A DNA stretch of 30,326 nt from positions 1 to 30,326 of IMG/VR virus record IMGVR_UViG_3300030433_000533, one strand, 5' to 3'. The notes below the pieces were generated by a model. It searched no databases. It was not told the DNA's origin and was given only the letters and a program-made list of their open reading frames with translations. Within the stretch, counting starts at the first letter, position 1; each line of letters starts with the position of its first letter. Of this stretch, positions 1 through 30,326 are shown one piece after another. A program made the translations under genes and the position numbers. This DNA comes from a virus (Duplodnaviria; Caudoviricetes).

Positions 1-95
1 GCTGTAGCTTCCCCTGACTTAATCCGCTGACTTAACTCTGTAGCAAGACTGCTATGCAGTGCTTCGAGGATGTCTTGGGGAGATTGCTTGGTCAT
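1..95 (-). CDS. Terminase small subunit (T7 gp18-like), N-terminal part; runs off the window
   Basis: Manual translation from ATG at 95: MTKQSPQDILEALHSSLATELSQRIKSGEATA, resembling the L..LH..LA..L...I.SGEATA pattern of T7-like small terminases; SD GGAGG upstream; expected position after the tail/lysis genes. Confidence 0.7.
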   Translation of the reverse strand, partial: MTKQSPQDILEALHSSLATELSQRIKSGEAT

Positions 96-209
96 TTATA
101 TCCCTCCATACTGTTTCCTCCATATCCATGCGTTTAATTTACTAATCAGTTTTGATATTCTTGTAATAAACTTACTGTTCCAAAATTTATGACGATAGGG
201 TCTATTCAT
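96..209 (-). CDS. Small basic, Trp-rich hypothetical peptide (37 aa)
   Basis: Manual translation MNRPYRHKFWNSKFITRISKLISKLNAWIWRKQYGGI; ATGA overlap with the upstream stop; its stop abuts the terminase ATG. Confidence 0.55.
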   Translation of the reverse strand: MNRPYRHKFWNSKFITRISKLISKLNAWIWRKQYGGI

Positions 210-352
210 CCCTTCTTCTTTTTCTTTTTAGGCGCAAACCCACCCTTCTTGTTTTTCATCTTTGCGTAAGTTTTCTTATCGATTGTAGAGTTCTTTTTTG
301 AACGGGATGTCCCTGCTTTTTTACGGGCATTCATATTTCTATATAAAGACAT
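206..352 (-). CDS. Small very basic phage protein (48 aa)
   Basis: Manual translation MSLYRNMNARKKAGTSRSKKNSTIDKKTYAKMKNKKGGFAPKKKKKKG; ATG directly follows the upstream TAA; below the ORF track cut-off; tiles the region without gaps. Confidence 0.7.
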   Translation of the reverse strand: MSLYRNMNARKKAGTSRSKKNSTIDKKTYAKMKNKKGGFAPKKKKKKG

Positions 353-601
353 TTAACACTTCCACCTTCTACGGGCTTTTCTTAATCGACTATTAGGGTT
401 TTTAGCGGCGGCTGGATACTTCTTCATCTGTCCCGCACTTCTTGCACAGAACGATCTTTTACGTGCGCCACCACCGGGTTGAGGAGGTTTGAGCTTACTT
501 CCAGTCTTTCTGTTGTAATAATCTCGACCAGCCTTCGTTAAACCGCCCTTTTCAGATTTGTGTTTCTTGCGAAGAGATACACCTTTCTTTTTAGCTGCCA
601 T
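353..601 (-). CDS. Basic phage protein, DUF6321-like (82 aa)
   Basis: Start reassigned to ATG 601 (TAATG overlap with the holin stop): MAAKKKGVSLRKKHKSEKGGLTKAGR...RKRSFCARS...RLRKARRRWKC. Family name from recall of the GGL..AGR/SFCAR pattern. Confidence 0.7.
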   Translation of the reverse strand: MAAKKKGVSLRKKHKSEKGGLTKAGRDYYNRKTGSKLKPPQPGGGARKRSFCARSAGQMKKYPAAAKNPNSRLRKARRRWKC

Positions 602-1011
602 TATCGACTTCTCTTCATATTCTCTCTGGACACACCCTTCCATTTCTCTGCGGTTCTCATACCGCCAAGACCGAGTAATGCCATAATTAGTCCAGTGAGT
701 TCTTCAGTTTCTAAAGCTGGTAGTGTAATCATTGGATACCACACTACTAAGGCCCAAGAAGTGATTGGGGCGAGTATATATTGCCACGCCAATGCAAAAC
801 AACATACCCACATGATGGCGGGTCTTGCACCCGCAACGAACAAAGAAGGATGTTTAGCTTGCTCTATATTCGCCTGTGCTTGTAGAGCATCTAGGTTAAT
901 TAGTTGAGACTTTAATTCAGCATCTAGCTTAGTTCGTAGGTCTTTGTCTTCGACAAACTTATCGAGAACCTTGCCAGCAACACCGACAACAGAGTCTACA
1001 ATTCCTAACAT
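601..1011 (-). CDS. Putative holin, 3TM (GTA-holin/DUF3154-like)
   Basis: N-terminal amphipathic segment, SLFVAGARPAIMWVC motif, two hydrophobic helices and LLGLGGMRTAEKWKG basic tail. Confidence 0.75.
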   Translation of the reverse strand: MLGIVDSVVGVAGKVLDKFVEDKDLRTKLDAELKSQLINLDALQAQANIEQAKHPSLFVAGARPAIMWVCCFALAWQYILAPITSWALVVWYPMITLPALETEELTGLIMALLGLGGMRTAEKWKGVSRENMKRSR

Positions 1012-1013
1012 TT

Positions 1014-1220
1014 TTATACCGAGGGTTTAGTTCTAAAAATCAATGGAAAACATTTACCGTCATAATCTACAAACTCACCTTTATCTCTTCTAATCTCCAT
1101 GTTCATTTGTATGATTTCTACAGGAGGACATCCATGATCTACGAGTGTTTTCTCATAGGTAAATGTTCCGTCTGCATGATATAAAACGAGTATCATTAAA
1201 AACTTTTGTATAACCGGCAT
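1014..1220 (-). CDS. Hypothetical protein (68 aa) with hydrophobic N-terminus
   Basis: ORF tiles between neighbours with a TAATG overlap; two Cys; no recognised family. Confidence 0.6.
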   Translation of the reverse strand: MPVIQKFLMILVLYHADGTFTYEKTLVDHGCPPVEIIQMNMEIRRDKGEFVDYDGKCFPLIFRTKPSV

Positions 1221-1570
1221 TATTTCTTTTCTTTAATTACTGGGTGCGAACCATTATGCATAGCAAGTATTTTGTCCAAATCTTTACGATCTTGCTTTAA
1301 TTGTGTCTCCATTCTTTCTAAAGAACGATGGAGTTTTTCGCGATTTTCTGGTGAAAGTATTTGCGAAAGTATCGCGACACGGTTTTCTGAAACTTCGGTA
1401 GAGATGTTATTTTTCTCTAAACTATCGTAAAGTTCAGTGATGTTTTTTTGCATCTGCTTGGAATCTTCTTCCAATTCAATGCATTTCTGCCGAGTTACAA
1501 CAAAAGATGTAATTACACTAATCAACATACCGCCTAATGTGATTAAGAGCCTTGCATCAAGCTCCATCAT
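1220..1570 (-). CDS. Hypothetical membrane-anchored coiled-coil protein
   Basis: N-terminal TM segment LLITLGGMLISVITSFVV followed by heptad-like charged helices; lies in the lysis region. Confidence 0.7.
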   Translation of the reverse strand: MMELDARLLITLGGMLISVITSFVVTRQKCIELEEDSKQMQKNITELYDSLEKNNISTEVSENRVAILSQILSPENREKLHRSLERMETQLKQDRKDLDKILAMHNGSHPVIKEKK

Positions 1571-1885
1571 CTACGTCCAGTGCGCGTCGTCGCGAGCGTT
1601 GAAATCAAGAATTTGTTGATCTGTCTTTGATGGTAAAGCCGCCTCGATCTCGTTGGACTTTGCGCGGATCGCGTTGACAGCATCGATGACAGCTTGACCC
1701 GCAGCGCGGACATCGGCGTCGTCGGACTGTATATCGATTGCCGCGTTGCGCTGTTTCCAGTCTGGAGCGGTTTCGAGGATGCGCCGCTGCGCCTCGAATT
1801 TTATGGCTGGGTGTAGCTGTTCACACCATTGCTCTTTTGTTAGCCCGCTGTCGATTCCGTTATGATCTACAAAATTTGCCATCAA
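1571..1885 (-). CDS. Tail-fibre-associated protein (possible chaperone/assembly factor)
   Basis: ATGA overlap with the tail-fibre stop; IKFEAQRRIL...WKQRN...IRAKSNEIEA pattern resembles small genes following tail fibres. Confidence 0.6.
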   Translation of the reverse strand: MMANFVDHNGIDSGLTKEQWCEQLHPAIKFEAQRRILETAPDWKQRNAAIDIQSDDADVRAAGQAVIDAVNAIRAKSNEIEAALPSKTDQQILDFNARDDAHWT

Positions 1886-4281
1886 ACACCTACCGCTATT
1901 TTTGTCGCCGAGATCGCCGTGCCCACGAACGGCATACCTTGGCTCTTGCCGGGATTGTTATCAGCTTCGATCAGGTTGCCGTCGTGACCGACGAGATACC
2001 GCCGCCCAACGACTAGACTGCTTTGGTTTTCATTCACGGCACCTTTGAGATGCACCGTCAACGTCTGCGTGTCACTGACAGTGCTGGATGCAAAGCCGAT
2101 AAAACTTCTTGCGTTGCTTACACCTAGTTGCGGCTTGACGCCGTAGAACCTTTGCTCGCTGCTATGTTTTGCAGAGACGACCATCGCATTGCGATTTTGG
2201 TCCCAAACAGCGGCAATGTTGCTGTTGCTGTTGGCGTCGATTTGACGAGACGCAGAGACGACAAAATCGTCTTCGCTAGCAGTGCGACCGAGTTTAATAT
2301 CGATAGTGCGATAGACCAATTTATTGCTATCAGTCGTATCGTAATACACCACTATAAATGCGTTTGTTTCGGGAATCGGCACAAAGTGAGGACCGTGGTA
2401 GCTCAAATAAGACATGTCGTCGACTCCTACGCCGTAGCTCATGTCTGCCATCGCATTTGCAAAACTGATTGTGCTGATCGTTCGCGTGACATTAGTGCGC
2501 GATTGACCCGGCATAATCAGGCGTTTTGCCCAAGGATGCCATTGACTTGTACTTGGATAAAACCGTTGTCCTGTTCCAGAGTCGGTTACAACCTGCACAG
2601 TTCGATCTGGGTGTGATACCGAGTTGTTCGTTGGAGCTTGACTGTATCGTGCGATTGTTCCGCCGGTAAGCGACGCCGAATTGTATGCGCCAAACTGATC
2701 TTTATTCCATTGCTCACTCGTTAAGAATTGAAACTCGATCCCGTAGTCATAGAGGTAGCGCATGTGAATAAGGCCGACATCTGGTATATGTCGGAATCCA
2801 GAATAGTAGCTATAGCTTTGCCCATAGGCTCCGGTGTGGAGATCGGTTGTGTCGTGCGCTTTAACAACCTCAGAAATGCTTGTGTCCGCAAACCCTACAC
2901 CGCTTTCGCCAGTCGTTGAACTGTTTGGTGCGGAGATATACATCGCGCCTGTTGAGCGGTTAACATCAACGCTGCCATAAGGCGCTGCCGATCCGAAGCT
3001 ATCAGATGCCGAGCCACTTAAAGTGCCGGAATTGTTGCGAAGCAAGTAACCGTGGCAATTCGATCCCCTAATTGGACCACACCAGATGCGGTCGAGAACA
3101 GGATTGTACACCATCGTTATGCCCGACACCGCGTCGTTACCGCCGTGAGCGTAAGTCAATTCACCTGTGTATGTTGTGTTAAACGAAGCATCGAGCGGAA
3201 CTCGAGCGAAATACATATTGCCGGTGATGTTGATGCCCGACAGTACCTCGCTGTTTCCTTCATCATAGACGAGGTGTGCCACACCCGAATCTCGGCTCGA
3301 AGTCGCGACCGTGCTGCCAATGGTTTCCGTCATCGAATAGCCGGTCGCGCTGATTTGTTTGACTTTGCCGTCCGGTGTGATGGCAACGGGTTTGCCAGCG
3401 GTGATGCTGCCATCAGCAACCAAGTCAACTGTTCCACCAGAGGCTGGGAGATTGGTAAGATTGGCTCCACTAATTGCTCCGAGTGCGCCAGTACCATCTA
3501 ATTTTACAATTTTATTGGCACCTGTTGTCGCAACGTCATCCGCCATAATGACGCCATAGGAATCTATAGCTTGCTTTGTGCGAAGCGGCGTCATCTGGTT
3601 CGTGTTGTTCGTTCCAGCTTCAGCTTCAGCTTGGCTGGCTAAAGACACACCAGCAGATTCAGCAGATGCGGCAGCAGCAGCGGCTGAAGCACTTGCTTCT
3701 GATGCTTTCGTAGTTGCCGTAGTTGCTGAAGATGCTGCTGAAGTAGCACTAGACGCGCTATTGGTTGCGCTGGTTGCGGCAGCACTAGCAGAGGCAGCAG
3801 CGGCACTAGCGTTTGACGATACAGTGGCTATCTGTGAGTCAGTATAAGCCTTCGTAGAAACATCCTGTGCGCTGGTAGGATCAGCAATGTTAGTAATACG
3901 CTTATTGTTGCCTTCGTATACATCAGAGGCATTAAGCGTGATTGAGTCGTTAGCAACATCAAGCGATTCTTGCGCCATAAAGAACGCTTGTTCACTGTCA
4001 GTGTCTAAGTCTGTTTCGGTAAGCGTAGCTCCAGCTACATAATCAACCAAACGTGCAGAATGGTTGGTAGCCCGTCGTACTTCTACGATCTGACCATTGG
4101 TAGGTATATTGCCAGCGGTAAACGTGATCGTGTTGGAGGTAGGAAAAGTGTAATGAGTCGTCAGGGTTTTCGTTACACCATCTACCTTAACAACAATATC
4201 GCCCGTATCTCTGTAGCTAAATCCTAAAGTTATAGGGGTATTGTTACCGTCAGCGGTACTCCTGACGAGTGCAAAAGCCAT
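1882..4281 (-). CDS. Tail fibre protein (T7 gp17-like N-terminal anchor)
   Basis: N-terminus with VEVRRAT...LVDYVAGATLTETDLD...QAFFMAQE and KRITNIADP...DVSTKAY typical of gp17 anchors; Ala/Ser/Thr stalk; ASQAEAEAGTNN...MTPLRTKQAI fibre motif; beta-rich C-terminal domain. Confidence 0.9.
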   Translation of the reverse strand: MAFALVRSTADGNNTPITLGFSYRDTGDIVVKVDGVTKTLTTHYTFPTSNTITFTAGNIPTNGQIVEVRRATNHSARLVDYVAGATLTETDLDTDSEQAFFMAQESLDVANDSITLNASDVYEGNNKRITNIADPTSAQDVSTKAYTDSQIATVSSNASAAAASASAAATSATNSASSATSAASSATTATTKASEASASAAAAAASAESAGVSLASQAEAEAGTNNTNQMTPLRTKQAIDSYGVIMADDVATTGANKIVKLDGTGALGAISGANLTNLPASGGTVDLVADGSITAGKPVAITPDGKVKQISATGYSMTETIGSTVATSSRDSGVAHLVYDEGNSEVLSGINITGNMYFARVPLDASFNTTYTGELTYAHGGNDAVSGITMVYNPVLDRIWCGPIRGSNCHGYLLRNNSGTLSGSASDSFGSAAPYGSVDVNRSTGAMYISAPNSSTTGESGVGFADTSISEVVKAHDTTDLHTGAYGQSYSYYSGFRHIPDVGLIHMRYLYDYGIEFQFLTSEQWNKDQFGAYNSASLTGGTIARYSQAPTNNSVSHPDRTVQVVTDSGTGQRFYPSTSQWHPWAKRLIMPGQSRTNVTRTISTISFANAMADMSYGVGVDDMSYLSYHGPHFVPIPETNAFIVVYYDTTDSNKLVYRTIDIKLGRTASEDDFVVSASRQIDANSNSNIAAVWDQNRNAMVVSAKHSSEQRFYGVKPQLGVSNARSFIGFASSTVSDTQTLTVHLKGAVNENQSSLVVGRRYLVGHDGNLIEADNNPGKSQGMPFVGTAISATKIAVGV
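3650..3815 (-). repeat. Low-complexity Ala/Ser/Thr coding repeat in the tail-fibre stalk
   Basis: Encodes ASAAAASASAAATSATNSASSATSAASSATTATTKASEASASAAAAAASAESA. Confidence 0.7.
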
Positions 4282-4298
4282 TTAAATTTTCCTTAAAT

Positions 4299-4324
4299 AT
4301 AATTCCGAAGTTGCCTTCGGTTTT
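4299..4324. promoter_or_regulatory. Palindromic motif copy 1 (upstream of tail fibre)
   Basis: ATAATT-CCGAAG-TTGC-CTTCGG-TTTT, between the stop of 4323..7454 and the fibre RBS. The repeat is certain; its function is inferred. Confidence 0.75.
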
Positions 4325-7300
4325 ATTCGCTTAATTGATCTACAATAGTGTTTATGAACAAAGCGTTTTGATACGGAAGCCAGTCCATAAAATCGCTGCC
4401 TTCAGTATCTGCATGAGTTGCTATTTTTAGAGGTAACTCACCTAAACCCAGTAATTTATCAGCCGTGGATACGGTGGGGTTTCCAGACCACAGGCTTGTA
4501 GCCATGCCCGTGCTTCTGCCGTACTTAGAGAACATCGGGTCTAAACCAACAAATTCTAAAACAGAGTCAGTTAGACCCGGTATGAGAGAAGCGTAAGCAG
4601 ATCGCTGAAATGCAGCTTTGGCGATAGCGTCCAACTCAAACAATTCAGGGTCTTCACCTCCCGTGCGTAGATAGGTCTGACCCATGTACGCTAGACCACC
4701 AAGCAAAGAGGTCGTCATAAAGGCTGAGAAGTGTGCAAAGTCTCTGCGGTGTACTGCTTGCAGGGTTTGCTTTGCATACGCCACAAGCATGAAAGTTCTA
4801 AATTGAGTTATAACTTTACCAAGCGGAGTGGTCATCCAGTAACCCATCGCACCTATGTCGTTGGTCTGAATGACACGGTTTGTCCATCTGTATATACCGT
4901 TGGCAAACTCTTCGCGCAGATTGATAGGCCAATCCTGCATATTAAGATCAGTTAGCTTACCGTTGCTGAAAGATGCTTTCCTTAATTGGCCCATAATTTG
5001 GTCAGTTACTTCATCCGACCATCCGACCTCTCTAAAATTAATGCGGTCACTTTCCTTTAGAGGCTTGTTAGCCAGTGTCCCTAGCTTTCCTATAAAGGTC
5101 TTTCCCGCTAAACGCTGTGAGTACATTGTGATAGGGGTCATGCCAGACAGAACGCTGGTAATACGTTTACCCTTTACACCAATCTCTAAGGCTTTCTTCT
5201 GTGCTTCCGTCAGGTTGCTGCCGATAACCTCGCCACCTGTTGTGCCTGTATATCTTTCAGACATGGAAGCATAGCGTACCCAGTCTGTGCCGATACCTGT
5301 CAGAGACTCGAAGTCTCGCAGAATAGCATCGTCCTTGATCTGTCCTGTTGCCATATCACGCTGTAAGGCTCTGAGAGCAGGCATGTTAGTTACCATCGCT
5401 CTCCACCCGCCCAACGATCCTATGTTCCCTAGCTCTGCAAGTTGTGCAAAACCAACTTGGTTCATAACTCGCATGTAGTTGTAGTCTAGGAGAAGCTGCG
5501 TAAACGTATCGGCAGCGGCAGACCTGTCGTGCAGGGGTTTACCCAGCAATGACCGTATCATCACTTGTGCGCGTTTAACGTCCCTGTTTATTCTCGCCTT
5601 GTTCTTTGGATCGAGAACAGCATCGTCAGTAGCTTGTCGTAGTATCTGATCGAACTCTGCTTCATCAGTTATGCCTAGAACTCTGGCAGCGGCGATACGT
5701 CCTGACATCTCCCGTGCATATTTATCCATGCCTGAATAGGCGTTACTGTCGTAAAGGTCTTCCATACGTAGAAGATTGCCGTTTACGGTAGCCTCGAATG
5801 TCTCATCGATGTCTAATTTACGACTTAGACTGCTACCTTTTGTAGCCTTCTTTGATAGCAGTCCGTTGATAGTCTCAAACATTTCTTCAGTAAATTCTGT
5901 GCTACCAAAATTATCTCTTTCATTGTCGAAAAACTTTCGGACATCATCGATGTTTTGTTTTGATACCTGCCCAAAGTTTGCAGCGGTTCCAGCATCAGCC
6001 CTCTTGATACCTAGAACATATAAACGTGCCATAGCTTTTGCTGTAGCTTCGTCCAGCTTTAGGCCGCGAGGTTTTGACAGGTATGCTTGAGCAACAAAGT
6101 CTATAAAGTTCTCTTCGCCACCAGCCTTCTGAACCATCTGTCCAAGTTTGCTGATAGATATACGGCGAGGTACGTAGAGGTCGTTGAAGTCAATCTCATC
6201 TGCGTTCTTTACCCCTGCGTCTTTGAGGTCTTGCAGGATTCTACGCATCATTTGTCGATACGAGTCTCGCGCCTCTTTGACTAACTTCTTTTGAGCGTTG
6301 TTGAGGTTGTCTAACCCATCTATGAAATCGTCACCTTCGCGCCTGACAGCTTGTTCTATGAGTTGTCCGAAGAGGTCACGCTCGTTACCAAAGAAACGTG
6401 TGCCAGCTTCGTTACGGAACTGCTTTTCCAGAACGTATAGTCTTGCTCCAAAGCTGCCGTGATAACTTTGGTACAGTCTGTCCCCAAGTTCTGTAGCACT
6501 GATCTTATTGACTTGTCCGTCTCGGACATCAGCCACGACATCTTGAGCTAAACGAGACAATCTGGTTGAAATAATTTTACTAGGAGATGTCTTAATGGCA
6601 TTTCCCATATCGAACCTGATCGGAATCTTTATATCCGTAAAAGGCAGACGAAAGTGTGACATAGCAGTGGGTGCCAGATCAGCGTCCGGTCCTTTAGCGT
6701 TGTCTACTACTTCTGCCCTAGCAGGTTTGAGGGCGTCTCTCTGTTGTTGTGTAAGAGGGATGCCAGCCTCATCGGCCTGACGTACAAACTGCGTATTTTC
6801 TACGTCCGTAAGCTTACGTCCTAACGCTGTACCAAAACCGCCCAGCGCACCGCCAGCGGCTGTGACCATCAGGATATTCTGTATTGCATCAGAGGTTGTC
6901 AGTGTCTCTTTATTAGCACTAATAAAACCTTCTAGTGCCGCACCTTCTACAGCACTGATACCTGCCATAGATGCAATTCTACTTGATCGAGTTGCCTGCC
7001 CTATACGGCTGGCAATACCAAACCCGCCTAGCGTTCCTGTACCTAAGCTGGTTATCCACAGTGCAGGATCACCTACGTTGAGAAGAACCCTCGATGCTGT
7101 GCCTGTCCAACCGTGATCCGCCAGCTTCTGAGCAAGCTCTTGCTCCTCTAGGATGTCTGCTACAGTTCTGTCCCATTCGTTCTGGTTCTGAACATCAGCA
7201 AGTGCGTGGAAGTTCTGTGGTTGTACACCGCGCTCCTGTGCAGCATCGAACATCTCAGGCGTTGCAACAAAGTCGAGATCGATCTCCGCTGTGCCTTCGG

Positions 7301-7454
7301 TAGCCAGTTCGTAAGCTGTAGGTATTAACCAGTCTTGCTCGATGATCTGCGGGAACAGATCGCTGACTGGTTCTGTAGGTTTTGTTTCTTCTTGTGGGGC
7401 GGGTGCTAGGGATGTGTCTTGTTCAATATTTAAAACATTAAACAGTTCTGACAT
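4323..7454 (-). CDS. Large internal virion (ejection) protein, gp16-like position
   Basis: 1043 aa, helical, last of three internal-virion genes before the fibre; C-terminal PLGKVITQFRTF...K and LPYQN motifs seen in such proteins. Confidence 0.75.
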   Translation of the reverse strand: MSELFNVLNIEQDTSLAPAPQEETKPTEPVSDLFPQIIEQDWLIPTAYELATEGTAEIDLDFVATPEMFDAAQERGVQPQNFHALADVQNQNEWDRTVADILEEQELAQKLADHGWTGTASRVLLNVGDPALWITSLGTGTLGGFGIASRIGQATRSSRIASMAGISAVEGAALEGFISANKETLTTSDAIQNILMVTAAGGALGGFGTALGRKLTDVENTQFVRQADEAGIPLTQQQRDALKPARAEVVDNAKGPDADLAPTAMSHFRLPFTDIKIPIRFDMGNAIKTSPSKIISTRLSRLAQDVVADVRDGQVNKISATELGDRLYQSYHGSFGARLYVLEKQFRNEAGTRFFGNERDLFGQLIEQAVRREGDDFIDGLDNLNNAQKKLVKEARDSYRQMMRRILQDLKDAGVKNADEIDFNDLYVPRRISISKLGQMVQKAGGEENFIDFVAQAYLSKPRGLKLDEATAKAMARLYVLGIKRADAGTAANFGQVSKQNIDDVRKFFDNERDNFGSTEFTEEMFETINGLLSKKATKGSSLSRKLDIDETFEATVNGNLLRMEDLYDSNAYSGMDKYAREMSGRIAAARVLGITDEAEFDQILRQATDDAVLDPKNKARINRDVKRAQVMIRSLLGKPLHDRSAAADTFTQLLLDYNYMRVMNQVGFAQLAELGNIGSLGGWRAMVTNMPALRALQRDMATGQIKDDAILRDFESLTGIGTDWVRYASMSERYTGTTGGEVIGSNLTEAQKKALEIGVKGKRITSVLSGMTPITMYSQRLAGKTFIGKLGTLANKPLKESDRINFREVGWSDEVTDQIMGQLRKASFSNGKLTDLNMQDWPINLREEFANGIYRWTNRVIQTNDIGAMGYWMTTPLGKVITQFRTFMLVAYAKQTLQAVHRRDFAHFSAFMTTSLLGGLAYMGQTYLRTGGEDPELFELDAIAKAAFQRSAYASLIPGLTDSVLEFVGLDPMFSKYGRSTGMATSLWSGNPTVSTADKLLGLGELPLKIATHADTEGSDFMDWLPYQNALFINTIVDQLSE

Positions 7455-9694
7455 TATTGTTGCTGACCTGTGCGTTCTTTAATAATACGATCTGCTTCTG
7501 CTCGCATACCTTGTCGTCTTTCAATGGTCTCTTTTGCTACCTGTGCCGCATATCTTGCTGCATCACCGGGTTTTACGATGAACATAGAAGGCTGTGTGGT
7601 AGAATAACTAAGTCCTATAGGCGTTCCTGTTTCAGCATGAATGTACATAAACCTATCGCCGTTAATAGGATCGTTTGTGATAGATAGTTCACCTCTTGGT
7701 ATCTTGTTACGTGCAGCAAATTCATCCATCTGTGCCGCAAGGTAAGCAGGTAACTCAGTGTCTTTTAGTAGCTCCATATTCTTCGGTGATCGAGCCATTA
7801 GCACATGCTCAACGCCATTGTGACTGAATCCAACTAAACGAGGAATGATATCTTCTTTCAGTATATCTACTAACCCATCCCCCTCGTAACTGTTGTAAAT
7901 CAATTCGGCTCTATGCTTCAGTATCTGTCTAAGGCGACCTCGCATGTAAGGAGGTAAATTGGCATCACCAAAGCTACCTGTCTTTGCAATATCGTTATCA
8001 ATAGAGGAAAGAGCGTCATCTATATTTTTCTTATTTGCACTTGTTATGCGGAAATCTTTTGTATTAGACCACATAATTTGTAACTGTTCTTTGATGTTTT
8101 CAGCGTTGATTTTACCAATCACTCTTTCCGCGTTAAAGGTCTCAAAGAACCTACGCATAGGGTCGTCAACAGGTAAGTAATGATCGACAAGTGTAGGATC
8201 TAAAATTTTTAGAGCCTGATAAGTTTCGTATAAACTATCTGTCCCATCGTCATTCCAGAATACGGAGAATATCTGATCTTTGTTTCCTCCATTCAGGATA
8301 GACTTGAAGTTATCAAAATCACCTTTGTAATAGTTAAGACCTTCATCTTCACCAATGCGCGACAGCATTGAAAAGATTTTTATCTTCTTATCTAGGGATG
8401 ATATTGGTTTACCTGTAGCGTCTGTTTCTTGACTGACGCTGGCTATAAGTTTGTTTATTGCAAGAGGTTTGATCTTGTCTCGTTTTCCTTCTACACCGTC
8501 ACTTGCAATAGTGCTGCCCTGTACCTGCGAGTACCAACCAACGGGATTACCTGCACGTAAGTCAGCAACAAGTTTGTCTGCTAAATAGTTACTATTGTCG
8601 TTATCAATTAACTTATTCTTTGCTTGCTGCGCTTCATTAAACAAAGACAGAGCTTCATCCCGTACAACTTTAGTACCCTTTTCTCCAGTGTTACCAAGTG
8701 TCGTATACAGCCCTTTATCCAGTAGAAGGCTTGGTACTTTCCCATCGCTTCCTGACAAGGCGTGTATAGCGATATTAAACTGACCTATCGCATCCTGTGT
8801 TCGACCGTTAGCGGCAGAAACTTTGGCGTTAATTATTATATCTTTAACAAGATTTAACTTAATCTGTTTGAAGTGCGCTCTAGGGACGTTGTTGTTTCTT
8901 CCAAACTCTTCTAAGGAAGTCTCAAGGCGTCCATGAAAATTATCATAGTAATGCCTACTATCTCTGCCTTCCTCTTGATCTAGTTGAGCGAAGTCTTGCA
9001 GGGTAGTATAAAGGTTCGTTGCTGCGGTCTGTACACGGGCAGAGTCATCTAACTGTTCGCGTACTTGCACAAACTCTGCACGCTTCTGTTCAGACCATTT
9101 AGAAAGAACAATAGAGGCACCATTAGCCAAGTCTAAGTTCTGAGCATTCGTACCGCGAAATTGGTTTGTAATACGTGCTATGTGTTGCTCAAGGGGAAAG
9201 GTCTGGCGTTGGTTGAAGGGTTGGCTTTTATAGTCATCGAGGATTCTCTTGTAATCTTCTGCACCCTTGCCAACTGTTAGATAGTTGGTTGCCGCCGCTG
9301 CGCCAAAGGCATAGTTAAAACTACGTTCTTTTAGAACCGTATCTAGTCGCGGAATGTTACCAGCCTGTCGCTGTTTTTCGATATCATCGAAGCTCATACC
9401 TTGAGCCAGATACCCGTTAATTATCGACTCCGCTTCTCTTGCAGCTTGGCTTTCGTATTTCTTACGGTTTTGCTCTTGATAACTCTGTAGTTTCTTTCCA
9501 AGCGCACTTGCCAGTGCAGATGCTTTACCCGCCGCCGTGTCTTCTACTCTAGGCACCTGCGGAGCTATAACAGGAGGGTTAGGAATCGTTGCAGTAAACT
9601 GAGGGGCATCACCTAAACCAAGGGATCGTAATGCTGTACTGCTTACACCTCTGGCATTAGGGTTCTTTCTTAAACCTGTATCCTTTCTTGCCAT
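7454..9694 (-). CDS. Internal virion protein, gp15-like position
   Basis: 746 aa helical protein; synteny between gp14-like and gp16-like genes; TAATG overlaps. Confidence 0.65.
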   Translation of the reverse strand: MARKDTGLRKNPNARGVSSTALRSLGLGDAPQFTATIPNPPVIAPQVPRVEDTAAGKASALASALGKKLQSYQEQNRKKYESQAAREAESIINGYLAQGMSFDDIEKQRQAGNIPRLDTVLKERSFNYAFGAAAATNYLTVGKGAEDYKRILDDYKSQPFNQRQTFPLEQHIARITNQFRGTNAQNLDLANGASIVLSKWSEQKRAEFVQVREQLDDSARVQTAATNLYTTLQDFAQLDQEEGRDSRHYYDNFHGRLETSLEEFGRNNNVPRAHFKQIKLNLVKDIIINAKVSAANGRTQDAIGQFNIAIHALSGSDGKVPSLLLDKGLYTTLGNTGEKGTKVVRDEALSLFNEAQQAKNKLIDNDNSNYLADKLVADLRAGNPVGWYSQVQGSTIASDGVEGKRDKIKPLAINKLIASVSQETDATGKPISSLDKKIKIFSMLSRIGEDEGLNYYKGDFDNFKSILNGGNKDQIFSVFWNDDGTDSLYETYQALKILDPTLVDHYLPVDDPMRRFFETFNAERVIGKINAENIKEQLQIMWSNTKDFRITSANKKNIDDALSSIDNDIAKTGSFGDANLPPYMRGRLRQILKHRAELIYNSYEGDGLVDILKEDIIPRLVGFSHNGVEHVLMARSPKNMELLKDTELPAYLAAQMDEFAARNKIPRGELSITNDPINGDRFMYIHAETGTPIGLSYSTTQPSMFIVKPGDAARYAAQVAKETIERRQGMRAEADRIIKERTGQQQ

Positions 9695-10305
9695 TAAATG
9701 TAATCCCCCACACTTGCCCGTCCGCTATAACCAAAGTTGTGTAGCGTACCTGTAGCAAAGTTACTATTTGTGCTACGCATACGGGTAGGGTCTTGATAAT
9801 AACCCAACCCTGCGGATGCTATATCAGTACCAAGTTCCAAAATGCTCGGACCAGCAACTGGTGCTATCTGTGCATTACGCGACAGGTAGTTTAGATACGC
9901 CATCTCACGGTTCGATGACATTTCTTGAACCATATCGGTCTGATATTGCTCTAACCGTGCGCCAGCTACACTACTTTGGAAACGAATATCTTTGAAAAAA
10001 GTATCAGGACTGGCACCAGTTAAACCAAACTGATCGAGGCCCATTTGATCTAATTCAGCTTGAGTGCGTCCCTGTGTTTGTTTCTTTTCGACCGCTACCT
10101 CAAACTGTTTAGCACCAATTTTCCTACGTTCTTGAGCTTGTTTCCTATCGATGGCTTTCAGTTGTGATTTGTATGCGGCATAAGCAGAATCATCGATACG
10201 TTGGTTCGTTCGTTGTTGTGCTTTAGCCATATCATTTGCCGCCACAAAACCTGTTACAGCACTCACAACTCCAAGTGCTAAAGTGGCTTCGGCAACACCA
10301 CACAT
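9694..10305 (-). CDS. Internal virion protein, gp14-like
   Basis: MC start, hydrophobic Ala/Gly N-terminus, Gln/Ala-rich coiled coil, about 200 aa; synteny. Confidence 0.75.
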   Translation of the reverse strand: MCGVAEATLALGVVSAVTGFVAANDMAKAQQRTNQRIDDSAYAAYKSQLKAIDRKQAQERRKIGAKQFEVAVEKKQTQGRTQAELDQMGLDQFGLTGASPDTFFKDIRFQSSVAGARLEQYQTDMVQEMSSNREMAYLNYLSRNAQIAPVAGPSILELGTDIASAGLGYYQDPTRMRSTNSNFATGTLHNFGYSGRASVGDYI

Positions 10306-10797
10306 TTACGAACACTCCTTCAAAAATAAATAAAAATCTTCACCGTTGAAACCATATTTATGAGAGGTCACAACATTAAACCCGCACATCTGTAGCCACT
10401 TCTGACTTTGCCAGTGCGGGACATGAACAAAATTGTACAGAGCCTCATAGTCTCTGCTTATATGCTTAACCCAATCCCTGCTAAATCGAGCAACCTTAAC
10501 ATAAAGGTTTTCGATAGCAGGTGTAGCGACTAACCAAGGTATTCCAAAGTTGTCTACAATTTGAGAGTCACTTACACCCCAAACAGCAATGACATTACCC
10601 TCTAAGACGAGAGAATACTTTTCTTTGGATACGCTCGAAGAATATTCAACAGCGTCTAAAGTTGTCTTACCCGGTCCCATAATCGCTGCGAGTTCTAATA
10701 CGTCACTGTCTCGCAGGTTTGGGACAATGTTTTCTACATCTTTCTCTTCTAATGGGCGTACATACAAATCTAAATCGTTAGCAGTAATTTTTGGCAA
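10306..10797 (-). CDS. gp13-like protein (GNAT/acetyltransferase-like fold)
   Basis: LRDSDVLELAA...VIAVWGV...PWLVAT...LYNFV...KWLQMCGF pattern; directly after tail tube B; TTG start. Confidence 0.8.
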   Translation of the reverse strand: MPKITANDLDLYVRPLEEKDVENIVPNLRDSDVLELAAIMGPGKTTLDAVEYSSSVSKEKYSLVLEGNVIAVWGVSDSQIVDNFGIPWLVATPAIENLYVKVARFSRDWVKHISRDYEALYNFVHVPHWQSQKWLQMCGFNVVTSHKYGFNGEDFYLFLKECS

Positions 10798-10798
10798 T

Positions 10799-12880
10799 TT
10801 ATAGCCGTTTCGTTCTAGTTTGATAGTTGCCTTCCCACTCAGCTTGTATGAATTGAGCAGGGAGATACGAACTGGTTTTTAAATCAATAGTAAAATCTTC
10901 GTTCTTAGACATGATCGGTACTCGAAACGAACCTGTATCCAGCGATACCCTGTCTGGCTGTGCGCCCGGTAAGCTGACCTGTTTATGATCGAAGGTGTAG
11001 GTTTTGAGGGATCGACCGACAGGTTGTACCTCTACCTCGAAGAACCCTGTGTCTTCGTAAGAGATGGTGTATCGACGCATCTGTAAGCGACCTGTCTGTA
11101 CCGTCATCTTCTCACCGATAGAAGTCGATACGCCCGTAGACTCTCGCACGTACTGCTTGCTGAATCTGTATTGCAGGGCATAGGGGATGCCTAACAGAAA
11201 CACCTGACCGCTGTGGTCGCCTGAAGACGTTACAGTAGTTGTCGTAGGTCTGGCAGTTGTGACGCTTGTCCCTGCGTCTGCACCTGTTCCACGTTTTACA
11301 GCGGTAACGGCTGTGTCTGTCGCAAGCGTGTAGGGCAGGGTCCATGTCGTCAGGTCTGTGCCTGCATCGTATGAACCTGTTAAGGCAGTCTTGCGGTCAA
11401 TCCTTGCACTGAAAGTCAGGTTCGTATCGTTTGGACACTGGTAGTCTAACGTCTCTATGTAGACGCCATCAGATCGCGAGACCACCATGTACGTTAAGTT
11501 CTCTACAATCTCTAACCATAGGATCGTATCGGCAGAGTCGAACTCGTAGAATGACCATGCAGCTTGTGTCTTCTCGTTGCCTGACCAGTTGTACTTATAG
11601 CAGTAGATACGGTTTCTGTTCTCTGTGGTCAGGAAGTATATAAGTTCTTCAGACGATGACGCAGCGGCTCTGTAAAGGTTCTTAGGTACGTACTCAGGAA
11701 CGTGAGACGTAACGTCTGCCGCATCATGTGTGCTTAGATCAGTTGCTATGAACAGTTCTCTGACCTTCGAGAACTCTCCGTTCACCTGTGCAAAATAAAC
11801 ATTCACCCCTGACGCAACTGGTGGAAGTACCGTATCCATCTCAAACTCAGACGCAGGGTTGATTGAGATCGATCCAGCGGTCAACGATCCAGAACTTTCT
11901 ACAAAGAACTGGCTGGTAGAGGTGAAGAGGAGAAGCTGTTCGTTAAAAGGTACAGCGTGTTCGACTTCTGATATCTTCGTATGCGTCACATCGATGTCGA
12001 TTGGATCGCTGTCAACGAGTGACGTAACGGTGGTACGGAAGAAGTTTTTATGCTCACCGGACTCAGAGAAAACAACGCTCTCGTCTGCAACCAATCCAAA
12101 CCTGTTCTTGAAGAAGAACATGGCATTCAGCTTCTTGCCTATAAAACCTGGGTCTTCGTTTGTGTCACCGTCACCACAGAGGCGGTCAGTCCACGTTTCC
12201 TTGTCATAGGTAAAGTTCGATCCTGACTGCGTGAATACGTGAGGCATCGTCAAGGCATCGATTTTAAACTCGTTGTTAGGAGCAACGATCTCCTCATACA
12301 CAGCGCCGCTCTGGAACTCGACAAAGAATGTAGAGAACTTGTCTGTGCTATCGCCTATGACTTTAAAGATGTCTCCTGTACTGACAGACGTTGTAGGCAG
12401 GTCTTCAAACTTCTGCTTTTCCGTAAAGACTACGTTTGGCGAAAGCTGAGTAGACATGGCTACGGTCTTGGTGCGGTTCAGTACATAGGTCTCGTCCAAG
12501 ACTGTTAAGAACCGTAGGTCAGACTTTGGATCAGGGCATACGAGATACGACAAGTCCGCGGTGGATACCGTAACGGTAGACTCTGCCCCCGTATCTGCAT
12601 TGAATATCTTAACACTGGTTCCAGAGAGGGTGTTATCACTCTGTACAACTACTAAGAACCTGTTGTTCACCCCTCGGTTAATCATATGTGCGCCAATGTT
12701 AGAGGCAGCAGATGTGAGGATTTTAGCTACGTGTTCGCTAGCTGGACGTTTGTTCAATCCTTTCTGAATGGAGGACTGTGCGTTTATCTGTATCTCACCT
12801 TGGTAGGGTTTCCGTACTTGGTCTGGTTGCTGGGATATCCCGTGAACCATGAAAGGTATGGAATCGGATACAAGCGTCAT
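10799..12880 (-). CDS. Tail tubular protein B / nozzle (gp12-like)
   Basis: GISQQPD, GLNKRP, MPH, FFKNRFG, FFRTTV...DSDPID and QAAWS motifs. Confidence 0.93.
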   Translation of the reverse strand: MTLVSDSIPFMVHGISQQPDQVRKPYQGEIQINAQSSIQKGLNKRPASEHVAKILTSAASNIGAHMINRGVNNRFLVVVQSDNTLSGTSVKIFNADTGAESTVTVSTADLSYLVCPDPKSDLRFLTVLDETYVLNRTKTVAMSTQLSPNVVFTEKQKFEDLPTTSVSTGDIFKVIGDSTDKFSTFFVEFQSGAVYEEIVAPNNEFKIDALTMPHVFTQSGSNFTYDKETWTDRLCGDGDTNEDPGFIGKKLNAMFFFKNRFGLVADESVVFSESGEHKNFFRTTVTSLVDSDPIDIDVTHTKISEVEHAVPFNEQLLLFTSTSQFFVESSGSLTAGSISINPASEFEMDTVLPPVASGVNVYFAQVNGEFSKVRELFIATDLSTHDAADVTSHVPEYVPKNLYRAAASSSEELIYFLTTENRNRIYCYKYNWSGNEKTQAAWSFYEFDSADTILWLEIVENLTYMVVSRSDGVYIETLDYQCPNDTNLTFSARIDRKTALTGSYDAGTDLTTWTLPYTLATDTAVTAVKRGTGADAGTSVTTARPTTTTVTSSGDHSGQVFLLGIPYALQYRFSKQYVRESTGVSTSIGEKMTVQTGRLQMRRYTISYEDTGFFEVEVQPVGRSLKTYTFDHKQVSLPGAQPDRVSLDTGSFRVPIMSKNEDFTIDLKTSSYLPAQFIQAEWEGNYQTRTKRL

Positions 12881-13488
12881 ATGTTATATTTCCTAGAGCC
12901 AGTGCGGCGAAGAACTCGATACACACCCCAGTTTCCTGTGAGCATGTTTGCATCTTCAGAGCGAGAGTCGGATTGCTCTAGCTGTACCAGAGCTTCTGTC
13001 TCATCGATCTGTGTAAATCCGTTAAGGCTATCAGAACCAAAGACACGGTTTTGAAAACGTCTAGCTGCCTTGATTGTAATCAGGCGTCTTGCTGGTTGGG
13101 GGAGATCATCCCAAGGAAGAATTAGGATCAGATCGACATACTGTGGATCAGTAAATGTGAACGTCTGATTTTCACGGTCATAGAGTTTTGTACCTCTAAT
13201 CACGACATCTTTATCTGCCGTACTCCCTCTATTAGAGGAATCGACATACACGGCATTCGCAGGGATGTTTACGTTGCCGTCAGTATCTGGATTGATTTTG
13301 AAATTGTACTCTCTGTTGAAGTTCCATCCTGTTGACTGAACATCAACGACAGTCTCATCTAATATATTTTTAGCGGCAGTCACATCTTCCAGAGAGTTAT
13401 TCTCCAGTGTAGATACGGGAGCTTCACCGATTGTGCTTATGATCGTGTTGACTGCCTCTAGTTCCGTAGTCGGATAAAGTTGTCCCAT
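12877..13488 (-). CDS. Tail tubular protein A / adaptor (gp11-like)
   Basis: TELEAVNTIISTIGEAPV, VQSTGWNFNRE, KLYDRENQTF, WDDLPQPARRLITIKAARRFQ. Confidence 0.93.
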   Translation of the reverse strand: MGQLYPTTELEAVNTIISTIGEAPVSTLENNSLEDVTAAKNILDETVVDVQSTGWNFNREYNFKINPDTDGNVNIPANAVYVDSSNRGSTADKDVVIRGTKLYDRENQTFTFTDPQYVDLILILPWDDLPQPARRLITIKAARRFQNRVFGSDSLNGFTQIDETEALVQLEQSDSRSEDANMLTGNWGVYRVLRRTGSRKYNI

Positions 13489-13500
13489 TTAAATTCCTAA

Positions 13501-13533
13501 AAGAAAGTGGGGAGCCTACGAGAGACCCCCCAC
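13501..13533 (-). terminator. Intrinsic terminator after the capsid gene (T-phi-like position)
   Basis: Minus strand GTGGGGGG-TCTCTCGTAGG-CTCCCCAC followed by TTTCTT, about 20 nt after the capsid stop. Confidence 0.75.
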
Positions 13534-13551
13534 AGTTTAAGACACTGCTCC

Positions 13552-14705
13552 TTACGGGGCAGCAGTCCGAATTTGTACAGCCGCTTCTGGGCGGAGAACG
13601 TCGTGACCCATAGCGTATTTGGCTACCATGAGCGTGCCTTGGCGGCGAATGTCGTATTCCATCTCGACAGCCAAATCCATGAGCTTGACCGTTCCGACAG
13701 CACTCGGATGCATGACAAGTGCAACCGTGTTACGCGCATCCACAACGGCGGACGCAACAGAGCCACCCGCATCAACGCCCGTACCAGTAATATTGGTAGT
13801 CGGGAGGTGAGGGGTCTTAATGAGGTTGATACCTGCAAGTTGCGGTACAACACCAGCGGCAATGGAACCCATGCCACTGAAGTCTACGTTGATCGCGTTA
13901 CTTGCGTTAGCCAAGAGGTAGTATTGCTCTGGCTTCAGGAAGCAGAAACGATCTTCGGCAGGTACAAAATTGTCATCAAGTGCTTCAGCCGCATCGAAGA
14001 TTGCAGTAATCAGATCAGCAGCAGCGGTATTGGAGTTGGTCGATGTGATGATCGTACCTGACGGGTAACTGGTATCACCGACGTTTGCTGTGCTTGTCTT
14101 TGCAGCTTTAGCAATGACTTGCAGTACGTGCTTGTCCATCTGGAACGCAAGAGCGCGGCCCATCTCGGTCGTGTACACACTGCGGACATCGTAGTGGTTC
14201 TTAGCTTCTTGGATTGATGCTAAGAAATGGTGGCTAATAAGAAGATCGTTAATAGTGATAATCTTCTCATTATGGTTAAGTGTGGAACCTACGATTTCGT
14301 TGCCGGGTGTATGGTACTCGGCGGACGAACGTCCCATTCATCACACTACAGCTTTCGCTGCCAGATATACTGTTTGTGCGCTGGACTTTCTCTTCATCTC
14401 TGAGAGATGCCTCCCGTAAAGTCTCTACACCTTCCCCGTAGGGCTTGGCTCGGGATTACCGGACTAAAGGCTTCCCCGAATTTGAGAGGTTTTCGGCTAG
14501 ATGTCACCACCTAGCTAGGCAATATATTTACCGGGAACTGTGCCGACTTTCCTGAAGGAATGGAGCGAACCATGTGTTTGTCGGCAGTAACGGTGTACTG
14601 CTCGAAACTGGTAAGAACTTCACCAGCCCAAACTTTCAAGAAAAGGGCATCTGCGGTTCCAGCATTATTAACCTTGCCAAGATCAGAGATCGTAGCGTTA
14701 GACAT
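13552..14705 (-). CDS. Major capsid protein (gp10-like), two exons: 14705..14530 and 14338..13552; 320 aa after splicing
   Basis: Exon 1 ALFLKVWAGEVLTSF...RSIPSGKSAQFP and exon 2 MGR...YHTPG...ITINDLLIS...YDVRS...MGRALA...KYAMGHDVLRPEAA are both T7-like capsid. The join CCG GT|A ATG GGA is in frame (176+787=963 nt). Confidence 0.93.
14339..14529 (-). ncRNA. Group I self-splicing intron, IC3-like, ORF-less, 191 nt
   Basis: Exon ends in U and intron ends in G; core elements P AAAUUCGGGGAA, Q AAUCCCGAGC, R GUAGAGACUUUA, S AAGAGAAAGUCC; helices P1-P10 can be paired by hand; removal restores the capsid frame. Confidence 0.92.
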
Positions 14706-14736
14706 TTCTTATAGTCCTAAGATTAAAATGTTGGAA

Positions 14737-14762
14737 ATAATTCCGAAGTTACCTTCGGTTTT
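14737..14762. promoter_or_regulatory. Palindromic motif copy 2 (upstream of major capsid)
   Basis: ATAATT-CCGAAG-TTAC-CTTCGG-TTTT, about 30 nt before the capsid ATG. Confidence 0.75.
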
Positions 14763-14838
14763 AAAGTGTGTGCTTACTCCACTTTTCTCACAGATTGTCC
14801 TCCGTAGAGGGTCATAGGTACTCAGATTTGTAATGCAG

Positions 14839-15591
14839 TTAAGAAGCGAGCGGGCCTGATCTAGCCAACCGCTCCTCGACCGCTGCCCTGTAAGCAGGGT
14901 CAGCTTTATACTGATCCGAAGACATATCCCTAGAGACCTGCGCCCATGAATCGTAGATATCACCTTGATGATATTCAGAGGCACCATGACGTAGGTTAGG
15001 GGCTTGCCCGAAATCAGCCTGATAACGACTATGCAGACCGCGTACAGCCATCATAATCGCGTCTCTGTTACCGCTTTGCATAGCGGCGTTGTACTGTTCT
15101 TGTTCGCCTTCTGATAGGTTCTGTGATGCCCAGTTCACCATGTCACCATACGACTCTGAGCCACCAGCAATACTCTCCGCTTCTGAGCGAAGTTGGTTTC
15201 CTACAGCAGACTGACCAGCAATATAGCTATCAACAATATCGCGAGGAATGCCAGCACGTTCCAGTTGGTCATAACGGTCTTCACTAAGTTTCTGGTCTCG
15301 ACCAAACTCGCTCGCCATTTCTTCAAAATTAAGCGAAGTTTGTGGTTCGCTGACATCACTCTGAACTTGAGGCACTTCCAGCGTTTCTGGATTCGGTTCT
15401 GCAAGTTGCTGATTAGCTCTTGTATTTTGAGCTTCAAGTTCTGCATACGCTTTTGCTAAATCCTCCGCGCTATTAAATTTTTCAGGGAGCCACTGAGGTC
15501 GTTCAGGCGCTTCTTGTGGTTGCTCCACAGCTTCTTCGACGGGAGCGTCCGGTCCTGTTTCAGCGGCTTGAATTACTACTTCTTCAACCAA
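14839..15591 (-). CDS. Capsid assembly scaffolding protein (gp9-like)
   Basis: ERPQWLPEKFNSAEDLAKAYAELE, AGGSESYGDMVNWASQNLS, MSSDQYKADPAYRAAVEERLARS; acidic; TTG start. Confidence 0.9.
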   Translation of the reverse strand: MVEEVVIQAAETGPDAPVEEAVEQPQEAPERPQWLPEKFNSAEDLAKAYAELEAQNTRANQQLAEPNPETLEVPQVQSDVSEPQTSLNFEEMASEFGRDQKLSEDRYDQLERAGIPRDIVDSYIAGQSAVGNQLRSEAESIAGGSESYGDMVNWASQNLSEGEQEQYNAAMQSGNRDAIMMAVRGLHSRYQADFGQAPNLRHGASEYHQGDIYDSWAQVSRDMSSDQYKADPAYRAAVEERLARSGPLAS

Positions 15592-15736
15592 CTAAATCAC
15601 CCTTCATAATGAGTGTTCCATTTGCTTTCTGATACTGAACACCCGGCTCGGCATCCATTGATCCCGGCCATAGAGGGTACTCAGTCTTCTCTTCAATCTT
15701 CTCTTCTTTTTTGACGGGTTTCTTATTCTCTACCAT
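15584..15736 (-). CDS. Small hypothetical protein (50 aa)
   Basis: Manual translation MVENKKPVKKEEKIEEKTEYPLWPGSMDAEPGVQYQKANGTLIMKGDLVG; TAATG overlap upstream, 8-nt overlap with the scaffold start; fills the gap exactly. Confidence 0.6.
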   Translation of the reverse strand: MVENKKPVKKEEKIEEKTEYPLWPGSMDAEPGVQYQKANGTLIMKGDLVG

Positions 15737-16569
15737 TACCTTTTCTTCTTCTTCTTAGGTTTCTTGTAATCTGTCGTGAACGTGCCTGTTTTCCCGGTAA
15801 CAGGATTTGTGAATTTAAAGGTTCCTCCCGCTCCCTGCTTTTTTCGTTCAGCCGCAAACTTCTTCTCAAAAGCTATACGTACTTGAGACTTACCCTTCCC
15901 CTTCTGCGGTCCACCACTACCTGCGGCGTTAGCGCGTAATTTATCAACAGGATGTGTGGTGACTGTACGTGTCTTTGGCGCATTTAACCTTCGCATGGAA
16001 GCTGCCATATCCATCTCGAATTTGGATTCAGCTACAGGTGAAGAAGCTTTGCGCTGCGGTCGAACGGAGACTGGTACATTGGACCCTGCGTTTGAGAGAG
16101 GCACAGAGGGTCTGTTACCAAACTTGTTCATCTCCTCTATAGCTCTACGAGTGTTAGCTTTCCAAGTTGCCCTGCCCATGTATCCTTTCTTTGGATTCAT
16201 ATCCCCAAATTCAGGATCAAATTTCATCGGGTTTGCTTTGAGATATCTCTGCGATTTCCGTAGAGCATTCATCCCAGACTTGTCTAGCTGACTGCCAACA
16301 TACCCAATTGCAGAGAAAGCGCCTGCCTGAAGACCTCGACCAAGAAGTTGACGACCTAAACCCGGTCCTTTCGGAGTCGTAGGAGAAATCCGGTCTGCTT
16401 GGTTAGCTCTTAGAGTTGTGTTGGAAACTTTCTTGTTATTCTTCTTTTTAGTGCGGCGTTGTTTACGTTTCTGCGTAGCACCATCAGTGTTAAAGTAATC
16501 TGTACCGCTTACGTTACCGGTCGGTTTATAAGTAGAACCGCCGCGACCTCCATACCTAACTTTCGACAT
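15736..16569 (-). CDS. Highly basic hypothetical protein between portal and scaffold
   Basis: Start likely ATG 16569 (MSKVRYGGRGG, GGAGG upstream) rather than 16593; very Lys/Arg-rich with a poly-Lys tail. Confidence 0.7.
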   Translation of the reverse strand: MSKVRYGGRGGSTYKPTGNVSGTDYFNTDGATQKRKQRRTKKKNNKKVSNTTLRANQADRISPTTPKGPGLGRQLLGRGLQAGAFSAIGYVGSQLDKSGMNALRKSQRYLKANPMKFDPEFGDMNPKKGYMGRATWKANTRRAIEEMNKFGNRPSVPLSNAGSNVPVSVRPQRKASSPVAESKFEMDMAASMRRLNAPKTRTVTTHPVDKLRANAAGSGGPQKGKGKSQVRIAFEKKFAAERKKQGAGGTFKFTNPVTGKTGTFTTDYKKPKKKKKR

Positions 16570-18133
16570 TTTGTGATAGTCCTCCAGACTCAATCATTTG
16601 TTTAGCCGCAGGACCAGCAGCACCTTTGACGCCTTCGACCATAGCGGTCTGCATCATTTGCTGTTGTTGCATTTGCTGCATAAGTTGCGCCATCTCTTGT
16701 TCAGATCGCACAAGTCCTTCAACTTCTATACCGTGTCCCGTTGCGAGACGTTTAATAAGATCACCAGTGTTAATTCTTTGAATAGACTGGGGTGACGCTC
16801 CAGTAAGCTGAATGAGATCGGAGAGAAAACTCTTCAACTTCTGGAGGTCATTGCCCCTACCCAATGCGGCGGTGCCTGTAACAATGACAGGTCTTACCGC
16901 GCCTTTTGGAAGCGTTGGTATTTGTCCCTTAGACTGCATTCGTTTGATGAGGACACTTACCAAAGGCAGTTGGAACTCGACGGAAAGGAGAGAATAAACG
17001 CCGGATAAACTCTGTTCCAATTGCTCTGCCATGAAGCGGATTTCTTCCGCTGTCACCCGGTCAGCTTTACGCTGTATTGATTCGTTGAGGAGAAAAACGA
17101 ACTTCAAGCGTTCTTCTATACGCTGGACCGAATCTAGTACGACACGCATGTCGTTGTATTTATTTGTCTGAAGAACGGCTACGTCATTAGCATCACCTGT
17201 AACAACGTCACCATTGTTAGCATCAGAAAGGTCAGACTTTCTGGTTGTAGCATTTGGCCTCACTAAGAAAACGAGCTTAGAGGCAGCGGCAGCGAACTCC
17301 ACCAGAGCTTGTGTCAGTGCTTCAAGACTCTTCAGATCGCCGTGTACTTCTTCGCAGAAACTTCTGCCATAGTCTTCACCATCGACACGTACCATTCGCA
17401 ATGCCATCCAAGGCAGGCTATCGGCAGGGTATTCGCCATAGCTGTCAGGCAGAATGACATCATCGATTTCTTGGTAGACCTGATACCTGTCCTCGACCTT
17501 TACGATCTTGGTGAAGAGAGGGATGGCGTCAGTGTTTGAATAACTGTTTGATAGCTGTGCATCTACGGCAGCTTGTGACTCAAGCGGAGTAGTCCCGCCC
17601 ATTTCTTCCCGCGAGACCATCTCTTTGACGATGATCTCTAGTATCTTACCGTCAGGATCGCGACGGCATACGTAGTTCGTAATCGGGAATATCTTCAGTG
17701 CGCCAGTTGGCGGAAGATGTATAAGAACATTACCCGTGATGAGTAGGTGTTTCAGAGCTTCAAAGACGGATACTCTAATAGCCTGCGCTTCAATCTCATC
17801 CATCACCTCGCGCTCGATCTTCGACAAAGCTGACTCAACTTCCGCTTTTACTTGCGGATTGTTGTTGAGTTCCTGTGACGTTTCGTTGTCAGGCATCAAC
17901 CTGAAGAACGGCACGTTAGGTGGGAGGAGGAGCATCAATAGTTTTGATGCAAGATTGTTTACGCCTCTAGCACCTACCGATTGATAGGGAGTGTATAGAT
18001 CGGTGCTAGAGGTAAACCCTTCTGGTGGGAGAAGTGCAGGTATTGTGAGTTCTGAGACTTCTCGCGCTCTGTCTAGGTATCTTTCTCGTTTGCCTTCGAG
18101 TTTGTTGTACCTAGCGGAGCAACCTAAAACCAT
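16556..18133 (-). CDS. Portal / head-tail connector (gp8-like)
   Basis: PYQSVGARGVNNLASKL, PFFRL, GEDYGRS, RVTAEEIR, LSGVYSLLSVEFQLPLV, ALGRGNDL. Confidence 0.97.
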   Translation of the reverse strand: MVLGCSARYNKLEGKRERYLDRAREVSELTIPALLPPEGFTSSTDLYTPYQSVGARGVNNLASKLLMLLLPPNVPFFRLMPDNETSQELNNNPQVKAEVESALSKIEREVMDEIEAQAIRVSVFEALKHLLITGNVLIHLPPTGALKIFPITNYVCRRDPDGKILEIIVKEMVSREEMGGTTPLESQAAVDAQLSNSYSNTDAIPLFTKIVKVEDRYQVYQEIDDVILPDSYGEYPADSLPWMALRMVRVDGEDYGRSFCEEVHGDLKSLEALTQALVEFAAAASKLVFLVRPNATTRKSDLSDANNGDVVTGDANDVAVLQTNKYNDMRVVLDSVQRIEERLKFVFLLNESIQRKADRVTAEEIRFMAEQLEQSLSGVYSLLSVEFQLPLVSVLIKRMQSKGQIPTLPKGAVRPVIVTGTAALGRGNDLQKLKSFLSDLIQLTGASPQSIQRINTGDLIKRLATGHGIEVEGLVRSEQEMAQLMQQMQQQQMMQTAMVEGVKGAAGPAAKQMIESGGLSQNVES

Positions 18134-18145
18134 AAATTTTCCCTG

Positions 18146-18385
18146 TTAAACAGTGGTGGTGGTGTTGGCTTTCTTCTTGGTGCCGGGAATGCTGAGAGCG
18201 CCCGTTCCTACATCAAGCCCGCCTTCGTTTACCGCTCCGGTGTCCTGTTGTACTTCGTCTGCCGACGCCACTACGGTTTCTTCACCTTCAGGTGTACGAG
18301 TTTTAAGGATTGGCGCTGGTTCAGGTGCTTCTTTCTCGACAATTACAGGCTGTGCCGCAGGTGCCGAAGGTGCTGACATGCACAT
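18146..18385 (-). CDS. Small virion protein (gp6.7/7.3-like position)
   Basis: MCM start, Pro/Ala-rich, ends with an LSIP motif; immediately upstream of the portal. Confidence 0.6.
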   Translation of the reverse strand: MCMSAPSAPAAQPVIVEKEAPEPAPILKTRTPEGEETVVASADEVQQDTGAVNEGGLDVGTGALSIPGTKKKANTTTTV

Positions 18386-18592
18386 TTATTCTGTCCTCTC
18401 TTGTAAATGGAGTACCCAATCGACGACAGACCGTTGACCAGCCCTGTAGTAGAAGTCTTTCAACTCTTCATGATATTTTGGAGAGATGTTTGGAAAGGCT
18501 TTGTCTAATAGTTCTATGAGTTCGTCTACGTTATCGGGTAACGCTTCTAATTCCGAAGCTGACTTCGGATTTATTGATATGTTCACTGACAT
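18386..18592 (-). CDS. Conserved small phage protein
   Basis: LIELLDKAFP...YRAGQRSVVDW pattern typical of the gene preceding the structural module in T7-like phages. Confidence 0.7.
   Translation of the reverse strand: MSVNISINPKSASELEALPDNVDELIELLDKAFPNISPKYHEELKDFYYRAGQRSVVDWVLHLQERTE
18548..18572. promoter_or_regulatory. Palindromic motif copy 3 (in CDS, start of structural module)
   Basis: TAATT-CCGAAG-CTGA-CTTCGG-ATTT. Confidence 0.7.
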
Positions 18593-18622
18593 AAAATTAA
18601 ATTGGTTTCCTTAATTGGTCCC

Positions 18623-20296
18623 TTATACGTTACACACTCCCCCATGACCGCTGATCTCGCAGATATCATGGGTTTCAATCGACTCTTCAAACTCTTCTCC
18701 GAGCTTGTCGATTGCTTCTGAATAACTGCATTGTGTAAGAGGTTGTCCACCTCTGGCACCGTCTGGATAGCACGTAAATCCACGCAGTCCGTGGGCATAC
18801 TTTGCGAGAGTTTTTGCAAACGGCTTTACCGTATCAGGGTTGTTTAGTTTTGTTCCCCATTTCGGCAGATTGATTGTCGAACTAATCGACATATCCACGT
18901 ACTTCTGTACGTCATACTGAAATTTAATGCGTCTTTCGTAATCTTCTGCGAGGTCGAGTGCGGACTCGATAGAGTCAGGCTTAACATCGTAAAGCTCCAC
19001 CATTTCCTGTGCGGTGGAATCAATCACGTATTGGTAGTGCCACCTTTTGTTTCCTTTGAGATACCGCCGCTTGTAGGCAACGGCGTATAGAGGCTCGATA
19101 CCGGAGGACGTACCTCCGACAATCGCTATCGAACCCGTGGGAGCAATGGCGCGATTGGCAACAGGGCGACTAATAGACAGAGCGTCAGCAAAAGAACGGC
19201 TGATAGTGTCAGATACGCCTTCGTAAATCCCCAACCATTTATGAAGCTCCGGTGTAACTTCGTACTTCGAGCCTCTCTTAATGAGCCATTCATGTAGTCC
19301 CATAAGACCAAGTCCGAGCCGCCTATTTTTCTCTCGGACTTCATATACTTTCTGATATGGCAGTTCTGCTCGAAGGGTGCCGCAAATAAGGAACTTCGTA
19401 GCCAACTCTGTAATAGTTCGTAGTTCATCGAGGTCGTCTATTCTCCCAAGGTTCATGCTTCCTAAATTACAAACGTCACTGTCATCGGCACTGGTAACTT
19501 CAGTACAGGCATTTCGCGCTGTCTCATCTTCTTTATCGAAGAAGTTAAAACTGAAACCGGGTTCCGCTGTACGCAGGGCTTGCTCGACGTTCTTAACGAA
19601 TACGTCTCCAAGCTCTCCCGTGTTCCAATACTTCATTAACCATTCGGTATCGTAGTTGACCGAGATGTTGGTGTGGTCTAACGGGCATTTGAAATTAAAG
19701 TCTGCCTCTTTCGCCTGTGCCATTGTGATGTCACCGACAGGCATGTCGTCCCAGTTCTTCGCAACGAGAAAGTCCTCGATGTCACCGTGCTTGTGGTTCA
19801 ATGAGGCATAGATAGCGGATCGCCGTGACCCGCCTTGCATTACAGATCCCCCAATGTGATCGACAAACTTCATGGCGGGTAGGGGGCCGCTTGCCATACC
19901 GCCAGTAGACTTCAGAGGCGTACCACTAGAACGATACACTGAGTAATCGTTACCAATGCCACCCCCTGTCATCAGACAGGAGGCAGCTTTCCAAGCAAGG
20001 TTAGACCATGACTCACGGGTATCTTCAGAGCTTTTAAGTAGGTAGCAGTTGTTGAAGAATTTTTTATCGCGACCAGCGTAGTAGAGATACCGACCACCGG
20101 GGATAAACTTGAGGGCAGCAATAGCTTCAGTGAGTGTTTCTTTCTCGTCTGCCGTCAGGTGTTCCTGACAGACATCATCGACCAGCGTCTTCGCTAGTTC
20201 GCTGAATGTCTCTGCACCTTCATGTCGATACTTGTGGTTGAAGATATCTTCCGCAAACTTTGAGCGGAACATTGGATTTGTATTAGATCGAAACAC
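18623..20296 (-). CDS. nrdJ: Ribonucleotide reductase, class II (adenosylcobalamin-dependent) type
   Basis: FIPGGRYL, NNCY, GGSRRSA, EPG, NACTE (NxCxE catalytic motif), CNLGS, RRLGLGLMG, APTGS, SISSTINLP, C-terminal Cys pair; no beta-subunit gene in the window. Confidence 0.85.
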   Translation of the reverse strand: MFRSNTNPMFRSKFAEDIFNHKYRHEGAETFSELAKTLVDDVCQEHLTADEKETLTEAIAALKFIPGGRYLYYAGRDKKFFNNCYLLKSSEDTRESWSNLAWKAASCLMTGGGIGNDYSVYRSSGTPLKSTGGMASGPLPAMKFVDHIGGSVMQGGSRRSAIYASLNHKHGDIEDFLVAKNWDDMPVGDITMAQAKEADFNFKCPLDHTNISVNYDTEWLMKYWNTGELGDVFVKNVEQALRTAEPGFSFNFFDKEDETARNACTEVTSADDSDVCNLGSMNLGRIDDLDELRTITELATKFLICGTLRAELPYQKVYEVREKNRRLGLGLMGLHEWLIKRGSKYEVTPELHKWLGIYEGVSDTISRSFADALSISRPVANRAIAPTGSIAIVGGTSSGIEPLYAVAYKRRYLKGNKRWHYQYVIDSTAQEMVELYDVKPDSIESALDLAEDYERRIKFQYDVQKYVDMSISSTINLPKWGTKLNNPDTVKPFAKTLAKYAHGLRGFTCYPDGARGGQPLTQCSYSEAIDKLGEEFEESIETHDICEISGHGGVCNV

Positions 20297-20503
20297 TCAA
20301 AGCTCCCGTAAGTTATCTGCTAGTTGTTCAAGGGATTTCTGCATGGCTTCCATGCCAATTTTCATATTCTGTTTCTCTTTGTACGTGACATCCCTAGATC
20401 GATACAAAGTAACAAGGGTTGCGGAGATGCATTTACCAAGTTCAGAAAAATGCTCCTGACAATCTTCAAAGGACTTAGCCAAGGGAATAGGGTTCTTAGA
20501 CAA
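20297..20503 (-). CDS. Hypothetical protein (68 aa)
   Basis: Tiles between DUF3310 and RNR; GGAG-type SD upstream. Confidence 0.6.
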   Translation of the reverse strand: MSKNPIPLAKSFEDCQEHFSELGKCISATLVTLYRSRDVTYKEKQNMKIGMEAMQKSLEQLADNLREL

Positions 20504-20816
20504 CGGGTTCTCCCTTGATGTCTTTGATACGCATCTCGATATATTCCTTGGCTTTCTCTAGGTCTTTGATTTCATCTTCCCAAGTTGACCCTTTGTAGCC
20601 AGCCCTCATTGCGTATTTGACGATGTTGCCCCGCCAAAACTCTAATCTGTTTTCAAGAATGAACTCGATAGGTTGCACCTTCCAACGTGCATAATGCTTT
20701 GGTGCGGTTACCTCGTCGAAGAGTTCTTCCTGTTCACCGTGTATACCTGACGTATTGTACATTGATCTTTCTGCTGCTCTTTGCATCTGCACACTTATTG
20801 AGTTGGAGGTTGCCAT
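20496..20816 (-). CDS. DUF3310 / T7 gp1.7-like protein
   Basis: EVTAPKHY...QPIEFI...FWRGNIVKYAMRAGYKG...DLEKAKEYI. Confidence 0.85.
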   Translation of the reverse strand: MATSNSISVQMQRAAERSMYNTSGIHGEQEELFDEVTAPKHYARWKVQPIEFILENRLEFWRGNIVKYAMRAGYKGSTWEDEIKDLEKAKEYIEMRIKDIKGEPVV

Positions 20817-21520
20817 AAGTTCACCGTGTTCGTTTTCATGTTGTAGTCATTTGCTTTTAGCAGGTACGCAAGCCGCGCATTTTCAAGAGCGTCATCCTCG
20901 TTGAGACCTGCCTTCTCAAACGCAGTTAGCACCTCTCCCCACAGTGTCGCAGGGTCTGTTTGATCCTTGAGCAACTTCTCTGCTTTGACAGGACCGACGC
21001 CGGGACAACCTTTATAGTTGTCAGAGCTATCGCCCATGAGTGTCTGCATATAGAACCATCGTGTACATTCGTCTGGTTCCCGCTTGACCAGATCACCATC
21101 GACAAAATGATAACCAGGTACTTGCAGAAGGTCTTTGTCAGGTGAGACGACTATCGTGTCATCGTCTGCCAGCATCGAGATAACATCATCAGCTTCGAGG
21201 GTTGGTATAATTCGCGTGTCATAAGTGTTACGCAGGTGTTCTCTCGCTGCGTTCAAGCACAGGGGTTTACGCTGTGACTTACGATTAGCTTTGTATTCAG
21301 AGCTTATGTTCTTACGGAAGTTCTCCCTGTCGGTTAGGGCGACGATCATTCCGTCTGCTTCCGTCTCTTCCATAAGCCAGCCGAGATAGTTGTCTATCTC
21401 TGCGTTCACTTCTTGGGCATCGCTATGCAATGTCCAGAAGTCTTCGTACCATTCTATAGGTTCTTCAAATGCCGCCGCTGTGCGGTAGGCAACAATGTCT
21501 CCATCGACTAACAGTCTCAA
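20795..21520 (-). CDS. 5'-3' exonuclease (gp6-like)
   Basis: LLVDGDIVAY, NFRK...YKANRK, LEADDVI, DKDLLQVPG, QTLMGDSSDNYKGCPGVG; TTG start overlapping the upstream TGA, GGAG SD. Confidence 0.95.
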   Translation of the reverse strand: MRLLVDGDIVAYRTAAAFEEPIEWYEDFWTLHSDAQEVNAEIDNYLGWLMEETEADGMIVALTDRENFRKNISSEYKANRKSQRKPLCLNAAREHLRNTYDTRIIPTLEADDVISMLADDDTIVVSPDKDLLQVPGYHFVDGDLVKREPDECTRWFYMQTLMGDSSDNYKGCPGVGPVKAEKLLKDQTDPATLWGEVLTAFEKAGLNEDDALENARLAYLLKANDYNMKTNTVNLWQPPTQ

Positions 21521-21921
21521 CTGTCTCTCCTATCTAAATGTTCGTAATGGGTTTTCTTCTGAGAACTGAGAAAGTCTTTGACCTCCTCAGATTTCGTACC
21601 TCGCCATGCAATCAGTGCGAGGGCTTGGACATGCTTCTCTTTGAGGTGGTTCAGTAGCTTTTCACAGAGATTGATTGCTCGATCTCCATAAACCGCCCAT
21701 GTCCAACTTGCTCTGGAATTGCCTTTAGCTTTTCCATGAGTGGTAATCGAACCACCGTACTGATCGTAAATGCTGCATAGTATGTCGTAGTTGCAGCTAT
21801 TTACTTTGACGCAGACGGTATTCGTCTTCGTAATGAAGCAACCTTCTCCGTCGAGGTAGCCAGCTAACCACTCTTCGCTAATGTGTTTCGGACCAGTTCC
21901 TTCCGATACGATATTCAGCAT
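21517..21921 (-). CDS. Free-standing single-motif LAGLIDADG homing endonuclease (start uncertain: 21987, ATG 21921 or ATT 21882)
   Basis: WLAGYLDGEGCF motif followed by a YGG turn, W.W.V strand and LKEKHVQA helix; sits between DNA polymerase and exonuclease, outside any intron. Confidence 0.82.
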   Translation of the reverse strand: MLNIVSEGTGPKHISEEWLAGYLDGEGCFITKTNTVCVKVNSCNYDILCSIYDQYGGSITTHGKAKGNSRASWTWAVYGDRAINLCEKLLNHLKEKHVQALALIAWRGTKSEEVKDFLSSQKKTHYEHLDRRDS

Positions 21922-23635
21922 CGAGGGGTGTTCTGATTCCGAAGTAGTCTCCCGCTTTTTTAATAGATCGTACTGCGAGTTCACCAAATATTTCTCCTAC
22001 ATCTTCATCACATTCCCATTGGACTTCATCATGAACCCACGCCACCTGACGGCAGCGGTCACGCAGACCTTGGATGTGAACTTCTTTATTGATTTCGATA
22101 AGCCAGCGTTTGCAGATCAGAGCGCCAGCGGATTGAATAATGAGGTTGGGAGAACTGTGAGGGCTACGAACCTTCAACAGTCTGCCATCGAGACCAGTAA
22201 GATATCCTTGGTCTTCTGCCTTCTGTTTTACTTTGGTTATGAAGGAGTCGAGGGCTGGCAATTCCTTGAAGAAACGCTTCTTCAATTTAGCCCCGGTTGC
22301 CCTCGTACCTCCAACTATCTGCCCCAGCTTCTCAGCACCTGCCGAAAAGATCAGAGCATAGATAAACGTCTTGGCTTGATCGCGTGTTTCTAGCCCAGCC
22401 TTCTGCTGATTGAAGGTATGAATGTCACCTTCGAGTATAGCTTTGGCATACGCACCTTTATCAATCGGATGCATGAAGTGGGCAAGGACACGTAGCTCAA
22501 GACCTGATACGTCAGAGCCAACGAGTACCTTACCCTCTGGAACCGTGAACAACTCTCGACACTCTTTGCCGAAAGGCACACGGCAGCTAGGTATCTGCGC
22601 CATGTTGGGGTTCCGGTGTGTAGCTCTGCCTGTGACAGCACCATTGACTAGAACCCTGCCATGTATGCGGTTATCTCCTTTGACATTCGATAACCAAGCC
22701 TGCCGACCCTCGCTCAAAGCTGCGATACGTTTCGCTATAAGAAAGTAATCAGCCAGCTTCTTAGCTTCGGGATAGTTCAACGACTGAAGTATGGTCTCAT
22801 CGATCTTCGGTTGACCGTTTGGCGTATACTCCTTCGGCTTCCACCGATACTTGTGTTTCAGTCTGTTCGCTATGTGGTGACGAGACTGCGGGTTGAAGGT
22901 CACTGTCGTTACCTTCTCCGTCATCTCCCCCTTCACGTACCCGTACTTTGAGTTTGTTGCCTTCGGCATGAACGGTGTACGTACTTCGTATGGCGGGAAT
23001 ATCTCTTGGAGTTCTCTCTCCAGTTTCTCTCGCTGTTCTTCGAGATATGTTGCGAGATTCCATGCCTTGTCTTTGTCGAACAGAAAACCGTGACGCTCTT
23101 GCGCGGAGCATATTCGATGCACGGCGTGTTCGAGCGAGATACTTTTTTTTGAGAACTTCTTAGAAGTTAAGTAATCGTGGAGTGCGTGAGTGACATGCAC
23201 ATCTTGCACGGCATACTCCAGCATCTCTTCAGTGAGAGTATCCCACGGTCCCTCGAAGTCTCCTTTCAATTTACCAAGCCGAAGCCCCCATGCCTTGAGG
23301 CTATGAGAACCGTTGAGCCGGGGAGGTAAATCTTTTTTGTCGAAGTCTCGACGCTGTATGTCTGGTGCTACTAGCCTAGCCCATACCAAGGTATCTAATA
23401 CCGAAGCTGACTTCGGTTTAAAGTCAGGTTCAAACTTCTGTATGACAGGTATGTCGAAGTCGATAATGTTGTGACCGATAATCTCATCAGCCTCTGACAG
23501 AACAGGCAAAGCGTCACGCCAGTCAGATGTATAGGTCGTGATATTGTCGTCTGCTTTATCGATGTCCTTGGTAATCAAACAGTGGATGACATCTGGGTCG
23601 AGACCGTCTGTCTCGATATCGAAGACGATCCTAAT
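21878..23635 (-). CDS. DNA polymerase family A (gp5-like) with 3'-5' exonuclease; start extended to ATT 23635
   Basis: Exo I VFDIETDGL (upstream of the track's TTG), Exo II GHNIIDFD, SHSLKAWG, Exo III YAVQDV, TGR, motif A DVSGLELR, motif B RDQAKTFIY, motif C HDE. Confidence 0.95.
   Translation of the reverse strand: MRIVFDIETDGLDPDVIHCLITKDIDKADDNITTYTSDWRDALPVLSEADEIIGHNIIDFDIPVIQKFEPDFKPKSASVLDTLVWARLVAPDIQRRDFDKKDLPPRLNGSHSLKAWGLRLGKLKGDFEGPWDTLTEEMLEYAVQDVHVTHALHDYLTSKKFSKKSISLEHAVHRICSAQERHGFLFDKDKAWNLATYLEEQREKLERELQEIFPPYEVRTPFMPKATNSKYGYVKGEMTEKVTTVTFNPQSRHHIANRLKHKYRWKPKEYTPNGQPKIDETILQSLNYPEAKKLADYFLIAKRIAALSEGRQAWLSNVKGDNRIHGRVLVNGAVTGRATHRNPNMAQIPSCRVPFGKECRELFTVPEGKVLVGSDVSGLELRVLAHFMHPIDKGAYAKAILEGDIHTFNQQKAGLETRDQAKTFIYALIFSAGAEKLGQIVGGTRATGAKLKKRFFKELPALDSFITKVKQKAEDQGYLTGLDGRLLKVRSPHSSPNLIIQSAGALICKRWLIEINKEVHIQGLRDRCRQVAWVHDEVQWECDEDVGEIFGELAVRSIKKAGDYFGIRTPLDAEYRIGRNWSETH
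23396..23420. promoter_or_regulatory. Palindromic motif copy 4 (inside DNA polymerase CDS)
   Basis: TAATA-CCGAAG-CTGA-CTTCGG-TTTA. Confidence 0.65.
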
Positions 23636-23861
23636 GGATGGTCTCCAAAATTAACTCGATGTTGTCTACCTCTTCATGAAAGACGGCTAGGTCATTCAAC
23701 AGGTCTTCGACAATATCTTTCGTTGCGCTATCAAATAGGTGGATTTCGATAATGTCTGTTGGATTATCGATGGCATCCTGAACCGCAGCGAACACGGTGT
23801 GGTATGCGTCTCTTACTTCAGCGGTGAAGTCAGACGCTTTGATGTCCGCATCAAAAGTCAT
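23631..23861 (-). CDS. Acidic hypothetical protein (76 aa)
   Basis: Start reassigned to ATG 23861 (MTFDADIK) with AAGGAG SD; between helicase and polymerase. Confidence 0.7.
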   Translation of the reverse strand: MTFDADIKASDFTAEVRDAYHTVFAAVQDAIDNPTDIIEIHLFDSATKDIVEDLLNDLAVFHEEVDNIELILETIH

Positions 23862-25458
23862 TTGACGTTTCTCCTTCTTCTTCATAACTACATTCTCGCA
23901 ACAGTGTTGTAGGTGGATCGAATTGAATACGACAAGCCACGCCTGTATCTCCGCTGAAGCGGTTCTTCAGCACACGCACAGTGCTGATATTCTGATCGTC
24001 AGAAAGATCGCGTTCGATACCAATCACACTGTCACTTAGTTGACTGATGCTGTGGCTACCTCTCAATGCAGAGAGACTTAGCTCGATACCGTTCTCGTAA
24101 CCTTTATTGCCGTCAGGTCTGCGTAGGTGTGAGACCAGAACCATGCCTATGTTTGTCTCTTCAACGAGAGATCGAAGAGTGGTCATGGTCTGGTCGATCA
24201 GCCGCCGCTCATCACCATCAGCAAACGCTGACGACATGATGGACAGGTGATCGAGGACAACCCAATGCACATCGCAGGCTTTCGCCATGAACCTGATACG
24301 GTTGATTAGGTTCTGACTGTCGATACTACCGAAGTGGTCATAGCAGTAGAGACCTTTGAGTTCATGGTACACCTGCATCCGCTCTGTCTGCTCATCGTCC
24401 GACAAGTCAGACCAATCGCGGGTGTCCGTATGGATTGCTTTGCCCAGCCGCAGAGACATCAGTCCCTCGACCGTTCGCTGAACGGATTCTTCGAGAGCGA
24501 TGTAGCCAACCTTCTCTCCATCTCTCAGAAGAGTGTCGGTCACTTGCCGGCAGAACTGTGACTTACCCACGCCCGTACCAGCACAGACTGTTACGAGTTC
24601 ACCTCGACGCAAGCCATGCGTCTTATCTGTCAGGCCATCGAAGGGGTAGGGCTTGCTCTCTTTATTCTTAGGTCGCCTGATGTATTCAAGCAGACCAGCG
24701 TGATCGACAATACCGTCAGGGTGATAGGGTCGCGCACCCCACAGGGCATCGACTAGCTCACCTTCTCTATTGTCTTGCAGCATGTCGCTCGCGTCTTTGC
24801 TTGGCAGCGTTACGATGTACGCCTTGCCGGGTGTAAAGAGTTGAGCAACCTTCTTGGCTTTCTCTTTGCCAAGCTCATCGTTATCGAAGCAGATGTTAAT
24901 CCGCTCGAACTTCTCTAACCATTCCAAGCTACGCTTACATGATTTCTCTGCGTTAGCTATTCCATTAGGAATGGAGACGACTGCGTATTTGTTATGACCG
25001 AATACCTGACTGATGGTCAGTGCATCGATCTCACCTTCTGTTACAGTCACCATCTTCCCGCCTTCTCTCCACAGCCACTGTCCGTAGAGTTCTGTTTGTT
25101 GCGGGTAGCCTTTCCAAGAAAACTTCTTGTCGGGTGTCCTTAGTTTCTGAGCGACCAGATTCTTCTGATCGTCAAAGTAGTTTGCTATGTGGACGGTCTT
25201 CTCTCCGTCCTTACCAATCTCGTAGTTAAACAAGCTCGCGGTATCTGATGTGATACGTCGAGAGTTTAACGGTTTAGACTTTCCTCTAATCATTTCTGTT
25301 TTGATCTCTCCTTGAGGTTGGTCAGGGTGTTCGTAGTACTTGCATCCAAAACAAAAGCCGTGACCGTCAGAGTAACGAGCGAGATTATCTTTGCTCCCAC
25401 ACTGCGGACACGGCTCATGCTGAATGAACTCGGAGTCTGGTTTATATTCCGTTTTCAT
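23851..25458 (-). CDS. Primase/helicase (gp4-like)
   Basis: Zn finger CPQC...CFGC, TOPRIM TEGEIDA and FDND, Walker A AGTGVGKS, LDHL, LVSHLRR, LRGSHSISQLSD, KNRFSG; start likely ATG 25458. Confidence 0.96.
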   Translation of the reverse strand: MKTEYKPDSEFIQHEPCPQCGSKDNLARYSDGHGFCFGCKYYEHPDQPQGEIKTEMIRGKSKPLNSRRITSDTASLFNYEIGKDGEKTVHIANYFDDQKNLVAQKLRTPDKKFSWKGYPQQTELYGQWLWREGGKMVTVTEGEIDALTISQVFGHNKYAVVSIPNGIANAEKSCKRSLEWLEKFERINICFDNDELGKEKAKKVAQLFTPGKAYIVTLPSKDASDMLQDNREGELVDALWGARPYHPDGIVDHAGLLEYIRRPKNKESKPYPFDGLTDKTHGLRRGELVTVCAGTGVGKSQFCRQVTDTLLRDGEKVGYIALEESVQRTVEGLMSLRLGKAIHTDTRDWSDLSDDEQTERMQVYHELKGLYCYDHFGSIDSQNLINRIRFMAKACDVHWVVLDHLSIMSSAFADGDERRLIDQTMTTLRSLVEETNIGMVLVSHLRRPDGNKGYENGIELSLSALRGSHSISQLSDSVIGIERDLSDDQNISTVRVLKNRFSGDTGVACRIQFDPPTTLLRECSYEEEGETSNDF

Positions 25459-25864
25459 CTCTCCATTTCTGTACGTCGAAGCACGGGCAGTCCTTCTTCG
25501 ATAGCTCGTTGTGTCCAACGATCTCAACGCCGGGGTACTGCTCGACTAAATCTTCGATGAGTTCACGGAGAATATCCCACTGGATATCAGTGTAGTTGTC
25601 GGCGCTCTTACCATTTGGATCGAGGCCACCCGCCAGAGCTACACCAATCGACGTAGAGTTATGACCGTAGGCATGAGCGCCCACCTCTTCGATATCTCTA
25701 CCCGTCTCTACTTCTCCGTCTCTGTTGATTAGGAAGTGATAACCAATCGTTCTGAAACCACGCTGGATATGCCACTTCTTAACAATGTCAGCATTCACTT
25801 CTTGATCGGCTCTCGTTGCCGTACAGTGAATGACAATCTTTTCAGTTTCTTTTCTTAATTGCAT
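25442..25864 (-). CDS. N-acetylmuramoyl-L-alanine amidase (T7 lysozyme gp3.5-like)
   Basis: IVIHCTAT, WH..RGF..IGYHFLI, GAH, GHNE...KDCPCFD with zinc ligands. Confidence 0.95.
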   Translation of the reverse strand: MQLRKETEKIVIHCTATRADQEVNADIVKKWHIQRGFRTIGYHFLINRDGEVETGRDIEEVGAHAYGHNSTSIGVALAGGLDPNGKSADNYTDIQWDILRELIEDLVEQYPGVEIVGHNELSKKDCPCFDVQKWRDENGI

Positions 25865-26357
25865 CCTTGATTAAATCGCTTAATGAATTGAGATCGGCAT
25901 ACTTAAAGCCGTGCTTCTCACACCACATGGCGTAAGTTGTTTTAGATTTTTTTGATATGCGGGTATTCGGATTCGAGAATAGAAACCGGATGTCGAGACC
26001 ACCGTCTTCGGGTGGACCGTAGTGCTTACGGATTAACAGGTGTTTGGCTCGATCAGAACTATCGAACCTACCTTTAACCTCGACGTATACATTTCCGATT
26101 TGAAAGTCAGGTTTATACTTGTGGAGCTTCGCTGGCTTTAGATATTCAATCCAGTGCGGCTCATACGAAAAGGTGACCCCCAAGTTTTGCAACCCAAGAG
26201 CCACCTTTTCTTCCAAACCTGACCGAAAGGTCAGACCAAACAGCGTACTAAAAGTCTTCTTCGCTGTCCATCTCGTCTGTCGTTTCTTCTGATTCCGAAA
26301 CCGATTCCTTCGATACGTCTTCGTCTCGACGGACGTATCCTTCTTCTTCGGTTTCAA
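25842..26357 (-). CDS. Endonuclease I / Holliday junction resolvase (gp3-like); start uncertain
   Basis: FRSGLEEKVA, YKPDF, VEVKGRF, DRAKHLLI, LDIRFLF, SKTTYAMWCEKHGF. Nearest canonical start is TTG 26357, inside the SSB gene. Confidence 0.92.
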   Translation of the reverse strand: MKPKKKDTSVETKTYRRNRFRNQKKRQTRWTAKKTFSTLFGLTFRSGLEEKVALGLQNLGVTFSYEPHWIEYLKPAKLHKYKPDFQIGNVYVEVKGRFDSSDRAKHLLIRKHYGPPEDGGLDIRFLFSNPNTRISKKSKTTYAMWCEKHGFKYADLNSLSDLIKDAIKKRN

Positions 26358-26856
26358 AGCCAAAGCCTTCCATGCCGTTAGCACCACCACTGACGAGATC
26401 GAGAACTTGCACAGCCCTCAGTCTCATGGATATCCCTGCACCTATTGGTGCTACGTAGGGGTTGAGCCAACTCGACACTCGAAGTTTTGATCCTGACCAA
26501 ACCTCTATGTTTTCCATTGGTGTACCCTGACTGTCGTAGACAGGTATGCGTGGCTTGGCTTTAGCCTTCGACTTAAACTTGAACTGAACGGCACCAGTTG
26601 GATTGCCGTCATCGTCTTCTTCGTCTTGGTAGGGACGAGGTGCTTCCTTTACTTTCTTCTTACCTTCATTTTTTAGATCAGACACAAGCTCATCGATCTG
26701 ATCTTCAATGGTTTCGATGAAAGGTTTAGCATCTTCCTTGTCTAAGACGAGAGTTACAGAGAACTCACCGTCAGTGTCCCACTTATAATTTGGCTTCGTA
26801 ATCCAGCACCATTTAGCAACGCCTGCTGGCGAAGTGTATTGTAATCCTCTTTTCAA
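26248..26856 (-). CDS. Single-stranded DNA-binding protein (gp2.5-like)
   Basis: TSPAG, FKFK, GS.L.V, GISMRLRAVQVLDL, acidic tail ending EEDF; TTG start with GGAG SD. Confidence 0.93.
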   Translation of the reverse strand: MKRGLQYTSPAGVAKWCWITKPNYKWDTDGEFSVTLVLDKEDAKPFIETIEDQIDELVSDLKNEGKKKVKEAPRPYQDEEDDDGNPTGAVQFKFKSKAKAKPRIPVYDSQGTPMENIEVWSGSKLRVSSWLNPYVAPIGAGISMRLRAVQVLDLVSGGANGMEGFGFETEEEGYVRRDEDVSKESVSESEETTDEMDSEEDF

Positions 26857-26875
26857 AATAGGTTCTCCGAATAGG

Positions 26876-26900
26876 TAATTCCGAAGGTGACTTCGGTTTT
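26876..26900. promoter_or_regulatory. Palindromic motif copy 5 (between RNAP stop and SSB RBS)
   Basis: TAATT-CCGAAG-GTGA-CTTCGG-TTTT. Confidence 0.75.
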
Positions 26901-29376
26901 AAGAGAAGAAGTGATCTGACTTCAGAACACTTTCGATATCAAAATCCCCTCGCTTCGGTACGTCTGGTAAACGGTCACGAAACTTAGAAGAAAGAAGGGG
27001 TTTAACATGGTCCCTAATTGCCTGTAGGTGATCGGTGTCACGATACAGTTCGACAAACGCCTCACGGGTACACTGACTTAGTATCGGTGTATCAACGGCA
27101 GTGGTCCCGTAGCTGTCGTGAATCATACAGAACGCTTGCACACCTTGATCCATCGCCTTGTTCATTGTCATGTACATGGCGCTTGCATCTAGGCTGTGAA
27201 TAAAGTTCGCAGCAATACCGTTGACCATCGCATGACGGTCATAGCGTTGCTCCTTCGCCACGTTAAGTGTCAGGCGTATCGAGTCACCAAGCAACCGCAT
27301 CTTCACCCGACTAGGCTTCATATCGTAGTAGGCTTGTCGAACGTACATGCCTGTCGGTGTAATCCAAGAGATCGGTATGCCGTCTTGAAGACAGACACTG
27401 GTCAGGTCTTGCAGGTATTTCATACCCACCATCGCACTGCCGACAGTCTGCTTGATCGATGCCCATATCTCATTCGTCAACCAGATGGCTTGCTTAAAAT
27501 ATTTTCCACCAAAAGGCTCGGGGATTCCTTGGTCGAGACGATCAGCAATCCACTCGTCAATGCCATCTGTCATGGAGAACCGCTTGGCACCATACGATAG
27601 CGTCATCGTTGGCGTCTTTGCCAAGGCACGATCCAGTCCGTAGTCCAACCATCCTTGCGCTATCTCTTTACCTTCGAGGTCAAGCTCAACGATACGCTTT
27701 AGTCGATCTATAAGAATGTCGAGCGCCGCTACGTAGGCATCTCCCGGTTTGTCGCCGGGTGCTAGGTTCACCAACTCTGCGGCAACGGGATCGAGCAGGT
27801 TCGCTGCCCAGTGCTGTATCGAATTGCATGTCCCGTCACGCATGACCGGGAGTGTCGTATAGAATGCGCTGCCGTCACGCTTCCATCCTAGCCACTCCTT
27901 ACAGAAGGCGAGGGCTGTAAAAGATTTCTTACCAGCCTCACACCAGAACCTGTTATCGAACGGGTTGTCACCTGCCTTACAGATTTCTTCGGAGTGCTGC
28001 TCGATCCACTCGACACGTTCATCGAGTGTGCCTTTGTCCTCCCCGAAAAGTGCAGCGCCGTAGATAGCAAGCTCTCTGGCACCCTCGTCAGTCATCGCCT
28101 TGCCTTCTGCGTCACCAAACCTCAACAGACTACGACCAAGGTCAGCGCCTTGAGGTTGAAGGTACGATGTCATCGGGTATGCCCTGCCTCTGAAGTCACA
28201 GGTGTAGACAAAGTACAGTTCGTCTTGGTCAACGAATTGTTGCGCGACCCTCAACGTATCTCCGACAAGGCGACGATGGCTTTTGCTTCTCGCTCTCTTG
28301 GTTCGAGCCTTTACCGCTGCATGTTTCCAGAGCTTCCGCGCTTCAGCGTTGGTCTCAATGTCCTGCGGCTTCGGTGGCAAGATCACTTCGCCTTGCGCTG
28401 GCAATCGACCGAGTGTGCTTTCGTTATCCCAAAGCTCTTGCACTACGTTGAGCATGTCCGCATCGACCCGCCATCGCGTGTCTTGCAGAGCGTTGATCGG
28501 TCGAAGCATGTCGGACAAATCGAAGTTGCTCAGTTCATGCAGATACTCATTGGAGTGTGTCTTGATGAGCGCAGGCTGTTTGATGTTTGGTGTGATGTAC
28601 CCACCCGTCATGTTTTTCGACGGGTCTCGATCAGGCATTACACCACCCCAAGGACGAGGACGCACCACCATCGGCAGGTACTCGGGTTCGTTGATACCTT
28701 GGAGAAAATCTTTGTGACCGATCCACTTCACTGCCTGTTCCGACAACTCAATGCACCACTTCTTCTTCTTTGGTTCTTGCTTGCGGTACATCTCGATCAA
28801 ATCGGTACGCTCATGAATAGCTTCGAGCATACGAACGCCGACCATCGCTCTCTGTTTCCGTGTCCACAGCGTCAGGTCGATGCCGTGTGTTGTAGCTGAC
28901 TGAAATAACTTTCGACGCTTGTAGCGATAGCCGTAGCTGCGCGAGAACACATCAGCGTAGGTGGTTTTATAGAGTTGCGGGTTTGCTTCCTCAAAGATAC
29001 GAGCCTTGATTTCATCTTCGATCTTGCGTCCGACATCGATGGCAACGGTTGTAAGGTTCGTTGTCTTGAAGGTTGAGTTCAGCATAGCTGACAAAGCTAT
29101 ACCCGCTGCGACATCAGGTTCGATTATCTGAAGCAGTTTTATCGCCTCAACTTTTCGACCTGCCTTGCCGTTATCCATGACCTCTTCCGTCTGTTCACGA
29201 ATCGTATCGGCAATCGTGTCGATGTAGTGAGCGACCATTGCACGACCAGATTTGGTCATGCTCATGTTCTCTGTTTCTTTGAGTTGTTTGTTACGCGACT
29301 TCACTCTCTCGATGCCGCGCTGTCTTGATTGCTTTTCGAGAGCAATTTGTTCGTTAAATTTTTTTCCTAAATCCAA
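26899..29376 (-). CDS. Single-subunit DNA-directed RNA polymerase (gp1-like)
   Basis: PMVVRPRPW, DFRGRAY, PQG, motif A DGTCNSIQH, motif B RALAKTPTMTLSYG, NFIHSLDA, motif C IHDSYGT; TTG start with GAGGA SD. Confidence 0.98.
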   Translation of the reverse strand: MDLGKKFNEQIALEKQSRQRGIERVKSRNKQLKETENMSMTKSGRAMVAHYIDTIADTIREQTEEVMDNGKAGRKVEAIKLLQIIEPDVAAGIALSAMLNSTFKTTNLTTVAIDVGRKIEDEIKARIFEEANPQLYKTTYADVFSRSYGYRYKRRKLFQSATTHGIDLTLWTRKQRAMVGVRMLEAIHERTDLIEMYRKQEPKKKKWCIELSEQAVKWIGHKDFLQGINEPEYLPMVVRPRPWGGVMPDRDPSKNMTGGYITPNIKQPALIKTHSNEYLHELSNFDLSDMLRPINALQDTRWRVDADMLNVVQELWDNESTLGRLPAQGEVILPPKPQDIETNAEARKLWKHAAVKARTKRARSKSHRRLVGDTLRVAQQFVDQDELYFVYTCDFRGRAYPMTSYLQPQGADLGRSLLRFGDAEGKAMTDEGARELAIYGAALFGEDKGTLDERVEWIEQHSEEICKAGDNPFDNRFWCEAGKKSFTALAFCKEWLGWKRDGSAFYTTLPVMRDGTCNSIQHWAANLLDPVAAELVNLAPGDKPGDAYVAALDILIDRLKRIVELDLEGKEIAQGWLDYGLDRALAKTPTMTLSYGAKRFSMTDGIDEWIADRLDQGIPEPFGGKYFKQAIWLTNEIWASIKQTVGSAMVGMKYLQDLTSVCLQDGIPISWITPTGMYVRQAYYDMKPSRVKMRLLGDSIRLTLNVAKEQRYDRHAMVNGIAANFIHSLDASAMYMTMNKAMDQGVQAFCMIHDSYGTTAVDTPILSQCTREAFVELYRDTDHLQAIRDHVKPLLSSKFRDRLPDVPKRGDFDIESVLKSDHFFS

Positions 29377-29492
29377 CGCTATATCCTCTGTAATGTGTCA
29401 AAGGATGATTGCGAAGGTGTATTCGACGCAGATGTTGGTATTGATAGGGTAGTGAGGCCACGCTTGCGGTGGTGTATTGGCTATACAGCGGT

Positions 29493-29529
29493 TTTGCAGT
29501 CCTCCGCATAACCACTCTGCCACCGGACC
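29493..29529 (-). other. 5' half of tRNA-Cys(GCA) (att identity block; not a complete tRNA)
   Basis: GGTCCGG-TG-GCAGAGTGGTTATGC-G-GAGGA-CTGCAAA: acceptor 5' strand, D arm, 5' anticodon stem and GCA loop; then ACCGC instead of TCCTC; no T arm. Confidence 0.85.
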
Positions 29530-29538
29530 TTCGTTTAA

Positions 29539-29551
29539 TATCAATAACTTA
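29539..29551 (+). promoter_or_regulatory. Putative IHF binding site
   Basis: TATCAATAACTTA matches the consensus WATCAANNNNTTR, next to the att block. Confidence 0.6.
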
Positions 29552-29601
29552 GCTACGTTTCGTACACCTTCGACAACCACTCTTCGGTTGTGCGGAGGAA
29601 G

Positions 29602-30326
29602 TTAATCCTCTGCCGCAAAACTCTCAAGCATATTCACACCATCTCGAATATCTCTTGAGGACATCTTAGCGTAACGCTCAGTTACCTTGATCGAGCTATG
29701 ACCTAGCCACTTCTTAATCTTAGCTAGTTCAAGTCCTTTCTGAACTAAACGTGACGCTGTTGTGTGACGAGTAACGTAGGGCGTGATCGATTTGTCACCG
29801 TCGAACACATCCCGTCGTGCTTTCTTCCACCAGTAATAAACGTGATTGTAGTCCAGTCCTTCAAAAAGTGTGGACTGATTCGACCTGCGTTGCACTAACT
29901 CAACGCATCGCCGCGTCAAAGGTATCACCCTCGACTTGGCATTCTTGGTGAAGAAAGAGTTACCGTCTTCATCTTGATCGTGTTCATCGAAGAGACAGGC
30001 TACAGTTAAATCACCAGCAGCAACGTGTTCAGGTCTTGCTGCCTCCTGTTCTCCAAACCTCAAGCCTGTATCGAGAGCGAAGCGGGTGTGATCTACGAGA
30101 TCGTCCCTACCTCTGTCCTCGAAGTAACACAACAGCTTCCGCTCCTCGTCAGGGAACAACCACCGTAGCCTTCCTTCAGGCTCTTTGAGATGTACCCACT
30201 CAGGTTTGTCTGCCATCGCTACACGATCTGCTACCGAAGCTGCCTTCCACATCCGCGAGATAGCAGACATGCGTCGATTGATTGCTGAATCTTTCAGCCC
30301 TCCATCACGCATAGACTGTTGATACG
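29602..30326 (-). CDS. int: Tyrosine recombinase / integrase (5' end outside the window)
   Basis: SAINRRMSAIS, TGLRFGE (catalytic R), TKN (K), YVTRHT, LGHS...TERY; frame stays open to the window edge. Confidence 0.93.
   Translation of the reverse strand, partial: YQQSMRDGGLKDSAINRRMSAISRMWKAASVADRVAMADKPEWVHLKEPEGRLRWLFPDEERKLLCYFEDRGRDDLVDHTRFALDTGLRFGEQEAARPEHVAAGDLTVACLFDEHDQDEDGNSFFTKNAKSRVIPLTRRCVELVQRRSNQSTLFEGLDYNHVYYWWKKARRDVFDGDKSITPYVTRHTTASRLVQKGLELAKIKKWLGHSSIKVTERYAKMSSRDIRDGVNMLESFAAED

Follow-up and report, generated by a model that had tools for sequence, protein, structure and literature searches.

Phage introns are described as preferring genes of DNA metabolism (PMC12350094), and among the subgroups of group I it is IA2 that is tied to phages (PMC11878797). 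According to a review published in 2014, every phage intron seen until then lay in a protein gene (PMC3984707). The major capsid genes of crAss-like phages are reported to contain group I introns, several per gene (Yutin 2021, PMC7886860), and in the Jug jumbo phages introns of about 206 nt on average occupy essential genes, with RNA reads that support splicing for 37 of 76 (PMC12880540). The four classic types of tRNA intron are all marked as IC3 (Williams 2020, 10.1101/2020.01.27.920355), a subgroup without P5abc (PMC11835236), and the tRNA-Ile intron of Azoarcus is 205 nt long (PMC2709566). Capsid-gene introns are already in print; what is new here is a compact capsid lineage of the tRNA type, which is largely unannotated. 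In a literature search that left subscription papers outside its scope, we found no paper on capsid introns of T7-like phages or pelagiphages, none on a natural group I intron below 200 nt, and no account of a tRNA-type capsid lineage; the database of PMC11835236 may already list the GenBank cases. The word "intron" is absent from the preprint on Pelagibacter phage HTVC120P, and from PMC7162821.

The window, that is the whole stretch of 30,326 nt analysed here, is a linear virus record of 30.3 kb with the gene content of a T7-like podovirus: RNA polymerase, integrase, DNA polymerase A, endonuclease I, scaffold and a Gp10A-like capsid protein. The best named relatives of the capsid protein (57–61%) come from Pelagibacter phages and marine fosmids, and most of the sequencing runs that contain the stretch carry a marine label. 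The window has one major capsid gene only, on the minus strand, which the intron splits within codon 59. Exon 1 (14530..14705, minus strand) comprises codons 1–58 and two bases of Val59 and ends in CCGGU; exon 2 (13552..14338, minus strand) extends from the last base of the Val59 codon up to the stop codon, begins with A-AUG and matches Pfam PF21703 (E 1.4e-79). Both exons match consecutive positions of a single PHROG capsid profile, phrog_267 (27–79, then 80–327).

A terminator-like hairpin lies 3' of the gene (13507..13533, minus strand; a consensus match only), and a 27-nt repeat containing a 6-bp hairpin lies 5' of it (14737..14763, minus strand). The latter is one of five close copies; the others, also on the minus strand (26872–26901, 23392–23421, 18544–18573 and 4299–4325), stand before or within gene blocks. 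One of the five sites follows the RNA polymerase gene, another falls in the region of the DNA polymerase, and the remaining three precede the structural block, the gene of the capsid and that of the tail fibre. These repeats are likely promoters of the phage RNA polymerase, with a palindromic core that is unusual for such promoters. Scans for sigma-70 promoters and terminators around the intron gave matches at chance level only.

An earlier note on this DNA had proposed that a group I intron of 191 nt that has no ORF occupies positions 14339..14529 (minus strand) of the capsid gene, and this is confirmed. The Rfam group I model RF00028 matches 14539–14361 on the minus strand with 62.7 bits (E 7.6e-14), above its gathering cut-off of 50 bits; the region folds better than its shuffles (z -3.2), and no open frame exists on either strand of the intron. 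Excision of 14529..14339 gives a single frame of 320 amino acids with the junction GKSAQFPV|MGR. The base that precedes the 5' splice site (-1) is a U, engaged in the U–G pair of P1, and the last base of the intron is a G. Nine other pairs of U...G boundaries would also keep the frame, but they were rejected, since only 14529/14339 yields the conserved FPVMGR. Exon 2 as a query retrieves 138 viral relatives; of the best 80, 79 reach the insertion site, and in all 79 the capsid frame is unbroken there and equal to the spliced frame of the window; 73 read KSAQFPVMGRS. The whole stretch lies within one contig in runs X1 and X2, from two studies (X1 is possibly the window's own source), and in the metagenome contig L353; its presence in single contigs of several datasets argues that the intron is no assembly artefact. 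All the details given by the earlier note for this part, from the boundaries to the junction and the length of the unspliced product, proved right: an in-frame UAG (14511..14513, minus strand), located in the 5' strand of P2, ends that product after 64 amino acids. An in-frame stop occurs within the first 37 nt of the intron in each of the 23 capsid introns compared below, and such an early stop is described as a way of freeing the RNA for folding (PMC3984707, section 11).

The intron adopts, in prediction, a group I fold, all of it on the minus strand. P1 (14518..14532) joins exon GGU and intron AA to the intron guide UUGCC, and, as read from the sequence, intron nucleotides 6–9 can form P10 with exon 2. 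P2 (14496..14515) has 8 bp and is capped by a GUGA tetraloop (L2), for which docking on P8 is predicted. The stretch 14430..14480 holds P4, a short P5 (3 bp closed by an 8-nt loop), P6, and P6a with a UACG loop. The catalytic domain (14383..14489) is made of P3 (14489–14484 with 14415–14410), the guanosine-binding helix P7 (14425–14420 with 14387–14383), a J7/3 of 4 nt and P8 (14409–14395), a 15-nt plain helix of 6 bp with a CU:AG receptor. The P9 domain (14342..14380) is predicted to be a three-way junction, in which a 5-bp base stem (intron nucleotides 150–154 with 184–188) carries a second, 3-bp hairpin beside the GAAA-capped one; this layout is shared with the introns at the PF19821 site described below and with tRNA-fMet introns. 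The helices that had been paired by hand in the earlier note (P1–P5, P6a, P7, P8, the P9 hairpin and P10) all pair as written, while P6 and the three-way 3' domain had been overlooked.

The covariation set consists of 23 distinct related capsid introns with both ends mapped, each of which restores an open frame; they were aligned with MAFFT without fitting to the structure. Over the 44 core pairs, 95.3% of 1008 cells are paired (including as broken three rows that lie one column out of register in P1 but pair by eye), and 28 pairs show two-sided changes. None of 500 shuffles equals this level, and slid controls reach 26–44%. P7 is invariant in the 23 introns; conservation is poor at the last pairs of P5 and P8, those at the helix ends. 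The exon triplet covaries with the guide triplet (GGU/GCC, CGU/GCG, GAU/GUC and AGU/GCU). A GNGA loop in L2 goes with CU:AG in P8 in 14 of 15 cases and GNAA with CC:GG in 6 of 8, counts which refer to related rows rather than to independent events and leave three of the 23 introns outside the rule; the published rule pairs GUGA with AG/CU and GUAA with GG/CC (PMC3494683). The conservation of the core pairs with compensatory changes in 23 introns suggests that the structure is under selection and that the ribozyme is likely alive.

The intron would then likely splice itself out of the late capsid mRNA. Translation would end at the UAG that lies 17 bases inside the intron, after which the RNA would fold; a guanosine bound in P7 would cut after the U–G pair of P1, as in standard group I chemistry, P10 would align exon 2, and the terminal G would mark the ligation that produces the mRNA of the 320-residue capsid protein. 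It could be argued on the contrary that the intron is dead, the capsid protein being translated in two separate chains or solely from the AUG that opens exon 2, in line with the A-AUG found there and with the two capsid CDS that gene callers have annotated in HTVC120P. However, a Shine–Dalgarno-like sequence is present before exon 1 and absent before the AUG of exon 2, exon 1 (as judged on L001) aligns with the N-terminal part of solved T7-like capsids, and the helices and tertiary pairs are conserved, so that we find this reading hardly credible.

It may also be that splicing takes place only with the help of host RNA chaperones or of a maturase, the tertiary clamps of the Azoarcus type having been lost. 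The Azoarcus intron makes two GAAA/11-nt receptor contacts (table of PMC3494683; receptors also in PMC2275092), where the window intron has a P5 of 3 bp and a P8 that is a plain 6-bp helix; both receptors being missing, it may fold less well. On the other hand, the contacts between GNRA loops and helices are conserved by covariation, the core helices P4, P6 and P7 are intact, and no candidate maturase tracks with the intron. We consider a strict need for proteins rather unlikely, and retain unaided splicing as the likely course of events.

The subgroup assignment made by the earlier note, a tRNA-type, IC3-like intron rather than the IA2 type of phages, is supported by the features of the fold. 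There is no P5abc, as expected of IC3. The IC3 receptor for a GNRA loop is placed in P8; here, neither an IC3 receptor nor an 11-nt receptor exists as an internal loop. P5 and P8 being devoid of internal-loop receptors, we file the intron as an IC3-like variant. P7.1 and P7.2 mark subgroup IA, and P7 and P3 are only 4 nt apart in the window intron, which leaves neither element between them and argues against the IA2 type. Both are named among the classifying elements in PMC3984707.

Among the cellular introns sampled, the nearest by blastn is a cyanobacterial tRNA-fMet intron (75% over 161 nt), whose tRNA gene was identified as fMet from the body of the tRNA. The cyanobacterial tRNA-Leu(UAA) intron and four betaproteobacterial tRNA-Ile(CAU) loci, used as stand-ins for the Anabaena and Azoarcus introns, respectively, gave no blastn match at 1e-5. 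The likeness to the Anabaena tRNA-Leu intron that the earlier note had pointed out holds for the type, tRNA/IC3, but not for the particular relative: tRNA-fMet is nearer, and the capsid introns of other phages are closer still. A pattern built on the core occurs at no fewer than 120 viral loci (about 210 estimated), where 83 of 122 matches fall in anticodon-loop introns of tRNA genes as called by ARAGORN; a looser pattern occurs in at least 120 bacterial loci (about 1700 estimated), with 88 of 120 within tRNA introns. Most viral relatives thus sit in tRNA genes, which contrasts with the 2014 statement on protein genes. The viral tRNA-intron matches come from IMG/VR contigs (L083–L202), some of which may be host DNA. 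An apparent tRNA-Ile intron of 190 nt (L245) turned out to be a boundary error of ARAGORN, so that the lengths given by this program (185–237 nt for the viral introns) are approximate.

Some further observations were made by eye or with weak matches. In L100, L226, L264, L280 and L309 an HNH-like frame stands directly before a tRNA-type intron, perhaps in the loop of P1, and in L103 and L154 an HNH-like gene follows a tRNA that bears such an intron. About 1260 plasmid records share a 50-nt piece that resembles P4–P6 of the intron; in pCTX-M3 (L434:1501-1551) it lies between genes, some 0.8 kb away from aac(3)-IId, and is perhaps the remnant of a captured tRNA intron.

The window intron is real and probably functional; it is compact, but it is not minimal or unusually small, as had been claimed. 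It is indeed shorter than the Azoarcus intron, but the 23 capsid introns span 173–202 nt and eight of them are shorter than 191 nt, with kin of 173–180 nt, and the Jug-phage introns are close to it in size. The shortest have a single P9 hairpin: L127:1155-1327 (173 nt, 81.9 bits in Rfam), L099:1855-2029 (175 nt) and L106:1154-1330 (177 nt). If the members of 173–180 nt work unaided, they are candidates for very small natural splicing ribozymes.

Several of these introns are hidden in current annotations. The intron of HTVC120P escapes the Rfam model even at E 0.1 (as searched on L081 and L203), and KT997847 contains two introns of this kind at other capsid sites; both records list split "capsid proteins" with no intron marked, annotations that can now be corrected. 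HTVC120P provides, in addition, a test system that is cultured and harmless. In L002 and L071 an intron of 256 nt lies near the 3' end of the capsid gene. Two or three group I introns occur per capsid region in L149, L127 and L082, and L453 and L467 have two further, more distant intron-like insertions (weak matches) near the PF19821 site.

The intron is not a fixed part of this phage. It is absent from L001, which has 97% protein identity (42 differences in 963 exon bases), and intron-less contigs were found in runs X3, X10, X13 and X14, whereas run X5 contains both alleles (X11 does not cover the site). The only run with a metatranscriptomic label, X13, is probably DNA; at the junction it has the intron-less DNA allele and no other. 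The sequence CCGGT-AATGGGA, which ligation of the window exons would create, occurs in no intron-less DNA allele at the 79 loci or in runs X3, X5, X10, X13 and X14. Besides the intron-less allele of the window phage, run X3 contains (record 6) a relative of the intron that is of the PF19821 type. In the PF19821 family, 70 of 80 relatives are unbroken and seven have this intron.

The earlier note had suggested that the intron may be a GTP/Mg-sensitive control, the efficiency of splicing linking capsid synthesis to GTP or Mg2+ to the benefit of the phage. Unspliced RNA would indeed give only the 64-residue stub, and capsid genes have been invaded repeatedly, up to three introns being present in the capsid region of L149. 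But this patchy presence, with near-identical genomes that do without the intron, alleles mixed in one sample and PF19821 relatives that are mostly unbroken too, speaks against regulation. P7, which binds the guanosine, is invariant and of the ordinary kind, all group I introns depend on GTP and Mg2+ (PMC3984707), and the choice of the target is explained by the conserved sites. The proposed control is unsupported, and we hold it to be very improbable. We are fairly confident, on the contrary, in an overall explanation in which the intron is an optional, dispensable and selfish passenger that likely removes itself from the mRNA, and not a regulator.

The intron-less alleles carry a trace of how the passenger may move. 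Every near-relative allele without the intron differs from the window at exon positions -3 and +1, which are synonymous and are read by P1 and P10. In X10, where the flanks differ by one base in 184, these differences are nevertheless present, and in the independent pair L204/L523 there are eight differences in 930 bases, two of which are at -3 and +1. The constancy of these differences suggests either that the intron arrived with bases of the donor, that is, by homing at the level of DNA, or that the exon adapted immediately. Within the phage population the intron would likely spread at the DNA level, together with its -3 and +1 exon bases.

No endonuclease ORF lies inside the window intron, as it would in a homing intron, and no free-standing endonuclease gene adjoins it, as would be expected for collaborative homing. 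No endonuclease was obvious when the ORFs of at least 90 amino acids near 18 capsid-intron loci were inspected by eye. The window does contain a LAGLIDADG-like ORF of 156 amino acids (21517–21987, minus strand; PHROG 5046, E 1e-17), which overlaps the end of the DNA polymerase gene, has no Pfam match at 1e-3 and shows weak likeness only in the PDB (E 0.005). It was rejected as a partner of the intron: it is 7 kb away, and it is kept at 85–93% in G001 and G002, both of which lack the intron at this site.

Endonucleases are nonetheless found at the same stretch of the capsid gene in relatives. The KSA|QFP site, 11 nt upstream, is occupied in five loci, in L572 and in Ralstonia phage RsoP1EGY by introns of 513–532 nt whose P8 contains an endonuclease VII ORF (PF02945); endonuclease VII-bearing capsid introns at KSA|QFP include L083:1173-1688, L354–L358 and L603:774-1288. 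Nine Ralstonia phage records match the endonuclease VII intron at 67%. It is not annotated as an intron in RsoP1EGY, and several Ralstonia phages are annotated with a lone "endonuclease VII", the intron being left unmarked. Of 80 endonuclease loci, four have the endonuclease VII ORF standing free, just behind an unbroken capsid gene. The introns 11 nt away and the free-standing genes make it likely that the stretch is an endonuclease target.

It is therefore conceivable that the window intron acts as a shield, interrupting the GKSAQFPV stretch at which a homing endonuclease, provided in trans by another phage in the same cell, would cut; this is compatible with self-splicing. The endonuclease VII introns are of the same family, the free-standing genes lie behind intact capsid genes, the endonuclease F-CphI and a psbA intron provide a precedent (PMC6083498), and the -3 and +1 differences fit a repair tract copied from a donor. 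We nevertheless see this as possible but doubtful, because the window intron has no endonuclease gene inside or beside it, the LAGLIDADG-like ORF is distant and occurs without the intron, and the hosts of the endonuclease-bearing introns are more distant phages, with capsid proteins only 43–49% identical in exon 2.

Regarding the longer history, the same insertion site is occupied in HTVC120P (two annotated capsid CDS) and in four IMG/VR contigs, with introns of 197 nt in HTVC120P, L203 and L205 and of 178 nt in L204 and L206. However, 13 of the 23 capsid introns lie in the other capsid family, PF19821, at profile position ~201, which maps near position 239 of phrog_267 as against 79/80 for the window site, and it is there that the closest kin of the window intron are found: they are 80–85% identical to it, compared with 71% for the same-site intron of HTVC120P. 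The best blastn scores are 172 and 95 bits, respectively, in a comparison where 23 of the 37 PF19821 loci had been fetched with a motif derived from the window. A motif of the 3' domain of the window intron occurs in 23 viral contigs, several of them identical; all 21 that could be parsed have it at the PF19821 site and none in a T7-like gene, and the two others show the same exon on one side.

Trees, which are short (150–196 columns) and unrooted, place the window intron with the PF19821 group (support 95 by SH-aLRT, 100/100 and 89/83), and the capsid introns apart from most tRNA introns. AU tests reject a sister relationship of the window and HTVC120P introns (p 0.002 and 0.037), and a single clade of the four distinct same-site introns is likewise rejected (p 4.5e-6). 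Grouping all the T7-like introns in one clade is not rejected (p 0.20); the full-length tree has them on one side of a weak branch (71/83). The G+C content of the window intron is 49%, compared with 45–56% at the PF19821 site and 33–40% for the other T7-like introns, a difference which may pull it towards the PF19821 group.

The location of the closest kin, in another capsid family and at another site, suggests that the intron has jumped from one gene to another. CGGU|A is available to the GCC guide at both sites, while the intron-less relatives have GGU at that place in three of 79 cases and GGU|A in none. We contrast this with vertical inheritance, according to which the intron entered once in an ancestor of the T7-like marine phages and was lost repeatedly, the window keeping a GC-rich ancestral form that would account for its likeness to the PF19821 introns. 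The same-site introns of HTVC120P and of the four contigs, and the T7-like clade that is not rejected, are consistent with it. However, the same-site introns are rejected as a clade, none of the 79 closer relatives that reach the site (from the best 80 of 138) has the intron, precise loss would leave the fixed -3 and +1 differences unexplained, and one jump between the two capsid families would still be required. We consider strictly vertical descent unlikely; in any case, one or more jumps between non-homologous capsid sites are needed, and the window intron is likely the direct product of such a jump.

The lineage would probably derive from tRNA introns, with 10–30 bases lost and the bulky tetraloop receptors of P5 and P8 replaced by plain helices, and would have made at least one move between the PF19821-type site and the non-homologous T7-like site. 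Reverse splicing is a proposed route for such moves, for which direct experimental evidence is lacking according to the review cited above (PMC3984707). In its most complete form, the proposal is that of a streamlined, tRNA-derived lineage that has made phage capsid mRNA its niche, whose members of 173–180 nt splice themselves, which hops by matching its guide through reverse splicing, and of which the window intron is a recent jump; we put this forward as a tentative picture. If true, the lineage would offer an example from nature in which transposition of group I introns can be tested. The apparent jump connects two non-homologous sites that have CGGU|A in common, and is relevant to the question of how such introns come to occupy new sites.

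Compared with described systems, the window intron is close to the bacterial IC3 introns of tRNA-fMet, tRNA-Leu(UAA), tRNA-Arg(CCU) and tRNA-Ile(CAU, Azoarcus), with which it shares the core motifs and the lack of P5abc, P7.1 and P7.2; the cyanobacterial tRNA-fMet intron also has the same short P5 and P9 layout. It differs in being located in an mRNA, in a P1 that is built on codons rather than on an anticodon stem, in a P8 that is a plain 15-nt hairpin without the larger receptor, and in its length (191 nt, compared with 202–204 nt for the betaproteobacterial tRNA-Ile introns and 205 nt for Azoarcus).

The classic IA2 introns and those of T7-like DNA polymerase genes (PMC11878797; Bonocora and Shub 2004, cited in PMC6083498) also occupy conserved phage genes and are of a self-splicing type, and some classic phage introns carry endonuclease VII ORFs, as do the relatives at KSA|QFP. 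The window intron, by contrast, lacks P7.1 and P7.2, lies in a structural gene and is far shorter than the mean of 802 nt given for Bastillevirinae introns (PMC11878797). The genes named for the Jug-phage introns are terL, nrdD and DNA polymerase, unlike the capsid gene described here. The psbA intron of cyanophage S-PM2, with its endonuclease F-CphI (PMC6083498), is likewise an ORF-less intron in a marine phage gene; in our case, endonuclease VII genes stand at or beside the capsid stretch in relatives, and none is adjacent in the window genome. Last, the capsid introns of crAss-like phages were found through their endonuclease domains, whereas the intron of the window is ORF-less and belongs to a T7-like podovirus.
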